This document shows positions 1 through 57,627 of a stretch of 57,627 nt of DNA, piece by piece. The stretch lies in IMG/VR virus record IMGVR_UViG_3300045988_128491. One strand, 5' to 3'. A model generated the notes under the pieces. It ran no database searches and was not told the origin of the DNA. It saw only the letters and a list, made by a program, of their open reading frames with translations. The translations under genes were made by a program, and so were the position numbers. The stretch's first letter is position 1, and every line of letters begins with the position of its first letter. The DNA is from a virus.

Positions 1-87
1 CTCTACTCTCACCACCTGCTAAACAAATATTCACTCTACTCTCACCACCTGCTAAACAAATATTCACTCTACTCTCACCACCTGCTA
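1..87. repeat. 33-bp tandem direct repeat, about 2.6 copies (unit ctctactctcaccacctgctaaacaaatattca). The same array reappears at the window end.
   Basis: Perfect unit copies at 1-33 and 34-66, partial copy at 67-87. Identical units at 57538-57627. Confidence 0.9.
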
Positions 88-149
88 AACTTAAAGCAAC
101 GTCTAATTTTTTTGTTGTGACAAGCTACCCCTGCCAGCTAAACACACTA

Positions 150-665
150 TCATGGAACAAAGCTTTTCCCGCAGTGCGGACATATCACTTCATCTTCTGA
201 CGCAGCATCTGTGGTAATATCCTCATCTGCCTCGTCCTGTGACTGCTCCTTGGCAGGTGAATCCTCAAAGAAATCACCATACCCCTCAGAGGCAGGCATG
301 TCGAATTTAAACTCTGACATATCAAAGTCCATAGCCTGCAGCTCTGCAATTTCAGCATCCAGCTTTTCAAAGTCCCAGCCACTCAGTTCAGAGGTCTTAT
401 TATCGACCAGTCTAAAGGCCTTTACCTGTTCCGGTGTCAAATCTTCCTTTCTAATAACTGGTACTTTTTCGAGTCCCAGCTTCTCAGCAGCCAGCAGTCT
501 AGTATGACCATTAATAACCACATTGTCACTGTCCACAACAATTGGATTTGTGAAGCCAAATTCCTTAATACTTTTGGCTACTGTATCAACTGCCTGCTCA
601 TTGTTTCTAGGATTGTTAGCATAAGGAACCAAGTCCTTTACCGCCATAGCAATTACTTTTACCAT
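150..665 (-). CDS. ParB-like nuclease domain protein (ParB N-terminal domain)
   Basis: Motifs KDLVPYANNPRNN and INGHTRLLAAEKLGLEKVPV match the ParB N-terminal domain. RBS AAGGAGTG lies 7 nt upstream of the ATG at 665. C-terminus has CPHCG. Confidence 0.8.
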   Translation of the reverse strand: MVKVIAMAVKDLVPYANNPRNNEQAVDTVAKSIKEFGFTNPIVVDSDNVVINGHTRLLAAEKLGLEKVPVIRKEDLTPEQVKAFRLVDNKTSELSGWDFEKLDAEIAELQAMDFDMSEFKFDMPASEGYGDFFEDSPAKEQSQDEADEDITTDAASEDEVICPHCGKSFVP

Positions 666-692
666 GTTTTCACTCCTTAAATTTACGCAACG

Positions 693-728
693 AAAAAGGA
701 CAGAACTCTTTACAGCTCTGCCCTTTTT
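693..728. terminator. Imperfect hairpin flanked by an A5 run and a T5 run (bidirectional terminator or attenuator)
   Basis: aaaaaGGACAGAACTCtttaCAGCTCTGCCCttttt between the sigma-like gene and the ParB-like gene. Confidence 0.3.
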
Positions 729-803
729 CGTGAATGAGAAACTACTAATATTTAGGGGGTAAAGATTATGCGCGAGACACCTCTCTACCTGTGGACATGA
801 TAT

Positions 804-812
804 ATTATATCA
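804..812 (-). promoter_or_regulatory. Candidate extended -10 element (TGaTATAAT) on the minus strand upstream of the ParB-like gene. Possible late promoter.
   Basis: Minus-strand reading gtcaagTGTGATATAATatatcatg. The -35 is weak. Confidence 0.2.
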
Positions 813-849
813 CACTTGACACGAAAATGCGGAAGTTTTTTCACATTTT

Positions 850-1335
850 TTATAAAAAATATATTTTCTCCTCAGCAGCTTTCCCAAATAGCAATACTGC
901 GAGTCTTTTCTCTGCCTGTCTTGCCTGGATACGTACCCATCTTGATGTTATGTGCATTTCCTTAGAAATCTCAAGGGTAGACAGGTGTCTGAAATACAGC
1001 TTAGATATTAACACTTTATCCTCTGTGTCCAGCTTGCCAATACCCCAAAGCAGATTAGACAAAAATGATTTTACTAAGTTTGCTTTGTCCTGTAAATCTG
1101 CTTTTTCACTCTTTAACTTCATTCTCCTACTTGCGGCCCTCTCAACAGGGGTAAGCTCAGAACCTCCTCCCTGCTCCAGCCCATATGTCGTTGTCTTTAT
1201 GCTTTCATCAGCAAGTTCCAAATCTATCTCGTCACATCTGGCAAAAGCCTTTTCTACATAATCCATATACTTGTTATAGTTATCAAGGTAACTCCTGGTC
1301 AGCTTGACATAATCATTTGAATTTAAGACACACAT
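850..1335 (-). CDS. Sigma-70 region-4-like phage late transcriptional activator (ArpU/RinA-type position)
   Basis: C-terminal HTH LSTLEISKEMHITSRWVRIQARQAEKRL resembles sigma-70 region 4. AGGAGG lies 8 nt before the internal ATG at 1335. It sits at the end of the early region before the packaging genes. Confidence 0.55.
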   Translation of the reverse strand: MCVLNSNDYVKLTRSYLDNYNKYMDYVEKAFARCDEIDLELADESIKTTTYGLEQGGGSELTPVERAASRRMKLKSEKADLQDKANLVKSFLSNLLWGIGKLDTEDKVLISKLYFRHLSTLEISKEMHITSRWVRIQARQAEKRLAVLLFGKAAEEKIYFL

Positions 1336-1339
1336 AATA

Positions 1340-2701
1340 CTAGCCTCCTGCATACTCTTTTATTCTTGCTTTTACTGCTTCAAGCATTGAGTCCTGACTT
1401 TTGCCCTTACTCTCCAATGCCCTCATAACATCCTCGTCAATAGTACCTTCTGCAATTAAATGATGTATTACTACTGCATGTTCTTGTCCTGACCTGTGCA
1501 ACCTCTTATTTGCTTGCTGATAAAGCTCTAGGCTCCATGTCAGTGAGTACCAAATGGCAGTATATCCACCAAATTGCAGATTAAGTCCATGCCCTGCCGA
1601 AGCCGGGTGCACTAACAGCATTTTTATCTTGCCTGCATTCCAATCTTCTATATCTTCACTGGTTTTCAGTTCGCGTGCATATGGGAAATTTTTCTTCAGC
1701 TGAACGAGGTCGTGATTGAACCAGTAGAAAATTAAATAGCTTGTATGTTCGTTTAACTCGACCAATTCTTTCAAAGCCTGTATTTTTTCATCATGCAGGT
1801 GTACTATTTCTCTATTCTCATTGTAAATACAGCCATTTGCAAGCTGTAGTAATTTACCTGTCACTACACCAGCAGAACCTGCTGTTAGAACGTCGTTTGC
1901 AACTTCTAGTACATAATCCCTTTCCATCTTTTTATACATGGCTCTATCACGCTCTGACAGCTTCACAGGCACCTTATTGTATATCACCTCCGGTAATTTT
2001 AAATAATCTTTTGATTTCATGCTTACACAAATATCACTTATTCTGCGTAGTATCTCTTTATCGTCTCCATCATTAAGACACCACTCATATGTCACATAGC
2101 CGTTGCCCCTGCCAGGTGTGTAAAACCTTCTTCTGAAAGCCGTAATCGTTTTGCCAAGCCTTTCTCCCATATCCAGTAGATACATCTGACTCCACAAATC
2201 CATCAAGCCATTAGGTGATGGTGTGCCTGTAAGCTCGACAATTCTTTTTATCAAAGGCCTTACTTTTCTCAAGTCTTTAAACCTTTTAGATTTTGGGGAT
2301 TTAAAGGAAGATGATTCATCAATGACTACCATATCAAAATCCCAATTGCCTTTATACAGATTTACCAGCCAAGACACCATATCCCGGTTAATAACGTAAA
2401 TGTCTGCACCTGCTTTTAAGGCTTCCATACGCTGCTTGGCACTGCCCACAACCACGGAAATTTTTAAATCCTTGGTATGGTCCCAGTTTTTTACTTCAGC
2501 AGGCCATGTGCTTTCTGCTACTCTTTTTGGCGCAATTACCAGTACTTTGCTTACCTCAAAATAATCATACATCAGCTCCTTAATTGCTGTAAGAGTGACT
2601 ACTGTTTTGCCTAATCCCATATCAAGCATGAGAGCCAAAGCAGGTTTTTCAATTACCTGCTCCACTGCATATGCCTGATAAGGTCTAGGTATGAACCTCA
2701 T
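1340..2701 (-). CDS. SNF2-family DNA helicase
   Basis: Motif I LDMGLGKT, motif II VVIDESS and C-terminal helicase motifs. 453 aa. Confidence 0.8.
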   Translation of the reverse strand: MRFIPRPYQAYAVEQVIEKPALALMLDMGLGKTVVTLTAIKELMYDYFEVSKVLVIAPKRVAESTWPAEVKNWDHTKDLKISVVVGSAKQRMEALKAGADIYVINRDMVSWLVNLYKGNWDFDMVVIDESSSFKSPKSKRFKDLRKVRPLIKRIVELTGTPSPNGLMDLWSQMYLLDMGERLGKTITAFRRRFYTPGRGNGYVTYEWCLNDGDDKEILRRISDICVSMKSKDYLKLPEVIYNKVPVKLSERDRAMYKKMERDYVLEVANDVLTAGSAGVVTGKLLQLANGCIYNENREIVHLHDEKIQALKELVELNEHTSYLIFYWFNHDLVQLKKNFPYARELKTSEDIEDWNAGKIKMLLVHPASAGHGLNLQFGGYTAIWYSLTWSLELYQQANKRLHRSGQEHAVVIHHLIAEGTIDEDVMRALESKGKSQDSMLEAVKARIKEYAGG

Positions 2702-2814
2702 TACACATTACCCTCTTTCCCTATTTTTATTTTTAAGCTAGTATAAGCTGATTTAAACCACCATTAACAACTTCTGTATATAATTTGCCCTGCAACTATT
2801 CTTCGTCGCTGTAA

Positions 2815-3105
2815 TCAGCTCCTATCATTTATAATCACCAGCTTGCAGAAATCATCAACCTCAGCTTTCGTGGAAATCACTCCTGCCCACACATTGTGAC
2901 TTTTCAACTTTTGTATGCACATGGTTTGTAACTTCCTGATTTTGCCTCCAGGTCTTTTCAACTCCACAAAATACACCTTTCCTGTTTTGGATATAATGAC
3001 TCTGTCTGGTACTCCTACATTTCCTGGCGACACAAACTTAAAAACTAGACAACCTTGGTCAATAAGTTTATGTCTAAAATACTTTTCTATGTCTTTTTCC
3101 AGCAC
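2815..3105 (-). CDS. VRR-NUC domain nuclease
   Basis: PD-(D/E)XK-like GVPDRVII...VYFVELKRPGGK. GTG start with GGAGG RBS. 96 aa. Confidence 0.65.
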   Translation of the reverse strand: MLEKDIEKYFRHKLIDQGCLVFKFVSPGNVGVPDRVIISKTGKVYFVELKRPGGKIRKLQTMCIQKLKSHNVWAGVISTKAEVDDFCKLVIINDRS

Positions 3106-3406
3106 TTTTACTATCCTCCGGTATCAACTTTTACCATGCAAATGTTCTCAGCAATTACAGCAAAGCCTTGATTTACAAGGGTTTCTAATTAAAAAGAACA
3201 TATGCAGCGTAAAAATTAAGAAAAAACTCCATAACTTTTTATATGGCTATTTTATTACTAATCAGGTAGCTTATATAACAAAAGCTATATATCACATTTG
3301 TATCCCCCTTTTTCCTGTATACATACTCTTATAGAAAATGTATGTCTTTTTACACGGCATATGTTCTAAATGTAGTATTTATATGATGTTATGTGCTGTT
3401 CGACAA

Positions 3407-3545
3407 ACACTTGCGGTGTAAAAAATCATATTGACTTTTTGATGTTATCGTGTAAATCTAAAAAAAGTCCACCCTATGTGTACATTTCATAATAGAAATG
3501 GCCTTAAAATAGTAAAAGTGATTTTTACTTTTACACCGCAAGTGT
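3407..3545. promoter_or_regulatory. AT-rich intergenic region with a perfect 17-bp inverted repeat (ACACTTGCGGTGTAAAA at 3407-3423 and TTTTACACCGCAAGTGT at 3529-3545) flanking 105 bp. Candidate replication origin or regulatory element.
   Basis: Seen directly. The roughly 450-bp noncoding gap 3106-3563 lies between the primase and VRR-NUC genes. A tandem gttcggtgttcggt follows at 3546. Confidence 0.3.
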
Positions 3546-3563
3546 TCGGTGTTCGGTTTATTT

Positions 3564-6041
3564 TTAACTCAACATTTCTTTCATGTTTTCCTCCTCTGTA
3601 AAAGTTGCATCTTTTTCAGTTATATAAGACCTTTGCTGCCCGTAGGCTTTACCAAAAGATACATGCCTTTGTCCATTTTTATACAGATGAAATTCTTCCA
3701 GCTGGTCAAGTGCGCCTCGAATCTCTTTTCTTTTGTAATTAGGAAAATCACTAGGTTTGTTGCCTAAAAGCTCACACCATACCTCAATAGGACTTATTCT
3801 TGTCCTTTCCATGCTGTCCTCTTCGTCTACCTCAAAAGCTGTACCTCTGAAATAATTCTGCCTTGTTGGTAAATCAAGCTGATACCAGTTTTTGGGAATC
3901 CTGACCTTGACAAACTCCTGAATCATGCCAAGCAGCGTATCTTCCTCAGTGAAAGCCTTCTGTACTTTTTTGGCCTCCTGCTCCATCTCCTCACCTATCC
4001 ACAGTGACTCTTTTTTCTTATATGCTTCCAAAGCCTCTGCCCAAATCTGGTCTACATTGCTTTCCATCTCTTTGCTCCACAAAACAGGATTTTTCTTGCG
4101 TACTGCTATCGGGAAAAAACGTCTGTTGCCTGTCTTATCCTGTAAAAATACAGCGTCATTAGTAGTACCAATGAAAATGCACTGTCTAGGAAATTCACTG
4201 AGTCTTCTGCCGTATGGAACTCTATAAATATCACTCTGCTTAGAGATGAATAACTTTGTAGCTTCTACTTCCGATTTCTTCAATGCAGCCAACTCTCCCA
4301 TCTCAATAATCCAACAGCCTCTGAGCTGTTCATAAGCATCTTTACCCTGCACACCAGTAAGCGAATCGCTAAACCATTTCTTCCCCAGTCTTTTCAGTAA
4401 ATAGCTTTTGCCAATACCCTGCGGTCCCTCCAGCACAACCATGTTGTCAAACTTAACTCCTGGCTCCTGCACTCTTGCAACTGCAGCTATTAAAGTCTTG
4501 CGGGTTACCATGCGGGTGTATGCAGTATCCTCTGCTCCTAAGTAATCTATAAATACGGTATCAAGTCTTTTAATACCGTCCCACTTCAAGCTCCTGAGAT
4601 ACTCACGCACCCTGTGAAACGCTTTACGCTTGGATACATTAACGATTTCATCTTCTATCTTGGCTCTATTATCAATGCCATAAACCGTCTCCATCATGTA
4701 TCTTAGCTCAGAGTCGTCGCTATCATTCCAGTGTGGGTCATTATCATCAAGGCATCGCCATCTAGGTTTTTCCAGCACCGCTATCCTGCCTGCAAACAAG
4801 TCATAGCCAAAACAGCCCTTTATGCTAGGGTCGTTCTCCAAGATAATTCTGATATTAAACCGTGTCCCTAGTATCTCCCCGGTCTTTTCGTTGAGTTTGA
4901 GTTTAGCAGTCCAGTTCATATCAGCTTCGCTATCATCGTCCGTGATAACCTCAAAATCTTCTCCGGCCTCAGCTCTTTTTTCTTTGGCAATGAGTATTTT
5001 TACGTTATCGTCTTTGCTAGCCAGCTTGCACATAGCTGTATAACTTGGAAGTTTGGTAGGACTGTCGACACTTTTCCCATCGTCAAGCTCAGAAAACTTT
5101 TGTAACCTCACAAGGTCGAAAGCATTGCAGAGCTGCATGGAGCATGGGTCGGTAGCATGATGTGAATACAGAAATTTATCTTCATACACCACTGCACCAC
5201 CTGTTGTACTGCCAGCCTTAAATGTGTATCTACCATCTTTGCAGGGGTCATACACATCTGAAAGATACTCATCGATAACCTCAGGCACTGAGTATGCTCT
5301 ACAGAAAAGCCCTACGATGCCATGTTTCTCTAATGGATCCTCCTGCTTTTTCATGGCTTTGCTGATGATGTGATCTACCCTGCTTGATACCGGCCAGCTT
5401 GCCTGGTCTGTCCAATCTTCATACCTTGCAAGTACAGTATCAGCTTTTAAAATACTGCAATCTTTGTATTTAAAGACCACAGGGCCATCAAGGGAGGCAC
5501 TAGGGTAGTACATAAGCCTGTGAGCTTCGTATGTAGTATCATCGAAACGGTCAATGCCAATGTCCTCAGCTAATTTCCTCGCAATAGCCTGATACTCGTC
5601 TACAGTAACCAGTCTGTCAACAGGGATAACCAGTCTCAGTCTTGGACTGTCTTCAGTGTGCTTATGTGTGCTATACACGCAGCAGGCATAATCTGTGAAC
5701 ATCTCCACGATGTCCCAAAAATCAGTACCGGCATAATCAGCATCAAGTGTGATAAGTTGCCTGCCCTCAACTGAGCTTGCACATCTCCTGCCGCCTGTAA
5801 GAACTCCACCAACAAAACCCCCGATGTCCTTTATATCGTCCTGCCTGTCCTTAGACATCTTTCTGTATTCAGACATGGTTTCACCTGTCCGCCTACAATC
5901 TGATAACCTAGACAGGAGCTTAGACCAGGACACGACTCCGTTTTTCCAATGTTTGCTTTTCCTGCTACTAGCTGTGGCTATACTTAAAATAGCATCATGA
6001 GCCACATGGATTTCCTGTAGTCTTTTATCAATAGCTGCCAT
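3564..6041 (-). CDS. DNA primase-polymerase fused to a VirE/D5-like P-loop NTPase
   Basis: Walker A GPQGIGKS in the C-terminal half, VirE-like region, N-terminal primase-polymerase-like region. About 825 aa. Typical replication-module neighbours. Confidence 0.7.
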   Translation of the reverse strand: MAAIDKRLQEIHVAHDAILSIATASSRKSKHWKNGVVSWSKLLSRLSDCRRTGETMSEYRKMSKDRQDDIKDIGGFVGGVLTGGRRCASSVEGRQLITLDADYAGTDFWDIVEMFTDYACCVYSTHKHTEDSPRLRLVIPVDRLVTVDEYQAIARKLAEDIGIDRFDDTTYEAHRLMYYPSASLDGPVVFKYKDCSILKADTVLARYEDWTDQASWPVSSRVDHIISKAMKKQEDPLEKHGIVGLFCRAYSVPEVIDEYLSDVYDPCKDGRYTFKAGSTTGGAVVYEDKFLYSHHATDPCSMQLCNAFDLVRLQKFSELDDGKSVDSPTKLPSYTAMCKLASKDDNVKILIAKEKRAEAGEDFEVITDDDSEADMNWTAKLKLNEKTGEILGTRFNIRIILENDPSIKGCFGYDLFAGRIAVLEKPRWRCLDDNDPHWNDSDDSELRYMMETVYGIDNRAKIEDEIVNVSKRKAFHRVREYLRSLKWDGIKRLDTVFIDYLGAEDTAYTRMVTRKTLIAAVARVQEPGVKFDNMVVLEGPQGIGKSYLLKRLGKKWFSDSLTGVQGKDAYEQLRGCWIIEMGELAALKKSEVEATKLFISKQSDIYRVPYGRRLSEFPRQCIFIGTTNDAVFLQDKTGNRRFFPIAVRKKNPVLWSKEMESNVDQIWAEALEAYKKKESLWIGEEMEQEAKKVQKAFTEEDTLLGMIQEFVKVRIPKNWYQLDLPTRQNYFRGTAFEVDEEDSMERTRISPIEVWCELLGNKPSDFPNYKRKEIRGALDQLEEFHLYKNGQRHVSFGKAYGQQRSYITEKDATFTEEENMKEMLS

Positions 6042-6043
6042 AA

Positions 6044-7684
6044 TCACGCCGCCTTACTTACTTTTTCTTTATCTATATCTTTAGTATCAATCAGGATTCT
6101 AGCCTCCTTGCACCATTTTAAAATAGTGTCATTTATTTCCGTATCTTCCTTTACTGATTTGTTATATTTCAACTTAGCCTGCACCAAGCAGTTTTCCTTG
6201 ATTTCCAAGCAGGCTATAAGCTCATTTCCTTTTGCTATCACACAAATCCACCTCTCATGAGCCAGCACTTTGTCAGCATATGTTCCTACGCAGTTATGTA
6301 GTTCATTGCCTACTGCCAGCAGCTCATTTGCTGAAAGCGGTACATGAGCTGTAAAACCGTCTACAGGCACCTCATATCGGTGCTTGATATACTCAGGTAC
6401 CTTAAGGCTGTAGTCCTCGCCTTTTTGGCTGTTTATAACCTTTACCAGCCAATCATGGGCCTCTGCCAGCTTAATATGCTCGCTCAGATACAGCTTCCTG
6501 TTTTTATCATTCAGCTTCATCTCCATGTTATAAGTATCTTTAATCTGCCAGGAGCTGATGTTACCTTTATTAAGGAAATTCTGCACTTCGCTTATAGACC
6601 TGTATGTAAGCCAATAGGCAATATAATCTATGATTTTAAGGCTCTCTGTATTAGCATTAATCCTACTGATAAATTTCATGCAGGTTTCATACAATCCAGC
6701 AGCCACATCAGCCTTGTTCCCTGCCTTGCACATGCAGAATTTCAATACCTGGGCTGTTAGTGGATTCTTTGAAATAATTTTACGGGTAATAGCAGATTTA
6801 GGGATAGTGAAAGCATCAAGTATTCTGTCAACATCACCCACCGTGCTTTTATCCTTATTATCAATTAGCAACTGGCGATAGCTGTCCGACATCCACTCCA
6901 CAGTTCCTACCTTATTTGCTACTGCTGTCCAGTCAGGCAGTAGGTCAATATCCGGGAACCGCATTTTTAATCCCAAATTGAAAAGTTGTCTTGCCATCAT
7001 GCCCCAGCCTTTACCTCTGCTGACATAGGCCCTAGGCTTAAAGCCATAAGTCTCTTTGTATTTCCTGCATACAGTTTCTCGCAGGTTCTTTAAGAGAGTG
7101 CCAACCTTTTTCTCCACTTTGCAGCAGTGGTTGAAATGGCTGATATACTTTATCATCGAGTTTGTAAACAGCTCTCTTTTACCAAAAGGGTCTGACAGTT
7201 CTACTTCTTGGTCCTTTAGGAAATTCCTAACCTTGGACTTAGCATAAAAAGCTTTCCTGTTCTTAATGTCATATGTAAATCTTTCAAACTGTACACTTTT
7301 CTGACAGTAGCCCGTACTGTCCAGCAGTATTGTGTCATAACGAATATCAAGAGCTACCTTTTCTTTGTACTCACTGATTTTCATATCAGCTGAAATAGGT
7401 ATATCTCCCTTAGTACCCTGATAACCCCACAGTGTCTGAAAGTCTTTACAGGATTTATAGTTAGTCCACCTTTGACTACAAGCTGGGCAAGTCACAGCAC
7501 TGTCGTTATAAATGGAGCCACCCATGTATGATTGCAATCTATGCACTACTTTGAAGTTAGTACCACATCTTACACAGTGATATGCAGCCTCATAGTACGC
7601 ATAGCCGTGATAGGAGCTGTTTGTAATCTCTATGCCAGCCCCTTTATAAATACTCTCAATATACAGTCCATCAATATATTTCAT
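6044..7684 (-). CDS. Hypothetical 546-aa protein with N-terminal zinc-ribbon cysteines and a C-terminal HNCVG motif. Possibly PcfJ-like.
   Basis: Strong RBS TAGGAGTAAAAATT before the internal ATG at 7684 (MKYIDGLY). CVRCG...CPAC near the N-terminus. ELHNCVGTY near the C-terminus. Confidence 0.45.
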   Translation of the reverse strand: MKYIDGLYIESIYKGAGIEITNSSYHGYAYYEAAYHCVRCGTNFKVVHRLQSYMGGSIYNDSAVTCPACSQRWTNYKSCKDFQTLWGYQGTKGDIPISADMKISEYKEKVALDIRYDTILLDSTGYCQKSVQFERFTYDIKNRKAFYAKSKVRNFLKDQEVELSDPFGKRELFTNSMIKYISHFNHCCKVEKKVGTLLKNLRETVCRKYKETYGFKPRAYVSRGKGWGMMARQLFNLGLKMRFPDIDLLPDWTAVANKVGTVEWMSDSYRQLLIDNKDKSTVGDVDRILDAFTIPKSAITRKIISKNPLTAQVLKFCMCKAGNKADVAAGLYETCMKFISRINANTESLKIIDYIAYWLTYRSISEVQNFLNKGNISSWQIKDTYNMEMKLNDKNRKLYLSEHIKLAEAHDWLVKVINSQKGEDYSLKVPEYIKHRYEVPVDGFTAHVPLSANELLAVGNELHNCVGTYADKVLAHERWICVIAKGNELIACLEIKENCLVQAKLKYNKSVKEDTEINDTILKWCKEARILIDTKDIDKEKVSKAA

Positions 7685-7712
7685 AATTTTTACTCCTATA
7701 CTAGAAATGAAA

Positions 7713-7946
7713 CTATTTGCTGTTCTTACCTTCCAGCTTGTCAATAAGAACCTGCACATGCATCCGCAGGGCCTTTGCTGAATCAATCAAATCATTTGTA
7801 GCTTTCATAGCCTTTATGCTGCAGGCAATGCCGATTTCCTTTTCATATTTAAGTACCTCGACTCTGTTCCTGTTAGCAACCATCAAATCTGCCCAGGCTT
7901 CGCTAATCATTCCCATGCACTGTCCCATAGTTCTCTGCTTAATCAT
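7713..7946 (-). CDS. hypothetical protein
   Basis: ORF with AAGAAGG RBS. 77 aa. Confidence 0.45.
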   Translation of the reverse strand: MIKQRTMGQCMGMISEAWADLMVANRNRVEVLKYEKEIGIACSIKAMKATNDLIDSAKALRMHVQVLIDKLEGKNSK

Positions 7947-7964
7947 TACATCGGCCTTCTTTCG

Positions 7965-8150
7965 TTAATCATTTCCTGCAATATCCCAATCACGAGGGTA
8001 GTTAATTACACAATTTTCCAGTGAAAAACCGTTATCCACATAGACGATAAAGGGACACACTTTGCAAGCATCGTTACCGTACCTATCCACCCTCGCCATA
8101 CAGTAGTTGTACAGCTCTTTCGCATTTTCTACTGCCTCTGCGTCAACCAT
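7965..8150 (-). CDS. hypothetical small Cys-containing protein
   Basis: 61-aa ORF with CKVCP. Confidence 0.4.
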   Translation of the reverse strand: MVDAEAVENAKELYNYCMARVDRYGNDACKVCPFIVYVDNGFSLENCVINYPRDWDIAGND

Positions 8151-8254
8151 TCCCTAACACCCCAGTCTTCCATGACAACCTTTGCCAGTGTTCTGCCAAT
8201 CTCAAACAGGAACCCTGTTCCTACTACAGCAAAAAGCATAAATACATAAGTCAT
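8129..8254 (-). CDS. small hydrophobic peptide (41 aa, one transmembrane segment)
   Basis: RBS AAGGAGGAAAATAA then ATG. ATGA overlap with the upstream stop. MTYVFMLFAVVGTGFLFEIGRTLAKVVMEDWGVREWLTQRQ. Confidence 0.4.
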   Translation of the reverse strand: MTYVFMLFAVVGTGFLFEIGRTLAKVVMEDWGVREWLTQRQ

Positions 8255-8712
8255 TTATTTTCCTCCTTAAGTTCTGCTACTCCCTCTGCTACCATCACAG
8301 CTTTACCAGCTATGCAGTTACCGCAGTCAACTTTTTGGCAGTCGATGTTTTTAAACAAACAGTCCTTACACTCATCGGCTTCACCTGCTGTATCTCTATA
8401 AGGGCAGGCTCCTGGACAAACTGAACAAATTTTAATTTCCTTGCCGCAGTGTTCACATACACCTAGCAGTCTTTCGTCACAATGCCCATGAGTTTCTTTG
8501 CCGCAGTGATAGCACTCCTCGTCGTACCAAGTCAGCTGATGGTAATCTCCCTCAAGCCATTCGGTAATAGCCTGCTCGCAGGTTTTGTTGTCGCAAGTGC
8601 CATCTTCATGGGCGTTGCAAGCAATACACCGATTTCCTGATACATTTATCAGGAATTTAGCTAATCGTTCATCAGGTAAGTTCTTTAACCAGTTTCTATT
8701 TGTCATAATCAT
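8251..8712 (-). CDS. cysteine-rich protein (multiple CxxC pairs, possible zinc ribbons)
   Basis: 153 aa from the internal ATG. At least 20 Cys in CxxC and CxC patterns. N-terminus MIMTNRNWLKNLPDERLAKFL is shared with two small upstream ORFs. Confidence 0.55.
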   Translation of the reverse strand: MIMTNRNWLKNLPDERLAKFLINVSGNRCIACNAHEDGTCDNKTCEQAITEWLEGDYHQLTWYDEECYHCGKETHGHCDERLLGVCEHCGKEIKICSVCPGACPYRDTAGEADECKDCLFKNIDCQKVDCGNCIAGKAVMVAEGVAELKEENK

Positions 8713-8819
8713 TTTATCCACCTAAAAGCCTCTCTAAGCCAAAGAAATATAATCAATCCCAGTAGTACGATTATCAGCCCAACTCCTGCTAGCGCTATGA
8801 ATATAAGTGCATTAAGCAT
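8709..8819 (-). CDS. small hydrophobic peptide (36 aa, one transmembrane segment)
   Basis: RBS GGAGGAAAATCA then ATG. Stop overlaps the next start (ATGA). MLNALIFIALAGVGLIIVLLGLIIFLWLREAFRWIK. Confidence 0.4.
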   Translation of the reverse strand: MLNALIFIALAGVGLIIVLLGLIIFLWLREAFRWIK

Positions 8820-8850
8820 TGATTTTCCTCCTCTACATCAACAAGAATAG

Positions 8851-9105
8851 TTACAGCATTTCTTTTCCGGTCTTTTGTCTAATCCTGGAAAACAAGTCGC
8901 ATATATCGTCTTTGTTGTTAAAAAGGCATTCCTGACAATGCCTACCTATAGACGTACAGTAATTTACCAAAATATCAACTGCTGTAAGTGCTGCTATGTC
9001 AGCTGAGTGAGCATCCCAATAGCCTTTGCGCACTACCTGCTTTGCGAAATAACTAAATGTGTTCTCTAGCTGTCTCATTAATATATCATCGTTCATTTTT
9101 CTCAT
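8851..9105 (-). CDS. hypothetical protein
   Basis: ORF. The internal ATG (MRKMNDD) is favoured over the TTG at 9153. Confidence 0.45.
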   Translation of the reverse strand: MRKMNDDILMRQLENTFSYFAKQVVRKGYWDAHSADIAALTAVDILVNYCTSIGRHCQECLFNNKDDICDLFSRIRQKTGKEML

Positions 9106-9250
9106 TCCCTTTCCAAACTCTATTCCATGCACATGCCTCTGGGAGTTGCACAACCTCTATGAATATATCTGCCAGCCTAGTATCATCTACCTGCTCTAGG
9201 ACTCCATTAATTTTCTTAATTGCGTACTCTCTGTTAGTCATTATCTTCAT
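9086..9250 (-). CDS. small protein (54 aa) with an MKIMTNREY N-terminus
   Basis: RBS CAGGAG then ATG. ATGA-type overlaps on both sides. N-terminus paralogous to the 8251-8712 and 9234-9401 ORFs. Confidence 0.35.
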   Translation of the reverse strand: MKIMTNREYAIKKINGVLEQVDDTRLADIFIEVVQLPEACAWNRVWKGNEKNER

Positions 9251-9401
9251 GCTCCTGTCTTAGCCATTGAGTTATTCCCTTAGAACATATATTTTCACTA
9301 CAAAATCGAACATTTCTATACACGCACACAGCGCAAAAATCTAGTATTTCTGCTAATTCCTCATCTGACAGGTTTTCGAGCCATTCTCTATTAGTCATCA
9401 T
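9234..9401 (-). CDS. small Cys-containing protein (55 aa) with an MMTNREWLENLSDEELAEIL N-terminus
   Basis: RBS GGGAGTGTGAGGA then ATG. CAVC and CSENIC motifs. Confidence 0.35.
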   Translation of the reverse strand: MMTNREWLENLSDEELAEILDFCAVCVYRNVRFCSENICSKGITQWLRQEHEDND

Positions 9402-9469
9402 TCCTCACACTCCCGCAGCCTTCTCATTATGAGAAGAGGTATTAAATACGATATTCAAAAGCTTGATTC

Positions 9470-9823
9470 TCAACTTCTTAACAATATAGCTTGAGCAGCA
9501 TTGGACAGCATAGAATTGGAAAGAATATCACTTTTTTGTCTTATAAAAGAATTTGCAAGTTTTACTATATCTTCACAGGGAGTGATATACTTACTGCTAT
9601 TCCATAAAATTTTTCCATCATCGGTTATATCATATACTACGAACCTGTACTCATTCACACCTACTTTCAAAGCTAAATCAACTATAACTTTTCGCTCCAT
9701 CCTATTCTGCGTACCGACCAGAACACTTGATAAACACTTGCGTACAGAGGTTTCGTAATCCAAAACTGTGACAATGCCAATGTAGTTTTTATCCATAATC
9801 GGGTTATAAACAACTTTTTCCAT
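9470..9823 (-). CDS. hypothetical protein
   Basis: 117-aa ORF. RBS GAGGAGGTATAGTA then ATG. Confidence 0.55.
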   Translation of the reverse strand: MEKVVYNPIMDKNYIGIVTVLDYETSVRKCLSSVLVGTQNRMERKVIVDLALKVGVNEYRFVVYDITDDGKILWNSSKYITPCEDIVKLANSFIRQKSDILSNSMLSNAAQAILLRS

Positions 9824-9876
9824 TACTATACCTCCTCAATACTGCCTTGAAGTATCCTCTGATTGTAGCCATCCTA

Positions 9877-10074
9877 TTATGCCCCGTGTGCAATCGCATA
9901 TATCACTATCGTCGGTGCACCATTCACAGGCATCTGGAAATTGTATAACCTCACGGTTAATTCTTCTCCGTTAATGACATTGTTTATAGAATTTCTCATT
10001 ACGCATATCCACAATGTAGTAGACAAGGCGTTTACTATAGCCATTCCTATATATCTCGCAGCAGCCATTTCCAT
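9877..10074 (-). CDS. doubtful small ORF
   Basis: No convincing RBS. Confidence 0.2.
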   Translation of the reverse strand: MEMAAARYIGMAIVNALSTTLWICVMRNSINNVINGEELTVRLYNFQMPVNGAPTIVIYAIAHGA

Positions 10075-10349
10075 GCCTGCGCAAGAGACAATAAAAAAAA
10101 CAGCAATATGTCTGACACCACGATAAATTTAAAATGCCTATCATATAATGTGAGAAATTTCTCTTTCGTGACGGATGTATTTACAACAGCCATTATTCCT
10201 ACCTTTAGCATCTCAGAAATTGCCAATATATTAGAATCTATAAGCTGCATGAAATGTATTTGTATTACGGGTACGGTCATTGCCATTGCCATTGCAAAAG
10301 AGAATACTACTGGGCCGACCAACAACCATCTTCTTTGCTTACTGTTCAT
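10047..10349 (-). CDS. membrane protein (3 predicted transmembrane segments), last gene of the paralog operon
   Basis: Hydrophobic segments. Start overlaps the upstream stop. Confidence 0.5.
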   Translation of the reverse strand: MNSKQRRWLLVGPVVFSFAMAMAMTVPVIQIHFMQLIDSNILAISEMLKVGIMAVVNTSVTKEKFLTLYDRHFKFIVVSDILLFFLLSLAQAWKWLLRDI

Positions 10350-10749
10350 TTATTGCCTCTAACATTTTCTCAGTCAGAGCAATAGCTTCTTCCTTAGTCT
10401 TGCAGACAATCCCCATCTTATAACATTCTATATCAAAACAGCTGTTGCCCCAGTAATAATAGTAATGCCTGTCCTCAGGTAGGACAGAAATACGTGGCAC
10501 GTAATATTTCTCACCTTCCCGTGGTTTCCACGGCAGTTTGACAATTCTAATATCACCCATCAAGATACCTCTCAATACTATTGCTGTGGCCGTTTCCCAT
10601 TTAACGCCACCATCTGATGTTTCAAGGCAATTGTTCTCAGTGAATCGATAATAGTTCTGATAATCACCCTGAGTATCAGAACTAATCTTGAAAGGCTCTC
10701 CGAGTTCCACTCCGAGTATTTTTGACACTTCCGCTATGTGATTAACCAT
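10339..10749 (-). CDS. paralog D of a tandem family (KLPWKP motif protein, 136 aa)
   Basis: Shares LGVELGE.F...RFTEN...KLPWKP...Y...G(I/L)V..TKEEAIALTEKML with paralogs A to C. Confidence 0.65.
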   Translation of the reverse strand: MVNHIAEVSKILGVELGEPFKISSDTQGDYQNYYRFTENNCLETSDGGVKWETATAIVLRGILMGDIRIVKLPWKPREGEKYYVPRISVLPEDRHYYYYWGNSCFDIECYKMGIVCKTKEEAIALTEKMLEAINEQ

Positions 10750-11189
10750 TATTCTCCTCCTGTTTTGCTACCGTCTGCAAACCTCTTCTTCGCTACATCC
10801 AGCATTTCCTCCGCTAACTCAATAGCCTCTCTGCTAGTCCTGTAAACCAACCCCTGCTGATAAGAACTTTTATCACCCTTGGAACCAGTCCAAAAAAGCT
10901 TTAAATATTTGCCACTATTTACAACGGATGGCATGTAATAAGTATCACCGTGAGATGGTTCCCAAGGGAGTTTAATAATCTGAAGTGCTCCAGTTATAAG
11001 ACCTTTCCATATCCAAGCTGCCGCACTATGCCAAGAAGTTCTATTAACTGATTCTTTTAGCCCATTTTCAGTAAATTTAAGGTATGTCTCTGAGCAATAG
11101 GTATAACAACCTGAACTCCCCTTAAAGGAGAAAACCTCGTCAAGCTCTACTCCGAGCAAAACTGCTACACTTGACATTTTATTAGCCAT
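10749..11189 (-). CDS. paralog C of the tandem family (146 aa)
   Basis: Same family motifs (LGVELDEVF, KLPWEP, GLVYRTSREAIELAEEML). Confidence 0.65.
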   Translation of the reverse strand: MANKMSSVAVLLGVELDEVFSFKGSSGCYTYCSETYLKFTENGLKESVNRTSWHSAAAWIWKGLITGALQIIKLPWEPSHGDTYYMPSVVNSGKYLKLFWTGSKGDKSSYQQGLVYRTSREAIELAEEMLDVAKKRFADGSKTGGE

Positions 11190-11601
11190 TCTTTTTCACC
11201 TCCTGTACCAGTGTTTTTTCTGCTAGTTCCAGCATCTTCTTTGCTAGTGCTGCAGCTTCATCTGGGGTACTGAAAACTAGCCCGTGTTCGAGTCTATACA
11301 AATCAAGCTCACTATCTCGCCAAACCCAAATGCCAAACATTGCTGTAGGGTCAACGTGTGGCACATAGTATTGCTCCCCATCATCAGGCTTCCACGGAAA
11401 TTTGACAACTGTTACCTTACCATTCAAGAGTTCTCTAAGAATTGAATGCTCAGCAAATGTCCATGATGATGAGCTGTCAAGCAGTCTTTGTAGCCCATCT
11501 TCTGTGAACCTAAAAAGTCCTTGACATTTCTCTATTCGGAACTCTTCTCTCAGCTCCAGGCCTAACAGCTTTGCTACACCTTTCATATAGTTACTCATCA
11601 T
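11182..11601 (-). CDS. paralog B of the tandem family (139 aa)
   Basis: Same motifs (LGLELREEF, KFPWKP, GLVFSTPDEAAALAKKMLELAE...KKNG). Confidence 0.65.
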   Translation of the reverse strand: MMSNYMKGVAKLLGLELREEFRIEKCQGLFRFTEDGLQRLLDSSSSWTFAEHSILRELLNGKVTVVKFPWKPDDGEQYYVPHVDPTAMFGIWVWRDSELDLYRLEHGLVFSTPDEAAALAKKMLELAEKTLVQEVKKNG

Positions 11602-12007
11602 TTGCCTCCTGTGCCACAGCCAGCAACTTCTTCGTCAGTGCAATGGCCTCCTCCTTAGTTCTAAAGACAAGGCCATGATTGAATCTATATATATCAACTC
11701 CATAACCCGTCCATGAACAGCGTCCCCACATAATCGGAGATGAGGGGTCCGAATAACAATACCGATCGCCAATGGCGGGTTTCCATGGTAACTTACGAAT
11801 TGATAAATTGCCGTACAAAAGACCAAGCAATCTGTTATCGTTTGCAACTATCCAAGTATCCTTATCACCAATAGGCGCGGATACTTGTAGGTCGTTGTCT
11901 GAAAATCTAAATACGCAATCTTTTAACGAGGGGTCCCCGTCAACCTGAAAAACTTCTCCTACTTCCACTCCGAGCAGCTTAGCTACTTCCACCATTTTGT
12001 TATCCAT
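11591..12007 (-). CDS. paralog A of the tandem family (138 aa)
   Basis: Same motifs (LGVEVGEVF, KLPWKP, GLVFRTKEEAIALTKKLL). Confidence 0.65.
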   Translation of the reverse strand: MDNKMVEVAKLLGVEVGEVFQVDGDPSLKDCVFRFSDNDLQVSAPIGDKDTWIVANDNRLLGLLYGNLSIRKLPWKPAIGDRYCYSDPSSPIMWGRCSWTGYGVDIYRFNHGLVFRTKEEAIALTKKLLAVAQEANDE

Positions 12008-12392
12008 TCTTTTTCATCTCCTGCGTCAGTATCTCTGCTAGTTTCAGCATCTTCTTTAAATAAACAGCATATTCCTGACCGAATACTGTTTGCATAAATA
12101 CCCTATAAGTGTCAGTAATTGCAGCATTATACGCTGCATTGTGATCGGTGCCTCGTGCCAAGAAGTCTGTCAGTGTATAGGTGATATTTTTATTCACCTC
12201 ATATACAAAGTCACCCAGGGACCGTCTATAGTTAATTCGGCCCTTCAAGCTAACTTTCCCTTCCTTTCTGATTATTTCCACCCTTTTGGTATTTTCTACA
12301 TCTAACTCGGTATTTTCTTTATCGGTGATAGTGAATAATCTAAAGAGTGTTTCAAAGGCTTCATTGTCTAGTCGATTTACATAATAACTCAT
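12000..12392 (-). CDS. family-associated protein E (130 aa), divergent, sharing only the C-terminal tail KKMLKLAEILTQEMKKNG with paralog B
   Basis: C-terminal 18 aa nearly identical to the paralog B C-terminus. Translationally coupled to MazG and paralog A. Confidence 0.55.
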   Translation of the reverse strand: MSYYVNRLDNEAFETLFRLFTITDKENTELDVENTKRVEIIRKEGKVSLKGRINYRRSLGDFVYEVNKNITYTLTDFLARGTDHNAAYNAAITDTYRVFMQTVFGQEYAVYLKKMLKLAEILTQEMKKNG

Positions 12393-12721
12393 TACTTTGC
12401 ACCTCTTTCCTTTTTTAACTTTTTCATATCTTCTATTCTGCAGGCCCAGCGTCTGTACTTAGGATAGTCGTCAATGTTTATTATGCGTTCCCACGCACTG
12501 TCAGTGAACCCTAGACGCAGTACGCAAAGCAAGTCCTGGGCTTCCTCACTGAAAGCTCTTAAAGCCTGTCCAGCAGTGACCGGGGTAGGATTCCCTGACA
12601 TTCCAAGGGCCCTTATGAGCTTCAGTGCCGCTTGACTCAACTCAGAGGCTTCTTCTGCCACTTGCTCCAGCATATCTCGTGATACTAATTCCTCGCGTAC
12701 ATACTTTGCATATTCGTTCAT
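12392..12721 (-). CDS. MazG-like nucleotide pyrophosphohydrolase domain protein
   Basis: 109 aa with LEQVAEEASELSQA (EExxE metal-binding motif) and a second acidic cluster. Confidence 0.55.
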   Translation of the reverse strand: MNEYAKYVREELVSRDMLEQVAEEASELSQAALKLIRALGMSGNPTPVTAGQALRAFSEEAQDLLCVLRLGFTDSAWERIINIDDYPKYRRWACRIEDMKKLKKERGAK

Positions 12722-12723
12722 TT

Positions 12724-12921
12724 CTATTCCTCCTCATTCACTAAATCCGACAGCATTTGTGTCAACTTATTACTTCTATGAGCTGCTACCTTTACTTTTT
12801 CCATCAGCTCATCACACTCTGGTGAATGGCAATTCTGTAGTATTTCGATGATTAAGCTGTAAGGCATCCTAATGACAATACTTTCGGTATTGCAGTCTGT
12901 AAATGCTGTTATTCGCTGCAT
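12724..12921 (-). CDS. hypothetical small protein
   Basis: 65-aa ORF in operon context. Confidence 0.4.
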   Translation of the reverse strand: MQRITAFTDCNTESIVIRMPYSLIIEILQNCHSPECDELMEKVKVAAHRSNKLTQMLSDLVNEEE

Positions 12922-12925
12922 AGTA

Positions 12926-13327
12926 TCACCCCTGCTCGAACAGCTCTAACTGCTTATTATCCTGAATCATGTAGTCCACCCCTATATAATCCAGCAGGTC
13001 TTTCAGCCCTAGCTGATTAATACAGTAGTCGTATATTTTAGGGTGTGTTTTGGCCATAAGCTGATAACGATTGAGGCCTTTGTCGTGATGTACACCGATT
13101 GGACAAAACATACAGCCTGTTCTATCCATCTTGGTTGTAATCAGTACACCTTTCTTATCTCTGACAATATCTCCATATACGCTAGGTATTTTCAGGTCAT
13201 TATCAAGAATATATTGCAATACATCCTGCTGAGTCCAAAATGACAAAGGCATACTTTTGCCTTTAGAAAAAACATTGCAACCATTTTGTAACCAAGCCCG
13301 TTGCCTTAGTTGGGATTCTACGGCCAT
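12926..13327 (-). CDS. C-terminal fragment of a PAPS-reductase-family protein (frame B)
   Basis: Frame stays open upstream to the TGA inside the A9 run of the preceding ORF. GCMFCPIGVHH motif. Confidence 0.5.
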   Translation of the reverse strand: MAVESQLRQRAWLQNGCNVFSKGKSMPLSFWTQQDVLQYILDNDLKIPSVYGDIVRDKKGVLITTKMDRTGCMFCPIGVHHDKGLNRYQLMAKTHPKIYDYCINQLGLKDLLDYIGVDYMIQDNKQLELFEQG

Positions 13328-13349
13328 AGTACCAATTAAAAAACCACAT

Positions 13350-13889
13350 TTATGTTGTTTTTTGTATGCTATAAAAGGCTTTTTTTTTCATAAATTCACA
13401 GCATTTTGGGCTTATTTTGACTGGTGCTTCAAGTAAAAATTTCCACTTCAAGTAATGCGAACTTCTATACTCACTAAGTGTACCATTGTAATTTTTCCCA
13501 TTGATACAGGCAATCGCCCACTCCTTACCTTCTCTTGCTTTCTCAATTTTATTAGCTACTTCTTTACTAGGATATACCCAGCCATATTCCCGAATTACCT
13601 CCCTGAAATTTATTGTTGGCCGTATAATTTCTACATTTCCAATCTGCTTTACATGCTCCTTGACTTCTGGATATTCTAACCCTGTATCACAGTAAACACC
13701 TTTTACATCAGGAAATATGCTTCTTGTTAAATGCAAGAGTACCGTGCTGTCTTTGCCACCTGAGAAGCTAACAACTACATTGCCGTCATAGTGCTCATAA
13801 AATTCAGCAATACGTACCTTGCTCATAGTTATCTTGTCCGCTAATGGCATTTGCAAAAGCTGTTTTAGTTCTTTGTTTGTATGCATCAT
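13350..13889 (-). CDS. PP-loop ATPase of the PAPS reductase / 3'-phosphoadenosine 5'-phosphosulfate sulfotransferase family, N-terminal part
   Basis: VVSFSGGKDSTVLLHL PP-loop. Ends just after a T9 homopolymer (13380-13388), where a 1-nt frameshift would fuse it to 12926-13327. Confidence 0.65.
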   Translation of the reverse strand: MMHTNKELKQLLQMPLADKITMSKVRIAEFYEHYDGNVVVSFSGGKDSTVLLHLTRSIFPDVKGVYCDTGLEYPEVKEHVKQIGNVEIIRPTINFREVIREYGWVYPSKEVANKIEKAREGKEWAIACINGKNYNGTLSEYRSSHYLKWKFLLEAPVKISPKCCEFMKKKAFYSIQKTT

Positions 13890-13943
13890 TATCCTTCCTT
13901 ATATTTTATGCCTATTCGTTGCGAACATACTTTGCATATTCTT

Positions 13944-14177
13944 TCATTTTTTCCACCAGTCTCCTCTACTCTTAAACCATATATTAGTTACCTTAATTCT
14001 TGATGCTGTCCAGGTACCGGCCTCCGCCTGGCGGTCCTTTTCAGCAATCACACTGTCGAGGCTTGCACGCCATGCAAGGTATTTTTCACATCTTGCATGG
14101 CAGCCTACTTTCCTACTTTTGCAGTCCTTGCATGGACTTATTTTCCCGCTGAACCGTAAAGGTGAATCCTGTTTCAT
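13944..14177 (-). CDS. small Cys4 zinc-finger protein
   Basis: SPCKDCKSRKVGCHARCEK. 77 aa. Overlaps the upstream gene by 65 nt. Confidence 0.4.
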   Translation of the reverse strand: MKQDSPLRFSGKISPCKDCKSRKVGCHARCEKYLAWRASLDSVIAEKDRQAEAGTWTASRIKVTNIWFKSRGDWWKK

Positions 14178-14493
14178 TCTTCAAATCCTCCTTCAGCGTT
14201 TCATATGTAATGCCGTCTGCCTTATTTGGTCCGTACTCTAGCGCATCTACCTTGGCATTGAACCTCTGCAATGTCCTTTCAAGCCCCTGCTTACCGAATC
14301 CAAATTCATCATGCAGGACGGAAAACACAATAGCCAAAGTATTATCCTGAGCCTTAATCTTGGCTTCCCTGCCACCATTAATGAACATTTGCTGGCCGAA
14401 CTTTACGGCATTATCGCCCTGCCTAAGCCATCTCTTTTGATCCCTGGACAATTTAACTTCTTTAGAAGTTAAATTGTCCAGTACCTCAGTCAA
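14113..14493 (-). CDS. hypothetical protein
   Basis: 126-aa ORF. Confidence 0.5.
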   Translation of the reverse strand: MTEVLDNLTSKEVKLSRDQKRWLRQGDNAVKFGQQMFINGGREAKIKAQDNTLAIVFSVLHDEFGFGKQGLERTLQRFNAKVDALEYGPNKADGITYETLKEDLKNETGFTFTVQRENKSMQGLQK

Positions 14494-14797
14494 GGAAACT
14501 CATATCATCGTCCTCCTCTACAGGCTTATCAACCTTTTTAGTGGGCTTCTTGTCAGCTTTTTTAGCTGGTGCTTTTTCTTTTTTCTCTCCCTTAGCCTCT
14601 TTGTCCTTAGCTGCTAAATGGTCGATGCATTTAGCCATGGCACCCCAGGCAACAGTACAGAGATTAATATACGCATCAAGTTTCTGATATTCTTCCTCTG
14701 TCAGCACTTCTTTTCCTACCTGCTCAAAAGCCTCAGCTGCTTCTGTCAGTGTCTTATTCTCCTGCTTAAACATACTGGATAATCTAATTGCATCCAT
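14486..14797 (-). CDS. hypothetical protein with a Lys/Glu-rich tail
   Basis: 103-aa ORF. Confidence 0.45.
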   Translation of the reverse strand: MDAIRLSSMFKQENKTLTEAAEAFEQVGKEVLTEEEYQKLDAYINLCTVAWGAMAKCIDHLAAKDKEAKGEKKEKAPAKKADKKPTKKVDKPVEEDDDMSFLD

Positions 14798-14814
14798 TTG
14801 CTATACCCTCTTCC

Positions 14815-15168
14815 TCAATTCAAAAAATCTAAATCATCAGTTTCGTTCTCGTCTGCTGGATTCTTGTCGTTTGTAGCTATTTTCCACTCATCAGCCAGCT
14901 TAGCTAATTTCTCATAAACTCTGTCCATATGATCTACTACATCTCTAAGCTCTTCAGGCTGGTAATTCTTTACCTTCTGCCTCAACCTCTTAGTCATATA
15001 GGCCAGCAGTGCCATTTGAAGTGTAGGATAGTAGAATTTGTTCACCCACACATCTTCTACACCACCATCGGGCAGGTTCTTAACCGCTCTTTTCTGTAAA
15101 GTGAACTGCACTTCGTCCGCAGACACTCTCCAATCTTCCGATAACTGTACCATTATTCCACCTCGCAA
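14815..15168 (-). CDS. hypothetical protein
   Basis: 117-aa ORF. Confidence 0.45.
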   Translation of the reverse strand: MRGGIMVQLSEDWRVSADEVQFTLQKRAVKNLPDGGVEDVWVNKFYYPTLQMALLAYMTKRLRQKVKNYQPEELRDVVDHMDRVYEKLAKLADEWKIATNDKNPADENETDDLDFLN

Positions 15169-15815
15169 TACTTTTCAGCTTTTTGCACCAGCCACTCAGC
15201 CTTTCCAAGATTTATCCCGCAGCCGTAAATCTGCACACTGCCCATCTTTATCAGCACAGTGCCACCTTTAAAGAAATACATATCAACGGTACTTGGATTA
15301 ACATCTACAATGACTTTGCATACCCTTGAAAGATAATCAGCATTGAAAGCACAGCAGATAGGCTCTCCCACAAATTCTGACACTGAATATTCAAAGAATA
15401 TAAGCTCCCCCTCACCGGAGAAAATCAACAGCTTATTGCCTTTGATTTTCATATAAACCTTATGGAGTTCTTCTTTAGTAGTCAGCTTTTTGCAGGTGTC
15501 AAATATTACTGCCAGCTTCTTAAAGCTCTCTTTCAGACCTGTATCACTGTCAAAAGTGATGTTGGTCTTGAAACCTTTTATCTGGAAAAACTTGTTTACA
15601 TCAGGGTACTTCTCAGGCTCTGCTAAAAGTTCTGTACCTCTAGGATTAATCAGCTGAGGCTCCTGCTTCCCTCCGACCTCACATTTAATCATGAAATGCG
15701 TATCGCAGCTAATAACCCCGCCATCCTTAACAAGTATGTAGGTGAATAACGGTCTTGCCTTATCTTTGGATGCAAACTTCTCTGCATACTCAATTGCTTT
15801 TGCTAAATTAATCAT
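15153..15815 (-). CDS. hypothetical protein downstream of the DNA polymerase
   Basis: 220-aa ORF. Confidence 0.5.
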   Translation of the reverse strand: MINLAKAIEYAEKFASKDKARPLFTYILVKDGGVISCDTHFMIKCEVGGKQEPQLINPRGTELLAEPEKYPDVNKFFQIKGFKTNITFDSDTGLKESFKKLAVIFDTCKKLTTKEELHKVYMKIKGNKLLIFSGEGELIFFEYSVSEFVGEPICCAFNADYLSRVCKVIVDVNPSTVDMYFFKGGTVLIKMGSVQIYGCGINLGKAEWLVQKAEKYCEVE

Positions 15816-15822
15816 TTCTCAA

Positions 15823-17778
15823 TCAGTCCTTTTTATAATATGGTGTTTCATATCCATCTGCTGTTAGTAGCAGCCCTTTAGCCCACGGGATAGGCTGTCC
15901 CATGGTGTCACATACCTCTTTTAAGCTACCGACACCGTCGGGAGCTTCTATAACCATTTCGTCATGTATGTGCATAACTATCTGATACCCTGCCTTGGCA
16001 GTAGCCAGCATAGAATGAGCAAGACAGTCCCGAGCAGTGGCCTGGACAATATTCTCCACCAGCTTTCCACCCCATGTGAAGTTTTCCACCCACATGCCAT
16101 TAACTGCTTCATGGTACACAATGGATTCTTTCTGCCTGCTCTCCATGTACTCAACTTTGATTGCAGGTTTCGGATAAGCTATCCTCCTGCCACTAGGCAG
16201 CTTGATAAACAAAAATCCTCTTTTGCAAGTAAACTCAATACCTTTTGTGTACTTCACTGTGGTATTTTTTATCCTGATAGCTTTTTTAGCACAGGTTTCT
16301 ACATCACTCCACATCTTTACGATGTTAGGGCTTGCTTTCCGCCAATGTTTTATAGTCTGCTCCATCTCCTCTTGTGTCATGCCCATCTTGTCAGCCCCAA
16401 AGGCTTTCAAGGCGTTCACACCTCCGCCATAACCACAGGCCAGCTCGGCAACCTTGCCTTTCTGCCTTAAGTGTCCGTTGATACCATGCTTCTCAACTGG
16501 TACATGGAACATCTGACTAGCTGAGGCACAATATATGTCACCACCCTTAGCAAATGTGTCCATTCTCCACTGCTCCCCTGCTATCCAAGCTATCACACGA
16601 GCTTCTATAGCTGAGAAGTCTGCTACTATGAACCTTTTACCCTTACCGGCTATAAAAGCCGTTCTAATGAGCTGAGAAAGAACGCTGGACGGATTGTCAA
16701 ATAACATCTGTACAGTTTCATAGTCTCCAGCCCTGACAAGGCTTCTCACCTCGTCAAGGTTATCTATGTGATTCTGTGGCAGATTCTGTAACTGTACCAC
16801 TCTTCCAGCCCATCTGCCTGTCCTGCTAGCTCCGTAAAACTGAAGCATGCCGTGACACCTGTCACCATAACAGCTTGATTTCTTCATAGCTTCGTATTTC
16901 TTGATACTGGTCTTGCCTAACAGTTCTTTGAGTTCAATTACTCTTCGGATTGCTGGTTCCAGGTCAGCATCTTGGAGCATTTCAGCTCTTGCAGCTTTAT
17001 CAAACTTATCAACATCATGCCCTTGCTCTTTCAGCCACCTCAATATCTGGTCACGGCTGTTAGGATTGTCCAGCTTGGTAATTTTTACCAGCTCTGCCAT
17101 CCACTCTTTTCGTAACTCCGAGTCAAGGTACAAACAGGAGTCAACAAAAGTCATGTCAATTTGTACACCATAGTCGTTGATACGCTGGTCAAGTGCCCAC
17201 AGCTCCTGCTCCTGTGGCAGTGGTGGGAATGCCATCAGCTTATGCCTTATAGCTCTTTCAGCTTCAACATCTCGCACACAATACTCCTTAAACAGCTCCC
17301 ATTTATCAAGAGCATGTTCAGGTAAATTCCTTGTCCTGCCTCCGTTGGCTTTTGTAGCTCTGCAAGGCTTACAGAAATACTGAATTAATCTTTTACCTGT
17401 AGCTAATTTCTGCTTATCTTCTGCCATATGCAGAACCTTACCTACTTTGTCAAGACTGCCAGGAAGTCCCAGCGTGTACCCCAGCACCATAGTACATTGC
17501 CATTGCCTAGGAAGCATCATAAAGTCATAATGTTTTCTAAGTACTGCCCTCTCAAACGCTGCATTGAAAGCAGTCTTTAGAACATCATCACCAGTTAATG
17601 CCACTAATACATCCTCAGGTACTTTCTCTCCTCTAGCGAGATCCACAATCTGTACTGGTTCATCGTCCCAAGCATAGGCAAATAACAGTATTTCACTGTT
17701 TTCTGCATACTTATAAAGGCCACAGGACTTAATGTCGAAATCCGAGTATGTTTCAAGGTCAATTGCTAAGGTTCTCAT
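15823..17778 (-). CDS. DNA polymerase, family A, with N-terminal 3'-5' exonuclease domain
   Basis: MRTLAIDLETYS (ExoI D-x-E), polymerase motifs (palm region with HDE). 651 aa. DUF2800 and DUF2815 neighbours. Confidence 0.85.
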   Translation of the reverse strand: MRTLAIDLETYSDFDIKSCGLYKYAENSEILLFAYAWDDEPVQIVDLARGEKVPEDVLVALTGDDVLKTAFNAAFERAVLRKHYDFMMLPRQWQCTMVLGYTLGLPGSLDKVGKVLHMAEDKQKLATGKRLIQYFCKPCRATKANGGRTRNLPEHALDKWELFKEYCVRDVEAERAIRHKLMAFPPLPQEQELWALDQRINDYGVQIDMTFVDSCLYLDSELRKEWMAELVKITKLDNPNSRDQILRWLKEQGHDVDKFDKAARAEMLQDADLEPAIRRVIELKELLGKTSIKKYEAMKKSSCYGDRCHGMLQFYGASRTGRWAGRVVQLQNLPQNHIDNLDEVRSLVRAGDYETVQMLFDNPSSVLSQLIRTAFIAGKGKRFIVADFSAIEARVIAWIAGEQWRMDTFAKGGDIYCASASQMFHVPVEKHGINGHLRQKGKVAELACGYGGGVNALKAFGADKMGMTQEEMEQTIKHWRKASPNIVKMWSDVETCAKKAIRIKNTTVKYTKGIEFTCKRGFLFIKLPSGRRIAYPKPAIKVEYMESRQKESIVYHEAVNGMWVENFTWGGKLVENIVQATARDCLAHSMLATAKAGYQIVMHIHDEMVIEAPDGVGSLKEVCDTMGQPIPWAKGLLLTADGYETPYYKKD

Positions 17779-18011
17779 AATTTGCCCTCTTTAAACAGCT
17801 TTTTCCTCTTAACATAGCCCTTAACATCTATTTTCTGAATTACCAGCTTGCGCGCTTTATCAGATGTACTGACCATTTTTTTCACTACAGCAACTTTAGG
17901 GCCGTAAGGTGTGGGGACCAACACATAGTCCCCAACCTCTGTATCCAAGTCCGAGTAGTAGTCATAAAGTTTAGTAGGAGCATCATACAATCCAACTTTT
18001 GCTATCTGCAT
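17775..18011 (-). CDS. hypothetical small protein
   Basis: 78-aa ORF. ATGA overlap with the polymerase gene. Confidence 0.45.
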   Translation of the reverse strand: MQIAKVGLYDAPTKLYDYYSDLDTEVGDYVLVPTPYGPKVAVVKKMVSTSDKARKLVIQKIDVKGYVKRKKLFKEGKL

Positions 18012-18031
18012 AACTTACACCCCTCGAAACA

Positions 18032-18589
18032 TTAGAAAATATCATCGTCCTCGTCGTCATCGTCAATGGCCTCAAAATCCTGCTGAGCAGTAGCTCCACC
18101 GGACAGTTTCTCTCCATCCTTTACTTTCTGGATATTACCAAGACCTGCTCCGATGCCCGTACCGCCTTTCTGATTGTAAGCAAAGAAGTTTACAGTAACA
18201 TTGCAGTAGCAACCGCTATAAACTTCAGACTTATCAATAATATCCTCAACTTTTTTATTAACAATCTGAGGAGCTGTAGTACTTTTTACATTTAGGAACA
18301 TGCAGTCCTCAAACTCGGCACCTTCCATTTCCTCCTCCTCAGCATCCTTCAGCGGATACTTGATAGCTTTGGCTTTTACACCGGCTAACTTATCTTTACC
18401 AGCAACCTTAGCAGCCTCAATAGCTGCTTTAATCTTCTTAATAGTAGTAGTGTCACTCTTAGGTATAAGTAGTACTGCAGTGTACTTGCCTGCATCAAAT
18501 TCCGCTGTTTCAGGCTTTGGCTCCCACACATGAGCATAGGAAAGCCTACATCTAATTAATACTTTTGTTGCAGAATCATATTTCTTCAC
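18032..18589 (-). CDS. DUF2815-family phage protein (putative ssDNA-binding protein)
   Basis: N-terminus MKKYDSATKVLIRCRLSYAHVWEP and acidic C-terminus DDDDEDDDIF. GTG start with AGGAGG RBS. Confidence 0.65.
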   Translation of the reverse strand: MKKYDSATKVLIRCRLSYAHVWEPKPETAEFDAGKYTAVLLIPKSDTTTIKKIKAAIEAAKVAGKDKLAGVKAKAIKYPLKDAEEEEMEGAEFEDCMFLNVKSTTAPQIVNKKVEDIIDKSEVYSGCYCNVTVNFFAYNQKGGTGIGAGLGNIQKVKDGEKLSGGATAQQDFEAIDDDDEDDDIF

Positions 18590-18602
18590 TTTTACATTCC
18601 TC

Positions 18603-19730
18603 CTAATCTAACGCTTCAAAATCATTTTCAGCACTGCTGAATACAGGCCTTGGGTCGCTTTCAGGTACCATAACCGGTTTTCCTTGAGGCTTTATGATGT
18701 AATCACCTAACAGCTTTTCAAATTTCTTCTTGCCTAAAAAGCTCTGCATAGTTGTAATGCTTAACAGCTTGGCAGGCTGGAACACATCTGTGTTTTCAAA
18801 ACCTGCTTCCTGCAAAACATTGGCGATTTCAGCCTCATCGCGGTATCTGCGATTGGCTCGGCCCTCCACCAGCTTCCAGCCTGCAAAATGTCTGCCCTGC
18901 AAAGCCTCATTAAGACAGTAGTCTTTTATGAGGTTTGCATACTTTATCACGCTGTCAGCCTTTCCCAGTACCGCTGCCAGCTCCACATCAGTAAGCAGAT
19001 CTGCAGTTTTACTGGTGTCTATAGCGTTGTACTCTTTTAAGGCTCTACACCTTGGAGCAACCGGGCAGAATCGGCAGTGTTCTCCCGCCTTAGTTTCACC
19101 CTCACCTTTAAATGCCTTTTTAGCTATTGGCTTTATTGACTCACCCCAGGCCAGCAGGTCTTTGATAGGAATAGTTTCCTTTGACCAACCACCATTGCGT
19201 GGCTGAACAATATTAACAGTAACCTCTTTAATGCCATCATATAGCCAGTTTTTAGTATCATACACACCTAAGGCATAAAGTCTTAACTGAGGATTACCTG
19301 CAGCCTGTACAGGAATACCCTTGCCGTACTTCAAATCGAATATTTGAAGTACATTGTCCGTAATTACTACAGCATCAGCAGTGCCAAAACCGCTGGGCAC
19401 CCATTTATCGAAGTCAACTTTTACTTCGGTGTACAACTCTGCCTTGCTTGCTGTTACGGCTTCCATAACTGCTTGTGCGTATTCGTCAACATAATCTTCC
19501 ATAGCCTGAGAGTAATAGGTGGACTTCTTAACCGCATCTATTTCCTTCTTTTCATATTCTGCTTGAAAGAAATCCAGCAGCTTCAGCTCTGCCAGCTTAT
19601 GGGCAACCGTGCCCTCCTCTGCAGCATCTGAGGCCCTGCCATTCTGGTAAGGCTCAGACAATTTAGCTGAGGGTGTACATGCAAGCCATCTATAGGCGGA
19701 ACTGGCCGATAACAAAGCGTGTTTAGACAT
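18603..19730 (-). CDS. DUF2800-family PD-(D/E)XK nuclease (Cas4-like, C-terminal Cys cluster)
   Basis: N-terminus MSKHALLSASSAYRWLACTPS. CRFCPVAPRCRAL cluster. 375 aa. Confidence 0.65.
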   Translation of the reverse strand: MSKHALLSASSAYRWLACTPSAKLSEPYQNGRASDAAEEGTVAHKLAELKLLDFFQAEYEKKEIDAVKKSTYYSQAMEDYVDEYAQAVMEAVTASKAELYTEVKVDFDKWVPSGFGTADAVVITDNVLQIFDLKYGKGIPVQAAGNPQLRLYALGVYDTKNWLYDGIKEVTVNIVQPRNGGWSKETIPIKDLLAWGESIKPIAKKAFKGEGETKAGEHCRFCPVAPRCRALKEYNAIDTSKTADLLTDVELAAVLGKADSVIKYANLIKDYCLNEALQGRHFAGWKLVEGRANRRYRDEAEIANVLQEAGFENTDVFQPAKLLSITTMQSFLGKKKFEKLLGDYIIKPQGKPVMVPESDPRPVFSSAENDFEALD

Positions 19731-20181
19731 CTACACCAATCTCCTCGCAAAGTTCTTTCAGCTCCTCATCAGTGCAGGCAGACAGCTTGTGCTTCTCGCC
19801 CTCCTGGCTGGACTCCTTAACAGCTTTTTTTACCTTCGCAAGAGCAGACTTATCAGTGCTGCAAAGGGACTGGATAGCCTTCAATACAGTAGCCCGGTCA
19901 AACTCTTCCTCGGTACCGCCAATTTCAACATCGTCAGTTTCTTCCTCTGCTGGTTCAGGCTCCTTAGCATTCTTCTTAGCTCTGTTTTTCTTGGCAGTAC
20001 GCTTCCTATCCTCTTCAATAGCTTCAGGAGTAGCAGTTACAGGCTCGGTACAGCCGATATGCTCTGCTACCTTTTCTGCTACACTGTCTGCATTAGCCAC
20101 AGCGGAGATAATGCCTGCCAGCTTCTCCATGCCCTCGGTGTTCAACTTTGCCAAATCCTTTTCGTCAAAAATAATGTTCAT
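19723..20181 (-). CDS. acidic hypothetical protein
   Basis: AGGAGG lies 9 nt before the internal ATG (MNIIFDEK). Confidence 0.45.
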   Translation of the reverse strand: MNIIFDEKDLAKLNTEGMEKLAGIISAVANADSVAEKVAEHIGCTEPVTATPEAIEEDRKRTAKKNRAKKNAKEPEPAEEETDDVEIGGTEEEFDRATVLKAIQSLCSTDKSALAKVKKAVKESSQEGEKHKLSACTDEELKELCEEIGVDV

Positions 20182-20194
20182 AATGTTTTTCCTC

Positions 20195-20407
20195 CTAAAA
20201 ATTAATTTCATTGATTGAGCAGCCTAGCACGACTAAAATTGCAAATACAAAGTCTTTAAAGCGTATCCAAGCCTTGTCATAATACAGCGCGAGTATATTG
20301 TCTATCTCATCAGCTGCTCTCAGAGTACGATACCAAAGAGAATTGTATTTTCTTCTAAGCTGTACTCTTTCCTTTGTGCTTAGGCTTAACCACTCTTTCC
20401 TGGTCAT
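20195..20407 (-). CDS. small protein with a C-terminal transmembrane segment
   Basis: RBS AAGGAGGAA then ATG. ATGA overlap with the upstream gene. Confidence 0.45.
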   Translation of the reverse strand: MTRKEWLSLSTKERVQLRRKYNSLWYRTLRAADEIDNILALYYDKAWIRFKDFVFAILVVLGCSINEINF

Positions 20408-20724
20408 TGCATTTTCCTCCTTGTAGGTATGCTCATTACTTCTGATAACCAAAACTTTCTGTCTGACTTTGGCGGTGTGTAGTATGCAGTCAGTACTCCA
20501 GACTTACAATACTGCTCCATCCTAGCAGTGGAAATTTTTAGTATCTTCCTAACTTCAACAGGCCCAACCAGCCTGTCCTTCCTTACTGGTAGCTCCAGCG
20601 TTTCTTTCCCAGTAGCCTTTAGCAGTTGCAGGAAAGGCACTAAATCGGGATTAGCTGATAGCAGCTCCTTAAGCTGGCTTGCTTTTACCAGTAATTCATC
20701 TAATAGCTCTGTATCAATACCCAT
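20404..20724 (-). CDS. hypothetical protein, possible HTH (excisionase-like) DNA-binding region
   Basis: Segment ILKISTARMEQYCKSGVLTAYY. RBS GTAGGGGG. Confidence 0.45.
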   Translation of the reverse strand: MGIDTELLDELLVKASQLKELLSANPDLVPFLQLLKATGKETLELPVRKDRLVGPVEVRKILKISTARMEQYCKSGVLTAYYTPPKSDRKFWLSEVMSIPTRRKMQ

Positions 20725-20807
20725 AACATGCGCCCCCTACAGTAGAAGCAGTATAACAAGGCACGATAGCAGGCCTACAGCAGTCCACCCTAGTGTAGAT
20801 AAGTAAT

Positions 20808-21011
20808 TCATGTAGTCACCCCCTTTGTGATACACATAAGCAGTTCATCAGGCTTACACCCCAGCAGGTTAGCTAAGGGTAGAATAAACTCTGCTCGAGG
20901 CAAAGAATTACCACGTTCCCATCTACCGTAGGTGAGCAGGGACACATTCAGTGCCCGAGCCACATCTTCCTGGGAAAAGCCTTTTTCTTCTCTGATAGTC
21001 TTAATACTCAT
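20808..21011 (-). CDS. XRE-family HTH regulator (Cro-like)
   Basis: MSIKTIREEKGFSQEDVARALNVSLLTYGRWERG. RBS AAGGAGGTG lies 7 nt before the internal ATG at 21011. Confidence 0.65.
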   Translation of the reverse strand: MSIKTIREEKGFSQEDVARALNVSLLTYGRWERGNSLPRAEFILPLANLLGCKPDELLMCITKGVTT

Positions 21012-21074
21012 TAAATCACCTCCTTTAGCACCCACATAGCAACCACCCCCTTTGTCCACAAATGATTGTGCGGT

Positions 21075-21090
21075 GTTCTAAATTTTCACA
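21075..21090. promoter_or_regulatory. operator-like motif copy 1 (GTTCTAAATTTTCACA)
   Basis: One of four copies of TTCTAAA(A/T)(C/T)TTCACA. Lies 64 bp upstream of the Cro-like gene. Confidence 0.35.
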
Positions 21091-21103
21091 TATGCAGTAA
21101 AAG

Positions 21104-21397
21104 TTAATCTGTTACTGTACAGAAAAACCTTAACTCCTCACCTCTAAGATTCTCCATAGCATACAAATCAGCTTTCCTCCACAGGCTGTCATACAACTCA
21201 GCGAAAGAATTGTTTCCAGCTTCATGGTGTTCCCAAATTTTATGGTTAAGCACCATTACCAGCTCAGTCAAGTACTTGTAATTATCTTTCCAACTCTCAA
21301 AAGCTGTCTTATAAGTGTCCTTTACAGCAGCCTTGCCAAACCTGTCTGCTATGCTGAAATCCATCCAAAAGGTGGTATCAACTCTCTGTATGTCCAT
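21104..21397 (-). CDS. hypothetical protein
   Basis: 97-aa ORF. Confidence 0.5.
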   Translation of the reverse strand: MDIQRVDTTFWMDFSIADRFGKAAVKDTYKTAFESWKDNYKYLTELVMVLNHKIWEHHEAGNNSFAELYDSLWRKADLYAMENLRGEELRFFCTVTD

Positions 21398-21432
21398 TTT
21401 TAGTTCCCTACTTTCACAAATCTTTTTATATA

Positions 21433-21448
21433 GTTCTAAAATTTCACA
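21433..21448. promoter_or_regulatory. operator-like motif copy 2 (GTTCTAAAATTTCACA)
   Basis: Upstream of gene 21104-21397. The 28 bp around it repeat the 21075 region with 2-3 mismatches. Confidence 0.35.
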
Positions 21449-21463
21449 TATGTAGTAAAAAAA

Positions 21464-22405
21464 TTATGCAGCGTCATATTCTTCCCATTCTTTGCCTTTA
21501 GGCTTATGCTTGGAAATACGGTCTTCGTTCATTTCAAACATTAACTCCAGGTGGTCCTTAAGCAAGAAAAGCACCTCGGATGTTATGAACCTAAGAATTA
21601 CTCTGTAGGCAACATCGTTTCCATCAACTACTGAGGTCAAATTTTTTAAAGTCATTGCAAGTGTTGGCCTCTCCAATCCTTTAGCCATATCCACAAGATA
21701 CTGGAAAGAACGATTGCTACCACTGTAGCCTGACATTATTTTCTCTCCCTGCTCCCTAAAGCTCTTATTGAGCCAAATCAATGCTCTTAACATTTCACCT
21801 GCTACTGTGTCAGCTGGTTTTCCTGTCCAACCAAATGGGTCGGCTCCATCACACAAAATTTCTGATAATTTAACAACTGTACCCCAGTTGCCTCCATTGT
21901 CCGATGTTGGATTCTCATTACAATCCAAAGTGTAAAGTGCCTGAGCCTCGTCACTTAACTCTACATCTGCAGGAAGTTCAGCATACTTAATTTCCAGCTC
22001 TTCTGCCTTTGCTTCAAGTGCTGCTTTTACAGCTGTAAGTGCTGCTTTTACAGCTTCACTTCTAGAGGCTTCAAGATTTGTATTTTCTTCCAGCTCCAGC
22101 AGAACTGCCTCTGCTTCGTAATAACTGGCAACATCAGTAACTTTGAACTCTATTTCCTTGCAAAAGCTATATGCGTCCTTGAAGTGAAACTCGAAATTTC
22201 TAGCTGTAAAAGCATAATAGCTGTAAATCATTATATCGAAAGCACTGTTACCTCCCTCAGTTACAGCATAGCAGTCCAAACCAATTAGGTTCTCGCTAGT
22301 GTACCGCAAAGTATACTTCATTGCTGCTTCCAGAGTGTCCCACTCCTTACGAGTGGTATGCTGTCTACCATTTTTATAAGCATGTCTGTAAGTTACGTAT
22401 TTCAT
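21464..22405 (-). CDS. hypothetical 313-aa protein with a central Ala/Glu-rich coiled-coil segment
   Basis: GGAGG RBS. Confidence 0.55.
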   Translation of the reverse strand: MKYVTYRHAYKNGRQHTTRKEWDTLEAAMKYTLRYTSENLIGLDCYAVTEGGNSAFDIMIYSYYAFTARNFEFHFKDAYSFCKEIEFKVTDVASYYEAEAVLLELEENTNLEASRSEAVKAALTAVKAALEAKAEELEIKYAELPADVELSDEAQALYTLDCNENPTSDNGGNWGTVVKLSEILCDGADPFGWTGKPADTVAGEMLRALIWLNKSFREQGEKIMSGYSGSNRSFQYLVDMAKGLERPTLAMTLKNLTSVVDGNDVAYRVILRFITSEVLFLLKDHLELMFEMNEDRISKHKPKGKEWEEYDAA

Positions 22406-22469
22406 AATAAAAAACCTCCATACTAGATACTAGATATTAATTTGTAACATCTTTTTTGTTACTACATAT

Positions 22470-22498
22470 AGTATATGTGATTTTACTGAACTTGTAAA
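22470..22498 (-). promoter_or_regulatory. early promoter P1 (minus strand): -35 TTTACA, 17-nt spacer, -10 TATACT
   Basis: Lies inside a 35-bp sequence duplicated at 23324-23358. Confidence 0.45.
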
Positions 22499-22540
22499 GT
22501 GTTTTATGTGATTTTTAAGAACTTTATTTTTAAATAATTT

Positions 22541-22765
22541 TTATTCCTCCTCTACTATTTCTGTAGCACCTATAGAGGTGATGAAAGCTGACATTTCATC
22601 AGACATTATCTCCCCCTCAACAACCTCGGCTTTTATGATGGCTGGGTTATCCCAGTGACATCCTCTCCATGTAGGGTTGATCTTTTCCCAGTCAAAGACC
22701 TTTGTAAATGTGGAATATTTACCGCCACACCATTCAGTATAACTTTCATATTCAAACCTTTTCAT
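22541..22765 (-). CDS. hypothetical small protein
   Basis: 74 aa. AAGGAG RBS. Confidence 0.5.
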   Translation of the reverse strand: MKRFEYESYTEWCGGKYSTFTKVFDWEKINPTWRGCHWDNPAIIKAEVVEGEIMSDEMSAFITSIGATEIVEEE

Positions 22766-22778
22766 CTTTATGTCTCCT

Positions 22779-23000
22779 TTACACTTCTTCCCATCTGCCC
22801 TGTGGATTCTTAACAGCTATTAAATTCTTGATAAAGCCATTGTTGTCAGTACTAAGACCAAGCTTCAACCAGGTATTTTCAAATACCTGATGCCTGCTGG
22901 CAATTCTCTTTGCGCTAGTGATGCTATCAGCTTTAATCTTCTCAGCCTGACGATATGAATTAAGATTTTCTACTTCTGTGAAATAATATACCTTTTTCAT
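22779..23000 (-). CDS. hypothetical small protein
   Basis: 73 aa. GAGGAG RBS. Confidence 0.5.
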   Translation of the reverse strand: MKKVYYFTEVENLNSYRQAEKIKADSITSAKRIASRHQVFENTWLKLGLSTDNNGFIKNLIAVKNPQGRWEEV

Positions 23001-23002
23001 TT

Positions 23003-23215
23003 TTATTTCTCCTCTGTTGACATTGCCACCAGCAGCTGCTTTTGTGTCTGCAAACTCTTAAGCTCTGCAACAGCCTTAAGAAGTGTAGCAGACTCTCGGC
23101 TGATTCTTAGAGCAACCTCGCAATCGAAGTTACCACCCATGTCATTCAATAATTCCTGAATATCTTTCTTGGCAGCTTCAACCTCTTCCTCTTTTGCCTC
23201 TATGCTCCACTGCAT
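23003..23215 (-). CDS. hypothetical small protein, first gene leftward of the switch region
   Basis: 70-aa ORF. Weak RBS. Confidence 0.4.
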   Translation of the reverse strand: MQWSIEAKEEEVEAAKKDIQELLNDMGGNFDCEVALRISRESATLLKAVAELKSLQTQKQLLVAMSTEEK

Positions 23216-23272
23216 AGACTTGATTCTGTATTCTGGCTCTGTTATTTTATACCACTCCTCTTTTTGTTTATT

Positions 23273-23288
23273 GTTCTAAAACTTCACA
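23273..23288. promoter_or_regulatory. operator-like motif copy 3 (GTTCTAAAACTTCACA)
   Basis: Lies downstream of the P2 transcription start. Confidence 0.35.
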
Positions 23289-23328
23289 TTCAGTGTATAA
23301 CACTTTTGTTGTATCTCTTTTGTTATAT

Positions 23329-23357
23329 AGTATAAGTGATTTTACTGAACTTGTAAA
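23329..23357 (-). promoter_or_regulatory. early promoter P2 (minus strand): -35 TTTACA, 17-nt spacer, -10 TATACT. Duplicate of P1.
   Basis: 35-bp repeat atatagtata(a/t)gtgattttactgaacttgtaaagt. Confidence 0.45.
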
Positions 23358-23365
23358 GTCTTTTT

Positions 23366-23381
23366 TGTGAAGTTTTAGAAC
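23366..23381. promoter_or_regulatory. operator-like motif copy 4 (inverted: TGTGAAGTTTTAGAAC) between divergent promoters
   Basis: Perfect 16-bp inverted repeat of copy 3. Sits between the P2 -35 and the cI promoter -35. Confidence 0.4.
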
Positions 23382-23385
23382 AATA

Positions 23386-23415
23386 TTTACAAGTGACATT
23401 TTTTCACATTATAAT
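23386..23415 (+). promoter_or_regulatory. repressor promoter (plus strand): -35 TTTACA, 18-nt spacer, -10 TATAAT
   Basis: Seen directly upstream of the CI-like gene. Confidence 0.4.
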
Positions 23416-23493
23416 AAGTATATAGCAAAAGTGTTATTACATTATTATATATACAAAAGTGTGATATACCTATTATAAGGGAGAGTGGATAAT

Positions 23494-23934
23494 GTGAAAA
23501 CGAAAGATAAACTACGGAAAATGAGAATGGATAGAGGTCTTTCTCAGCAACAAGTAGCTGATTGTCTTGGCTTAGACCGGAGCACTTATGTAAAGTATGA
23601 GCTAGGCGGCAGCATAAAACTACACGTGGACGACTTAGCTAAATTCTATAATGTCTCAACTGACTACCTTTTGACCGACACGCCCTATATGCAGGCATAC
23701 AAACCGGGAGAAGCCCAGCTCCCCGATAACCTTGTCCCTATTGTAGAGTTGGTAAAGGATTTATTTAAAGATAGACCTGAGATAGTAAAGCTGTTTACTG
23801 GGGGAAGAATAAAAGATGTATTGTCTAATAGTAAGACAGCCAAAAAAAGCCTTACTGATATGACAGAGCAGGAAAAAGAGCATTTTAGAAGTGCACTCTT
23901 GCTTGGATTGAAAGCAGCAGGCTTTACTCTATAA
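23494..23934 (+). CDS. CI-like phage repressor (XRE-family HTH, N-terminal)
   Basis: MRMDRGLSQQQVADCLGLDRSTYVKYELG. GTG start 8 nt after AAGGGAGAG (an alternative GTG at 23485). Plus strand, co-oriented with int. Confidence 0.7.
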   Translation: MKTKDKLRKMRMDRGLSQQQVADCLGLDRSTYVKYELGGSIKLHVDDLAKFYNVSTDYLLTDTPYMQAYKPGEAQLPDNLVPIVELVKDLFKDRPEIVKLFTGGRIKDVLSNSKTAKKSLTDMTEQEKEHFRSALLLGLKAAGFTL

Positions 23935-23988
23935 TAGCTTCAACCGCTGTAAAAAGCGTTGAAAATATTATACAGGGAGGTGTTCTCT

Positions 23989-24054
23989 ATGGAGGATATT
24001 ATAGTTATTATCCTGGAGGACGGAACCACAGTCGTTATCCATTGTGATAAGTAA
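23989..24054 (+). CDS. tiny 21-aa ORF (MEDIIVIILEDGTTVVIHCDK) with a strong RBS. Possible leader or regulatory peptide.
   Basis: AGGGAGGTG lies 8 nt upstream of the ATG. Confidence 0.2.
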   Translation: MEDIIVIILEDGTTVVIHCDK

Positions 24055-24069
24055 GGTGGCGAGCTAACT

Positions 24070-24372
24070 TTGAAAAAGGAAACACGAACCTTTTTAATAC
24101 TCATATTTATTGTACTATTGCTTCCATTCCCCTCAGCTGATGATGAATACAGCTCAGAGGATACTTTTGTAAGCAGTCCTGTTATAGTGTCTTGCTCTGA
24201 TACTATACACAGCCCTGCTAGAGCAAGAGCACCCATAGAAGTATGCTCTATATTCAAGACTTTTGCATTAGTGTTGATTTGTATCTGTGTGCATGTTGAG
24301 GTAAAAAGCAATATAGAATTTTACGGTAGAAAAAGGATTCGTGCCATTGTGCATAGATTCCACCCTGATTAA
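24070..24372 (+). CDS. small protein with an N-terminal signal/transmembrane segment (TTG start)
   Basis: MKKETRTFLILIFIVLLLPFPSADDE. AAGGTGG RBS. Confidence 0.3.
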   Translation: MKKETRTFLILIFIVLLLPFPSADDEYSSEDTFVSSPVIVSCSDTIHSPARARAPIEVCSIFKTFALVLICICVHVEVKSNIEFYGRKRIRAIVHRFHPD

Positions 24373-24389
24373 AAGGAGCATATAAAAAA

Positions 24390-25319
24390 ATGACCGCTAA
24401 AGAATGTGACAAGCTCACACAGCTAACTGAAATTACGGATTTAAAAAAGTATTGGGAGCATGAAGCTTTGGATTTTACCCCCTGGCTTGCCAAGAAGAAA
24501 AATATTGAGTTACTGTCAAAAGCTACAAACCTTAATATTGAGGTGATAGAGACAGAATCCTCCGTTGGTAATTTTTCCGCTGATATTCTAGCCAAGGATC
24601 TGGACAATAACAGAACAATTATTATAGAGAATCAACTAGAGCCTACAGACCATACACACCTTGGGCAAATCATTACATATTTAGCAGGTAAAGAGGCAAG
24701 TATTGTTATTTGGGTAACTAAAAAGGCGCGAGATGAACACATAGCAGCCGTGAACTGGCTTAATGCTCATACGGATGATAGCACTGCATTCTTCTTATGT
24801 GAAACCAAGCTGTATAAAATTGGCGACTCTGCAGCTGCTGTAAATTTTGATGTTATCTGCAAACCTAATGAGTGGGAAAAGGAATCAAGGAGCTCTCTTA
24901 GCACAAAAGAAAAGTATTATTATGATTATTGGTCAGCATTTATTAATTATGCATACAATGTAAAAGAATTCAGCAGTGAGTTTAGGAAAATTACACCGTA
25001 TAAACAGGCTGATTCTCAATTTTATTCCGGTGTAACAGGGTGCTCTATTATCCCCCGCCTGCTACAGAACGGTAAACTGCAGGTAAATTTTAGAATATGG
25101 AATGATAAAAACCTATACCACACTTTAGTTGCAAATAAAGAAGCAATTGAAAAAGCTGTGAGAGTAAATTATGAATGGGCAGAACTTCCTGAGAATAAAG
25201 CAAGCAGGATTTTTATAGAGAAAACATTCAAAAATGCCAAGAGCGAAGAGGCCTTTGCTTGGCTGGCTGAGAACGTTTTAAAAATGAAGAGAACTTTCCA
25301 CAACTATTGCGAGGTGTGA
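24390..25319 (+). CDS. PD-(D/E)XK-nuclease-like protein resembling the DUF4268 family
   Basis: HEALDFTPWLAKK...GNFSADILAKDLDNNRTIIIENQLEPTDHTHLGQIITYLAG (D...E-x-Q nuclease core). 309 aa. Immediately upstream of int and co-oriented with it. Confidence 0.55.
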   Translation: MTAKECDKLTQLTEITDLKKYWEHEALDFTPWLAKKKNIELLSKATNLNIEVIETESSVGNFSADILAKDLDNNRTIIIENQLEPTDHTHLGQIITYLAGKEASIVIWVTKKARDEHIAAVNWLNAHTDDSTAFFLCETKLYKIGDSAAAVNFDVICKPNEWEKESRSSLSTKEKYYYDYWSAFINYAYNVKEFSSEFRKITPYKQADSQFYSGVTGCSIIPRLLQNGKLQVNFRIWNDKNLYHTLVANKEAIEKAVRVNYEWAELPENKASRIFIEKTFKNAKSEEAFAWLAENVLKMKRTFHNYCEV

Positions 25320-25322
25320 TAT

Positions 25323-26531
25323 GTGTCTAAAATAAAAAAAGTTAGAACTAGAAAAAGAGGCAAATCTTACAGTTATATTTTTGAAGCTGGGAAAAAGCCT
25401 GATGGGAAGAGAAATGTCGTAGAAAAAGGAGGCTTTGACACAGAAGAAAAGGCCTATAATGCAGGTATAGAGGCTCTTAATGCTTACCTGCATGGAAACA
25501 TAGCTATCTCCTCAGATAGAATACTTTTTACAGACTATATGGAGCAGTGGCTTGAAAAAGTACACAAATCTGCTGTAGCCCCTCATGTCTATGATATGCA
25601 GGTAAGCTGCTATAGGAATCGTATAGCACCAGCATTCCAAGGCATGTACTTACAGGACATAAAACCTGCGCACATAGATGCATGGTTGAGAATATTAATT
25701 AAAGAAGGGTTAGCTAAGAACTCAATATTAAGCTATAAATCCATACTGCATAGTGCTCTAAATTATGCGGTATATCCTGCTGAATTTATCTCCGTCAACC
25801 CTGCGAGTTTAGTTAAAATACCAAATAATGTAGCTACAAACATTGTTGAGAGAAAAATCATTTCACCTGAAACATATAAAAAGATTATCAATGATAAGCA
25901 GCTAAACCCTGCTGAGAGGCTTGTTGCCATCATTGCTTATCATACAGGTATGAGAATTGCCGAAATCTTAGGCTTAACATGGGAGTGCATTGACTTAGAT
26001 AGAGGACTCATAAAGGTAGCTTATCAGGTGATACGATACAAAGGACAGAGGTACTTCACATCAAAATTGAAAAGGCTTTCCAGCTACAGGGATATTTACA
26101 TAGACCAGGATTTAGTGGATTTGCTGAAAATGTGGCATGACAAGCAGCTAAAATACACAAGTCCTTTTAGCATTATAAATTATGTTGAAGGTATTCCAGG
26201 TAAGATACACATACAGACACAGAAATATTTACCTGAAAATATCATTCCTGTACACTTTGTCTGCCTAAGCAATAAAGGTAAATTGGTATCTTACAGCAAT
26301 GTAGCGGGAAAGCTAAAAAAATATAATCTAAATACCCATTCATTTAGACATACTCATGCAACGATGTTAGTGGAGTCTGGTGCGCCATTAAAGGGTATCA
26401 CAAGCAGATTAGGACATAAAAATGTAGGCCTAACACAAGACATTTATACTCATGCTTCTGAGGCTATTCAGCAGAACACAAGAGATAGTTTTCAGGAGGT
26501 TTTAAATAAAAATAATGCAGACAAAGACTAA
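25323..26531 (+). CDS. int: tyrosine recombinase / phage integrase
   Basis: N-terminal SAM-like region. C-terminal catalytic R...HxxR...Y region (HSFRHTHATML...GHKNVGLTQDIYTHAS). GTG start with GAGGTG RBS. Confidence 0.85.
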   Translation: MSKIKKVRTRKRGKSYSYIFEAGKKPDGKRNVVEKGGFDTEEKAYNAGIEALNAYLHGNIAISSDRILFTDYMEQWLEKVHKSAVAPHVYDMQVSCYRNRIAPAFQGMYLQDIKPAHIDAWLRILIKEGLAKNSILSYKSILHSALNYAVYPAEFISVNPASLVKIPNNVATNIVERKIISPETYKKIINDKQLNPAERLVAIIAYHTGMRIAEILGLTWECIDLDRGLIKVAYQVIRYKGQRYFTSKLKRLSSYRDIYIDQDLVDLLKMWHDKQLKYTSPFSIINYVEGIPGKIHIQTQKYLPENIIPVHFVCLSNKGKLVSYSNVAGKLKKYNLNTHSFRHTHATMLVESGAPLKGITSRLGHKNVGLTQDIYTHASEAIQQNTRDSFQEVLNKNNADKD

Positions 26532-26552
26532 TTGCAGACAATATGCAGACAA
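26516..26552. repeat. three direct copies of TGCAGACAA (26516, 26533, 26544) at the int 3' end. Putative arm-type integrase-binding sites.
   Basis: Copies 2 and 3 are spaced 11 bp apart. Confidence 0.35.
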
Positions 26553-26557
26553 TAAAA

Positions 26558-26596
26558 ACACCAAGAGCCTAACTTAAAAGGTTCTTGGTGTTTTTA
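26558..26596 (+). terminator. rho-independent terminator after int (stem ACACCAAGA / TCTTGGTGT, then T run)
   Basis: aacaccaagagcctaacttaaaaggttcttggtgttttt. Confidence 0.5.
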
Positions 26597-26637
26597 TATA
26601 AATACACCTATTTTACAACACTGATACTGGAGCATTT

Positions 26638-26835
26638 TTAATGACTTTTATCAGATATGAAATCCCCAGTATGCTCCAATATTTTTGTACTTTTCTTTTC
26701 TGTTACATCTTCCTGATTTTTCTTGTCGTCATTTTCAATTGCAGACAATTTGCAGACAAGGCTATCTACTAGCTCCTTGCCTTTAGGAGAGAAAGACAGA
26801 TAACCTAAAACCATTCCTGCTATCAGCTCTCGCAT
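26638..26835 (-). CDS. hypothetical small protein containing two more TGCAGACAA repeats
   Basis: 65-aa ORF. Confidence 0.35.
   Translation of the reverse strand: MRELIAGMVLGYLSFSPKGKELVDSLVCKLSAIENDDKKNQEDVTEKKSTKILEHTGDFISDKSH
26740..26759. repeat. two more direct copies of TGCAGACAA, spaced 11 bp apart. Putative second arm of attP.
   Basis: tgcagacaatttgcagacaa. Confidence 0.35.
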
Positions 26836-26839
26836 AGTA

Positions 26840-27241
26840 TCACCTCAGCTTCGTTATGATAATATTAGCAAGGCTGAGGGTACCAGCAGTACCGGTATAA
26901 TTTACGGTCAGCTTTTTTCCGCCTGTACATCTACATACAGCTTCTACACCCACAAGAGTATAGAAGGATATGGGCTGTAGACTTCCTGCAGCTGTAGTAG
27001 CCTGTACAGTGCCTACAGGGCTGTTCACTCCGTCCACTGCCATCTGTACCCCGACACTGCCTGCCTCTGTACTGCTTCCATAGCCATCAAACTGTACTAA
27101 GTAGATACCTGGTCTGTTAAGATAAAATGTAGTCTTATCCTGAGCCTGCGTAACCACACAGCCAGTCTTCAACTTTGTGCTGTTAAAAGGTATAGCAACT
27201 CCCTGAGTTACTGCCAAATTCTGACTATAAGCCTGAATCAT
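26840..27241 (-). CDS. BclA C-terminal-domain-like (C1q/TNF-like jelly-roll) protein, no collagen repeats
   Basis: GVAIPFNST...RPGIYLVQF...VQMAVDGVNSPVGTVQA...LSLANIIITKL parallels the BclA CTD (VPFNTVG, GFYKITV, IQVNGVPVPGTG, ASIIIEKVA). RBS AAAGGAAG lies before the internal ATG. Confidence 0.5.
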   Translation of the reverse strand: MIQAYSQNLAVTQGVAIPFNSTKLKTGCVVTQAQDKTTFYLNRPGIYLVQFDGYGSSTEAGSVGVQMAVDGVNSPVGTVQATTAAGSLQPISFYTLVGVEAVCRCTGGKKLTVNYTGTAGTLSLANIIITKLR

Positions 27242-27260
27242 AAAAACACTTCCTTTCATA

Positions 27261-27300
27261 TAATAAAAGTCACCCGACCTGCCTATGCAAGCCGAGTGAC
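27261..27300 (-). terminator. intrinsic terminator on the minus strand (stem GTCACCCG / CGAGTGAC, then TTTTATTA)
   Basis: Lies between gene 27323-27931 and the BclA-like gene. Confidence 0.4.
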
Positions 27301-27322
27301 TCATGGAGCAGGTATGCCCTCT

Positions 27323-27931
27323 TTACGCTATTCCTGCGATGCCTGTGCCGCAGCCATTGATACCAGAGCCAATACCTAAGCCGTTAATAATACCAGCGTT
27401 AGGACATACAGCCCCTACACCGGTTATCTGTGGCTTAGTCAGCATGTTGCAACTGATATTAGCAATCTGCTTCTCCATAACAGCCATCTGAGCGGACATC
27501 TGCTGAGCCAGGGTCATTCGCTCAATAGTAGCATCCTTTGCAGCCAGCTTAGCTTCATAGCTCTGCTGGTCGGCCAAGGCTTTGAGCTTCAAGTCAAACA
27601 GCTTCTCGCCTTGCTGGGCGTCATACTGCAATCGGCTCTGCTGAGCCAGCTGGTTAGTGCTGTTCTGCACTGCTGCGAGAGTAGCATCCTGAGAGTTCCG
27701 CATAACCTTGTACAGCTCTGCCGTATTGGCATCACTCTGCCTCTGCAGGTCGAAGTTCTTAACTCTGCCCATAGCTCCCTCACTCTGCAGCATGGTCATA
27801 AGGTCCGCACCGTTTGGCTGGCTATTGCCACGGTTGAACCAATTGCCGCCACCTGCAAAGATGAAGAACAAGATCAGGAAGAAGATTACAATTCCCCAGT
27901 TCATGCCCATGGTATTCATCTCTTCAGCCAT
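27323..27931 (-). CDS. membrane-anchored coiled-coil protein with a Gly/Cys-rich C-terminal tail
   Basis: N-terminal transmembrane segment NWGIVIFFLILFFIFAGG, long Gln/Ala-rich coiled coil, C-terminus CPNAGIINGLGIGSGINGCGTGIAGIA. Confidence 0.5.
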   Translation of the reverse strand: MAEEMNTMGMNWGIVIFFLILFFIFAGGGNWFNRGNSQPNGADLMTMLQSEGAMGRVKNFDLQRQSDANTAELYKVMRNSQDATLAAVQNSTNQLAQQSRLQYDAQQGEKLFDLKLKALADQQSYEAKLAAKDATIERMTLAQQMSAQMAVMEKQIANISCNMLTKPQITGVGAVCPNAGIINGLGIGSGINGCGTGIAGIA

Positions 27932-27962
27932 AAAATCATCTCCTCTCTATAAGATTTTATGC

Positions 27963-28298
27963 TTAACAGCCTTTCAGCTGATTTAGCCCTTGTCTTAATG
28001 TATCAAGCCCTGTGAAGTGCTGTTCCTGCTTTCCTGTCAGCATTTGCAAGGCTTTTTGTGCGCCTTGGATATTTATCCCTAATTGGTTTGCTACAACACC
28101 TGCCAAGGGATTATTCAGTAAAGCAGAGGCTTTCTCAATGACATCGCTGTTTATGCCAAACTGTCTAACAGCCTTTTGAGCTTCTGACAGAGTACTTATC
28201 CCCTGTGCCGCCTGCTGGGCTGTTTTCCATGCCACTTCCAGTCTCTGTGCCTTTGCACTGTCCATTCCTAGCATCTGAGCCAGCATTGTTGCGTTCAT
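27963..28298 (-). CDS. hypothetical Gln/Ala-rich protein
   Basis: 111-aa ORF. Start lies inside the tail of the upstream ORF at an A5 run. Confidence 0.45.
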   Translation of the reverse strand: MNATMLAQMLGMDSAKAQRLEVAWKTAQQAAQGISTLSEAQKAVRQFGINSDVIEKASALLNNPLAGVVANQLGINIQGAQKALQMLTGKQEQHFTGLDTLRQGLNQLKGC

Positions 28299-28593
28299 TT
28301 TTCATCAGCTCCATTTCCTGTTTCATAGCCCTAATCTCAGTCAGCATACCGCTCATCAATTCCATTGTTTCCTGCTGTATTTGCTCCTGTGTCTTGGGAG
28401 GTGTGATTGCGCCAAGCTCTACCAGCTTTTTATAGTATTCATCTGATATTGCTTTTAGTTCGTTATAGACTGCATCTGTCACACCCACTCGATTCTTACT
28501 TCCATTCAGGAGTGGGTTGAATTCATAGATAATTCCGTCTTCTACAGTGCAATAGCCGGTACCACTGGCTTTGAATCTCTGCTCAAACTCCAT
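28165..28593 (-). CDS. hypothetical protein. The first 100 aa or so look genuine. The tail after KQEMELMKNE looks like out-of-frame low-complexity sequence.
   Basis: Overlaps the next ORF by 134 nt. Possible frameshift at 28298-28302. Confidence 0.45.
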   Translation of the reverse strand: MEFEQRFKASGTGYCTVEDGIIYEFNPLLNGSKNRVGVTDAVYNELKAISDEYYKKLVELGAITPPKTQEQIQQETMELMSGMLTEIRAMKQEMELMKNERNNAGSDARNGQCKGTETGSGMENSPAGGTGDKYSVRSSKGC

Positions 28594-28666
28594 AATCTCA
28601 CCTCCGTTAATTTCTTTCTAACTTCATTTTAGCCGATTTTTACCTCTGTGAAGTGTCTAAAAAATG

Positions 28667-28698
28667 TCAAAAAAAATAGACCGCCATTTTAGACGGTC
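28667..28698 (-). terminator. intrinsic terminator (stem GACCG / CGGTC, then TATTTTTTTTG on the minus strand)
   Basis: Lies directly after the stop of 28706-29410. Confidence 0.4.
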
Positions 28699-28705
28699 AT
28701 CAAAT

Positions 28706-29410
28706 TTACTGTATTTTGTTTTTCAGGTACTCCCCATCAATGTAATATCCAGCCACATAATCATCATATTTTGCTTTCTCTGCATATTTATTCGGCGGTG
28801 CGAACTCACCTCGTGTGCCAATTACCCACTTGACGCCATTCTTTACAAAAGTGCGCTCGTTCTTTTCCGTAACTGCTATTGAGCCATAAGAAAAGCCGCC
28901 AATATACATTGTACCTGCCCAATACTCCGGTTCCGCTTCCACTACGGGAATCAGGGTATCATGAATTGCGCTATCATACATAAATTCTTTATACGACATA
29001 TTTAAGCACGGGGTTTCCCCTGTTTTTTCAGCACCAAATATATTGCTATATGTGACCGTTTTGCTGCCCACACCATTAATATTCAGCTCTACTATTAATG
29101 CGGTGTTTTTCCCTGCTAGTTTTGCTACTTCTGTCACTGGGTATTCACCATTAACTTTACTGATATGCTGTACACTTGCTACATTAAATCTCTTTTTAAA
29201 AGATTTAGCTATGAGCTTTTCAATTTCAAGTTTTCCTTTTTCCATATCCTCTTTGTTATTCTGAGCTTGCAGAATCGTGTCATCCACACAATAAAAGACC
29301 GCTACGGTTTTCTGGGGAGCAGTCTCTGATGCATGAGCAATACTGCATAGCGCGAGCATTAAAAGCGTGAAAAGTAGAACCATTATATTTTCTTTTTTCA
29401 TAAAACTCAC
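28706..29410 (-). CDS. secreted protein (signal peptide with an AHA-S cleavage site), own promoter and RBS
   Basis: MSFMKKENIMVLLFTLLMLALCSIAHASE. RBS AGAGGTGA. Flanked by terminators. Confidence 0.55.
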   Translation of the reverse strand: MSFMKKENIMVLLFTLLMLALCSIAHASETAPQKTVAVFYCVDDTILQAQNNKEDMEKGKLEIEKLIAKSFKKRFNVASVQHISKVNGEYPVTEVAKLAGKNTALIVELNINGVGSKTVTYSNIFGAEKTGETPCLNMSYKEFMYDSAIHDTLIPVVEAEPEYWAGTMYIGGFSYGSIAVTEKNERTFVKNGVKWVIGTRGEFAPPNKYAEKAKYDDYVAGYYIDGEYLKNKIQ

Positions 29411-29452
29411 CTCTTACAGATATTATACTACAAACCATTCTCCATTTTCTAT

Positions 29453-29481
29453 AAAAAAATAAACCCTGCAACACAGCAGGG
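29453..29481 (-). terminator. intrinsic terminator (stem CCCTGC / GCAGGG, then TTTATTTTTTTAT)
   Basis: Lies after the sigma region-4-like gene. Confidence 0.45.
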
Positions 29482-29487
29482 CTCTTA

Positions 29488-29718
29488 TCATAATAGCTTA
29501 AATATTTTATCATATGCTGTTTTTATAGCTCGGTTCACTTTTTCTACCGAGCAGTGCTGCCTATCTGCAATCTGTACAATTGACAATCCTCTCACAAATC
29601 TCAGCTCTAAAATCTCCGTTATTTCATCGCTAATTTTTGCTTCCTTTACCAAAGAGTGAAAGTCTGTCAATGTAGAGTTCTGCAGTGCTTTTCTTGCTTT
29701 TTTGCGTATGCTAAACAA
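29488..29718 (-). CDS. small sigma-70 region-4-like HTH protein (76 aa)
   Basis: ITEILELRFVRGLSIVQIADRQHCSVEKVNRAIKTAYDKI. Confidence 0.5.
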   Translation of the reverse strand: MFSIRKKARKALQNSTLTDFHSLVKEAKISDEITEILELRFVRGLSIVQIADRQHCSVEKVNRAIKTAYDKIFKLL

Positions 29719-29983
29719 TTACCGTCCTTTCATGCTTTGCTATAGTCCTGCATAGTATGGATATGCATAACGGAGAGTACACAGCAAAAGCAGCTTCTTT
29801 CTTTTCTGTACAGATATTAAGATATGAAAAGAAACCTATAATTGTTATCGCATAGAGAATTAACAGTCCACATATTATCATTTTCAGCCTTTGGTTCTTT
29901 TTCTGATATGCACGAATTGCCATAGTAGCAATGGCATTCAGCTTTTCAATCTCTTTCATACTATCCCCTCTTTCTAAATTCAT
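29711..29983 (-). CDS. small membrane protein (one transmembrane segment), overlaps the region-4-like gene by 8 nt
   Basis: RLKMIICGLLILYAITIIGFFSYL. Confidence 0.45.
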   Translation of the reverse strand: MNLERGDSMKEIEKLNAIATMAIRAYQKKNQRLKMIICGLLILYAITIIGFFSYLNICTEKKEAAFAVYSPLCISILCRTIAKHERTVIV

Positions 29984-30126
29984 AATGAATATACCTGGCT
30001 GGAAAACCTGTCTCAGCCTCTACATCGTGCTGATAGATCTTTGCACATTAAAATAAAACTACAAAAAAAGTAGAAGTAATTATCGAAGACTTACCCCTAC
30101 TCTTTTTTTCTACCATATTAGCCCTC

Positions 30127-30510
30127 TCAATAATTCTCTAAGATGAAATCTACTAGCTCAGTTAGCGATTCAAATTTCTTGCCATCCTCAGTCTGGAACC
30201 ATTTATTTCTATATGCATCTTCTTCTAACTCTATGCCAGCTGTACCATCTAACAGCTTGCGAAGAATCACTATCGCAGAAATCGGGGTGGCATCAGCAGC
30301 ATAACCTGCGGCAAGCAGCTTCCCTTCTACCTGTCTTTTCTCTTTTGGAGAAGCGTAAGTATATAGCTTCCCTAGTGCATAATCCTCCTTGCCCATGCAA
30401 GAAGTGTAGTAGCTAGTCCACTCCAGCAGAATAGGTGAACCTGTTTCTAAATCACTTGTAACCCTCTCCAAAATCATACTTTTTTGACTTTCTGTGTACA
30501 TTTTTCTCAT
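30127..30510 (-). CDS. hypothetical protein, second gene of a two-gene operon
   Basis: 127-aa ORF, 11-bp gap from the upstream gene. Confidence 0.5.
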   Translation of the reverse strand: MRKMYTESQKSMILERVTSDLETGSPILLEWTSYYTSCMGKEDYALGKLYTYASPKEKRQVEGKLLAAGYAADATPISAIVILRKLLDGTAGIELEEDAYRNKWFQTEDGKKFESLTELVDFILENY

Positions 30511-30521
30511 CCTTCCAAATT

Positions 30522-30830
30522 TTATAAAATTCTAAGTTCACGCTGTTCCGCATAATCGATAAAATATTTTTCTACTTCTGGAGATTCTGCTGCTAAGAGC
30601 ATTTCTGCCTTTAGCTTCTCTTTTCTCCTGCCCAGATACTCATCCTTAGGAAGTTTAATCCCAAATTCTTTATGAATATCTGTCTTACTGAGCCATACTC
30701 TTTCAACATTACGACCATTGCCGTAAGTCATGTCTACACCTATGCCCTCGTACATGGCTTTCGCTATGTACTCCTCTCTATCTGCAAACCCCTGTGGTGG
30801 CTCCCAATTTATAAATTTATAATTCAACAT
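30522..30830 (-). CDS. hypothetical protein, first gene of a two-gene operon
   Basis: 102-aa ORF. Confidence 0.5.
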   Translation of the reverse strand: MLNYKFINWEPPQGFADREEYIAKAMYEGIGVDMTYGNGRNVERVWLSKTDIHKEFGIKLPKDEYLGRRKEKLKAEMLLAAESPEVEKYFIDYAEQRELRIL

Positions 30831-30856
30831 CTTTATTACCCCCTTGTAACATCTAT

Positions 30857-30894
30857 AATAACGGCTACCCAGATATATTTTCTGAGTAGCCGTT
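30857..30894. repeat. 38-bp hairpin element, copy 1 (AACGGCTAC, 18-nt loop, GTAGCCGTT). Direct repeat of 31513-31550.
   Basis: aataacggctacccagatatattttctgagtagccgtt. Confidence 0.55.
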
Positions 30895-30897
30895 TTA

Positions 30898-31104
30898 TCA
30901 TTTTAGACTGTGGTCTTTACCGAATACCCTATTCATGCCAGCAACTGTTATAAGCCATGTTGATCCGGATTGCCTGGCCTCCTCCTTGGTGAACCTAGGA
31001 GTGGATTTGGCATAGCCGGAACAGGCCTGACGAACAGTAACCTTAGCAAGCCCCCAACGCTGCGCCGCTTCAGAGGCAGTCATAACCTCATCTATGATAT
31101 TCAT
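30898..31104 (-). CDS. small HTH DNA-binding protein (excisionase / HTH_17-like)
   Basis: MTASEAAQRWGLAKVTVRQACSGY. 68 aa. Confidence 0.5.
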   Translation of the reverse strand: MNIIDEVMTASEAAQRWGLAKVTVRQACSGYAKSTPRFTKEEARQSGSTWLITVAGMNRVFGKDHSLK

Positions 31105-31253
31105 TTTTTAGCCCTCATTTCTTTTACCACATAGTAAATTGTGATCGCTCCTAAAAGCCCCTGCATGATGTTAATGGCAATTCCTGCATCCAACAAGCTG
31201 TTGGTTCCCCAGCTTATTAATGTCAGTCCTAAAAATAATGTTGAATTTTTCAT
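31101..31253 (-). CDS. small hydrophobic peptide (50 aa), translationally coupled (ATGA) to the HTH gene
   Basis: MKNSTLFLGLTLISWGTNSLLDAGIAINIMQGLLGAITIYYVVKEMRAKK. Confidence 0.35.
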   Translation of the reverse strand: MKNSTLFLGLTLISWGTNSLLDAGIAINIMQGLLGAITIYYVVKEMRAKK

Positions 31254-31289
31254 TTCTTTCTTTGCAGATATGTTGTAGAATAGATATGG

Positions 31290-31321
31290 GAGGCAAGGCC
31301 GAAGCCTCGCCTCTGTTTTTT
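31290..31321 (+). terminator. plus-strand intrinsic terminator (GAGGCAAGGC cgaa GCCTCGCCTC, then TGTTTTTTT), antisense to the small-peptide genes
   Basis: Stem and T run are seen directly. No annotated plus-strand gene lies upstream. Confidence 0.3.
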
Positions 31322-31433
31322 ACTGGTTCAGGCTATCAATCAATCTTGCGATTGCTTCAATCATTGCTGCTACTGCGAATAACAGCTTTGTGATTGCTTT
31401 GATTAGCTTGAATCGGTTTTTATTTTTGCTCAT
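31320..31433 (-). CDS. small amphipathic/hydrophobic peptide (37 aa)
   Basis: RBS AAGGAGGTTGCAGAT then ATG. MSKNKNRFKLIKAITKLLFAVAAMIEAIARLIDSLNQ. Confidence 0.4.
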   Translation of the reverse strand: MSKNKNRFKLIKAITKLLFAVAAMIEAIARLIDSLNQ

Positions 31434-31512
31434 ATCTGCAACCTCCTTTCTATGTTTTAATTATAACAAATTATCACCCTTTTGTCAATCTTTTTCGATT
31501 GATTATGGTAAA

Positions 31513-31550
31513 AATAACGGCTACCCAGGTATATTTTCTGAGTAGCCGTT
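31513..31550. repeat. 38-bp hairpin element, copy 2. Acts as a terminator-like hairpin after gene 31567-31848.
   Basis: aataacggctacccaggtatattttctgagtagccgtt. One mismatch to copy 1. Confidence 0.55.
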
Positions 31551-31566
31551 ATTTTATTGCATTAGA

Positions 31567-31848
31567 TCATGCTGTCTTTTCCATAGTCTTAGTCAATACC
31601 ATTTCAACAACATAAATAAGACCGTTGATTGCAAGAGGCAGTACAAGCATGTCACGAATCTTGCACCAGCCATGTTCCGTCTTGGCCTGCTCTTTAATCT
31701 TGGCAGTGAAGCCATCAGCTGCGGTCTTGATAGCAGGCAGGATAGACTCAACGATCTGCTTAGTCAGATTCTGCTTAACCTGCTCAGTAATTTCTTCAAC
31801 CTGCAAAGATTCTACAATATCATCCCGAAAATCTGTCCATTTACTCAT
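31567..31848 (-). CDS. small protein with a C-terminal transmembrane segment, holin-like candidate
   Basis: Hydrophobic MLVLPLAINGLIYVVEMVL. Adjacent to the endolysin gene. Confidence 0.4.
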   Translation of the reverse strand: MSKWTDFRDDIVESLQVEEITEQVKQNLTKQIVESILPAIKTAADGFTAKIKEQAKTEHGWCKIRDMLVLPLAINGLIYVVEMVLTKTMEKTA

Positions 31849-31860
31849 GAAAATTCCTCC

Positions 31861-32406
31861 TTACATAATCAGCTGATAATCGGTAACGCCCCTCGCGATT
31901 GCCCTCGCGAAATCGTCCTGATTTTCAGTAAGCAAAACTGAGTCATCCTGATTGCTGATAAAGGCCAGCTCCACCAGCACTGCCACGGCATCTGTATTTG
32001 TCAGCACGTACAGCCCGTTAGTACCAGGCCTTGCTCCCTTGATACCACGGTCTACAGTATCCATTGCATCTATCAGCTGGGACTGAATGCAGTTAGCCAG
32101 CTTTTTGCCATGCTCAGAGCTGTAGAAATAAAATGTTTCCGTACCCTCCGCAGACGGGTTTGCAGCAGAATTGCAATGGATAGACACAAATACATCCGCT
32201 CCCATGCTGTTAGAAGTGTTTACTATAGTTGCCAGAGAATCATCTTGACAAACTGTCGCATCAACACCAGCTTCCGTAAGATACTTTGCTACCAAATCAC
32301 CTACGCACTTAACTACAACAGCCTCTTTTAATCCGCTGTATGGATTAACAGCCCCTGGATCTGGTACTCCGTTTGGCGCATGGCCTGGATTAATAAATAC
32401 TTTCAT
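31861..32406 (-). CDS. N-acetylmuramoyl-L-alanine amidase (Amidase_3 family) endolysin
   Basis: MKVFINPGH...SIHCNS...glutamate motifs. RBS GGGGGAG lies 8 nt before the internal ATG at 32406. Confidence 0.8.
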   Translation of the reverse strand: MKVFINPGHAPNGVPDPGAVNPYSGLKEAVVVKCVGDLVAKYLTEAGVDATVCQDDSLATIVNTSNSMGADVFVSIHCNSAANPSAEGTETFYFYSSEHGKKLANCIQSQLIDAMDTVDRGIKGARPGTNGLYVLTNTDAVAVLVELAFISNQDDSVLLTENQDDFARAIARGVTDYQLIM

Positions 32407-32410
32407 AAAA

Positions 32411-32857
32411 TCACTCCCCCAAATCAATGCCTTCATCAAATGCCCGTATTTCCAAGACACTCAAATAATCAACCATCGCTGCCATTTGTTTATCATAAAC
32501 AGCCCTTGGGCAGGTAGGCGTGAAATCCAGCTCCCCAGCATCCCATCGCTCACACATTCTCTTCAAACCCTCATATCGAATCCTCAGCTGACGATACTCA
32601 GCTTCAAAACGCTTCTTATAGTCGGGACTCTTCATGTTGAATACTGTGGCCAGCAATGGAGAATCATCTTCCACAACACAGACTTCTTCGAAAGTCTCTT
32701 TCGAAATCCATTTTTCATAGCCGTCAGGATACTTTATAAGATACCCCTCGTCGGCAGGATTTTCATCTGCTGGAATCTTCCAGCCACGATAAATATTATA
32801 GTCACCGCACGTCATAGGTCTTGCTTCAAATCTTTCTACACCAATACACTTCTGCAT
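32411..32857 (-). CDS. hypothetical 148-aa protein within the lysis cassette
   Basis: Strong RBS AAAGGAGTGATTTT. Confidence 0.5.
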   Translation of the reverse strand: MQKCIGVERFEARPMTCGDYNIYRGWKIPADENPADEGYLIKYPDGYEKWISKETFEEVCVVEDDSPLLATVFNMKSPDYKKRFEAEYRQLRIRYEGLKRMCERWDAGELDFTPTCPRAVYDKQMAAMVDYLSVLEIRAFDEGIDLGE

Positions 32858-32951
32858 AAAATCACTCCTTTATTTATTCTTGGCCAGTCTGAATATGTTT
32901 AGATGGTACCGCAGTAATCACATATAATTATTCAGACTGACCATAAACATA

Positions 32952-33113
32952 TTAACTTTTATGTTCCTGAACCACTCTACCAAGATAGCCAATCAGGCCA
33001 CTCCCTATTGTAGTTTGCAGCTCTACACTACCTCCCATAAAGATAGAAGCCAGCAGGGCCATTACCAGCCCCGCCCCTACTATTAAATCGGTCTGCAATT
33101 TCATCGCATACAT
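32952..33113 (-). CDS. small holin-like membrane protein (53 aa, two hydrophobic segments)
   Basis: MYAMKLQTDLIVGAGLVMALLASIFMGGSVELQTTIGSGLIGYLGRVVQEHKS. Overlaps the XhlA-like stop. Not in the ORF track because it is under 60 aa. Confidence 0.45.
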   Translation of the reverse strand: MYAMKLQTDLIVGAGLVMALLASIFMGGSVELQTTIGSGLIGYLGRVVQEHKS

Positions 33114-33364
33114 CACTTCCTTTGCTCTAAAGAGTCAATCCGATGGTGCGCAGACTTAGCAGAGTCCTCTACCTTTGCCAGCTTGACTTCCATCATATGC
33201 CTCTCTATTCTGCCTTGCTCCGCATCTGCCCTTATCTCAGCTATCATGCCCCTTAAATCATCAATAGCTAATCGCAAAGGTTTAACAACTACATAGTTAA
33301 ACATTCCGCAAATAGCAAGAAACAGGGATACCCACTGTAGTGCAGGGCCTAACTCAATGCCCAT
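33113..33364 (-). CDS. XhlA-like lysis-associated membrane protein (transmembrane segment plus coiled coil)
   Basis: N-terminal transmembrane segment LQWVSLFLAICGMFNYVVV followed by a coiled coil. Sits upstream of the holin and amidase, as in PBSX-type cassettes. Confidence 0.45.
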   Translation of the reverse strand: MGIELGPALQWVSLFLAICGMFNYVVVKPLRLAIDDLRGMIAEIRADAEQGRIERHMMEVKLAKVEDSAKSAHHRIDSLEQRK

Positions 33365-33444
33365 ATCATCACCTTCTAACGAAAATTTAAAAGAGAGGGT
33401 TGCCGCAGCTTCCCTCTCTCGAGCTTTCCCGTAGTACTTGCTCT

Positions 33445-33621
33445 TTACTCTACGATTGTGCTATTGCTTCTCACACAATTGCCGTTAGAGTCAATTACGT
33501 AACCTCTGGTTTCCAGCACGGTAAGCACGGAATCACAATACTTTGCATAAGTAGCAGAGTTTTCCAAAGTGCTCCATGCCAGTTTACCCTGAATGAGTCG
33601 TGTTGCTAAAAAGTTTGCCAT
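33445..33621 (-). CDS. hypothetical small protein (58 aa)
   Basis: GGAGG lies 10 nt before the internal ATG at 33621. Confidence 0.4.
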   Translation of the reverse strand: MANFLATRLIQGKLAWSTLENSATYAKYCDSVLTVLETRGYVIDSNGNCVRSNSTIVE

Positions 33622-33679
33622 AAAAATCAACCTCCATAAAACGTAGATATTAAAAAAGCAGACTGTAGTTTTATACAGA

Positions 33680-33937
33680 CTACTCACTAAACATTATCGC
33701 CTGAACAGCATCTTCCAAATCAGATATACGCTGTTCTATTGTCGGCTCTGCTGGTTCTTCCTCTGTTGTATCTACCCAGTCATCAGGCTTTGGCTTATCT
33801 ATTGAATCACCAATCCAGCACCATGCAGGGCACTCAGCAAAAAAGTCATCGTCTACAGGTTCAGGCACCCGGTCAAGAACAATGACATTCTTTATAACTC
33901 CCTTTTCATCACATATTGCTATATTCATTATTATCAC
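33680..33937 (-). CDS. hypothetical acidic small protein
   Basis: 85-aa ORF. Confidence 0.4.
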   Translation of the reverse strand: MIIMNIAICDEKGVIKNVIVLDRVPEPVDDDFFAECPAWCWIGDSIDKPKPDDWVDTTEEEPAEPTIEQRISDLEDAVQAIMFSE

Positions 33938-35077
33938 CTACCATTTTATATGAATACAACCACTGTTACCGTTACCGCCATTACTACCACCATCATTAGT
34001 GCCACCACCACCACCACCACCACCAGCGGCACCATAAGTGGTACTAAGGTATTTAGAGAAGGTATTGATAACTATAGGGCCAGTTACGGACCCACCAATA
34101 CCACCAGCGCCGCCATAGGCAGGATGATTACTACCACTGCCAGAAAAACTTACTATGCCGCCACTACCGCCGCCACCACCTCTTGCTAAAATAACATTAT
34201 CTATACCAGAGGCACCGCCGCCGCCACCACCGCCACCACCATAAACGCCTTTCCAAGAGCCAATTAAACCGTGACTGCCTATACTACCGCTAGAAAGATT
34301 AGAGGCACCGCCACTACCACCGCCACCATTCGACCCACCTGCGCCGCCGCCACCGCCGCCACCACCTATATGGATTGAATGGGATGATAGAGGGGTTACT
34401 ATTAACGGTACAAAGTCTAGTGCTTCGCCATGCATACCAGCTGCTCCCGCATTAGAACCACCGCCGCCTCCACCACCTCCGCCTCCAACGGCAGTGACTA
34501 CAAGAGTGGACACTCCTTCAGGCACCACAAAAGTATCGTTAGCAGTAAACAGCTTTTCACCATGAGTTGCGTTCCCTCCAGTAACACCTGAGCTTAGTAT
34601 GCCATTAGTGATTGTTAGTCCGTCACCTATTTTTACACCGCCTAGCGTGGTGGCACTAGCTACTGGCAAAGAGTAATTAGACAGTTCATCTAATTTCTTT
34701 TTCTGTGCAGCGGTCATCAGACCGGATGCGCTATCTGTAACTGTTCCGTAGGTTGTATCAGTGAATTTTGCATTTACCGGTACATCAGAATTAACTGTGT
34801 GTCCATTAGCCTTTAGAGCATTATCCGCAGTGGTAGCCCTGCTAACTAAACCTTTATTACCGGACAAGTTAAACAACTCTACCCATGTTGCGCCATCAGC
34901 ATTAAGCTGGTACAGCTTTTGTTCGTCGGTTCGGAAGCACAGCATTCCCGGCTGTAAATTTATAGTAGGAAACGCTGGCCCGCTATTACAGCTGATTGCT
35001 GTTTTATCATTGTTGAGCAGGAGTTCCCTTGATTCTCTCAATGTTTTGTTCTCATCTATTTCAGTATATTTCTGCAC
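33938..35077 (-). CDS. glycine-rich tail fiber protein
   Basis: Poly-Gly runs (GGGGGGGGGS, three times) after an N-terminal tail-fiber-like region. 379 aa. Confidence 0.55.
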   Translation of the reverse strand: MQKYTEIDENKTLRESRELLLNNDKTAISCNSGPAFPTINLQPGMLCFRTDEQKLYQLNADGATWVELFNLSGNKGLVSRATTADNALKANGHTVNSDVPVNAKFTDTTYGTVTDSASGLMTAAQKKKLDELSNYSLPVASATTLGGVKIGDGLTITNGILSSGVTGGNATHGEKLFTANDTFVVPEGVSTLVVTAVGGGGGGGGGGSNAGAAGMHGEALDFVPLIVTPLSSHSIHIGGGGGGGGAGGSNGGGGSGGASNLSSGSIGSHGLIGSWKGVYGGGGGGGGGASGIDNVILARGGGGGSGGIVSFSGSGSNHPAYGGAGGIGGSVTGPIVINTFSKYLSTTYGAAGGGGGGGGTNDGGSNGGNGNSGCIHIKW

Positions 35078-35091
35078 TGTTATTTACCTCC

Positions 35092-36018
35092 TTAACAGCC
35101 TAGTGCCTGCCAGGATATAGTTCCTGCACATAGCACATTACTGGTATCTCGTAGCTCCACATAAAATCCTTTTAGATTCACCTCTAGAATGTTAGGGATA
35201 ATTACTTTGCCTGTAGAGCCAGTCATAGTGATTGTAACCTCTGGAATCTGATAAAATTCAAGCTCAAAGGGAATCCAAGTTTTTTCAGCTTCCACTTTTG
35301 TCACAGCATGGTCCTGAATATCCGGCAGATCGACAAATACTTTGTAACTTGATAGCAGTGTTCTCCCCTCAGTATTCATAGCGGATACCCTGCATTTCAG
35401 CAAAGCGTCTTTATAGGTATAATCACCACTAACAAAAGGCTGCCAAGGTTCGTACCCTGCGGGTATGTCCACATCAATCTCATTATCGGAAATGATAATG
35501 TCACTGATGACAGCCCTGCTGTTTTCGAGAATCTCGTCATGTACTGATACCTGTGACTTGCTGTGACTTACCAGATGCTTGGAAACAGAGTCGCTAAATA
35601 CTACTCGTTCCCTAATATTTCGGGACATAGTGCGTGTGTCTGATACCGCTTCACGCACATCTATCAAAGTATTTATTCTCAATGCTACAGAAGAGTTACC
35701 GCTATCTGCTATGCCGACAGACTCAGTAAACTTTTCATAGCGTTGTTTTGACAATTTGGGTATAATGCCGAATCTTTCAAGAATCATTATGCGATACTTA
35801 ATGTTATCTGCATAGGAGCTTCCAACATGAATAGGGATATTCTCATTGGCAGCTACCGCCTTATAATGCGACTCATTGAGCGTAATTACATCGGCTACAT
35901 CTATCACCCAAAGACTTGAATATCCGTTTATTCTCCAGGTACCAACAGCCTCACTCCATTTTGCAGAATTGAGCTTACTCCACTTCGATGCAAGGGGCTG
36001 TTTTTCTACCGTAACCAT
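35092..36018 (-). CDS. tail fiber / baseplate-associated protein
   Basis: 308-aa ORF in the tail-tip module. Confidence 0.5.
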   Translation of the reverse strand: MVTVEKQPLASKWSKLNSAKWSEAVGTWRINGYSSLWVIDVADVITLNESHYKAVAANENIPIHVGSSYADNIKYRIMILERFGIIPKLSKQRYEKFTESVGIADSGNSSVALRINTLIDVREAVSDTRTMSRNIRERVVFSDSVSKHLVSHSKSQVSVHDEILENSRAVISDIIISDNEIDVDIPAGYEPWQPFVSGDYTYKDALLKCRVSAMNTEGRTLLSSYKVFVDLPDIQDHAVTKVEAEKTWIPFELEFYQIPEVTITMTGSTGKVIIPNILEVNLKGFYVELRDTSNVLCAGTISWQALGC

Positions 36019-36440
36019 CAGGACAATGTGAACTGAAAGTTCACAGTAATCTCATCGTCTTCATCAATATTCGCTACTTTGAAAGTAACACGGTCAAGCA
36101 TCACTCCGTCAGCATTAAACACACCAGCCTCGGTAATCGCGCCTGTAGCTTCCCCTGCAGCAAAATGTGAGGATAGGGAAAACACCTTAGTGCCTATAGT
36201 GTGGTTATAGCTGGCTTCACCCTCTGCAATCTTCGCTTCAAGAGCTGTCATAGCTGCCGTCGTGTCTGATGTTCCGCTGCCAACCTGTATCTTGCTGACA
36301 GGTTTAGGCTGGGCAACACCACCAATTGCTGCACAGATAAGGTCAAAGCCGCTATCAACAATCATATTATGTTTGATGATTTTTTCGGTGGTCCCGTCAT
36401 GGCGACTTACATCAATAGTCATTACTCCGTCAATTTTCAT
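36018..36440 (-). CDS. tail-associated hypothetical protein
   Basis: 140-aa ORF. Confidence 0.45.
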   Translation of the reverse strand: MKIDGVMTIDVSRHDGTTEKIIKHNMIVDSGFDLICAAIGGVAQPKPVSKIQVGSGTSDTTAAMTALEAKIAEGEASYNHTIGTKVFSLSSHFAAGEATGAITEAGVFNADGVMLDRVTFKVANIDEDDEITVNFQFTLS

Positions 36441-36533
36441 TGGAATGCTCCTCCTTGGTTTTCTTTACGATTACATTACCATTCTTTTTTACGATGATAA
36501 TGTTACAAGTTTCCCGCAAATTTGTAGACTCAT

Positions 36534-39500
36534 TCATGGTTCCAGCCTCATTTCTGTAAATTCTCCTAATGGAGCAAGAGCAGCTTCCATTACGGACTCT
36601 TTATTTTTGGCCACATTAGTGACTTTGAAAATTCTTGAACTCTGAGTTTGCTGAATGTAAATACCCAAAATATCACCCTCCCTGCAGTAGTTGAATACTG
36701 ATATACGATTACCGTAGTTGTCGACAAGACCAAACTCGTCGTTGACATACTCGGCTCTCAGCCACCCAAAGTCTCCCGATAATGTCATAAACACAACATG
36801 ATTTGCAAAGCTGTCTAGCACTCTAATATTGAAAGATAAGTGGTAGCACATTGGTATATTTACCGAGTACTTTATAGAGGTGGTAGGCTGTATCACAGCA
36901 CCTTTAGAAAATCTGCCATTTTCATAGGTAACACCTTTAGCTGTTGAAGCTCCCTCGGTGTTACCGTCAAGATTAAAGTCATATAGATAGTTTTTTGATA
37001 CTTTTCTTGTTATGAAATTTTCCACATTAACAAGTTCATCATCAGCTACAGGCAGCCACGCTATACCATAATCACCCCACCTATCTTCTATATCCTGCCA
37101 CGTCAAATCTTTTTCAATGTAACCAGCGTAGTACTCAATCCAGTTACGGGCATCCACTTCTTTAGCAAGATGCAGACTCGTAAAATACTCTGCAACGCGA
37201 ACACCGTCATCCATAACCAGGTCGTCACCGGATACTGAAAAGAAATTTTTAACTCCTTTCCAACCTGTTGCCTCCTCGTCAAATTCAGCAATCACATTCC
37301 GGGTAGTAGCTGGAGTAAGATTGATATTTATGAAAGAAGCATTTTTGCTGTACAACCCATAAGAATTATAGGCTTTTATGCTGAACTGCTGTGTACCCAG
37401 TTGAGGGAAAAAGACTGTATACACATTGGCTTTCAATTTGGCAACTATCTTGCCAGTTTCCCATGCTGCACCCCAGCGTAATTCAAAGCTCAGCCCTTTC
37501 ATCTCATCCCAAAAGAATTGTATTGTATCTCCATTTTTTACTGCATAAAAATTTGTGACTGCTGCGATGTCAGGTACCCCTACCGTCAGCATGCTGGCTT
37601 CATCTGAAGTTATACCCATGATATCCACTGCAACAATATAAGCAGTATACTTTGTAGCCACTTCCAAAGGGATAAAAGTGCTGGTTGTATTAACACCGTC
37701 CATAATAAGCGTGCAATCATTAATGTTGCAATCGCCCTCTCCTAGATAGAGCTTGTACCCCTTAAGGTCAATTTCGGTGTTAGCGTCCCAGGAGAACTGT
37801 ATTCCACCAGTAACTAATTTGTAGGCAAATCCTGTAACCTGCTTTGGTGGTAACGCTAAATCGAGTTCCCTTGTTTCCGTGATTGCTCCCTTTGTAAGTA
37901 CCGCACCATTCGATGTACGCACCTTGATATACTTAGGAGCGGTCGTAATATCAGTATTGAAGTAGGTTGTATCAAGGTCGGAGGCTAACAGTTCCCAATT
38001 TACACCATCAGCTGAGCTATACACATGGAATGAGCCGTTTGAGGCTCTTTCCCAGCTCACCCCTAATCTGAATACGATATTCAGGGTTGCTGTGGTGTAT
38101 TTCAGAATATCGGCCTGAAGACTTTTCACATCAAGTACTTTGTTTTCGTCCACGCTGTACTGTATGGGTGGTATGTCATACTTTTCATTATAGATATTCT
38201 CATTGTATTCAATGCACTCAATTCTCCTAGTAAAATCCTGTGCGCGGGATATTGACTTAACAACAAAAGGCTTGCTGCCAATGCTGGCAACGGCTAAATC
38301 AAATATATCATCAGCCTGTGGCAGATCTTCATCGTTGTAAGAGGTTTCAACTAACACCCTGCACCAGCCGTTACCGTTACTAATAATGCGTACATTGCTG
38401 GAATACATATTATCATTGACAGTACGATACCTGATTCTGTACTTACTCAGTGTCTCAGATAGCTCAACAGGAAGCAGCATCTCCTGTCCCTCTACTTTAT
38501 AAATTCGCCCAGACCTCGCCCACTTAGGTACATCGTGCGCAACCAATATGACATCACCTATGCTACACGCTATGGAGTCTATACCCGCCTCAAAGCTGAC
38601 AGTTCGGAGAAGATATTTGTTGCTGTACAGCTGGTACATACCTTCTCTATATGCCTGCTCATAAGAGGTTATGCCATTATAGGTAGCCTGCGCCATTCTC
38701 TCCACAGGTTGACTATCATAATCATCTGCATACACAGTAATGGTTTCCCTGGCATAGTCAGAATCTCGGTCCATGTAGGTAATCTCAATGCTGTTTGCCC
38801 TATCACTGGTCTGCATAAATTCTTCATTAAAACTGCCGGATATGATATTTCCCATGCCAAACATCTGCACAGGTGGTTTGGCGCAGTCCCATGTACAACC
38901 GTATCTGGTGCCAAACCTTAGCACCAGGCCTCTGCCGACATTTGCGATATTTTTATTTACGACATCCAGCATTTCACCCAGCGTAGTAAGCTCTATGTTA
39001 ATTTCCAGCTTCTTCTCTATACAAAAATCAGCCCATTCGGAAAATCTATCATAAAGCATATACTTTGCTGGTACGCCTCTAACTTCATATTCGCCAGTTT
39101 TGTTGCGAATATTTGTGATTTTACAGCATTGATGGATACAGTCATAGGAGGCCCATGCAGGATTGTTGGCGGGCTTTTCTTCGTATCTTTCATCGTATGG
39201 ATTCCACACCCATACGGTTTTTCTTTCCTTGATAAATGATATTGTAGGTGCACCGCTTAGCTGGTCAGTAGCTAATGCCTTTAAACCGATAAGAGCAATG
39301 TTAGGGTAGCAGAAATCATCATAGACTATGCTCGTCAGCTCTGACCACCATACTCTGACAGAAGCACGAGAACTCGTAACACTGTGAGAGCGTCCAGTAA
39401 CCTGCAGCTTCACTTGATAACTGCCAGCCTCCTGATGGTCAAGACGATACTCTTTACGCAAGGCAGAGGACTGTGCTCCGGATACATGCTCGTCAAGCCA

Positions 39501-40412
39501 GCTTACCCATGCACCATCATCTTTTCTGTACCATGCTTTAAAATTTACCCACGCTGTGCTAAGCCCACCTGAGTCATCTGCATAATACAAGCCGTTGGAG
39601 AATGTAATTTTTATCTTTATTCCCTCAGTGGCGTTGCCCTGACAGGTATCAATTCTTTCATCAGATGTAAGCTCATAACCTAGCTGCTTGGTAAAAAAGG
39701 TATCGTTGAAATTAGATATAGGCTGTTGGTCGTTCAGGCCCTCCCTGGTTTCCACAGTCAGCCCGTCATAATAATCTATGCTGTTATCATTCAGCTTTAT
39801 ATCTGAAATACTCAGAGGCCCCTCACCACAGGCAAGAAGCCAATTCAGATACTCCTTATTGTCAGCAATATCGACATACTTACCTATGGTCTGACCTGCT
39901 GATTTAACTTTGCCATAAGTAAGTGCTATGGAGTTGTTCTGTCCCTCCATAGTCGTAACACCACTCCAGGAATATGTGGGGTCCGTATTGTAGTCCTGGT
40001 TGAAGTTTCCTACATCTACCCTAGGAGCCAAAAATCTATTTATGAGCATACTACCAAGGAACATAGTAGCTGAGGCTGCTATGTATGATGTAGTAGTCCA
40101 CACACCTGCTGAATTTGCAAAAGCACCGCCTACGGCTCCAGCAGCAACAGTGAGTGCTACCATTGCAACCATTGCAAGAATGTTTTTTCCACCACCCTTG
40201 CCTACTACAGGGTGGATGGTTATAAAGTCCAAATCCTGAATTTCAGTATCATCGTCTGCACTTAGACCATTCAGCTGAACAACCATTTCACAAGGCAGAT
40301 CTGCATAGATATTCTTAACCTCCGCCAATGTCAAACCAGCTTTTAGCTTTATGACTTCTCTACCGTTCCACGGTTCGAAAGCATTTTTGATTTTTATCAA
40401 TGTTGCTGACAT
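36534..40412 (-). CDS. host-specificity / central tail fiber protein (lambda J-like) with an N-terminal gpI-like segment
   Basis: 1292 aa. N-terminal hydrophobic ILAMVAMVALTVAAGAVGGAF segment like lambda I. Large beta-rich body. Follows M-, L- and K-like genes. Confidence 0.75.
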   Translation of the reverse strand: MSATLIKIKNAFEPWNGREVIKLKAGLTLAEVKNIYADLPCEMVVQLNGLSADDDTEIQDLDFITIHPVVGKGGGKNILAMVAMVALTVAAGAVGGAFANSAGVWTTTSYIAASATMFLGSMLINRFLAPRVDVGNFNQDYNTDPTYSWSGVTTMEGQNNSIALTYGKVKSAGQTIGKYVDIADNKEYLNWLLACGEGPLSISDIKLNDNSIDYYDGLTVETREGLNDQQPISNFNDTFFTKQLGYELTSDERIDTCQGNATEGIKIKITFSNGLYYADDSGGLSTAWVNFKAWYRKDDGAWVSWLDEHVSGAQSSALRKEYRLDHQEAGSYQVKLQVTGRSHSVTSSRASVRVWWSELTSIVYDDFCYPNIALIGLKALATDQLSGAPTISFIKERKTVWVWNPYDERYEEKPANNPAWASYDCIHQCCKITNIRNKTGEYEVRGVPAKYMLYDRFSEWADFCIEKKLEINIELTTLGEMLDVVNKNIANVGRGLVLRFGTRYGCTWDCAKPPVQMFGMGNIISGSFNEEFMQTSDRANSIEITYMDRDSDYARETITVYADDYDSQPVERMAQATYNGITSYEQAYREGMYQLYSNKYLLRTVSFEAGIDSIACSIGDVILVAHDVPKWARSGRIYKVEGQEMLLPVELSETLSKYRIRYRTVNDNMYSSNVRIISNGNGWCRVLVETSYNDEDLPQADDIFDLAVASIGSKPFVVKSISRAQDFTRRIECIEYNENIYNEKYDIPPIQYSVDENKVLDVKSLQADILKYTTATLNIVFRLGVSWERASNGSFHVYSSADGVNWELLASDLDTTYFNTDITTAPKYIKVRTSNGAVLTKGAITETRELDLALPPKQVTGFAYKLVTGGIQFSWDANTEIDLKGYKLYLGEGDCNINDCTLIMDGVNTTSTFIPLEVATKYTAYIVAVDIMGITSDEASMLTVGVPDIAAVTNFYAVKNGDTIQFFWDEMKGLSFELRWGAAWETGKIVAKLKANVYTVFFPQLGTQQFSIKAYNSYGLYSKNASFININLTPATTRNVIAEFDEEATGWKGVKNFFSVSGDDLVMDDGVRVAEYFTSLHLAKEVDARNWIEYYAGYIEKDLTWQDIEDRWGDYGIAWLPVADDELVNVENFITRKVSKNYLYDFNLDGNTEGASTAKGVTYENGRFSKGAVIQPTTSIKYSVNIPMCYHLSFNIRVLDSFANHVVFMTLSGDFGWLRAEYVNDEFGLVDNYGNRISVFNYCREGDILGIYIQQTQSSRIFKVTNVAKNKESVMEAALAPLGEFTEMRLEP

Positions 40413-40416
40413 ACAA

Positions 40417-40821
40417 TCACCCTATATACTCATAGAATCCCTCAATCTGCTTTTTCCATGCAGGACTGTTTACGCGGTCAACGCATACTCCTACATTTTC
40501 CCGAATATGAATAAATTTTCCATTACCCACATATACGCCCGTATGGTTCACAACTCCTTTTGGCACGCCAAATCTTATAGCCATTACACACGGAATTGGG
40601 ATATGACTGCCATCTACTTTTTTCCAAAGACTGGTACCAACTTCCTGCTGAATAATGCCATTAATCTTCTCAACATTGTCCCAGTCAGCATAATACTCTG
40701 GAAGCTGAATACCGAGTTTTTTATAAACTTCCATAACCAAGCCATAGCAGTCAAGCCCGGTATTTTTATCCCTACCTCGATTCTTAAACGGAACACCTAT
40801 AAGGTCTGAATAATCAATCAA
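40417..40821 (-). CDS. NlpC/P60-family peptidase (lambda K-like tail protein)
   Basis: GLDCYGLV catalytic Cys, with His downstream. 134 aa. Confidence 0.7.
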   Translation of the reverse strand: MIDYSDLIGVPFKNRGRDKNTGLDCYGLVMEVYKKLGIQLPEYYADWDNVEKINGIIQQEVGTSLWKKVDGSHIPIPCVMAIRFGVPKGVVNHTGVYVGNGKFIHIRENVGVCVDRVNSPAWKKQIEGFYEYIG

Positions 40822-41426
40822 TGTACATACACTCCTTTTTGGTCAATTCCCTGAAAGCCTCCGAACCTTGCCGAGTTATTTCTTTCACGGCAGGAGAGCA
40901 AAGTGTGGTCACACCCTGGAAGAGTAGACTTTGCTCCACAACGAATCCCTTTATACTTAAAGGGGCAGTTATTTTTCATATAGCGGTTTAGCGGTCTGCG
41001 CGTGCGAGCACTATATTCGGTTCCTAGAGAAAATGTGATATAGCTTTGAGACACTTCTGTTTTTGTCACTACAAAGAACTCTTCTAACTCAGGTTCCTGA
41101 ACATCTAGCGCCTCTGTATTGACAACCCGAAGTATCACCTCTGTGTTATTACCACCGCCATTCTCCTCTACAAGGTATTGCAGAGCCTGTGAGGTATTAT
41201 CCACCGAAAGCTTTACATTCGGATCTGAACCATCGGTGTCCTCCGAAACTTCACTTATGGTAAATGGAAACGGAAGATACTCAGCACTATTCCACATAAC
41301 TGATTCGGTGTTGTAGCATATATGAATGGTCTCCTCACCAAGCTTTATATCAAGAAGTATCACGAAAGAACTTCCTGTAGACAGCTTGTTTTTTTCTTCT
41401 TTTGCTATAGCAGATAGCGAAATCAT
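40818..41426 (-). CDS. minor tail protein, lambda L-like (C-terminal Cys cluster)
   Basis: CPFKYKGIRCGAKSTLPGCDHTLLSC. RBS GGAGG lies 5 nt before the internal ATG. Confidence 0.55.
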   Translation of the reverse strand: MISLSAIAKEEKNKLSTGSSFVILLDIKLGEETIHICYNTESVMWNSAEYLPFPFTISEVSEDTDGSDPNVKLSVDNTSQALQYLVEENGGGNNTEVILRVVNTEALDVQEPELEEFFVVTKTEVSQSYITFSLGTEYSARTRRPLNRYMKNNCPFKYKGIRCGAKSTLPGCDHTLLSCRERNNSARFGGFQGIDQKGVYVH

Positions 41427-41428
41427 AT

Positions 41429-41791
41429 TCAAACCTCCGTAAGGGTAATACTGCCGGACCAATAGTCCTTAACCACCAGTGACCATTTTTCAAATTTAGT
41501 AATTCTCACCCGAATCTCATCGCGAGTATCTGCGAGAATCCCCTGCGGTTTCCAGTAAAATTCATTTGCCGAAAACTTAGCTTTATTCTTTATAAAATCC
41601 AATAATATGCTGTATTCCTTAGAGGGTAGATAACTCCATTTCAAAGTCCATGAACCTCTGCTTCTCGTAAATTTGGAACGGCTCTGCACAGAGCCATCCT
41701 CGAATTTACTTGTTATGGAAGTGTCTTCATAGGTCTCCTCCAATGGATACATCGGGAGTGGAATATCTGGAAAAATCAGCTTATCACTCAT
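41429..41791 (-). CDS. minor tail protein, lambda M-like
   Basis: 120 aa, directly after the tape measure gene. Confidence 0.45.
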   Translation of the reverse strand: MSDKLIFPDIPLPMYPLEETYEDTSITSKFEDGSVQSRSKFTRSRGSWTLKWSYLPSKEYSILLDFIKNKAKFSANEFYWKPQGILADTRDEIRVRITKFEKWSLVVKDYWSGSITLTEV

Positions 41792-44700
41792 GAAGTTGCT
41801 ACCCCCTTTATCAAGCTCCTCATTCCATTTTTGTTTGTGGCTACAGCATTAAGAACAACACTTATAACCCAGGATTCGCCGTCCCACTTAGGTGCCGTGG
41901 TTTCCGCCTTAGACTCAGTACCTGTCTGATTAATGACATTGATAGTAACATTCGGAGCTGTATTTTCACTAAGCTGTCTTTGCGTTGTATGTGTTGAAGT
42001 TACCTGCGCTCCACCACCATTGAGCGTAACAAATTCCGGACCATTCTCCCCGACTAAAAAAGTGTTACCTCCACCAGCGTATTTAGGTATATCAGTGACA
42101 TAACCTCCTGTAGCTCTTCCGCCTAGTCCAAAAAAGCCCCCGCCAAATCCTGAAGTATTGCCAAGCATACCGAAAACGGCATTCATTGTCCACTGTGTCA
42201 TGATTTGTGAAAGAATATTGGAAATGGATTTAGCTAGAGAATTAAAAAATGACTGACAGTAGTCACCAAATGACTTTAATTTGCCAGTCATAACTTCATT
42301 AAAGAAATCATCAAATGTGTTATTTAGGTTGCTTACGATGTCCTCTCCTAACTGTTTCACTGATTGCTTGACAGTTTTAAGCTTCCCTAACCCTGCCTGA
42401 ATACCGTTAAATAGATTTTCACTGTAAGTACCGTCACCCAAATCCTGCAAACTCTTCTTTATTTCAAGTAGCTCCGTGTTAACATCTCGCAACACAGTTT
42501 GCCAGGCCTTAAATGCCACAGTATCCTCATTAGCTAAAGCCTCGTCCATTTTAGACTTAACACTTGTAGCTATGCTTTCCAGCTTATCAGTATATCCGTG
42601 GTAAACATCAATCTGCTGGTCAATATAATGCCCCAAATCCATACTGCCTGTATCAAATAGGGATTTAATATCCTTTATCTTGTCAGACATTTCAGTGGTC
42701 AGACCTTTAAATTCAGTATTGATTTTCTTAGTAGCCGCCTCGAGATTAGCCTGCGCTTTGTATACAGATACTACATCCTCCACAGCCTCATTGTGTGCCA
42801 AATTATTCGTAAGAGACGATTTCTTGAACTTCTCTATGTCTTCGTTAATTTTACGCAGGTCATCGCTGTATTGCACATCGGCTTTGATAGTAAAATCCTG
42901 AGACAGATCTGCGCGGAGCAATTCTGTTTTAGACCTCATATCGGCTAAAGCATCATCAGCGGATTTTTTTAATTTCTCAGTTACACGCTTGTAATAATCA
43001 CTCAGAATTGACTCCAAACGAGTAGTATCTATTCCTCGGTTTTTAGCCTCCTCAATGTCCTTGTAATACTTCATATACTCATCATCTAGTGTAGCGATGG
43101 CCTGAGCATAGGAACTCTCGGTTTCTTTTTTCAGTTTTTTGTTAAGGTCATGCCAATCTTTATCAATCTTTTCTGCCCATTTTTGCGCTTCCTTAGCGGC
43201 TTTTTCGACTGCAGAAGTTCCGGTACTGCGACCTCTTGAAGACCTCCCATCACCAGTGCCACCAGTGTCAGCACTACTAGGCGATATTTCTTTTCGCCAC
43301 ATAGATGTACCGCCACTGCCAGCAGGGCCGCTTTTAATCTTTGTAGCATCAGTAATGCCCTTTTTTATTCCATCGAAATTTGCCTTAAATTTAGCGGTGA
43401 TATTAGACACTTTCTCAGAAATAAAATCGACGATTCCAGAGGCATAGCCACTCAGCTCTTTGAGTATCCCCAGTATTCTATCAACAAACCACTGTACTTT
43501 GGAAAGGATGGTATTTGCAATAGCGTTCCATATTGAGTTTAGTGAACTTTGTAAGCCCTCGAAAGCCGCACAAAAGTAGTCTATATAGCTGCCTATGATA
43601 CTGCTGGAGTCGTTTGCAGTATCCTCAGTACCACCAACGATTAGATTATACAGGCCGTCTGCAAAATCACCTGCAATGGATAAAACTCCGCCAAGTGCCA
43701 GCTCAAAGAGTGTACCGATAGCGTCAGCAAAACCTTCTAGCGCTGTGAGAACAGAATCCGTAATATTGGAAATTCCGTCAAAAAGCTCTCCGATAGCGCC
43801 TATGAACCCAGTAAATGCTTCAATGACTGCCTCAATTACATCAGCTACAAATTCAAATGCAGGAGATAATGTATCAGCAATCGTATCAGATAACTCATTC
43901 AAATATTCATTGGATTCGTTGGCAACATACATTAATTCATTAGCTATCTTATCTGCGACAAAGGTTATCGCTTCTGAAAGTACATCCAAAAAAGTTTTTG
44001 TTCCGGCGAGTGCTGCTGAAAATGCAGTAATAAAGCTGCTTCCCTCACCCAATGCGGTTTTAAAGCCATTAATGGAAGTTTGAAAGTTTATCAGCGCAAT
44101 ACCTATATTAGCAATGGCTGACAGTGCTGACCATATAACTTCAGCGAGTCCACTTACAGTCTGTTTTAGAGTCTGCCATACGATTAACGCACCATTAATA
44201 ACTTCCACTCCCAGCATATCCTTTAGGGTAGCACCTAATCCGATATCATTAATGCTGTTTACCGTATCAGCCATAAAATCCCTAATCTTTGACAAAGGTT
44301 CTTTAAGTGCTTCGAATAGTGGTTCTCCAATATCACCTAAAATATAGGCAATGTCATCTTTTACTGTGGCAAGCATTCCTGAAAAAGAATCGGATAGGGC
44401 TTTGGAAGAACCTGCAAACTGCTCTTCCATTCCTTCAACCAAAGCCTCTGCCACCTTACGGCCGCTTATATTCTGATTTCCTAAATTAGCAGCTTGGTCA
44501 GCAGTTAATCCGAGTTTATTCTGCAAAATCTCATATGGGTTTACACCAACTTCAGCCAGCTGCATCATTTCTTCTGCACTGGCCTTAGCTTTTACAGCGG
44601 TCTGACCTAGCGCCAGACCAATTCTGTCAATTCCCTCCTGCCCTTTACCCAGCGCAGCAGCCGCGTTAGCAGAAGCCTCTAACGCATCCTGAGCACCTTT

Positions 44701-45063
44701 AGCAGAAAATCCCATTGCTACCAATCTCTTACCGGCATCTGCGAGTCCTGGAAATTCGAAAGGTGTATTTGCTGCTAATCGGTGTAATTTACGAAAAGTT
44801 GCCTCTGCATCGTCGGCATTACCTAACAATGTAGTGAGGGCAATTTTCGTAGTTTCCATCTGTGCGTTATAATCTATAAATGCGCTTTTTCCTGCAGATA
44901 TGACTCCGCTTAGAGCCTCAAATCCTGTCTTGACTAATTCAACAGTTGAAAAGAGGCCGGTCATGACATTGCCCAGATTGCCCATATCTCCAGCTACATC
45001 TGAAAGCACACCGCTTAATTTATTTTCACCTAAAATACGGACAATTATACTTTGGTCAGCCAT
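41788..45063 (-). CDS. tail tape measure protein
   Basis: 1091 aa, helical and repetitive. Preceded by frameshifted chaperone genes. Confidence 0.85.
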   Translation of the reverse strand: MADQSIIVRILGENKLSGVLSDVAGDMGNLGNVMTGLFSTVELVKTGFEALSGVISAGKSAFIDYNAQMETTKIALTTLLGNADDAEATFRKLHRLAANTPFEFPGLADAGKRLVAMGFSAKGAQDALEASANAAAALGKGQEGIDRIGLALGQTAVKAKASAEEMMQLAEVGVNPYEILQNKLGLTADQAANLGNQNISGRKVAEALVEGMEEQFAGSSKALSDSFSGMLATVKDDIAYILGDIGEPLFEALKEPLSKIRDFMADTVNSINDIGLGATLKDMLGVEVINGALIVWQTLKQTVSGLAEVIWSALSAIANIGIALINFQTSINGFKTALGEGSSFITAFSAALAGTKTFLDVLSEAITFVADKIANELMYVANESNEYLNELSDTIADTLSPAFEFVADVIEAVIEAFTGFIGAIGELFDGISNITDSVLTALEGFADAIGTLFELALGGVLSIAGDFADGLYNLIVGGTEDTANDSSSIIGSYIDYFCAAFEGLQSSLNSIWNAIANTILSKVQWFVDRILGILKELSGYASGIVDFISEKVSNITAKFKANFDGIKKGITDATKIKSGPAGSGGTSMWRKEISPSSADTGGTGDGRSSRGRSTGTSAVEKAAKEAQKWAEKIDKDWHDLNKKLKKETESSYAQAIATLDDEYMKYYKDIEEAKNRGIDTTRLESILSDYYKRVTEKLKKSADDALADMRSKTELLRADLSQDFTIKADVQYSDDLRKINEDIEKFKKSSLTNNLAHNEAVEDVVSVYKAQANLEAATKKINTEFKGLTTEMSDKIKDIKSLFDTGSMDLGHYIDQQIDVYHGYTDKLESIATSVKSKMDEALANEDTVAFKAWQTVLRDVNTELLEIKKSLQDLGDGTYSENLFNGIQAGLGKLKTVKQSVKQLGEDIVSNLNNTFDDFFNEVMTGKLKSFGDYCQSFFNSLAKSISNILSQIMTQWTMNAVFGMLGNTSGFGGGFFGLGGRATGGYVTDIPKYAGGGNTFLVGENGPEFVTLNGGGAQVTSTHTTQRQLSENTAPNVTINVINQTGTESKAETTAPKWDGESWVISVVLNAVATNKNGMRSLIKGVATS

Positions 45064-45630
45064 TTTTATTCACCGCCTCTTTCAAATGCTCGTGCTCTAA
45101 AGCTCTGATTTTTGCAAACAACGACGGAGTAATTTCTACTCCTAGAATGTCTGCTACTGTACACACGGATTGATAGTTTAATCCAGTAATACCGCCAAAT
45201 GTGTAATTATACTGTGTCTGTACATTAGTGTACAGATACCATGCCTCATAGTTTTCAGGTAACAATTCGGGGCACCGATTCTCACAATCCTCGCATGGAG
45301 GGGTAGCCCCACGCTTTCTAAACTCCTTTACACAGGTTTCTTGACAATACTTCTTTGATGGGGAGTTCTGCCACCGATAGAAGCTTAGGAGTTTTTTACC
45401 TCCTGCTCCTTACCCAGCATAGACTGTGTAACTGTATTCTTAGCAAGGTTGAGAACCTGATAATATGGAAGCTCGTCAATCCCTTCAACATCGGAGTACT
45501 TCAAATCAATGATGAAGTCCACCAGGTCCATAGATTTTGTGGCATCCAAATTGTTCAGCATGGGGTTCAATCCAGCCTTATTCAATGCTTTCATGTCTTT
45601 TCGATTTAAATATCTTACTTCAATATCCAT
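45056..45630 (-). CDS. tail assembly chaperone GT fusion, made by a programmed -1 frameshift at A_AAA_AAC (45391-45397)
   Basis: The -1 frame is open from the slippery heptamer through to 45056. The heptamer sits 3 codons before the G stop. Confidence 0.55.
45385..45630 (-). CDS. tail assembly chaperone G (81 aa)
   Basis: Lies between the major tail and tape measure genes. Ends ...EVKNS, immediately after the slippery site. Confidence 0.6.
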   Translation of the reverse strand: MDIEVRYLNRKDMKALNKAGLNPMLNNLDATKSMDLVDFIIDLKYSDVEGIDELPYYQVLNLAKNTVTQSMLGKEQEVKNS

Positions 45631-45643
45631 TAATGTTTCCTCC

Positions 45644-46591
45644 TTAATATTCCTCTACACTATTTGTCAATTCGATTACGATTGAGGACTTATCCACGCT
45701 ATTCTTGTAGTAAGCCACAAAATCTATATCGACGGATACACCTGCAGGACCACTTATGGCAGGTGAGGTACGAGAGATTTGAGCCTCGTCCATTTTAATA
45801 ACCAGCGAATCGCTTGAATTAGTTAGCGTCAACTCCAAATCAATAGGAGTAGCATCTATTCCTTTTTGCAGTAACTCAGTGTCTGTAAACAGACTGTGGA
45901 TTGTGCCACTTACCTGCACAAGTCCTTCAGGAATTGCACCTCTGCCTTTGTGCCCCAAGGTGTAAATACTGTCATCCAGCCCCATATCCAGCTTTAGGTC
46001 AAGAGTGGATACATTAGCTACCTTGGAACCATCAACTTTAAGCTCACATGCAAAATTATTCAATCTGCTAAGCTTTGCCTCAGTAGCAGCCTTATCATAC
46101 TGCTCGGAACTTATAACCTCATCGCAGCCCAGCAGATCCATATCAGCAGTAAGCTCACCATCATCACCGAATGTGCAAGAGAAGCTTCCTATCTTGACAC
46201 CGGTGTATGTAAAGTACTGCCCAATATCAGGAAATTCCTTTGTTATGCACAAGCTCGGCTGGTTATTAGTAATTGAAAATACATGTTTATACTTGCTGGT
46301 GTCGCTATCTTCTGTGGTAACAGGTGCATTGAAAATTCCTTTCAACCAATGGCCTATGGCAGTGCTATCCACTGGGATAGTCACGCTACCACCCGCAGTT
46401 ACATGGCCTCTAGCAGGCTCGACTGCATTTCTGGTACCCGTAATGGTAGCCGGATTAATCATAGTTTGCTCGCTGGCAAGTTCCAACTTATTGAATGGCA
46501 TTATCTTACCGGCTTTTGTGGTTGGTATTTCATTAAACGATGTTTCCTCGTCGATGACCAACCTAGTAAAATATCCTCGTGACAGCTGCAT
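45644..46591 (-). CDS. major tail protein
   Basis: 315 aa. GGAGGAG RBS. Placed before the chaperones. Confidence 0.55.
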   Translation of the reverse strand: MQLSRGYFTRLVIDEETSFNEIPTTKAGKIMPFNKLELASEQTMINPATITGTRNAVEPARGHVTAGGSVTIPVDSTAIGHWLKGIFNAPVTTEDSDTSKYKHVFSITNNQPSLCITKEFPDIGQYFTYTGVKIGSFSCTFGDDGELTADMDLLGCDEVISSEQYDKAATEAKLSRLNNFACELKVDGSKVANVSTLDLKLDMGLDDSIYTLGHKGRGAIPEGLVQVSGTIHSLFTDTELLQKGIDATPIDLELTLTNSSDSLVIKMDEAQISRTSPAISGPAGVSVDIDFVAYYKNSVDKSSIVIELTNSVEEY

Positions 46592-46602
46592 GTTAACTCC
46601 TC

Positions 46603-47052
46603 CTATTCACTGTATGTTATATCAAGTGACATTCGCGAACCGACCAATGGTCTTTTTGCGTCACCGTCACTAATTATCTCGCCTACATTGCAAGAAAGAA
46701 TACTGAAATCATCAGTATTTCTGTTGACTAGCCAGGACTTTATGGATTCTATCATTCTATCCTCCTGTTCAGCCAATTTACCGTAACCGTTGTAAATATC
46801 TGTGGTATCGTCACGAACCCAGTTTTCTATCAATAAGTTTACGGTTCCTTGCATATCCTCGTGGAGGCTTTTCAAAGATGGAATTGATTCTCCATCACGA
46901 ATTAGGAATACAACCCCATCATTTGCATAGTCAGCTGGTTCCAGAGCACCAACAATAACATGAGGGGCGACACCGGAAAATGCTTTTTGTAGTTCTTTCA
47001 TAATTTCAAGCCAGACCACAGCGTTACCCCCTAAGAAGCTGAACAGAGCCAA
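46603..47052 (-). CDS. tail completion / head-tail joining protein
   Basis: 149 aa, between the connector and major tail genes. Confidence 0.45.
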   Translation of the reverse strand: MALFSFLGGNAVVWLEIMKELQKAFSGVAPHVIVGALEPADYANDGVVFLIRDGESIPSLKSLHEDMQGTVNLLIENWVRDDTTDIYNGYGKLAEQEDRMIESIKSWLVNRNTDDFSILSCNVGEIISDGDAKRPLVGSRMSLDITYSE

Positions 47053-47452
47053 ATAAGATAGTATTCCTGCTATCGCCTAACAGCATTTCCTTACTTATCT
47101 GCGGCTCTAATGTTTTAACCATTGTCGTATAATATTCTAATTTTTCGGACCAGCTATCACGGGAATCACTACCTCGGGTTGATAGACTAGCTGAATATGA
47201 CTTTGCGAGGCACACGAATAAACATAGCTTCGCTTTGCATAATTCCTTTAACTTATACGGAGCTGGTGTTACAATGCTCTCTAACCCCACTCCTGCAACA
47301 CTCATTACAAAATCATTGGCGTATTCTTCTAAATCCTGTAGGTACTTATTAGTAACTACTTCCTCACCAAGAATATTAATAGAAGTGGTATTTGCTGCTT
47401 TCAGTACCGGATACACCAGCTCATCTCTAATATCACTGATAGCTATTATCAA
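47024..47452 (-). CDS. head-tail connector / adaptor protein
   Basis: 142-aa ORF. Confidence 0.45.
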   Translation of the reverse strand: MIIAISDIRDELVYPVLKAANTTSINILGEEVVTNKYLQDLEEYANDFVMSVAGVGLESIVTPAPYKLKELCKAKLCLFVCLAKSYSASLSTRGSDSRDSWSEKLEYYTTMVKTLEPQISKEMLLGDSRNTILFGSVQLLRG

Positions 47453-47454
47453 GT

Positions 47455-47910
47455 CTAAACACCTCCTGTGAATACACCAGCGATATGTCTATTGAAAATA
47501 GCCTGTATCTCTGTGCGTGAATCATTCAACGCTTTATAGAGAAACTGGTCAGGTTTGGTTCCTGGGTGGTGCACTTTTTTTGCGAATACAAAACCTGCTC
47601 TGCCAGCCCACCTAAGACATTTTCGCTTTTTAGGAAAAATATCATGAGGAGCTGTCCCCTCATGAACAAATCCTGCATAGGACGCGGTGCGCTTATCCAG
47701 GAATATGGCTGCCTGCGCTTCCTGGATACTTGCAACAACAGCTCTTTCAAGATTGCCTGTCCTGGATATGAACCTGTGCCTTTTTTGTGCTCTCTCCTGA
47801 ACAAGTACAGCAGATTCTCTTATAGAGCGCCTTACTGCCTCTTTAGCATTATCGGGAGCAACCTTAAAAGCTAGTAAAGCCCTATTATCAAATTCAAGTT
47901 TTATCTCCAT
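47455..47910 (-). CDS. head-tail joining protein (HK97 gp10-like position)
   Basis: Internal start MEIKLEF. About 151 aa. Confidence 0.4.
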   Translation of the reverse strand: MEIKLEFDNRALLAFKVAPDNAKEAVRRSIRESAVLVQERAQKRHRFISRTGNLERAVVASIQEAQAAIFLDKRTASYAGFVHEGTAPHDIFPKKRKCLRWAGRAGFVFAKKVHHPGTKPDQFLYKALNDSRTEIQAIFNRHIAGVFTGGV

Positions 47911-48094
47911 TAGCAGCACTCTTTCTTGAAGATGTTTTTGTTTTTGCCGTTGCCTCAGTAAAACCATTTGCTAAATACCTGTCAACATCACAGGCATTAA
48001 CAATAATAGGCTCTTCATTCTCATCGTATAATGTGATAGTCTTCATACAAACCTCCGTTATGAATAAAAAGGACGACAGTTGCCTGTCGCCCAT
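47894..48094 (-). CDS. small head-tail region protein
   Basis: 66-aa ORF. Confidence 0.4.
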   Translation of the reverse strand: MGDRQLSSFLFITEVCMKTITLYDENEEPIIVNACDVDRYLANGFTEATAKTKTSSRKSAANGDKT

Positions 48095-48116
48095 GTTGAT
48101 TCAGAAAAACACGCTC

Positions 48117-49238
48117 TTAACCGAGAAGAACACAAGCAAGTTCAGGGGTAAGAGTTGTGAACCCAAACAAACCATCGATGGAAATAATATCCTGCTTCTT
48201 AGTCATATCGTAACCATAAGCCACTCTCAAACCAAGGCCGTTGTAGGATACATTGGAAACATTGGTCAATCCCATAGGTCTGGCCAGCTGACGGGAAACA
48301 AGGCTGAAAGCATTGCGATGGAATGCCATATTCAGCGTATGATTTCCCACAACGGTAACGGCACTGTTCTGTGCGATACCTGCATCTACTGCAGGATAAA
48401 CACTCACAGAAGCACTGTGGGAAGCAATGGTAGCATCCTTAGTTACGACAAACTGCTGAGAAGAACCTGCTACAGTGAGCAATGTACCCTTTTTGATAAC
48501 ACCCTCAATAGCAGAATCCGTAACGGTAATTGTAGTTGCGCCAACCTCTACGGTATCCGCTACTTTCAAGCCAGCTGCAGCTGTAGTAATGCCGGAAACA
48601 AAATTTTCGATATTCTGGTCCATGTAGCAGCTAAAGCCGAACTTCGTCCCCAGTTCTGCGTTACGAATCGCTGCATCAGTACCAGAAGCATCAACACGGT
48701 TGAATGCATCCAGTTCCAGCAGCTTAGCATCCGCAGCGGTATCTAAAACGAGATTACGCCCAGCCATAGGCACTTTGTTATCATTCATCTTCTTACGCAG
48801 TGCAGTAATGCTGGCAACAGCGCTAGGTGCACTTCCTGCAATGCCTACATGATATGGAATCTCAAGCATCAACTTAGCCAGCCGAGAGTCAATATCCTGA
48901 GCGAATGCCTGCATTGCCGGAACAATAAACTGCTGGCTAAAATCAGAAATGCTCAGTGTCATTTCCTTGGTAGTTACTGGAAAAGAAATGTCCAAAAGAG
49001 TGTCCAGCTTAACAGGTACACCGCTTTCCTTGACATTCTGCAGCTCAATCCCCGTTCCTTCATCAAACTCTTTCACTTTAAAAGTGTTAGGCTTGCGAAC
49101 AGTAATTGTGTCGCCAGAGGAACCGGTAAAATCGTTGGAATAATCCTTGTTTACAAGATTGCCCAAAACAAGGTTGTTTTCCAACTGCATAAGAGCTTCC
49201 TGTGCAATAAGCGCAGGTGTTAATAAAGTATTTCCCAT
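48117..49238 (-). CDS. major capsid protein
   Basis: 373 aa. RBS AGGAAAGGA. Follows the scaffold gene. Confidence 0.75.
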   Translation of the reverse strand: MGNTLLTPALIAQEALMQLENNLVLGNLVNKDYSNDFTGSSGDTITVRKPNTFKVKEFDEGTGIELQNVKESGVPVKLDTLLDISFPVTTKEMTLSISDFSQQFIVPAMQAFAQDIDSRLAKLMLEIPYHVGIAGSAPSAVASITALRKKMNDNKVPMAGRNLVLDTAADAKLLELDAFNRVDASGTDAAIRNAELGTKFGFSCYMDQNIENFVSGITTAAAGLKVADTVEVGATTITVTDSAIEGVIKKGTLLTVAGSSQQFVVTKDATIASHSASVSVYPAVDAGIAQNSAVTVVGNHTLNMAFHRNAFSLVSRQLARPMGLTNVSNVSYNGLGLRVAYGYDMTKKQDIISIDGLFGFTTLTPELACVLLG

Positions 49239-49265
49239 AAAGTATCATCCTTTCCTGTGTAAAAA

Positions 49266-49982
49266 TTATATAATCTTACCCTCGGCACGAGCCTTGCGAT
49301 ACTCAGCCGGAGATAGAGTCTCATAATCAATATTGCCACCAGAAGAGCCATTGAAACCACCGCCAGCACCGGATATCTGACGATTAGCCCTATAATCAGG
49401 GTATTTAGTCAAAAAGGCTTTTACACCCTCGTCAACAGTCACCTCAGAACCATCATCGTCAACATAGATAACACTGTCATCGTCAAGCACTTTAATGTTG
49501 CCCATCATCAATCGTGATGTGATAGCCGGATTGAGTGCTTTGTTGACTTCAAGAGCGGTCCGCAAGGCCATTTCCTTAATCATACCCTGACGCTTAGTCT
49601 TTTCAGTGGATGCCTGCTTTTCAAACTCAGCGCTCTTATCAGATAAGGTCTTGTAATTTCTTTTCATTTCGTTGAGCTGGCTTTTCAGAGTTGCAATATC
49701 TGCAGTAGACTTATCATTCTTCTGCTGCTTCTTTTTGATTTCCTCCAGAGCCTCATCCAAATTGGAGGTATCCAGTGGCAAACCAATAAAGTCAAACAGC
49801 TTATTGTAATTACCGGTCAGTGTTTCCTTATCAGCGGTCAAATCACTAACCTTAGCGGTTAACTCTTTCACCAGCTTGATATTATTATTCGCATCTTTCA
49901 AAAGGTTGTTAAAACCGGTTACAAATTCCTCGCCTCCCTCCACATTTTTCAGTGCAGCAATAATTTCTTCTTTTGTTTTCAT
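49266..49982 (-). CDS. scaffolding protein
   Basis: 238 aa, coiled-coil rich. GGAGG RBS. Confidence 0.6.
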   Translation of the reverse strand: MKTKEEIIAALKNVEGGEEFVTGFNNLLKDANNNIKLVKELTAKVSDLTADKETLTGNYNKLFDFIGLPLDTSNLDEALEEIKKKQQKNDKSTADIATLKSQLNEMKRNYKTLSDKSAEFEKQASTEKTKRQGMIKEMALRTALEVNKALNPAITSRLMMGNIKVLDDDSVIYVDDDGSEVTVDEGVKAFLTKYPDYRANRQISGAGGGFNGSSGGNIDYETLSPAEYRKARAEGKII

Positions 49983-51115
49983 TGTTCATTCCTCCTAAAA
50001 ACTCTTCTCCTAGCAAGTGGATTGGTAAAACCTCTCCATCCTCTTAGAACCTCTTGCCAATCTTTCCCGCGCCTATACTCTTCAAGACCTTTCACACCAA
50101 ACAACGCGATTTTCTCCTTTGCAGATAGGCTATCTATATAGTCATGTACAAGCTTTGGATTCGGACTTCTGTTTGGATTTACCTGCCAGATAAACACAGG
50201 AAGTAGATGACATCTACAGTGCGGATGCAGAGGTATGGTCGGCATATATTTTTTTGGATATAGCCCCTTGCCATAACCTATATCAGCATTAGCACATACA
50301 TCGCATTGGTCATGTATGGGGTGATTGGAAGACAACTCCCATCTGTAGCCCCATACATCGGTATCATCACCGTACCTAGCAATATATCCCTCAAACCAAG
50401 CTCTTGCGGTTTCGGTTCTTGCTATGCGTTCAGCTTGATACCGGCTCTTCTCTTCCAGGGCCACTTGTATTGCCTTGTTGATGGCTTCACTCTTATATGA
50501 TTCTAGCGATGCTAATAGATTCTGATATGAAACTCTTAGTGCATCGGTTTTCAGTTCATTTACCTGCTTTTTCAGTTTGTCTATGTCCTGAAATATTTTT
50601 TCCTTATCCGAATTATCACCTATGATAGCTAACGACACATTTCTGGTCATTCTACCAAGGTACTGCGGAATTTCAGCTTTAGGGATTAGCGCACCACTTC
50701 CATATCCATCATACAGCTTTCGGGCAATATTTATGGCTGAGTCTGCATTCAGTAGACCTGCTTTCACTGTATCCCTCACACGCTGTCCTGTATAAGCAGA
50801 CATGCTGTATAACCTTTCGGACAAGTTAACTCCATCCGTTGTCCACACCTGGTCAACGAATTCCTCGTCTACCCTGTCCTGTATTCCTATCTCCGCAGCA
50901 TCAATCACAGCGGAGATAGTTATTTTTCTATTGGAATAGTCAAACCCTTTGAGTGCTAAAGCTATTGAGGTATCCAAATCTTTACCCTCAGCCAGAGATT
51001 CAGCTATCTTTACCTCTGTTTTGATAGCCAATTTTCTGAACTCTTTAGAGTATTTTTCTAGTATCTTTTCAAGCTTCTCACTAAGGGTGTCGTCATTACT
51101 CTTCAATTTGGCCAT
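49979..51115 (-). CDS. minor head protein (SPP1 gp7 / Mu F-like head morphogenesis)
   Basis: 378 aa. C-terminal HPHCRCHLLP motif. Position after the portal gene. Confidence 0.6.
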   Translation of the reverse strand: MAKLKSNDDTLSEKLEKILEKYSKEFRKLAIKTEVKIAESLAEGKDLDTSIALALKGFDYSNRKITISAVIDAAEIGIQDRVDEEFVDQVWTTDGVNLSERLYSMSAYTGQRVRDTVKAGLLNADSAINIARKLYDGYGSGALIPKAEIPQYLGRMTRNVSLAIIGDNSDKEKIFQDIDKLKKQVNELKTDALRVSYQNLLASLESYKSEAINKAIQVALEEKSRYQAERIARTETARAWFEGYIARYGDDTDVWGYRWELSSNHPIHDQCDVCANADIGYGKGLYPKKYMPTIPLHPHCRCHLLPVFIWQVNPNRSPNPKLVHDYIDSLSAKEKIALFGVKGLEEYRRGKDWQEVLRGWRGFTNPLARRRVFRRNEQ

Positions 51116-52508
51116 TGTTAATTCTTTCCTTTAGCTGCTTTTGGGATAACTCCGACATTAAACGATCTGTGGCATTATTGCGGATTTCATTAATGACCGC
51201 ATCGTACTCATCATCAGGAATACCAGTAAGATAAGCCTCAACGGCCTTTATCCTGGCCTGCTTGTTAAACTCAACACCAACATTCAATTCCAGTGCTCTA
51301 GCAACATTGTCTAGCTCTGATGCAATGTCAACAATGCCAAAATCACGGGGATAGATAACTTTGTAATCAATTTCCTCCCCAAAATATGCAGACCAGTATT
51401 TCATGATTTTTTTCTCTGCTACCTCCAGATTTTCTGCCATATCGGCAAGAACCTGATTGGTGTTTTCAAAGTCCCACTGCTTAGCTACACCGCTTGCTTT
51501 AGTTTCGACTGCGGTCACAGATGATAGACTTGCCTGCCTGTACACATCATCAATCAACCTTTGAATCTCGGACTGCAGCAGCTGAGCCTGTGATGCCTCC
51601 GGCGCAATAAAGAATGGTCGCGCTCCAACCTCGCCATCAAACAGCAGCATATCGTTAGTGCCAACCTTAATGCTGGATAGTGCTTTATCAATAGGCACTC
51701 CCTCAGTTACCGGATAGCACAGAATAGAAAAGGCCTGATTCCTCAACAACTCTCGTAACTCGCTTGACAGATTGTAGATGGTCAGATTAGTTCTGGCTAT
51801 GGATATCATAGGTGACAGTGGTAGCAAATCACCATTTTCATGCTCAGTACCAAATACTGGCACCACCGGAATAAAACCTAGATTATTCTTTCCTTTTTCT
51901 ACAACACCATCATGCCGTGTTACCTGCCAATCGGTAGGAGTCCATTTCCATGTATCAGTATCCATCATCACCTTATAGCCAGCAAAAGACTTACTGTAAG
52001 TAGAACCGCACTTAAACTCAATCTCTCTGATGACACCGCTGCTATCACATTTGTAATTGGTGACATTTTCAGGCTTGATGATATAGAGATATGGGTACTG
52101 CCGTTTTTCAATAGCTGACTTCTGTCCCGCTTCAATGGTTCTGTCATTATCGACAAAAACGAAAACAGAACCATATAACTTAGCCATTCGGCAGCACTGC
52201 TTCATAAAGCTATTCATTGTATTACCAAAGCGGTCAACATCTTGTTGAAAGTCACCTATGATGCTGTTACCTCCACCCCAGTCCCTTGCAATTTCTTTGC
52301 GGAAAATCGGATTGGTCAGTGAATCGACAACGGGCTTTACGAAGTTTGAATAGTAACTTAGCCTTCTTCTTCGCAACAGCTTATCTGTGTCCTCCCTGGG
52401 GTGCGGTATAATATAAGTACCTTCAAGGTAGCCGCCGCCCCCTGTGTAGGAGTCGTACAGAAAATCATAATCGTATATAGATACAGTTTCCAAAGTATCA
52501 CCTACCAC
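51096..52508 (-). CDS. portal protein
   Basis: 470 aa, directly downstream of the large terminase. Confidence 0.75.
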   Translation of the reverse strand: MVGDTLETVSIYDYDFLYDSYTGGGGYLEGTYIIPHPREDTDKLLRRRRLSYYSNFVKPVVDSLTNPIFRKEIARDWGGGNSIIGDFQQDVDRFGNTMNSFMKQCCRMAKLYGSVFVFVDNDRTIEAGQKSAIEKRQYPYLYIIKPENVTNYKCDSSGVIREIEFKCGSTYSKSFAGYKVMMDTDTWKWTPTDWQVTRHDGVVEKGKNNLGFIPVVPVFGTEHENGDLLPLSPMISIARTNLTIYNLSSELRELLRNQAFSILCYPVTEGVPIDKALSSIKVGTNDMLLFDGEVGARPFFIAPEASQAQLLQSEIQRLIDDVYRQASLSSVTAVETKASGVAKQWDFENTNQVLADMAENLEVAEKKIMKYWSAYFGEEIDYKVIYPRDFGIVDIASELDNVARALELNVGVEFNKQARIKAVEAYLTGIPDDEYDAVINEIRNNATDRLMSELSQKQLKERINNGQIEE

Positions 52509-53764
52509 AAATTTACATTTCTCGAAGTAACATCCTTTTCATTTCTCATAATTCCAGAACAGCCATACCTTACAGCGTCTATAGCATGGTTATTAACGTC
52601 AGGATAGCAGGAAATGAAGCTCCCGTCTTTATTCCTTGCATACTCATACTTAACAAACTCTTTGTAGGTGTTAGGGCAACGCTCTTTGTCAATATAGATG
52701 TTCCGTCTTTCCTGCAACCACTTTATACCGTATGCAACACTATCAGGACCTTTTTTAGCCCCTATCATGTTGACTCCATAATTTTTGAAAGACTTTATTG
52801 TCCTTGGCTCAGCAGAATCACCTATTACCAGCCCTCTGCCTGCCTTGCTCTTTATCTCCTCTGCAGCTGGCCTGGTATCATAGCTGTATTTGTAAATTTC
52901 ATCAAAGATGTATAGGTCCTCGTGCTTTTTATCATAGTGCATAGCCGCAAAAGCCAAAGGATCTACAGCAAAACCGAAATCACAACCGTAGTGCAGGCGG
53001 TCAAAAAGCTGTATTTTGCTGTCTGACATTCTCATGTCATGCACATTATCAAATACATCACCTCCAGAACCAATAACCTCACCCATGTACTCATGTCGCC
53101 ACAGCTCTTCTCTTTTCCTTTTCAGCTTTTCAGCTTCAGCAATGAATTGTGGGCCTAGCCAATCTTTAGGTATCTGAGTGTAATTAGTGTGGAGTACAAG
53201 TCTATCTGAGTCGTTAAACAGCACTTCCTCATTTACCCAGTTGTCGCGGCTCTTTGGTGGATTGTAAGAATAAAAACACCAAGAAGTATCGCCGCCACGC
53301 AGTAATGACTGGTTGAGGTTTCGTATTTCTTCCATGCTGTCAAACTGGTCCAACTCCTCATACCATGTAACACCTACATAGCCAAAAGCTGGCTTTATGG
53401 ACTTGACTTTCTGTTTATCATCAATACCACGGAATATTATTTTCTGCCCTGTATCTTTGTATGTAAGCTCTAAAGGACTGGTTTTAGCTCTCCATAGGTG
53501 CATTACTCCAAGTTCCTCAATAGCCCACAAAATCTGATTATAAACAGAATCGCGCAGTGTTCGACCTACTTTACGCATAATAACAGCGTGTACGTCCCTG
53601 TTCTTCGGTTGCATTAGCAATAAGGGTATCACTTCGCTGATGGTAGTGGACTTTGCACTGCCTCGACCTCCTGGGAGCCAGTAATGCGTGTGACCATGCT
53701 CCATGACATCAAAAAACCAATCGTCATAGCACGGTGCTATCTTATCTGCAATATTTACTTCCAT
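52502..53764 (-). CDS. terL: terminase large subunit
   Basis: Walker A WLPGGRGSAKS. C-terminal nuclease-like acidic motifs. RBS AAGGAG lies before the internal ATG at 53764. Confidence 0.85.
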   Translation of the reverse strand: MEVNIADKIAPCYDDWFFDVMEHGHTHYWLPGGRGSAKSTTISEVIPLLLMQPKNRDVHAVIMRKVGRTLRDSVYNQILWAIEELGVMHLWRAKTSPLELTYKDTGQKIIFRGIDDKQKVKSIKPAFGYVGVTWYEELDQFDSMEEIRNLNQSLLRGGDTSWCFYSYNPPKSRDNWVNEEVLFNDSDRLVLHTNYTQIPKDWLGPQFIAEAEKLKRKREELWRHEYMGEVIGSGGDVFDNVHDMRMSDSKIQLFDRLHYGCDFGFAVDPLAFAAMHYDKKHEDLYIFDEIYKYSYDTRPAAEEIKSKAGRGLVIGDSAEPRTIKSFKNYGVNMIGAKKGPDSVAYGIKWLQERRNIYIDKERCPNTYKEFVKYEYARNKDGSFISCYPDVNNHAIDAVRYGCSGIMRNEKDVTSRNVNLW

Positions 53765-53814
53765 GCTACAACTCCTTGCAATAAAAAGGCACTCACATTT
53801 CTGCAAGTGCTTTA

Positions 53815-54477
53815 TCAGGCTTTCCTGTTAAATACAAAACTAATAGGGCTGTCTTTTGCAGTCTCCTTTTTCTTCTCTGCCTGCTTTTCTGCTAGCTTAT
53901 TCCTGGACTCAATAGCCCGCACTACTTTTTCCTGTACTTTGGTCAGTGCTTCCTCTATGGCAATAATCTTGTCTACTAGAGCCTGCCTGCACTTTGTTTG
54001 CTCCTTTAAAGATGGATTGTCAGGGCTGAATCCAGCTTCTATAGCGATGTGAGATATTTCCTCAGTAATCATGTCCCTGTCTGCTCTGACTGCCTCTAAA
54101 AGCTCAAACATCCTCTTCTGCCTCACAAGCATTAGACCAATTTCAAAATCCAAGAGCTTTATAGGGTCCCTGTCATAGTTAAGCAGCATATGAGTTTCTT
54201 CAGGTGTCAGTGTGGAAATATCAATTTTAGAGTAGGCTCCTGTTTTCAGGCCGTTCTGTGAACCTTTTGGGGCTCCATGCCCTTTTGCGTTCTGATTGCC
54301 TTTTACTCCACCGCCTAGCCGTTTAGACTTCTGCACCCAGCCATTATCCCGCCAGCGTGCAATAGTGCCAGCTGTTACGCCAACCTCTCTTGCCAGCCTG
54401 CGGATTGGAATCTTACCCTTGCTGTCCTTCCAAATCTGGCAGGCTTTATTAAAGGCTTCTACTTTATAGTCTGCCAA
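53815..54477 (-). CDS. terS: terminase small subunit
   Basis: N-terminal HTH RLAREVGVTAGTIARWR. 220 aa. TTG start with AAGGCGGTG RBS. Confidence 0.6.
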   Translation of the reverse strand: MADYKVEAFNKACQIWKDSKGKIPIRRLAREVGVTAGTIARWRDNGWVQKSKRLGGGVKGNQNAKGHGAPKGSQNGLKTGAYSKIDISTLTPEETHMLLNYDRDPIKLLDFEIGLMLVRQKRMFELLEAVRADRDMITEEISHIAIEAGFSPDNPSLKEQTKCRQALVDKIIAIEEALTKVQEKVVRAIESRNKLAEKQAEKKKETAKDSPISFVFNRKA

Positions 54478-54489
54478 ATCTACACCGCC

Positions 54490-55059
54490 TTAATCCTTAA
54501 CCAGTTTTAAAAATTCCTGTGTGTACAAAAAGCTATCAAACAACCCTTTCTTGCTTATTGTGACAGTCTTTGCACCTGGCTTTTTAATCCCTCTTGCAGT
54601 CATGCAGGAGTGACTGGCTTCTATCCTGACAATGACATCATCGCCGACAATCTTCTGCAGGATTTCCAAAATATCAGTCCCAATTCTTTCTTGTAACTGT
54701 AACCTCTTACAGCACATGTCAACAATTCGTGCTATCTTTGAAAGCCCAATAACTTTACCTTTGCTAGGGTAATATCCGACACTAATTTTCATATCATAGA
54801 TTAAGGCAAGGTGGTGCTCACAGTAGCTAAATGCTTCAATATCCTTTATTACAACCATATCACTGGACTGACAGTCAAAAGTCTTACCATACATCTCTGC
54901 CAGCTGGTCATTTGTGTACTGCATACCTTCCCATACTTCACCTAGCATTTTCGCTACTCTTTTTGGTGTTTCCTCCATGCCTGGTCTCTTATCAGTGTCT
55001 ACACCAAAGCAGGATAGGAGCTGCTTTACTGCAAGCTCTGCTTTTTCTACATCAGCCAT
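54490..55059 (-). CDS. folE: GTP cyclohydrolase I
   Basis: 189 aa. CEHH zinc/catalytic motif. SHSCM. Confidence 0.85.
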   Translation of the reverse strand: MADVEKAELAVKQLLSCFGVDTDKRPGMEETPKRVAKMLGEVWEGMQYTNDQLAEMYGKTFDCQSSDMVVIKDIEAFSYCEHHLALIYDMKISVGYYPSKGKVIGLSKIARIVDMCCKRLQLQERIGTDILEILQKIVGDDVIVRIEASHSCMTARGIKKPGAKTVTISKKGLFDSFLYTQEFLKLVKD

Positions 55060-55062
55060 TCC

Positions 55063-55761
55063 CTAAACACCTCTTTTCTCAGGATCCCAAATATACTTGT
55101 GAAGCTGCAGCTGCAACCGCCAATCAAATTTCTCGTACTTAGTCCGTTTCATAAAGTCCACAATTTCAGCAGGTGTAATCTTGCCAAACACTGGTGATAA
55201 ATACACATTGCCTTTCAACCTGCTCAGGAAGAAATGTGTATAAACATCAGCAGCCTCCTCTAAATCCTCTACACTGCTTACCACAAACTTTACTACATCT
55301 TTAGCCCGTACCTGCTCAAAATTAGGCAGGTACATACTTCCATTCATGCCGGAAGATTTACACTTGTAATCCAAAGTGAAGAATACATTGCTAAATCTCA
55401 GATAATCATTTATTGGCATGGAGCCGTTGCTCTCAATATTTACCTCATGGTACAAGTGCTGTAAATTATCTAATGCTGTCAGCAGACCTGGTAGTGTCTT
55501 ATAATGCATAAGAGGTTCACCGCCAGTAATCGTTACATTCTTACATCTGATATTATCTAAAATATCCTGCACCTGTGTAACTTCGCAATCTTTAGACATA
55601 TCCTGTGCATAGGCTGTGTCACAGTAGGAGCAGTGCAAATTACAGCCATTCAGACGGATAAAGGTAGCCAGCTGTCCTGCTCTTTTACCCTCACCCTCTA
55701 TGCTGTCAAAAATCTCATTAACTAAGAATCCCTGGTCAGGTATTGTCATAAATGGCAACAT
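55063..55761 (-). CDS. queE: 7-carboxy-7-deazaguanine synthase (radical SAM)
   Basis: CNLHCSYCDT radical-SAM cluster motif. About 232 aa. Confidence 0.85.
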   Translation of the reverse strand: MLPFMTIPDQGFLVNEIFDSIEGEGKRAGQLATFIRLNGCNLHCSYCDTAYAQDMSKDCEVTQVQDILDNIRCKNVTITGGEPLMHYKTLPGLLTALDNLQHLYHEVNIESNGSMPINDYLRFSNVFFTLDYKCKSSGMNGSMYLPNFEQVRAKDVVKFVVSSVEDLEEAADVYTHFFLSRLKGNVYLSPVFGKITPAEIVDFMKRTKYEKFDWRLQLQLHKYIWDPEKRGV

Positions 55762-56068
55762 TGCCCTCACTCTCCTGTACTTTTACTCTCACACAATTCG
55801 GTACTTTGCCGCAAATCCACTTTGCTATATTTTCTGCTGTAGGATTGCGCAATAGCACATCATTCAAATACTGATGATCCAGCTCCTGTCCAATAATATT
55901 TTTGATGTGCTTAAAGTCAACCACCATGCCCTGCTCATTAAGCTCTTTAGCTTGGCAGGTTATTTCAATTATCCAGTTATGACCATGCAGTCTAGTGCAG
56001 GGACTCTGATAATTAAGTGCCAGCTTATGAGCTGCCGATATTTCTAATCTTTTTGTTACTGTGTACAT
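55736..56068 (-). CDS. queD: 6-carboxy-5,6,7,8-tetrahydropterin synthase
   Basis: 110 aa. ISAAHKL...HGHNW motifs. GGAGG RBS. Confidence 0.85.
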   Translation of the reverse strand: MYTVTKRLEISAAHKLALNYQSPCTRLHGHNWIIEITCQAKELNEQGMVVDFKHIKNIIGQELDHQYLNDVLLRNPTAENIAKWICGKVPNCVRVKVQESEGNVAIYDNT

Positions 56069-56070
56069 GC

Positions 56071-56769
56071 TTAAACCTCCAATGCAGGGTCCTTTACTCC
56101 ATTAGCTTCAAATGCCTTGGCTCTGTCAATGCAGGTGCCACAAGTACCACAAGGTCTATCTCCACCCTCATAACAGCTCCATGTTAAGCGGTATGGTGCT
56201 TTAAGCTGTATCCCCAGCTTAACCACTTCTGCTTTATTGAGATAAATCAGCGGAGCCTCTAACCGACAGGTAAATCCACTGCCTGCATAAATAGCTCTAT
56301 TCATGCTCTTAAAAAACTCAGGTGTGCAATCGGGATAAGCCCTGCCTGCTGCATCATCAGCGTGTGCACCATAATAAATAACCTCAGCTCGCACAGAAAC
56401 AGCTATAGAGGTTGCGTAGGCCAGCATAAGACCGTTTCTAAATGGTACATAGGTGTCTACCGTACCACAATCCCCCATCTTAGCCAGCTGTTCAGCATAG
56501 GACTCATGCTTGATTTCTTTATGCGAGCTAGCCAATAGCGGGCAGTCACTTAATCTAAAAGCCTCTGACAAATCGGCTTCCATGTGATTTACCCTGTAAT
56601 AGTTTGCTACTGCTTTTGCACTCTTGATTTCTTTTTCGTGCTTCTGTCCGTAATGTACAGACAGGGCCAGCACATTATTATTGCCATATATAGCAACGGC
56701 TTTTGCTAGGCAGGTAGTAGAGTCAATACCACCGGATAGCAAAACTATTGCCTTATACTCTGACTTCAT
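56071..56769 (-). CDS. queC: 7-cyano-7-deazaguanine (preQ0) synthase
   Basis: LLSGGIDSTT PP-loop. C-terminal CGTCGTCIDR zinc motif. GGAGG lies 8 nt before the internal ATG. Confidence 0.85.
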   Translation of the reverse strand: MKSEYKAIVLLSGGIDSTTCLAKAVAIYGNNNVLALSVHYGQKHEKEIKSAKAVANYYRVNHMEADLSEAFRLSDCPLLASSHKEIKHESYAEQLAKMGDCGTVDTYVPFRNGLMLAYATSIAVSVRAEVIYYGAHADDAAGRAYPDCTPEFFKSMNRAIYAGSGFTCRLEAPLIYLNKAEVVKLGIQLKAPYRLTWSCYEGGDRPCGTCGTCIDRAKAFEANGVKDPALEV

Positions 56770-56861
56770 TTGAAAAACCTCCACTTTCCTTGACATACTC
56801 CCACCTAAGAGGTGGAAATCTTCTGGCTAAAAAGATAAAAATATACATATTTATTTCTACC

Positions 56862-57476
56862 TTACAAACAACCTACAGCCCATTTCTGAAATTTAACCCA
56901 CTCTTTGAAATTGTGTGTGGCAACTGCTACAGAATCTCTCATCCTGGTGCCCTCGGGCTTGCGAATCTGCACCATCTTTTTACCATTAAATTTATACAAG
57001 TATCCAAACCTGCACCCCGCCAGCCATGCAGTACTGTCAACGCTGTTAAAATGACACATAGGCAGCCATTTCATGCTGGTGAACCCCAGCCCGTGAATCT
57101 TAGCTTTTCTTCTGTGTGCCTCTGCTATTAACTTAGGTAGCACATGGTAATGCTTTGGCTCTATTTCCTTGCTCACAATACCACCTAGGGCAACATAATC
57201 ATGCTCCTCACACATTTTTTCAAATTCATATTTCCCTCTGGACCTATGCCATACTGGGATGCACTTCTTTCCAGTTTCTCTATTTATGTACTCTCTAAGC
57301 TCCAGCACTTTCTTATAACCCAAAATGCAATCAACATCCATTTCAAAAAAGTGCTTTATATTATTCTCATTGACGTAAGCAATATATTTGTCTACATAGG
57401 CCGTGAAATCTGCTTTTGTGTACTGCTTAGTACCCTGCATAAAAGAAAAAGCACCTGAGTCCAGCATGTAGAATGG
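56862..57476 (-). CDS. dpdA: tRNA-guanine-transglycosylase-like DNA transglycosylase (DpdA family), start uncertain
   Basis: MLDSGAFSF (compare the TGT DSGG[FY]Q catalytic motif) and FEMDVDCIL (compare TGT VDMFDC). Sits directly upstream of queC, queD, queE and folE. The track ORF extends artefactually into the 33-bp repeats. Confidence 0.5.
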   Translation of the reverse strand, partial: PFYMLDSGAFSFMQGTKQYTKADFTAYVDKYIAYVNENNIKHFFEMDVDCILGYKKVLELREYINRETGKKCIPVWHRSRGKYEFEKMCEEHDYVALGGIVSKEIEPKHYHVLPKLIAEAHRRKAKIHGLGFTSMKWLPMCHFNSVDSTAWLAGCRFGYLYKFNGKKMVQIRKPEGTRMRDSVAVATHNFKEWVKFQKWAVGCL

Positions 57477-57537
57477 ATAGTATTTTAGTAACTTAGTGGA
57501 GTCAGGTGTTACCTGCACAAAGCTCTCCAAGATAAAA

Positions 57538-57627
57538 GGTGCTAAACAAATATTCACTCTACTCTCACCACCTGCTAAACAAATATTCACTCTACTCTCA
57601 CCACCTGCTAAACAAATATTCACTCTA
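57538..57627. repeat. 33-bp tandem direct repeat, about 2.7 copies, identical to the units at 1-87
   Basis: gctaaacaaatattca, then two full units, then ctcta. Confidence 0.9.

Follow-up and report, generated by a model that had tools for sequence, protein, structure and literature searches.

The 57,627-nt stretch of viral DNA analysed here (IMG/VR virus record IMGVR_UViG_3300045988_128491; hereafter the window) carries a gene for a ParB-like protein and a perfect 33-bp tandem repeat at its beginning, and a dpdA gene with a preQ0 synthesis cassette at its end. The locus raises the question of whether the ParB-like protein serves the DpdA enzyme encoded next to it, and whether the repeats between the two genes form a DNA site for such a protein, as had been proposed in the initial annotation. 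The features concerned are the following.

1..90, minus strand: 33-bp array, ParB-proximal part, 2.7 copies (TRF score 180, translation, alignment of DpdA N-termini)
91..149, minus strand: spacer after the ParB stop codon, with an ATG overlapping that stop (ATGA), a degenerate repeat unit and an A7 tract
150..665, minus strand: ParB-like gene, 171 aa (ORF listing, PF02195, phrog_620, AF2 model)
850-1353, minus strand: small activator, sigma-70 region-4-like or RinA-like (weak Sigma70_r4, phrog_36, phrog_248)
52502-53806, minus strand: terL (phrog_3717, phrog_5653, phrog_2)
53815-54477, minus strand: terS (phrog_1889, E 1.5e-36)
54490-55059, minus strand: folE (Pfam GTP_cyclohydroI, 4.5e-54)
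55063-55770, minus strand: queE (Pfam Radical_SAM/Fer4_12)
55736-56068, minus strand: queD (Pfam PTPS, 8e-30)
56071-56796, minus strand: queC (Pfam QueC, E 1.5e-56)
56862..57623, minus strand: dpdA, a TGT-superfamily DNA 7-deazaguanine transglycosylase (phrog_887, hhalign, AF2), its ORF open to the contig end
57540..57627, minus strand: 33-bp array, dpdA-proximal part, 2.7 copies (TRF score 176)

The minus-strand order sigma-like activator, ParB-like gene, repeats, dpdA, queC, queD, queE and folE, which had been proposed on the assumption that the two contig ends meet, was borne out by Pfam and PHROG annotation and by contigs that read through the junction. The preQ0 synthesis cassette (queC/queD/queE/folE) spans 54490..56796 on the minus strand, and terS and terL (52502..54477) lie directly downstream of the modification cassette, an arrangement known as a 'ParB-terminase locus'. 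The product of 850-1353 gave weak NCBIfam matches to sigma70-ECF and RinA, and its position is kept in relatives, as orthologues of 161-162 aa were found directly upstream of the ParB-like gene in L225-L232. No parA was noted among the annotated minus-strand neighbours of the ParB-like gene. An SNF2 helicase near the ParB-like gene matched the PADLOC DpdE models. A DNA-level search of GenBank phages with both window ends gave no close relative, the matches being of 65-73% and within single genes.

The ParB-domain gene proposed at 150-665 proved to be real. Its 171-aa product matched Pfam ParB_N (PF02195) at E 1.1e-7 and 32.2 bits, above the gathering cut-off of 26.3 bits, and phrog_620 at E 2e-56; furthermore, PF02195 was present in all 120 of its 120 best homologues. 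In the AF2 model, the nucleotide-binding domain together with two helices (residues 1-111) was predicted with pLDDT 86-96, and it was followed by an acidic disordered linker (about 116-158; pLDDT <50 at 126-156) and a CPHCG hairpin (159-171). The best Foldseek match was the Bacillus subtilis ParB-CDP structure 6SDK (E 1.5e-7, rmsd 2.8 A over 125 columns), with Noc, Myxococcus xanthus ParB, KorB, PadC and Srx among the further matches. An alignment of 53 homologues revealed the invariant residues N18 P19 R20, S32, G37, G53 H54 T55 R56 and D88 N89, which contain the Box I (xPR), Box II (GxxR) and Box III (N) motifs; in M. xanthus ParB and Noc, the positions of N18-P19-R20, G53-H54-T55-R56 and D88-N89 are taken by QPR, GERR and N. 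The family thus keeps the Box I arginine, the Box II arginine, the Box III asparagine and the base-contacting serine and glycine, while the hydrolysis residues Q and E of ParB are replaced by N and H. The protein is predicted to bind NTP.

No helix-turn-helix was found in the AF2 model or by Foldseek, and the protein is a ParB N-terminal (CTPase-fold) protein without a DNA-binding helix-turn-helix. A canonical partition ParB was considered and rejected, since the helix-turn-helix parS-binding domain is absent and beyond the nucleotide-binding domain there are only two helices, the linker and the 13-residue hairpin; the NCBIfam partition-type model TIGR00180 gave 36.7 bits, below its cut-off of 58.45.

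Counted from the first visible GTG at the end of the contig, the neighbouring dpdA encodes 253 aa, and this is the whole gene if the 71-nt overlap between the window ends is terminal redundancy; the core of the protein begins at about PFILESF. It matched phrog_887 (E 1e-43) and, by hhalign, Rosebush gp2 with a probability of 94%. The AF2 model (pLDDT 80, pTM 0.79), a TGT-like TIM barrel, had tRNA-guanine transglycosylases, bacterial and human TGT, as its best PDB folds (E 2.5e-5), and the residues DSG, VWH, H, DS and W were invariant across an alignment of 11 DpdA sequences. Pfam, NCBIfam and PADLOC gave no match to the window DpdA and hence no subfamily (DpdA1-4) for it, and the PDB sequence search with the DpdA profile gave nothing at E<=10.

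The 33-bp tandem repeat was present as claimed, with 100% identical units at both contig ends according to TRF. Its copy number had been put at five or more, a figure that did not hold: the first and last nucleotides of the window are identical both over 38 nt and over 71 nt, and because of these identities the copy number is not readable from the window, the joined array amounting to 3.2 copies with the 71-nt overlap, 4.2 with the 38-nt overlap and 5.4 with a 5-nt overlap, that is, essentially end to end. The junction itself was read straight through in contigs L001, L081, L171, L225 and L229-L232, and the order ParB, repeat, dpdA was seen in these near-identical phages. The array had been described as lying immediately upstream of dpdA; adjacency is confirmed by the read-through contigs, but the array overlaps the dpdA start.

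Read on the minus strand, each 33-nt unit is GTG AAT ATT TGT TTA GCA GGT GGT GAG AGT AGA, translating to VNICLAGGESR in the dpdA frame. The NICLAG of the unit is the conserved N-terminus of DpdA, whose homologues begin with M(K/N)I(F/C/Y)LAG, and GGTGGTGA in the unit serves as the Shine-Dalgarno sequence for the next GTG; the unit of 1..90 thus consists of the Shine-Dalgarno sequence AGGTGGTGA, the GTG and the dpdA codons for NICLAGGESR. An independent gene caller also placed the DpdA start at the array GTG in L225 and in P0126-P0128. At the dpdA-proximal end, the last unit joins ...PFILESF directly; compared with L001, L081 and L171, 54 nt (18 codons) are deleted there in frame, and the dpdA frame is kept by both the deletion and the duplications in the window. 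On the ParB side, the spacer at 91..149 carries the dpdA 5' unit in degenerate form (GTGTGTTTAGCTGGCAGGGGTAGC), followed by the A7 homopolymer. This A-tract is 7, 8 or 9 nt long among eight relatives, and in those with A8 the frame started at ATGA continues into dpdA; P0121 and P0124 are 278-aa DpdAs starting with MIVCLAG and MILCLAG, respectively, and their genes were called as overlapping ParB by 4 nt.

The number of 33-nt units varied among close relatives, also between genomes whose ParB proteins are 99-100% identical, with one copy in L001, L225, L229 and L231, two in L081, L171 and, independently, L230, and three or more in the window. L226-L228, at 77% ParB identity, had neither array nor spacer, and their dpdA starts 3 nt past the ParB stop codon. 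No array was found at the junction in the more distant pairs L004, L005, L018, L084 and L085, a single weak 19-nt pair in L084 being all that was seen, and the exact 33-mer occurred in IMG/VR in contig 103759 only. The promoter and terminator scan of the ParB-dpdA junction of L001 gave no terminator and no strong promoter. The array is therefore, by its reading frame and its variable copy number, a polymorphic in-frame tandem duplication that took in the ribosome-binding site of dpdA together with its GTG start and opening codons. Slippage between GTTTAGCAGG repeats already present in the single-copy state probably generated it, and the 33-nt repeat may also affect DpdA expression.

Perfect tandem repeats next to a gene for ParB resemble parS or iterons, and those of the window had been suggested to be a ParB-binding site, a pac-like packaging signal or a target-recognition signal. 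Besides the perfect direct repeats adjoining a ParB-family gene, such a cis-acting role could draw on the core GTTTAGC(A/T)GG, which even single-copy genomes contain four times in a span of about 150 nt (spacings 55, 33 and 54 nt), and on the near restriction of the motif, at up to one mismatch, to the junction region of the window. We nevertheless consider this role very unlikely. The motif copies are the C-L-A-G codons of duplicated DpdA N-termini, and the units stand in the dpdA frame and bear its Shine-Dalgarno sequence and start codon. Iterons and parS sites are non-coding repeats whose position and number are conserved among relatives and to which a neighbouring DNA-binding protein binds; here the repeat is coding and translation-initiation sequence with one to at least three copies among near-identical genomes, the relatives at 77% ParB identity lack any spacer, and the distant pairs are without a tandem array. 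Because the repeat is in-frame coding sequence, variable in number and absent in distant relatives, the iteron, parS and pac readings lack support. The ParB-like protein is without a helix-turn-helix, and the array lies 3 kb upstream of terS, not within or beside it. The resemblance to parS calls for caution, as what looks like a partition site is here a polymorphic duplicated gene start. GTTTAGCAGG was separately considered as a dispersed promoter-like motif and rejected, since the genome-wide search found it, at <=1 mismatch, essentially confined to the junction.

It is also conceivable that a short-read assembler broke and mis-joined the sequence at a short duplication and thereby created the array, or at the least gave it its size and the 54-nt deletion. 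In favour of this, the array sits precisely at the two contig ends, whose overlap of 71 nt is exact, and the deletion junction of the window was not found in the one scan made of JGI metagenomes. This explanation is improbable in our estimate: three independent assemblies (L081, L171 and L230) run uninterrupted through two-copy arrays, either window end alone has 2.7 perfect copies, exceeding every read-through relative, and the deletion and the duplications alike preserve the dpdA frame.

Conservation of the gene pair was assessed by a DpdA-seeded search of IMG/VR, in which a ParB-like ORF was found directly upstream of dpdA on the same strand in 64 of 78 loci. Thirteen of the 14 remaining loci had <510 nt of upstream sequence, and the other (L113) had queF upstream and then the contig end, so that 64 of the 65 viral loci that are informative have the ParB-like gene. 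In bacterial genomes (GTDB, one genome per species, searched with a 5-sequence DpdA alignment as the 11-sequence version was too divergent), the same arrangement was seen at 44 of 47 informative loci, including Clostridia, Faecalibacterium, Veillonella, Phocaeicola/Prevotella, Synergistota and Saccharibacteria, among others. Cultured phages with the pair are Rosebush (gp1/gp2, 4-nt overlap), Funsized (gene 1) and Fusobacterium phage phiFN37 (4-nt overlap), and the ATGA overlap of ParB and dpdA was also present in L229, L231 and L232; translational coupling within the pair is common. ParB next to DpdA was missing in Streptococcus phage Dp-1, Bacillus phage BCD7 and three GTDB loci of the clade, and Pfam, scanned with the 757-aa DpdA of BCD7 for a fused ParB domain, gave no hit. 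These counts strongly support the ParB-like gene followed by dpdA as a nearly obligatory pair in the DpdA clade of the window; in Rosebush and at more than 100 loci recovered in this analysis, dpdA follows a ParB-like gene.

The ParB family itself extends beyond DpdA. Most of its members do not adjoin DpdA, and many stand just before terminase genes. Downstream of 69 ParB homologues we found 23 Mom-like genes (PF25680), four C5-methylases, two TAGT genes and three dpdA genes, the remainder being terminases; the homologues preceding terminases were mostly ~400-aa ParB-domain proteins, resembling ParB-MTase fusions in size and family. DpdA-linked and Mom-linked ParBs have all motifs in common, including the C-terminal CPxCG, with identities of up to 62%, and the nearest ParB neighbour usually has the same partner (57 of 64 for DpdA-linked and 20 of 23 for Mom-linked proteins). 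The closest cultured-phage homologues of the window ParB were the N-termini of DNA methyltransferases, and its sole PADLOC match was to the N-terminus of the MTase_II model (E 8e-32). The window protein is thus one of a small family of phage ParBs that also occur paired with Mom-like proteins, C5-methylases or TAGT, or fused to N6-methylases. As many ParBs adjoin terminases, part of the ParB-DpdA adjacency could reflect a shared insertion hot spot.

Taken together, we read the 171-aa protein as a modification-associated ParB cooperating with the DpdA encoded downstream, the 33-bp array being a separate duplication of the dpdA start, and we give this reading a probability of roughly 0.65. The operon of sigma-like activator, ParB-like gene, dpdA, queC, queD, queE, folE, terS and terL would make preQ0, which would be inserted into phage DNA after replication; we infer this chemistry because the gene set matches those of Rosebush and CAjan, which contain dPreQ0. 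The ParB-like protein would be an accessory or activator for efficient action of DpdA on double-stranded phage DNA, either as a nucleotide-gated dimeric clamp keeping DpdA on DNA or through allosteric activation. Physical or functional cooperation of the two proteins is suggested by gene context. The earlier proposal of the ParB-domain protein as a DpdA partner very probably stands, as the pair is conserved, the genes are coupled and the pair is present in Rosebush, but homology of the protein to DpdB is not supported. The premise that such a partner is needed applies to bacterial DpdA, which requires the DpdB ATPase/NTPase for preQ0 insertion (Gedara et al., NAR 2023, PMC10164549); the DpdA of phage 9g and the DpdA2 of nt-1 and VH7D, on the other hand, put preQ0 or preQ1 into Escherichia coli plasmid DNA without a phage ParB (PMC6884629, PMC10516641), and as these enzymes work alone a partner is not a general requirement of phage DpdAs.

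The initial annotation had also described ParB-like proteins near terminase genes as having no function assigned, which is out of date: ParB-terminase modification loci have been described computationally (Iyer/Aravind, PMC4738411, citing Iyer 2013) and a ParB-like activator of a phage DNA-modifying enzyme was shown experimentally in 2026 (PMC13229309). The terminase context nevertheless suggests another role for the protein, in packaging or as a nuclease (nicking, pac/cos processing or DNA marking), with dpdA and the que genes merely inserted before terS. Many of the 69 ParB-homologue loci continue directly into terminase subunits, a 'ParB-terminase large subunit locus' is recognised in the literature (PMC4738411), and terS and terL follow the cassette in the window. 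Yet the pair is kept without a nearby terminase in phiFN37 and in many DpdA loci that have no que or ter genes within 6 kb, the ParB-like gene overlaps dpdA by ATGA, and where the enzyme changes to Mom, C5-MTase or TAGT the ParB stays beside the enzyme rather than the terminase, with ParB clades following the partner enzyme. A packaging or nuclease role is therefore unlikely in our view, and cooperation with DpdA is preferred.

If the ParB-like protein is an activator of DpdA, this would explain why 25-32% of G is modified in 9g, Rosebush and CAjan compared with 0.3% for 9g DpdA alone, and it may be a reason why some DpdA subfamilies resisted reconstitution in E. coli. It would also offer one mechanistic handle on a module common to chemically unrelated phage DNA hypermodification systems, and such a shared module would be useful for engineering restriction-resistant DNA. 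A bolder extension, which we regard as rather doubtful, is that phrog_620-type ParBs are general, exchangeable activators or loaders of base-modifying enzymes, and that the dpdA 5' end is a contingency switch. The enzymes concerned would be DpdA, Mom-like proteins, C5-methylase and TAGT, judging from gene neighbourhoods, and possibly 5mYOX dioxygenases (PMC13229309). The switch would consist of the A7/A8/A9 tract, the 33-nt VNTR and the 54-nt indel, choosing between the ParB-coupled ATGA start and an independent DpdA start. Were this so, the whole phage DpdA clade would be 'ParB-dependent', which could explain DpdAs that are inactive or weak alone in E. coli.

Among known systems, the bacterial Dpd system is similar in that a ParB-superfamily protein adjoins a preQ0-inserting DpdA-family transglycosylase in both. 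The reading of the window protein as a true DpdB orthologue of the DndB/SspE-type branch rests on this equal position beside a DpdA-family enzyme, and the idea had already been proposed for ORF1 of mycobacteriophage CRB2 (PMC6392294). The two proteins differ in most other respects. DpdB has ~400 aa, about twice the length of the window protein, and belongs to the DndB/SspE branch with a DGQQR motif and an SspE-like alpha-helical C-terminal domain, whereas the window protein belongs to the canonical ParB/Noc-like branch with GHTR and has a C-terminal half consisting of a disordered region and the CPHCG hairpin (PMC10164549). PADLOC Dpd models gave no match to the window protein at E<=10, in a library without a positive control for DpdB; Rosebush gp1, Funsized gp1 and three phage DpdAs likewise gave no Dpd match and hence provided no positive control. 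NCBIfam gave no match of DndB or DpdB type. Among PDB chains, the ParB family profile picked up ParB, Noc, Spo0J and Srx but no SspE or DndB at E<=10, and the nearest structures in the Foldseek comparison were canonical ParB and Noc. On these searches, and on the published description of DpdB, the window protein is not a member of the DpdB family, and orthology is hardly tenable. Bacterial DpdA modifies ~1 in 10^3 nucleotides as a self-mark, compared with up to tens of percent of G in phages.

The closest precedent for the window pair is provided by the ParB-dependent phage thymine dioxygenases, in which 5mYOX176 requires a ParB-like activator on dsDNA (O'Toole et al., PNAS 2026, PMC13229309). 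By its published description, ParB176 likewise has a nucleotide-binding domain, a helix-helix region, a disordered linker and a small C-terminal element without a DNA-binding domain, is encoded beside a post-replicative DNA base-modifying enzyme and carries N instead of the catalytic Q in Box I, and its clades follow the cognate enzyme. The window ParB shows the same type of co-location, its family standing beside the post-replicative base-modifying enzymes DpdA, Mom-like proteins, C5-MTase and TAGT. The partner is a TGT-fold transglycosylase in the window and an Fe/2OG dioxygenase for ParB176, and the 13-residue CPHCG hairpin of the window protein stands against what the authors term a dimerisation domain. 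Mutation of NTP-site residues in the 5mYOX system did not abolish activation (PMC13229309), so that a clamp or NTP mechanism is uncertain even there. The ParB-like protein would then play for the window DpdA the role that DpdB plays for bacterial DpdA and ParB176 for 5mYOX176, without orthology to DpdB.

The gene order is matched most closely by Mycobacterium phage Rosebush (cluster B), in which dPreQ0 accounts for 28% of G (PMC6884629). Its gp1-gp7 encode ParB-like protein, DpdA, QueC, QueD, QueE, FolE and terminase in the identical order, and its ParB-like and dpdA genes overlap, although the ParB proteins share only 25% identity (pairwise E 2e-4) and the DpdAs about 27%, gp1 has 263 aa and DpdA 385 aa, and the host phylum differs from that of the window; gp1 is unmentioned in the published analysis of Rosebush modification (PMC6884629). 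Phage fusions of ParB with N6/N4 methyltransferases (PMC4738411; Kaljevic et al. 2025, PMC12704722) contain the same ParB domain family, residues 1-122 of the window protein being 55-63% identical to the N-termini of prophage methyltransferases, and these fusions and the ParB-terminase loci share the position just upstream of terminase genes. Unlike in the fusions, the window ParB is a separate polypeptide, and the enzyme beside it is a transglycosylase accompanied by a cassette for making its substrate.

Nearly all genes of the window were found on the minus strand, with a ParB-like gene at one end and a DpdA-family gene at the other. The features concerned were the following.

1-90, perfect 33-bp tandem repeat, 2.7 copies (Tandem Repeats Finder)
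91-149, minus strand, homopolymeric A tract in the spacer from the ParB stop to dpdA (8514-8600 in the relative's locus L001; ~1500 in L229, L231 and L232)
150..665, minus strand, ParB-like gene, 171 aa (PF02195 ParB_N, E 1.1e-7, above the gathering score; PHROG 620, annotated as 'ParB-like partition protein', E 2e-56)
Upstream of the ParB-like gene, small sigma-region-4-like activator, SNF2 helicase, VRR-NUC nuclease and VirE/primase
57540-57627, perfect 33-bp tandem repeat, 2.7 copies (Tandem Repeats Finder)
Other window end, minus strand, DpdA-family gene (phrog_887, E 1e-43)
Same end as the DpdA-family gene, minus strand, queC, queD, queE and folE

The gene at 150..665 and the 33-bp repeat reported in the initial annotation were both real, as judged from the open reading frame with its PF02195 and PHROG 620 matches and from Tandem Repeats Finder. 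The proposed gene order from ParB to dpdA across the contig junction agreed with read-through contigs of relatives: it was uninterrupted in L001 (IMG/VR contig 3300045988_111808), whose ParB protein was 100% identical to that of the window, and also in contig 103759 (L081/L002), ENA contig OIYS01000137.1 (L171) and the Logan/ENA contigs L225 and L229-L232. The prefix and suffix of the window contig were identical over 38 nt and also over 71 nt, so the array would comprise 3.2, 4.2 or 5.4 copies once the ends are joined; the earlier figure of at least 5 copies presumed zero terminal redundancy, is not established and counts as a misreading.

Read on the coding strand, the 33-nt unit is GTG AAT ATT TGT TTA GCA GGT GGT GAG AGT AGA, which is translated in the dpdA frame as V-N-I-C-L-A-G-G-E-S-R, and DpdA homologues begin with M-(K/N)-I-(F/C/Y)-L-A-G, followed by P-F-I-L-E-S-F about 20 residues on. 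The dpdA ORF of the single-copy L001 (8601..9350) begins exactly at the GTG of the unit, with AGGTGGTGA just before it as a good Shine-Dalgarno sequence, and the database's own gene caller chose the same start in L225 and in the protein clusters P0126-P0128 (MNICLAGQDP...). Taken together, the frame, the Shine-Dalgarno sequence, the homologue N-termini and the called starts argue that each unit is the predicted ribosome-binding site, start codon and first codons of dpdA, duplicated in frame because 33 nt equals 11 codons. In the AF2 model of the window DpdA, the repeat-encoded residues 1-30 were of low confidence and the barrel started at FILES. On this sequence evidence the array is, with high probability, a duplication of the 5′ end of dpdA that is polymorphic among relatives. 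Its placement before dpdA had been misread, as the units contain the gene's own start. An iteron, parS or pac element, or the suggested binding site of the ParB-like protein, was rejected because the units are in-frame dpdA coding and initiation sequence whose number varies among relatives.

One full unit was present in L001, L225, L229 and L231, two in L081 and L171, and at least three, with GTG, in the window; the two units of L230 arose independently and both bear the GGAGGTGA variant of that lineage. The window is without 54 nt (18 codons, in frame) present between two GTTTAGCA motifs of L001, L081 and L171. Even single-copy genomes carried four copies of GTTTAGC(A/T)GG, which are the C-L-A-G codons in decayed duplicates of the DpdA N-terminus. 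No tandem array was seen at the junction of more distant ParB-DpdA pairs. At the more distant DpdA locus L004 (3385-3600), the N-terminal motif occurred twice in frame, as MKIFLAGGESRHW... and then MKLFLAGVTPW... 31 codons on, so the window's lineage is not the only one in which the 5′ end of dpdA has been duplicated.

The homopolymer beside the array was A7, A8 or A9, depending on the relative. Only with A8 does the ATG overlapping the ParB stop (ATGA) open an in-frame DpdA of 278 aa, the coupled form of protein clusters P0121 (85 member sequences) and P0124 (13 contigs); with A7, as in the window, or with A9, the frame is closed and dpdA has to start from the internal GTG, the ATG of the window giving a 16-codon ORF only. 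Such length differences may turn translational coupling on and off through slippage, or may be neutral. In L226-L228 (77% ParB identity) the spacer was zero and dpdA (MKIFLSAL...) began 3 nt past the ParB stop. Elsewhere in the window, clustered CCA/CCG-rich repeats of 3, 9, 12 and 15 nt (33974-34487) lie in a 379-aa ORF (33938-35077, minus strand), are G-rich triplets on its coding strand and probably encode a collagen-like or Gly-rich tail-fibre segment. An imperfect 28-bp tandem repeat (23419-23477; 2.1 copies, 84% matches) sits between divergent gene blocks (~22.4-23.5 kb) and could be an origin or operator.

The pairing was surveyed with DpdA alone as the query, ParB then being sought with a local HMM. 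A ParB-like ORF (150-260 aa) was found directly upstream on the same strand in 64 of the 78 IMG/VR DpdA loci (43-57% identity to the window's DpdA). Thirteen of the other 14 had <510 nt of upstream sequence, and the last had queF and then the contig end, in the order of phage Funsized, which itself has the pair. In GTDB (one genome per species), 44/47 informative loci showed it, spread over many phyla as prophages or phage contigs, and the pair persisted whether queCDE/folE, terminase or other genes came next. Rosebush gp1/gp2 overlap by 4 nt, followed by QueC, QueD, QueE, FolE and terminase; its DNA has dPreQ0 at 28% of G, gp1 going unmentioned (PMC6884629). The ParB-like and dpdA genes of Fusobacterium phage phiFN37 likewise share 4 nt. 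This phage (L086) has three ParB-like genes within 8 kb (889-1395, 4354-4839 and 7757-8245), one directly after a PAPS-reductase gene (IbrA/IbrB- or DndC-like pairing) and another overlapping dpdA, an arrangement suggesting that each modification enzyme has its own dedicated ParB. Exceptions to the pairing were Dp-1, BCD7 and three GTDB loci. The 757-aa DpdA of BCD7 (L087, 4797-7070) has no adjacent ParB-like gene, and its C-terminal extension (~500 aa; zero Pfam matches) might stand in for the ParB function.

Behind the constant pair, the module was exchanged among otherwise syntenic phages. Relatives of ~73% ParB identity carried a SAM-dependent methyltransferase (PF13489, PF08241, PF13649) in queC's place and retained QueD, QueE and FolE.

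L225 7454-8275, 273-aa methyltransferase between dpdA and queD
L230 2302-3123, the same
L231 and L232 2350-3171, the same

A cassette without QueC would end at CDG, so the product of those phages may be another 7-deazaguanine derivative, possibly a methylated one. In L226-L228 (e.g. L226 7289-8447), queF and queC follow dpdA, which predicts dPreQ1, not dPreQ0.

The same ParB family was also found with other enzymes. Downstream of 69 homologues were 23 Mom-like DNA modification proteins (PF25680), 4 C5-methylases, 2 TET-associated glycosyltransferases and 3 DpdA; most others were terminases, after ~400-aa ParB-domain proteins that resemble ParB-methyltransferase fusions (phrog_498) by family and length. 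DpdA-linked and Mom-linked ParBs had all motifs in common, the C-terminal CPxCG included (identity up to 62%), and grouped by partner, the nearest neighbour having the same one in 57/64 and 20/23, respectively. Among cultured phages, residues 1-122 were closest to N-termini of prophage DNA methyltransferases (55-63% identity).

The AF2 model of the protein (from 53 homologues) was confident over residues 1-111, which form a ParB nucleotide-binding domain with two further helices, followed by disordered acidic residues 126-156 and a terminal short CPHCG hairpin; model and structure comparison gave no helix-turn-helix. Best PDB folds were B. subtilis ParB-CDP, Noc, M. xanthus ParB-CTPgS, C. crescentus ParB, KorB, PadC and sulfiredoxin. 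In the family profile, NPR, GHTR and DN aligned with Box I (QPR), Box II (GERR) and the Box III N of M. xanthus ParB/Noc, and S and G with their cytosine-contacting S and G; the predicted phosphate- and base-binding residues are thus kept and both hydrolysis residues substituted. The initial annotation had proposed a DpdB role. PADLOC matched only the N-terminus of its MTase_II model (E 8e-32) and not DpdB, NCBIfam gave ParB and Noc, both sub-threshold, and the profile found no SspE or DndB chains in the PDB at E<=10. DpdB is of DndB/SspE type, with a DGQQR motif and helical C-domain (PMC10164549), and this identity was rejected on the PADLOC, NCBIfam and PDB-profile searches. The protein is very likely a member of a phage modification-associated ParB family rather than DpdB.

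What stood of the earlier proposal was the partnership, favoured by the 64/78 and 44/47 pairing: the protein and DpdA very likely work as partners. We infer, at a probability of about 0.65, that it would be an accessory or activator holding or activating DpdA on double-stranded phage DNA. Counter to a universal need for a partner, plasmids in E. coli acquired dPreQ0 at 0.3% of G with 9g DpdA alone, and the DpdA2 enzymes of nt-1 and VH7D were also active alone; reconstitution of phiSM DpdA1, DpdA3 and DpdA4 failed (PMC6884629, PMC10516641). The ORF upstream of DpdA in mycobacteriophage CRB2 had already been guessed to be a possible dpdB homologue (PMC6392294), and phage ParB-CTPase-fold fusions have been surveyed, with CTP, ATP or GTP binding shown (Kaljevic et al., 2025; PMC12704722). 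Bacterial DpdA requires DpdB, a ParB-like ATPase (PMC10164549). A subclass of phage thymine dioxygenases needs a cognate ParB-like protein on dsDNA (O'Toole et al., 2026); in that partner a nucleotide-binding domain is followed by helix-helix, a disordered linker and a C-terminal domain; it is without a DNA-binding domain and still functions with its NTP site mutated (PMC13229309). The ParB-DpdA pair is a new variant of these known DpdA/DpdB and ParB-dependent 5mYOX kinds.

Follow-up and report, generated by a model that had tools for sequence, protein, structure and literature searches.

A 57,627-nucleotide stretch of viral DNA (hereafter the window) carries four adjacent genes of 136-146 aa, A to D, that are true paralogs, as the sequence-only reading had proposed: their end-to-end alignment has 27 invariant columns. 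They belong to a widespread and undescribed phage protein family, and closely related phages hold differing sets of its members in the same position of an early operon. We tentatively favor the reading that A to D are early accessory host-interaction factors of variable specificity, serving counter-defence or host takeover, which is quite possible although far from secure.

The array and its genomic setting

The phage is complete (~57.6 kb) and temperate, and comes from a human-gut Clostridia host. It encodes an integrase and a CI-like repressor, and relatives were found integrated within contigs of 75-192 kb. The array had been placed in an early region, and it does lie in a long replication-side operon of this temperate phage, downstream of genes for PolA, an exonuclease and SSB, with the lysogeny module distant at 23.4-26.5 kb. 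Strong promoter-like sites adjoin the gene for the CI-like repressor, and within the array no promoter or terminator signal rose above those of shuffled sequences. In other phages, genes of the family are found downstream of RecE/RecT/DnaD/DnaC/RusA modules.

The genes run contiguously on the minus strand, beginning with a MazG-like gene (12392..12721, 109 aa, resembling all-alpha NTP pyrophosphohydrolases) and continuing through gene E (12000..12392, 130 aa), A (11591..12007, 138 aa), B (11182..11601, 139 aa when counted from its first ATG), C (10749..11189, 146 aa) and D (10339..10749, 136 aa) to a hydrophobic ORF (10047..10349, 100 aa). Start and stop codons had been described as overlapping by ATGA or by 8-11 nt; the longer overlaps are present (8 nt at E/A and B/C, 11 nt at A/B and between D and the next gene), and in place of ATGA there are 1-nt TAATG overlaps at MazG/E and C/D. 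Judging from the sequence, the true start of B is probably the second ATG (11598), giving a protein of 138 aa. Read from there, B has the MxNxM start of the family, overlaps A by 8 nt and lies at the normal distance from its Shine-Dalgarno sequence, and gene callers also report 138 aa for B on identical contigs.

The upstream gene keeps its MazG-like label with some qualification. It matches phrog_4856, 'nucleoside triphosphate pyrophosphohydrolase', at E = 1e-4 and phrog_2245 at E = 0.036, which is weak support, and it displays the acidic motifs EExxE (EQVAEEASEL) and EExxD (FSEEAQDLL), but it has no Pfam match at E <= 1 and no PDB sequence match. The putative membrane protein downstream is indeed hydrophobic, with hydropathy peaks, although the ORF of 100 aa is only the front part of a gene (9880..10349, minus strand) that is frameshifted here into this ORF and another of ~63 aa. 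The product is 156 aa in relatives, and in a tblastn search the 156-aa protein of one of them (L093) matched 10349..10080 in frame -2 and then 10116..9880 in frame -1. An orphan homolog of the RnlB antitoxin (9470..9823, minus strand, 117 aa) follows the 100-aa ORF after ~220 nt and lies ~500 nt downstream of D. It matches PF15933 at E = 5.8e-11 (43 bits, gathering cutoff 27) and is 100% identical in three related phages (L093, L097 and L098); no ORF of the size of an RnlA/LsoA-type toxin lies beside it, the neighbors being 55-156 aa. At other loci of the family, genes for Zn-ribbon Lar-like proteins and DNA methyltransferases occur nearby.

Coupling of the array to the MazG-like gene holds for this phage lineage but is not a family-wide feature, such a gene being found within 8 kb of a family member at only 6 of 80 other loci. 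A family-wide link to the membrane protein or to RnlB was similarly ruled out (2 of 80 other loci each).

A large family with old, exchangeable subfamilies

Pairwise identity among A to D had been estimated at 25-35% and is slightly higher when measured, at 34-40%. Even A and C, the least similar pair, reach 79.7 bits (BLASTP, single comparison, E = 6e-25), so the similarity lies far beyond chance; the motifs listed from the sequence are likewise present in the alignment and are therefore not spurious. The wider family comprises 1,309 clusters at 90% identity and 2,831 at 50% identity, nearly all of them stand-alone proteins of 125-145 aa, and is common in human-gut phages. These are small, soluble, mildly acidic, two-lobed proteins, and the AlphaFold model of A (pLDDT 87) has two lobes, for which an origin by internal duplication was rejected (N-lobe against C-lobe, hhalign probability 2.5%). 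Near-invariant residues are aromatic or charged: W52, K72, W75, W99, T117 and E120.

The suspicion that the family was undescribed was borne out. No Pfam model matches A to D or other family members and NCBIfam holds none for them, while PHROGs yield just weak, partial matches to groups of unknown function. INPHARED gave no nucleotide or protein match, a literature search returned nothing specific to such a locus, and a structure search of BFVD retrieved uncharacterized phage proteins exclusively. With ~2,800 clusters at 50% identity, no Pfam or NCBIfam model and no established structural relative, the family is one for which any function found would at once supply an annotation for thousands of genes. 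In culture, it can be approached through WP_013379588.1, encoded by p1_EUCAMar, a 39.8-kb element of Eubacterium callanderi DSM 3468. There the family member is followed downstream, after one small gene, by a methyltransferase gene and then by a restriction-alleviation gene of the Lar family.

The description of the array as rapidly diversifying tandem paralogs does not hold as worded. Each of A to D has closer orthologs in other phages, at 73-98% identity (88-100% for C and 78-93% for D), than it has among its neighbors, which in this comparison are 34-38% alike, and A is identical to a protein (P0003) present on 37 contigs. Therefore A to D are old subfamilies that have been reshuffled rather than recent duplicates. 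What varies among close relatives is the content of the slot. Across phages whose PolA (99%), PcfJ (97-99%) and RnlB (100%) are nearly identical, the array length differs, with two to five members in sets that include E-A-B-C-D, A'-D, B'-x-C-D and an array of five members. Most phages are simpler, since 58 of 80 family loci hold a single copy.

Recombination within the array, which had been suggested from the shared tail of B and E, is now well supported by shared junctions, by the presence or absence of the E tail insert, by mosaic blocks and by chimeras between paralogs. Gene E shares no body with the family (hhalign probability 0.1%), so it is not a divergent member; it matches phrog_34465 at E = 1.6e-5, and only its last 18-40 residues resemble B (21/40 identical by BLASTP, E = 1e-6). 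The shared tail is also evident in DNA, where 12034-12057 in E and 11219-11242 in B (minus strand, 24-nt twin elements of repeat family D2) agree at 23 of 24 nt, and the similarity extends across the ribosome-binding site (RBS) and start of the following gene. Only 21 clusters of E homologs were found, some with the LKKMLKLAE insert and others without it. A second element, assigned to repeat family D1/D2, covers the conserved 5′ end of family genes, including RBS, start and first ~20 codons, at 11942..12011 on the minus strand; further copies lie at 11124-11193 and 10684-10753, with 60-70% identity over 70 nt. Blocks of blastn homology to other phages break at or within these conserved gene ends, and in two phages (L097 and L013) they begin at 11242/11243, at the junction element in the tail of B. 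Chimeric proteins joining B with D (P0001) and B with C (P0005) were found as well.

Old paralog subfamilies are thus acquired, dropped, exchanged and fused among related phages. Where the blocks break, and which sequences the junctions share, is consistent with homologous recombination at the conserved gene ends, on the 5′ side in the RBS and first ~20 codons and on the 3′ side in the part encoding the EEAIALxxKML helix. The same process gave gene E, otherwise unrelated, its family tail. The PAPS-reductase cassette is flanked by a 36-nt duplicate of the start of the MazG-like gene.

Within the proteins, conserved segments (residues 1-21, 52-85 and 112-130) alternate with hypervariable ones (22-51 and 86-111), and residues 1-21 are 48-67% identical among the paralogs. 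The hypervariable block of D (10609..10686, minus strand, codons 22-47, N-lobe hairpins) differs from its counterpart in L097 by 14 nonsynonymous and 2 synonymous codons, while codons 51-136 are identical in nucleotide sequence. In comparisons of D with its orthologs all differences fall within codons 2-47, where 14-20 nonsynonymous codons stand against 2-3 synonymous ones. An omega <= 0.3 is rejected for this N-lobe (P <= 1.4e-3), and omega does not exceed neutrality significantly (P 0.15-0.24; three alleles). Such an excess of amino-acid change is confined to the N-lobe of D. Mutagenesis of the block by a diversity-generating retroelement was rejected: no copy of the block lies elsewhere in the window to act as template repeat, and scans of 37 window ORFs against Pfam or PHROGs, covering a minority of the ORFs in the structural region, gave no reverse transcriptase.

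What the paralogs may do

If A to D act on the host, their conserved segments would form a scaffold and their variable segments would choose the host molecule that is bound, so that several paralogs together could reach a wider set of targets, including defence proteins, their signals and targets of takeover. An anti-defence or host-takeover function is plausible, fitting the mosaic slot, the RnlB-like, Lar-like and methyltransferase neighbors and the fusion of the family to DUF3310. The neighborhood evidence is weak, since in Firmicutes phages nearly every small accessory gene is located in this region, and the single copy in most phages together with the strongly conserved segments would also suit housekeeping. 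A more specific form of the proposal, namely a binder scaffold in which residues 22-51 and 86-111 choose the defence protein or signal to be neutralized and temperate Clostridia phages build arrays, by recombination at the conserved gene ends, that cover several defences at once, is rather doubtful; if true, it would add to the counter-defence proteins a new class that is very widely distributed and has a fold of its own, also new.

The fusion to DUF3310 also bears on a different possibility, that the proteins bind nucleotides or molecules derived from them, with a different ligand for each paralog; they would then serve as immune-signal sponges, or else would partner or regulate the MazG-like pyrophosphohydrolase and the DUF3310 (gp1.7-like kinase) enzymes. 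DUF3310 is fused to the family C-lobe in 24 clusters and in other proteins to the same MazG-like domain as is found here (P0336-P0338), and a DUF3310 gene adjoins the MazG-like gene and array in two relatives (L093 and L098); this lineage couples the array translationally to the MazG-like gene, and the near-invariant aromatic and charged residues would suit such a role. We nevertheless consider it unlikely, since MazG is rare near the family outside the lineage, the DUF3310 gene lies 3-4.6 kb away rather than adjacent in other loci, no nucleotide-binding motif is recognizable in the family, and structural matches were sub-significant and not reproducible. The window itself has no DUF3310 gene, and A to D have no DUF3310 domain. 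A separate reading, in which the family would be a remote member of DUF2829 (Tad2/AcrIIA7) and a sponge for gcADPR or cyclic nucleotides, is highly improbable and was rejected as a homology. It arose from a helix-G-strand-W ... W-x-x-S-x-x-D pattern that looks similar by eye to the DUF2829 consensus, which was validated against PDB Tad2 chains. PF11195 was not matched by A to D nor, at E <= 1, by any of the 44 family members searched, and hhalign of the family alignment, or of its C-terminal part, gave a probability <1% against a shallow DUF2829 profile of four sequences, built from that consensus and PDB fragments. Tad2-type matches in the structure search were below significance and not reproducible, and a model of the C-lobe alone did not recover Tad2.

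That the paralogs might instead be housekeeping accessories of phage DNA replication or recombination, such as cofactors of a replisome or recombinase that are redundant or partner-specific, would account for their constant position on the replication side of the genome, for the single copy in most phages and for the strong conservation of core residues. This seems distinctly unlikely to us, because copy number and identity differ among phages whose replication genes are 97-99% identical, dN/dS is 10-fold or more above that of PolA (0.2-0.5 for A to C versus 0.03), and the model lacks a DNA-binding fold such as OB or HTH. Moreover, the family accompanies at least two unrelated replication systems and therefore cannot be assigned to any single partner. 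Prophage defence hotspots, too, characteristically hold variable cassettes, and the phage is temperate with integrated relatives, so that genes for defence or superinfection exclusion expressed in the lysogen might be imagined here. We hold this to be very unlikely, given that the genes occupy the middle of an operon, in overlapping frames and together with genes for lytic replication, at a distance from the lysogeny module, and that the array has no promoter signal of its own above background.

The host-interaction reading thus remains the one we prefer. With its alternating segments, its shuffled arrays and its fusion to a toxic early domain, the family is a concrete candidate for screens of counter-defence or takeover functions in phages of Clostridia, for which, to our knowledge, few such proteins are known.

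Relation to known systems

DUF3310 is carried by T7 gp1.7, a nucleotide kinase. The domain also forms part of lactococcal phage SaV, an early and toxic protein that triggers AbiV (PMC8306868), and DUF3310 proteins were cytotoxic in overexpression screens (PMC10700055). Like SaV and gp1.7, members of the present family are small, early and encoded in the same accessory region, and their C-lobe can be physically fused to DUF3310; the fusion takes in the C-lobe only, and the window paralogs are free of it. The two PHROGs of unknown function matched weakly, 18768 and 13281 (B at E = 2.7e-5, A at E = 0.012), span just the C-terminal half of the family proteins, within the C-lobe, and have no assigned function. 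Compared with DUF2829 proteins such as Tad2 and AcrIIA7, the family is ~50 residues longer, has an additional lobe and ends in a long helix.

It is characteristic of anti-defence loci that related phages each carry a different gene set there (bioRxiv 10.1101/2023.05.01.538930). As in anti-CRISPR loci and the anti-Gabija locus of SPbeta-like phages, a fixed slot here holds differing small early genes in each close relative, and candidate counter-defence genes are close by, RnlB-like in this phage and Lar-like or methyltransferase genes at other loci of the family. Unlike in those loci, the cassettes are paralogs of one family with common segments, and no aca-type regulator was recognized.

The manner of exchange has a precedent of its own. 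Recombination at boundary or linker sequences is established for mosaic temperate phages of the lambdoid and dairy groups, and the exchange points of the array similarly sit on short conserved sequences at gene ends. In contrast to classic linkers, the sequences here are coding and form the conserved ends of paralogous genes, and recombination between them therefore also yields in-frame chimeric proteins. The locus thus illustrates how the conserved coding ends of paralogs can serve as recombination linkers that create such chimeras.

A paralog array in the early region of a temperate phage

The array lies on the minus strand throughout and is closely packed: a MazG-like gene (12721..12392, 109 aa) is followed by E, the gene sharing B's C-terminal tail (12392..12000, 130 aa), and the paralogs A (12007..11591, 138 aa), B (11601..11182 as the first-ATG ORF), C (11189..10749, 146 aa) and D (10749..10339, 136 aa). 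Neighboring genes overlap by 1 nt (TAATG; MazG/E and C/D), 8 nt (E/A and B/C) or 11 nt (A/B and D/next gene), and an AGGAG-type Shine-Dalgarno precedes every start. B most likely begins at its second ATG, 11598, because translation from there restores the family MxNxM start, an overlap of 8 nt and the 138 aa that gene callers assign on identical contigs. A-D align over their full length with 27 invariant columns and 34-40% pairwise identity, the weakest pair being A/C (BLASTP E 6e-25). The alignment contains the motifs listed in a sequence-only reading, whose description of tandem, divergent paralogs is confirmed with minor corrections.

The window is a complete temperate phage, given a terminal direct repeat (17-90 = 57540-57613), an integrase (25323-26531), a CI-like HTH repressor (23485-23934), ~57-kb contigs with identical proteins in many human-gut metagenomes, and relatives embedded in 75-192 kb contigs beside bacterial genes. 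The repeat taken more widely (17-123 / 57507-57613) contains a 33-nt unit (TGCTAAACAAATATTCACTCTACTCTCACCACC) in ~2.2 tandem copies and indicates a circularly closed assembly. Leftward of the integrase and repressor lie the replication genes (exonuclease, Gp2.5-like SSB, PolA, PcfJ-like protein, VapE-type primase-helicase, SNF2 helicase and ParB-like nuclease). PolA is ~53% identical to PolAs of Clostridia phages, and Eubacterium callanderi is the only cultured organism with a family homolog. Gene-strand promoter-like sites bunch at 22.5-23.5 kb, adjoining the repressor, and none inside the array exceeds shuffled background; the array therefore appears to belong to a long early operon. Two pairs of direct repeats in the switch region (103 nt, 76% identical, 22466-22568 / 23325-23427; 55 nt, 75% identical, 21048-21102 / 21406-21460) overlap the strongest promoter-like sites, and each pair may represent duplication of a promoter or operator module. 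A gene for a 309-aa DUF4268-domain protein (24390-25319, +) immediately precedes the integrase on the strand of the lysogeny side and may be a prophage-expressed moron or defense gene.

A large undescribed family with conserved ends

The family is real, very large and undescribed. An A-D profile matched 1,309 clusters at 90% identity, and an exhaustive HMMER scan found 2,831 clusters at 50% identity (1,112 with E <= 1e-10), nearly all stand-alone proteins of 125-145 aa. There was no credible Pfam match among 44 members and no NCBIfam match among 64 diverse members, while PHROGs gave solely weak partial matches to families of unknown function. A confident AlphaFold model (pLDDT 87) predicts two lobes, a helix and three strands followed by a helix, three strands, a helix and a long C-terminal helix; its BFVD matches are all uncharacterized phage proteins, some of them stand-alone single lobes.

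Identity among the paralogs alternates along their length: 48-67% at residues 1-21, 14-33% at 22-51, 35-50% at 52-85, 15-27% at 86-111 and 53-68% at 112-130, a pattern also seen family-wide. When D was compared with two other alleles, every difference fell within codons 2-47 (14-20 nonsynonymous versus 2-3 synonymous codons). No nucleotide differed in codons 51-136 or in the RnlB gene downstream. For these changes omega <= 0.3 is rejected (P <= 1.4e-3), and omega is not significantly above 1 (P 0.15-0.24). Amino-acid change is in excess locally, within a variable segment. dN/dS is 0.2-0.5 for A-C, 0.03 for PolA and 0.11-0.17 for PcfJ. A diversity-generating retroelement is excluded as the cause of D variation, since the template repeat and, among scanned ORFs, a reverse transcriptase are both absent.

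Old paralogs in a shuffled slot

The array is made up of old paralogs, each of A-D having its own orthologs in other phages at 73-98% identity, as compared to 34-38% among themselves. Across 80 IMG/VR loci, 58 carry one copy, 14 carry two and eight carry three to five. Phages with the same backbone (L093 and L013: PolA 99%, PcfJ 97-99% identical to the window; RnlB 100% identical in L093, L097 and L098) differ in slot contents: the window has E-A-B-C-D, L093 has A' (61%) and D (85%), L097 has B' (48%), an 85-aa gene, C (90%) and D (90%), L098 has five members, and L013 includes fragments. In L093 the blastn block retains 210 nt of the A 5' end and restarts 12 nt upstream of D; at other loci homology restarts at 11242/11243 or covers only the junction 12057..11949. 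Two proteins are chimeras, P0001 of a B N-part with a D C-part and P0005 of B and C. Cassettes have been exchanged at conserved gene ends.

E has a body unrelated to the family, and its tail matches that of B at 23/24 nt (12034-12057 vs 11219-11242). The similarity continues across the following family gene's Shine-Dalgarno and start; the final 'QE(M/V)KKNG*' is therefore the ribosome-binding region of that following gene, translated in the frame of the gene upstream. Some E homologs carry an LKKMLKLAE insert and others lack it, so it was gained or lost by recombination. Recombination within the array, as proposed from the sequence alone, is thus correct.

The membrane-protein gene after D (9880-10349, -), whose first part is a hydrophobic ORF (10349..10047), carries a frameshift close to a T8 run (~10100) that divides it into 100-aa and ~63-aa ORFs, versus a single 156-aa protein in L093, L097 and L098. 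Identical contigs in several metagenomes are given the same two ORF calls, so the frameshift is probably genuine and not a product of assembly. A PAPS-reductase-like gene (12926-13889, -), intact at 318-319 aa in relatives L010 and L093, is broken into 179-aa and 133-aa ORFs. Upstream of it, a 36-nt copy (13912-13949, -; 89% identical) of the MazG-like gene start (12688-12723, -) encodes MKEYAKYVRNE*. In relatives without the PAPS cassette the MazG-like gene occupies the copy's position, and the copy looks like the scar that a cassette would leave on recombining into a gene start. Downstream lies a second set of small paralogs (8251-8721, 9086-9250 and 9234-9401, -); it is Cys-rich, starts M(M)TNREWL..L.DEELA, belongs to phrog_2999 (unknown function) and has a 49-nt repeat common to gene-start regions (8219-8267 / 8784-8832).

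Neighborhood and possible roles

On other phage backbones the family lies downstream of RecE/RecT, DnaD-like, DnaC-like and RusA-like genes and upstream of a late regulator, among small Zn-ribbon (Lar-like) proteins, DNA methyltransferases and an MmcB-like nuclease. For example, in E. callanderi p1_EUCAMar a family member is followed by one small gene, a methyltransferase and a Lar-family restriction-alleviation gene. In the window, D is followed after about 500 nt by an orphan RnlB-antitoxin homolog (9470-9823, -; PF15933, 43 bits vs cutoff 27) with no RnlA-size toxin gene adjoining it; this homolog may be a Dmd-like counter-defense gene against RnlA/LsoA-type toxins.

The array is placed in an early-operon setting, and we tentatively read the paralogs as early host-interaction factors whose variable segments would set target specificity and whose arrays would widen target range. 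It is rather unlikely that their role is nucleotide-linked, whether alongside MazG-like or DUF3310 enzymes or as sponges for a signal. Domain fusions count for this role and also suit the host-interaction reading: the C-lobe, which can recur as an extra repeat (L028, L057 and L064), forms with DUF3310 a conserved architecture of 203 aa (24/118 DUF3310 clusters), and DUF3310 is elsewhere fused to the window-type MazG-like domain (P0336-P0338), linking the three modules. DUF3310 fusions to one or other of these modules include P0305-P0324 and L018:698-1351. The lactococcal DUF3310 protein SaV is early, toxic and an AbiV trigger (PMC8306868), and DUF3310 has been linked to T7 gp1.7 nucleotide kinase and is strongly cytotoxic in mycobacteriophage screens (PMC10700055). 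The MazG-like neighbor itself is lineage-specific, occurring at 6/80 other loci. In the same accessory region of L093, on a near-identical backbone, a 205-aa pentapeptide-repeat protein (4851-5468) precedes a DUF3310 protein, neither of which is in the window.

The replication and recombination genes upstream of the family on other backbones would suit an accessory role in those processes, which we consider somewhat less probable again. Prophage defense seems quite improbable, and true DUF2829 membership is the most improbable of all. The earlier proposal of a diversifying anti-defense or takeover array is partly supported: recombination is upheld and the function has circumstantial evidence. 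Anti-defense loci are recognized by a slot that keeps its place while its genes differ between phages (bioRxiv 10.1101/2023.05.01.538930), and it is this feature that gives the circumstantial evidence here. The protein family is novel. Variable early accessory slots are a known kind of locus; the variant described here is an array of paralogs in which conserved segments alternate with variable ones and the coding ends serve as recombination linkers.

Follow-up and report, generated by a model that had tools for sequence, protein, structure and literature searches.

We found that an uncultured phage genome carries an operon that probably alters the DNA of the phage itself once it has been replicated, exchanging guanine for 2'-deoxy-preQ0 (dPreQ0) as a protection against restriction. 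The genes dpdA, queC, queD, queE and folE are packed on the minus strand of the window (the whole stretch of DNA analyzed, 57,627 nt) and run straight into terS, terL and the portal gene. All five open reading frames were recovered as a preliminary description had them: co-oriented, closely set and directly upstream of the terminase genes, with every motif that it quoted present in the translations. Its end coordinate of 57476 needs correction, as the 5' part of dpdA lies beyond it, with the nearest usable start a GTG at 57557. That description also overlooked a ParB-like gene across the contig junction, an 18-codon deletion in dpdA and a series of 33-bp repeats. The features are as follows.

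51096-52508, minus strand: portal, following TerL downstream
52502-53806, minus strand: TerL, terminase large subunit
53815-54477, minus strand: TerS, terminase small subunit, immediately downstream of folE
54490..55059, minus strand: folE, GTP cyclohydrolase I, first step, GTP to H2NTP
55063..55770, minus strand: queE, radical-SAM 7-carboxy-7-deazaguanine (CDG) synthase
55736..56068, minus strand: queD, 6-carboxytetrahydropterin synthase
56071..56796, minus strand: queC, 7-cyano-7-deazaguanine (preQ0) synthase, 241 aa
56862..57557 (or 57590 / 57623), minus strand: dpdA, putative DNA-guanine transglycosylase of the DpdA1 type, 231 aa if translation begins at GTG 57557
57540..57627, continuing at 1..90 across the junction, minus strand: 33-bp exact tandem repeat (TRF 100% match, period 33)
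150..665, minus strand: ParB-like gene, 171 aa, ParB-like N-terminal domain

Spacing within the five-gene set is 2 to 65 nt, except that queD and queE share 35 nt; because of this overlap, the true queE start may lie a few codons inside the listed one. The terminase pair (52502..54477) matched phrog_1889 (1.5e-36), PF04466 (1.5e-36) and PF17288 (2e-18). The ends of the window overlap by 71, 38 or 5 nt, so the contig is circular or terminally redundant, and this makes the ParB-like ORF (665..150), across the junction, the immediate upstream neighbor of dpdA. Promoter and terminator scans gave nothing above shuffled expectation, and no preQ1 riboswitch or other RNA matched Rfam at gathering score, either ahead of queC or across the window. 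The uncultured phage carries an integrase gene and is probably a temperate phage of gut Firmicutes. Its host is probably a member of the Clostridia: in our scan of a genome collection the relatives reached at most 55% identity and came mostly from Clostridia MAGs. A DNA-level search of GenBank phages found no close relative, only short matches of 65-72%.

The full pathway from GTP to preQ0 had been claimed from motifs, and profile searches bear this out at scores well above chance, with FolE, QueD and QueC above curated HMM cut-offs and QueE just under. FolE, which carries CEHH, matched PF01227 (4.5e-54), NF006826 (202.6 bits vs a cut-off of 162) and phrog_2197 (9e-51). QueD, with the motif HGHNW, matched PF01242 (8e-30) and TIGR03367 (93.4 bits vs 89.25). 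QueE has the cluster motif CNLHCSYCDT and matched TIGR03963, the Clostridial-type QueE model, at 4.3e-77 and 258.7 bits, 1.4 bits short of the equivalog cut-off of 260.1; further matches were to PF04055 (8e-11) and phrog_2076 (3e-43). QueC carries the SGGIDS PP-loop and the C-terminal zinc motif CGTCGTC, stands alone without a glutamine amidotransferase fusion, and matched PF06508 (1.5e-56), TIGR00364 (172.9 bits vs an equivalog cut-off of 150.3) and the PADLOC QueC model (3e-32). By these matches the four proteins appear to be a complete preQ0 enzyme set, which would make preQ0 (7-cyano-7-deazaguanine) as a free base from GTP. The dN/dS values against the locus L004 were 0.06 to 0.13 for dpdA, queD, queE, folE and the ParB-like gene (queC is absent from L004 and hence outside this comparison); the module genes appear to be under purifying selection.

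Assignment of the TGT-like ORF to DpdA needed more than the standard profiles. It matched none of the Pfam TGT, NCBIfam and PADLOC DpdA profiles; the preliminary description had named a failure of this ORF to match DpdA/TGT profiles as grounds for rejecting the system, and, read literally, this result is such a failure. Searches of PDB by sequence, whether with the single sequence or a profile, gave chance matches to ADP-ribosylarginine hydrolase only, which we rejected. Its membership rests instead on PHROGs, hhalign and fold comparison. The ORF matched phrog_887 (9.6e-47), and its family profile aligned over 201 columns with experimentally validated DpdA1-type proteins (Greed, JenP2, Quinobequin, Dp-1 and Rinkes) with an hhalign probability of 99.9% and E of 2.8e-32, and with gp2 of Mycobacterium phage Rosebush at 97.6% and 2.9e-12. 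Greed belongs to the same genus (Seuratvirus) as CAjan, and JenP2 to that (Nonagvirus) of 9g. Comparison of folds against BFVD indicated the TIM barrel of the TGT superfamily: the best 31 matches were all viral proteins, many named queuine tRNA-ribosyltransferase, and no other fold class appeared among them. Thus the DpdA/TGT claim failed with the Pfam, NCBIfam and PADLOC models and held with phrog_887 and the two hhalign comparisons, and on such profile similarity we assign the ORF to the DpdA1 subfamily. The short DpdA clade to which it belongs is large, with 2,850 clusters at 50% identity matching at E up to 1e-3.

Residue conservation supports this assignment. Among 102 aligned sequences D55, S56, E94, D96 and G180 are invariant, and H126, H177 and D196 are each kept in 101. 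The DSGAF motif, previously likened to the catalytic Asp motif of TGT, is indeed present: MLDSGAFSF (D55-S-G-A-F59) aligns to LDSGAFSA of DpdA1, with the D and S in 102/102 and the F in 99/102. The roles of residues in the three-Asp active site of the bacterial enzyme bDpdA have been described (PMC10164549), and the conserved residues of the window DpdA map onto them. D55 and F59 are the counterparts of bDpdA Asp95 and Phe99 (the acid/base Asp and gate Phe of DSGxF), and D196, whose segment FNSVDSTAW aligns to YSCDSSSW of DpdA1, matches by alignment the nucleophile, bDpdA Asp256 or TGT Asp280. D96 (with D98 also conserved) and H126 (in PVWH) align to LDGIGD and PCFH of DpdA1 and are candidates for the base-recognizing Asp130 and His181 of bDpdA. 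A His distinguishes DpdA1 from DpdA2 (9g His196; PMC6884629), and H177 (in KIHGLGF) aligns with the invariant reference His at position 196 in the 9g-like JenP2. The N of FNSVDS (consensus FDSVDS) might be taken for a damaging catalytic substitution; this we ruled out, since the column of N193 is variable (D in 70, Y in 25 and N in 3 of the 102 homologs) and the invariant Asp lies three residues later.

We propose that DpdA, a small TIM-barrel enzyme, would swap guanine for preQ0 in double-stranded phage DNA by the double-displacement mechanism of TGT, with Asp55 (DSGAF) acting as general acid/base and Asp196 (SVDS) as the nucleophile that forms a covalent enzyme-DNA intermediate. The outcome would be 2'-deoxy-preQ0 in the genome, blunting host restriction. 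Replication genes lie on one side of the operon and the terminase genes on the other, and its own genes have no terminator-like site between them, which suggests that modification would occur before or during packaging.

A possible objection is that the genes form an auxiliary metabolic module acting on RNA, supplying preQ0 for host queuosine or modifying tRNA, rather than on DNA. The window DpdA does share its TIM-barrel fold and its acid/base and nucleophile Asp motifs with TGT and archaeal ArcTGT. We nevertheless consider an RNA module very improbable. First, the ORF does not match the bacterial TGT profile PF01702, has no CxCxxC...H motif, is about 140 residues shorter than TGT, and would have DNA as its substrate; about 57 residues follow the nucleophile Asp, which leaves no room for the zinc-binding C-terminal subdomain that binds tRNA. 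Second, its profile resembles that of DpdA1, for which DNA modification is proven genetically, with deletion of dpdA from CAjan losing dPreQ0. Third, the enzyme is coupled with a DNA-binding ParB-like protein. Fourth, a search of the window found no tRNA genes, and QueA, QueG and QueH were not found among the scanned window ORFs.

The closest known layout is that of Rosebush, where about 28% of G is dPreQ0 (PMC6884629). Rosebush genes 1-7 have the identical order (ParB-like, dpdA, queC, queD, queE, folE, terminase), kept also in the loci L005 and L012, and the same minimal enzyme set as the window, without amidotransferase or QueF. The two DpdA proteins are homologous by hhalign, although their identity is low (about 22 to 29%) and the Rosebush protein is 385 aa long against 231-250 aa in the window. 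The Rosebush ParB-like gp1 (263 aa) is 25% identical to that of the window and overlaps dpdA (gp2) by 4 nt. Rosebush further differs in its actinobacterial host, where the window phage probably infects Clostridia, and the integrase is a feature of the window phage. Queuovirinae DpdA1 proteins (Escherichia phage CAjan, dPreQ0; Enterobacteria phage 9g, dG+) fall in the same subfamily by profile and share DSGAF, PxxH, HGxG and SxDS with the window DpdA, including the equivalent of 9g His196; the preQ0 genes are likewise co-encoded. Unlike the window DpdA, they have a C-terminal extension (about 306-317 aa); their dpdA is preceded by folE or a small hypothetical gene rather than a ParB-like one, and 9g has Gat-QueC instead of a stand-alone QueC.

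The bacterial Dpd system (Salmonella Montevideo, PDB 7ui4) shares with the window the three-Asp active-site logic (PMC10164549) and the pairing of a ParB-superfamily gene with the transglycosylase. The window set falls outside that system: neither bDpdA nor DpdB profiles matched, there are no Dpd neighbors, and the context is a phage genome. bDpdA is 413 aa long with insertions, whereas the window DpdA matches no PADLOC Dpd model; DpdB has a DGQQR motif and a C-terminal helical domain, whereas the phage protein, 171 aa long, is a ParB_N domain carrying GxxRxxA. Bacterial Dpd serves host restriction-modification, whereas the window genes, without dpdC to dpdK, would serve phage anti-restriction.

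The inserted base is expected to be dPreQ0, the standard inference where QueF, ArcS, Gat-QueC, DpdC and methyltransferase are not found in the window. The claim of no queF, dpdC or Gat-QueC agrees with our scans of nearly all other ORFs and with the stand-alone QueC. Pfam scanning of about 85 ORFs (with three large structural ORFs outside the scan) gave no QueF, ArcS, GATase, second PTPS, formyltransferase or methyltransferase, and none of the 16 ORFs scanned with PADLOC matched a Dpd model, DpdC included. More generally, the gene markers of the dG+, dPreQ1, mdPreQ1, fdPreQ1, dDG and dADG variants (Gat-QueC, ArcS, QueF or QueF-L, DpdM, DpdN, DpdL and DpdC) were found in none of the scanned ORFs; we know of no Pfam model for DpdM. 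It is improbable, in our estimation, that the final base is another one, such as dADG, dCDG or a further-modified derivative, which would arise if DpdA preferred a pathway intermediate or an unannotated ORF altered the base. Many window ORFs do lack annotation, dADG traces also occur in Rosebush, and DpdA substrate specificity has shifted several times, with DpdA2 promiscuous (PMC10516641). Moreover, close relatives have a class-I methyltransferase in place of queC, so the clade can use chemistry other than preQ0. Against these points stand the score of QueC above its equivalog cut-off without GATase fusion, the scan results just given, and the same five-gene set yielding dPreQ0 in both Rosebush and CAjan. 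Pantoea phage MED16, which has dADG, was set aside as a counter-example; it encodes DpdA only and is not comparable.

Returning to dPreQ0 as the expected product, its insertion would require an active DpdA, and the 5' end of dpdA is unusual in this phage. Relative to L012, a 98% identical relative, it has an in-frame 18-codon (54-nt) deletion. The lost segment, which nearly all family members have, comprises the loop and helix after strand beta1 (the beta1-alpha1 loop plus helix, H13-23 in the model of the intact homolog P0007), and in the window DpdA model the NICLA residues are no longer a strand. At least three exact 33-bp repeats precede dpdA, where L012 has a single unit: there are 2.7 copies at the 57540..57627 end and 3.2 to 5.2 in total, depending on the true overlap. 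Each unit contains an SD-like AGGTGGTGAGAG, a GTG and codons for NICLAGGESR, and the in-frame alternative starts GTG 57590 and GTG 57623 lie inside the repeat. The deletion may have reduced or abolished DpdA activity. The module could then be a genuine family member with a crippled dpdA, in which deletion and repeat amplification left an inactive 7-stranded barrel, such that preQ0 is made and not inserted; or the 5' region could be mis-assembled, the repeat coinciding exactly with the contig ends, where assemblies typically go wrong. We regard either situation as rather unlikely. The deletion is in frame, within contiguous sequence, and flanked by two GTTTAGCA microhomologies; the remainder is 98% identical to L012 with dN/dS of 0.24 (from only five synonymous and five non-synonymous differences); and the model is still confident (pLDDT 94.5). 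Some homologs are called from a start 3' of the lost segment, and the annotated DpdA of Rinkes, whose dpdA-queCDE-folE operon is Rosebush-like, has its start shortly before the strand equivalent to ILESF and is thus naturally without beta1-alpha1. The ParB-like/dpdA junction also has an A-tract of 7, 8 or 9 bases, beside the repeat, by which the ribosome-binding site and start codon are duplicated, and the alpha1 deletion; the junction looks hypermutable.

The ParB-like gene upstream of that junction is probably part of the module, because 62 of 63 related IMG/VR loci, and Rosebush too, have such a gene immediately before dpdA; phiFN37, L004 and L005 have it as well. Its product matched PF02195 (1e-6) and phrog_620 (2e-56) and has a C-terminal CPxC and a GxxRxxA motif, whose G53, R56 and A59 are kept in 66 to 69 of 70 sequences. 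Proteins of its type occur fused to phage DNA methyltransferases, and PADLOC hit it with MTase_II only, through the ParB-like N-terminal region. We ruled out a DpdB ortholog, as it matches no DpdB model but rather the ParB domains of phage methyltransferases. By analogy, its most likely role would be to load or target DpdA as a DNA-binding or NTP-dependent accessory, in parallel to bacterial DpdA with its ParB-like ATPase DpdB; this partnership is drawn solely from synteny. More tentatively, it is possible that in the short-DpdA clade the transglycosylase works only with the upstream ParB-like protein, and that junction changes could switch or tune modification between near-identical phages. 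Against an obligate partner, 9g DpdA is functional in E. coli with no phage ParB present (PMC6884629). If the idea is true, the ParB-like/DpdA pair would be the phage counterpart of bacterial DpdA-DpdB.

The window system thus appears to be a further case of a known anti-restriction modification, an assignment made because its layout is like that of a mycobacteriophage with demonstrated dPreQ0. With it, the range of 7-deazaguanine DNA modification, which is experimentally grounded, would come to include uncultured phages of gut Firmicutes that appear to be temperate. Since Pfam, NCBIfam and PADLOC miss the short DpdA clade, standard annotation overlooks such systems. DNA with 7-deazaguanine resists many restriction enzymes and can bias sequencing and cloning of gut viromes. 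The near-universal ParB-like partner hints at how phage DpdAs find or open DNA, and the exchange of queC for a methyltransferase in close relatives points to the possible existence of more 7-deazaguanine bases.

The module that the preliminary description placed beside the terminase genes is present: all five ORFs lie on the minus strand, from 57557 down to 54490, and every motif quoted for them is found in the translations. The upper boundary first given, 57476, falls 81 nt inside dpdA. The genes, in the direction of transcription, are as follows.

665..150, minus: ParB_N protein, 171 aa (PF02195 at 1e-6; phrog_620 at 2e-56)
56862-57557, minus: dpdA, TGT-like protein of 231 aa (other in-frame GTG starts at 57590 and 57623)
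56071-56796, minus: queC, 241 aa
55736-56068, minus: queD
55063-55770, minus: queE
54490-55059, minus: folE
53815-54477: small terminase, directly after folE
52502-53806: large terminase, after the small terminase
51096-52508: portal, after the large terminase

Within the module, neighbouring genes stand 2 to 65 nt apart, except for queD and queE, which share 35 nt. A terminator scan found no terminator-like site between module genes, its single minus-strand match being at the terS-terL junction, which fits co-transcription of the module with the packaging genes. Nearly all window coding is on the minus strand, and GC skew is negative along the full length. The two ends of the window share 71, 38 or 5 nt inside a 33-bp tandem repeat, which makes the contig circular or terminally redundant and makes ORF 665..150 the gene upstream of dpdA.

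Profile searches bear out the full preQ0 gene set. FolE matched PF01227 at 4.5e-54 and exceeded the cut-off of NF006826; QueD (TIGR03367, 93.4 bits, cut-off 89.25) and QueC (TIGR00364, 172.9 bits, cut-off 150.3) likewise exceeded their curated cut-offs, and QueE matched the Clostridial-type model TIGR03963 at 4e-77, with 258.7 bits against a cut-off of 260.1. PHROG families concur.

The proposal that the TGT-like protein is DpdA is supported. Pfam, NCBIfam and PADLOC profiles gave no match, nor did the PDB by sequence, even with a profile query, but phrog_887 ("queuine tRNA-ribosyltransferase") matched at 9.6e-47. The family is very large: the protein is matched by more than 3,000 clusters at the 90% identity level and by 2,850 representatives of 50% identity clusters (E up to 1e-3), and none of the 120 best matches carries a Pfam domain. 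When a 102-sequence family profile was compared by hhalign with a DpdA1 reference set (Escherichia phages Greed of Seuratvirus, the genus of CAjan, and JenP2 of Nonagvirus, the genus of 9g; Pseudomonas phage Quinobequin-P09, Streptococcus phage Dp-1 and Mycobacterium phage Rinkes), the probability was 99.9% (E 2.8e-32, 201 columns); against gp2 of Mycobacterium phage Rosebush alone it was 97.6% (E 2.9e-12). The AlphaFold2 model is confident (pLDDT 94.5, pTM 0.90), and Foldseek searches of the PDB and of BFVD were both consistent with DpdA-family placement; in BFVD, 31 matches reach an E of about 1e-3 or lower, all of them viral proteins, many bearing the name queuine tRNA-ribosyltransferase, and no other fold class is represented among them.

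The residues that are invariant in the family, or almost so (numbered by the 253-aa ORF), are D55-S-G-A-F59, E94, D96, D98, H126 (in PVWH), H177-G-L-G180, S194, D196 and S197. From the DpdA1 alignment and the residue roles established for Salmonella DpdA (PMC10164549), we assign D55 as general acid/base, F59 as gate residue, D196 as nucleophile and H177 as the counterpart of His196, which sets DpdA1 apart from DpdA2 (PMC6884629); the 9g-like JenP2 protein bears out the numbering of that His. N193, where the consensus is D, was considered as a damaging substitution and rejected because residues differ at that column (D 70, Y 25, N 3). On the strength of phrog_887, hhalign, fold and conserved residues, we file the protein as a putative DpdA1-type DNA-guanine transglycosylase within an uncurated clade of short proteins (about 250 aa).

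As to the base, the searches agree with the absence of queF, dpdC and a Gat-QueC fusion: a Pfam scan of about 85 further window ORFs (concatenated as pseudo-proteins) and a PADLOC scan of 16 window ORFs revealed no QueF, ArcS, GATase, second PTPS (DpdL-like), formyltransferase, methyltransferase or Dpd component, and QueC is a stand-alone 241-aa protein without an amidotransferase domain. We regard as sound the reading of the module as one of a known kind, the Rosebush/CAjan-type dPreQ0 module, the base being a prediction with two reservations: DpdA specificity has shifted repeatedly in evolution (PMC10516641), and many window ORFs are still unannotated. The nearest known system is that of Rosebush, whose gene order is identical (gp1 ParB-like, gp2 DpdA, gp3 QueC, gp4 QueD, gp5 QueE, gp6 FolE, gp7 terminase), and where gp1 and gp2 share 4 nt. 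Rinkes departs from this order only by two extra genes, one separating the ParB-like gene from dpdA and one separating folE from the terminase.

Beyond the preliminary description, three points merit follow-up: the conservation of a ParB-like partner, the rearrangement at the 5' end of the window dpdA, and the replacement of queC by a methyltransferase in relatives. Among 63 IMG/VR and ENA loci of the window's DpdA clade, each extending 900 nt or more upstream, a ParB-like ORF ends just before dpdA in 62; the annotation of Fusobacterium phage phiFN37 shows the same 4-nt overlap of the two genes as that of Rosebush. The ParB/Srx nucleotide-binding motif GxxRxxA (G53, R56, A59) is kept in 66 to 69 of 70 ParB-like proteins and a C-terminal CPxC in 57 of the 70. 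In Queuovirinae and Dp-1 the gene upstream of dpdA is not ParB-like. Bacterial DpdA requires the ParB-like ATPase DpdB (PMC10164549); we rejected the window ORF as DpdB, its top PADLOC match being the ParB region at the N-terminus of type II methyltransferases. ParB goes unmentioned in the two principal phage DpdA papers, and a 2025 paper describes ParBc proteins as frequent companions of phage DNA-modifying enzymes, of unknown function. Synteny suggests that the ParB-like gene is probably a sixth component of the module.

Compared with L012, a related metagenomic locus, the window dpdA has a 54-nt in-frame deletion flanked by two GTTTAGCA repeats: L012 has SD-GTG-MNICLAGQDPTRKDKQENMRKSLAPFILESF where the window has MNICLA/PFILESF. 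In the model of the intact homolog P0007, NICLA is strand beta1 (residues 2-6), FILES is strand beta2, and what the window lacks is the loop after beta1 together with helix alpha1 (13-23). The leftover NICLA does not form a strand in the model of the window protein. DpdA activity might have been lost in the window genotype, but we think this improbable, since the rest of the protein is conserved (dN/dS 0.24 against L012, with ten substitutions, and 0.11 against the related locus L004), its model is still confident, and the annotated Rinkes DpdA begins just ahead of the ILESF-equivalent strand.

Upstream, the exact 33-bp tandem repeat has at least 3 units (57540-57627 and 1-90, spanning the contig junction), with a copy number of 3.2 to 5.2, depending on the true overlap of the ends. 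Each unit comprises an SD-like AGGTGGTGAGAG, GTG and codons for NICLAGGESR, duplicating the dpdA ribosome-binding site and start; L012 has one unit and the homolog P0004 two. In 20 of 91 related loci, 2-3 diverged copies of a beta1-like MK[IL][FY]LAG stand in frame upstream of the core, a recurrent N-terminal duplication. The stretch separating the ParB stop from dpdA (about 100-155, minus) contains an A-tract of varying length: A7 in the window, A9 in both L012 and L004, and by implication A8 for the 278-aa proteins P0001 and P0005, where an ATG overlapping the ParB stop (ATGA) reads into DpdA; only A8 joins these frames. Such differences between near-identical genomes could be phase variation or sequencing noise.

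The phage is probably temperate, because it encodes a tyrosine integrase (25323-26531, plus) and HTH regulators. The sole plus-strand block (24390-26531), which holds a DUF4268 protein (PADLOC candidate defence family PDC-S11, 1e-97) and then the integrase, is a lysogeny module with a probable prophage-encoded defence gene. The window also encodes a family A DNA polymerase, VapE-type primase-helicase, SNF2 helicase, Enc34-type ssDNA-binding protein, DUF2800 nuclease and amidase endolysin, and has no tRNAs or Rfam RNAs. Relatives in genome collections lie mainly in Clostridia MAGs, with one in a Veillonella scaffold (best identity 55%); the Clostridial-type QueE model is consistent with a Firmicutes host.

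Other minus-strand loci deserve mention. A PAPS-reductase-like (DndC/BrxP/SspD-like PP-loop) gene at 12926-13889 is split into two ORFs (179 and 133 aa) that occupy different frames and match consecutive parts of phrog_424, and is a frameshifted gene or a sequencing error; in phiFN37 it is intact, beside a ParB-like gene. At 10339-12007, four paralogous ORFs (136 to 146 aa) stand in tandem and have LLGVELxExF and KLPWKPxxGExYYxP in common, with no Pfam match in any and no PADLOC match for the one scanned. An ORF at 9470-9823 matches the RnlB antitoxin family PF15933 (2.5e-9) and may be a phage counter-defence against RnlA/LsoA-type toxins. A 379-aa ORF (33938-35077), whose glycine-rich runs register as several short tandem repeats with periods from 9 to 15, is probably a tail fibre.

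The whole arrangement, from SNF2 helicase to large terminase, is common to the window, L012 (DpdA 98% identical) and locus L005 (63%). Downstream of the ParB-like gene and dpdA, gene content varies in modules among related loci. Counting L012-L091 (80 IMG/VR loci) and L004-L006, where at least 3.5 kb of downstream sequence was available, we found a transporter (Vut_1/YhhQ-type) only in 23 loci, queC-queD-queE-folE in 22, queC and transporter in 13, queD-queE-folE without queC in 2, and methyltransferase variants in 3. The queC and transporter pairing suggests salvage of CDG or a related precursor.

In L004 (10769-11590), whose DpdA is 82% identical to that of the window and which has synteny in common with it, the queC slot holds a 273-aa class-I SAM methyltransferase, found also in L047, L050, L037 and L052. 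It matches PF13489, PF08241 and PF13649, is weakly UbiG-like, and is followed by queD-queE-folE or by a queuosine-precursor transporter; DpdM is said to have a unique fold, and by that description differs from it. With a methyltransferase in place of queC, the pathway would end at 7-carboxy-7-deazaguanine plus methyl transfer, and the product of these relatives could be an undescribed 7-deazaguanine derivative.
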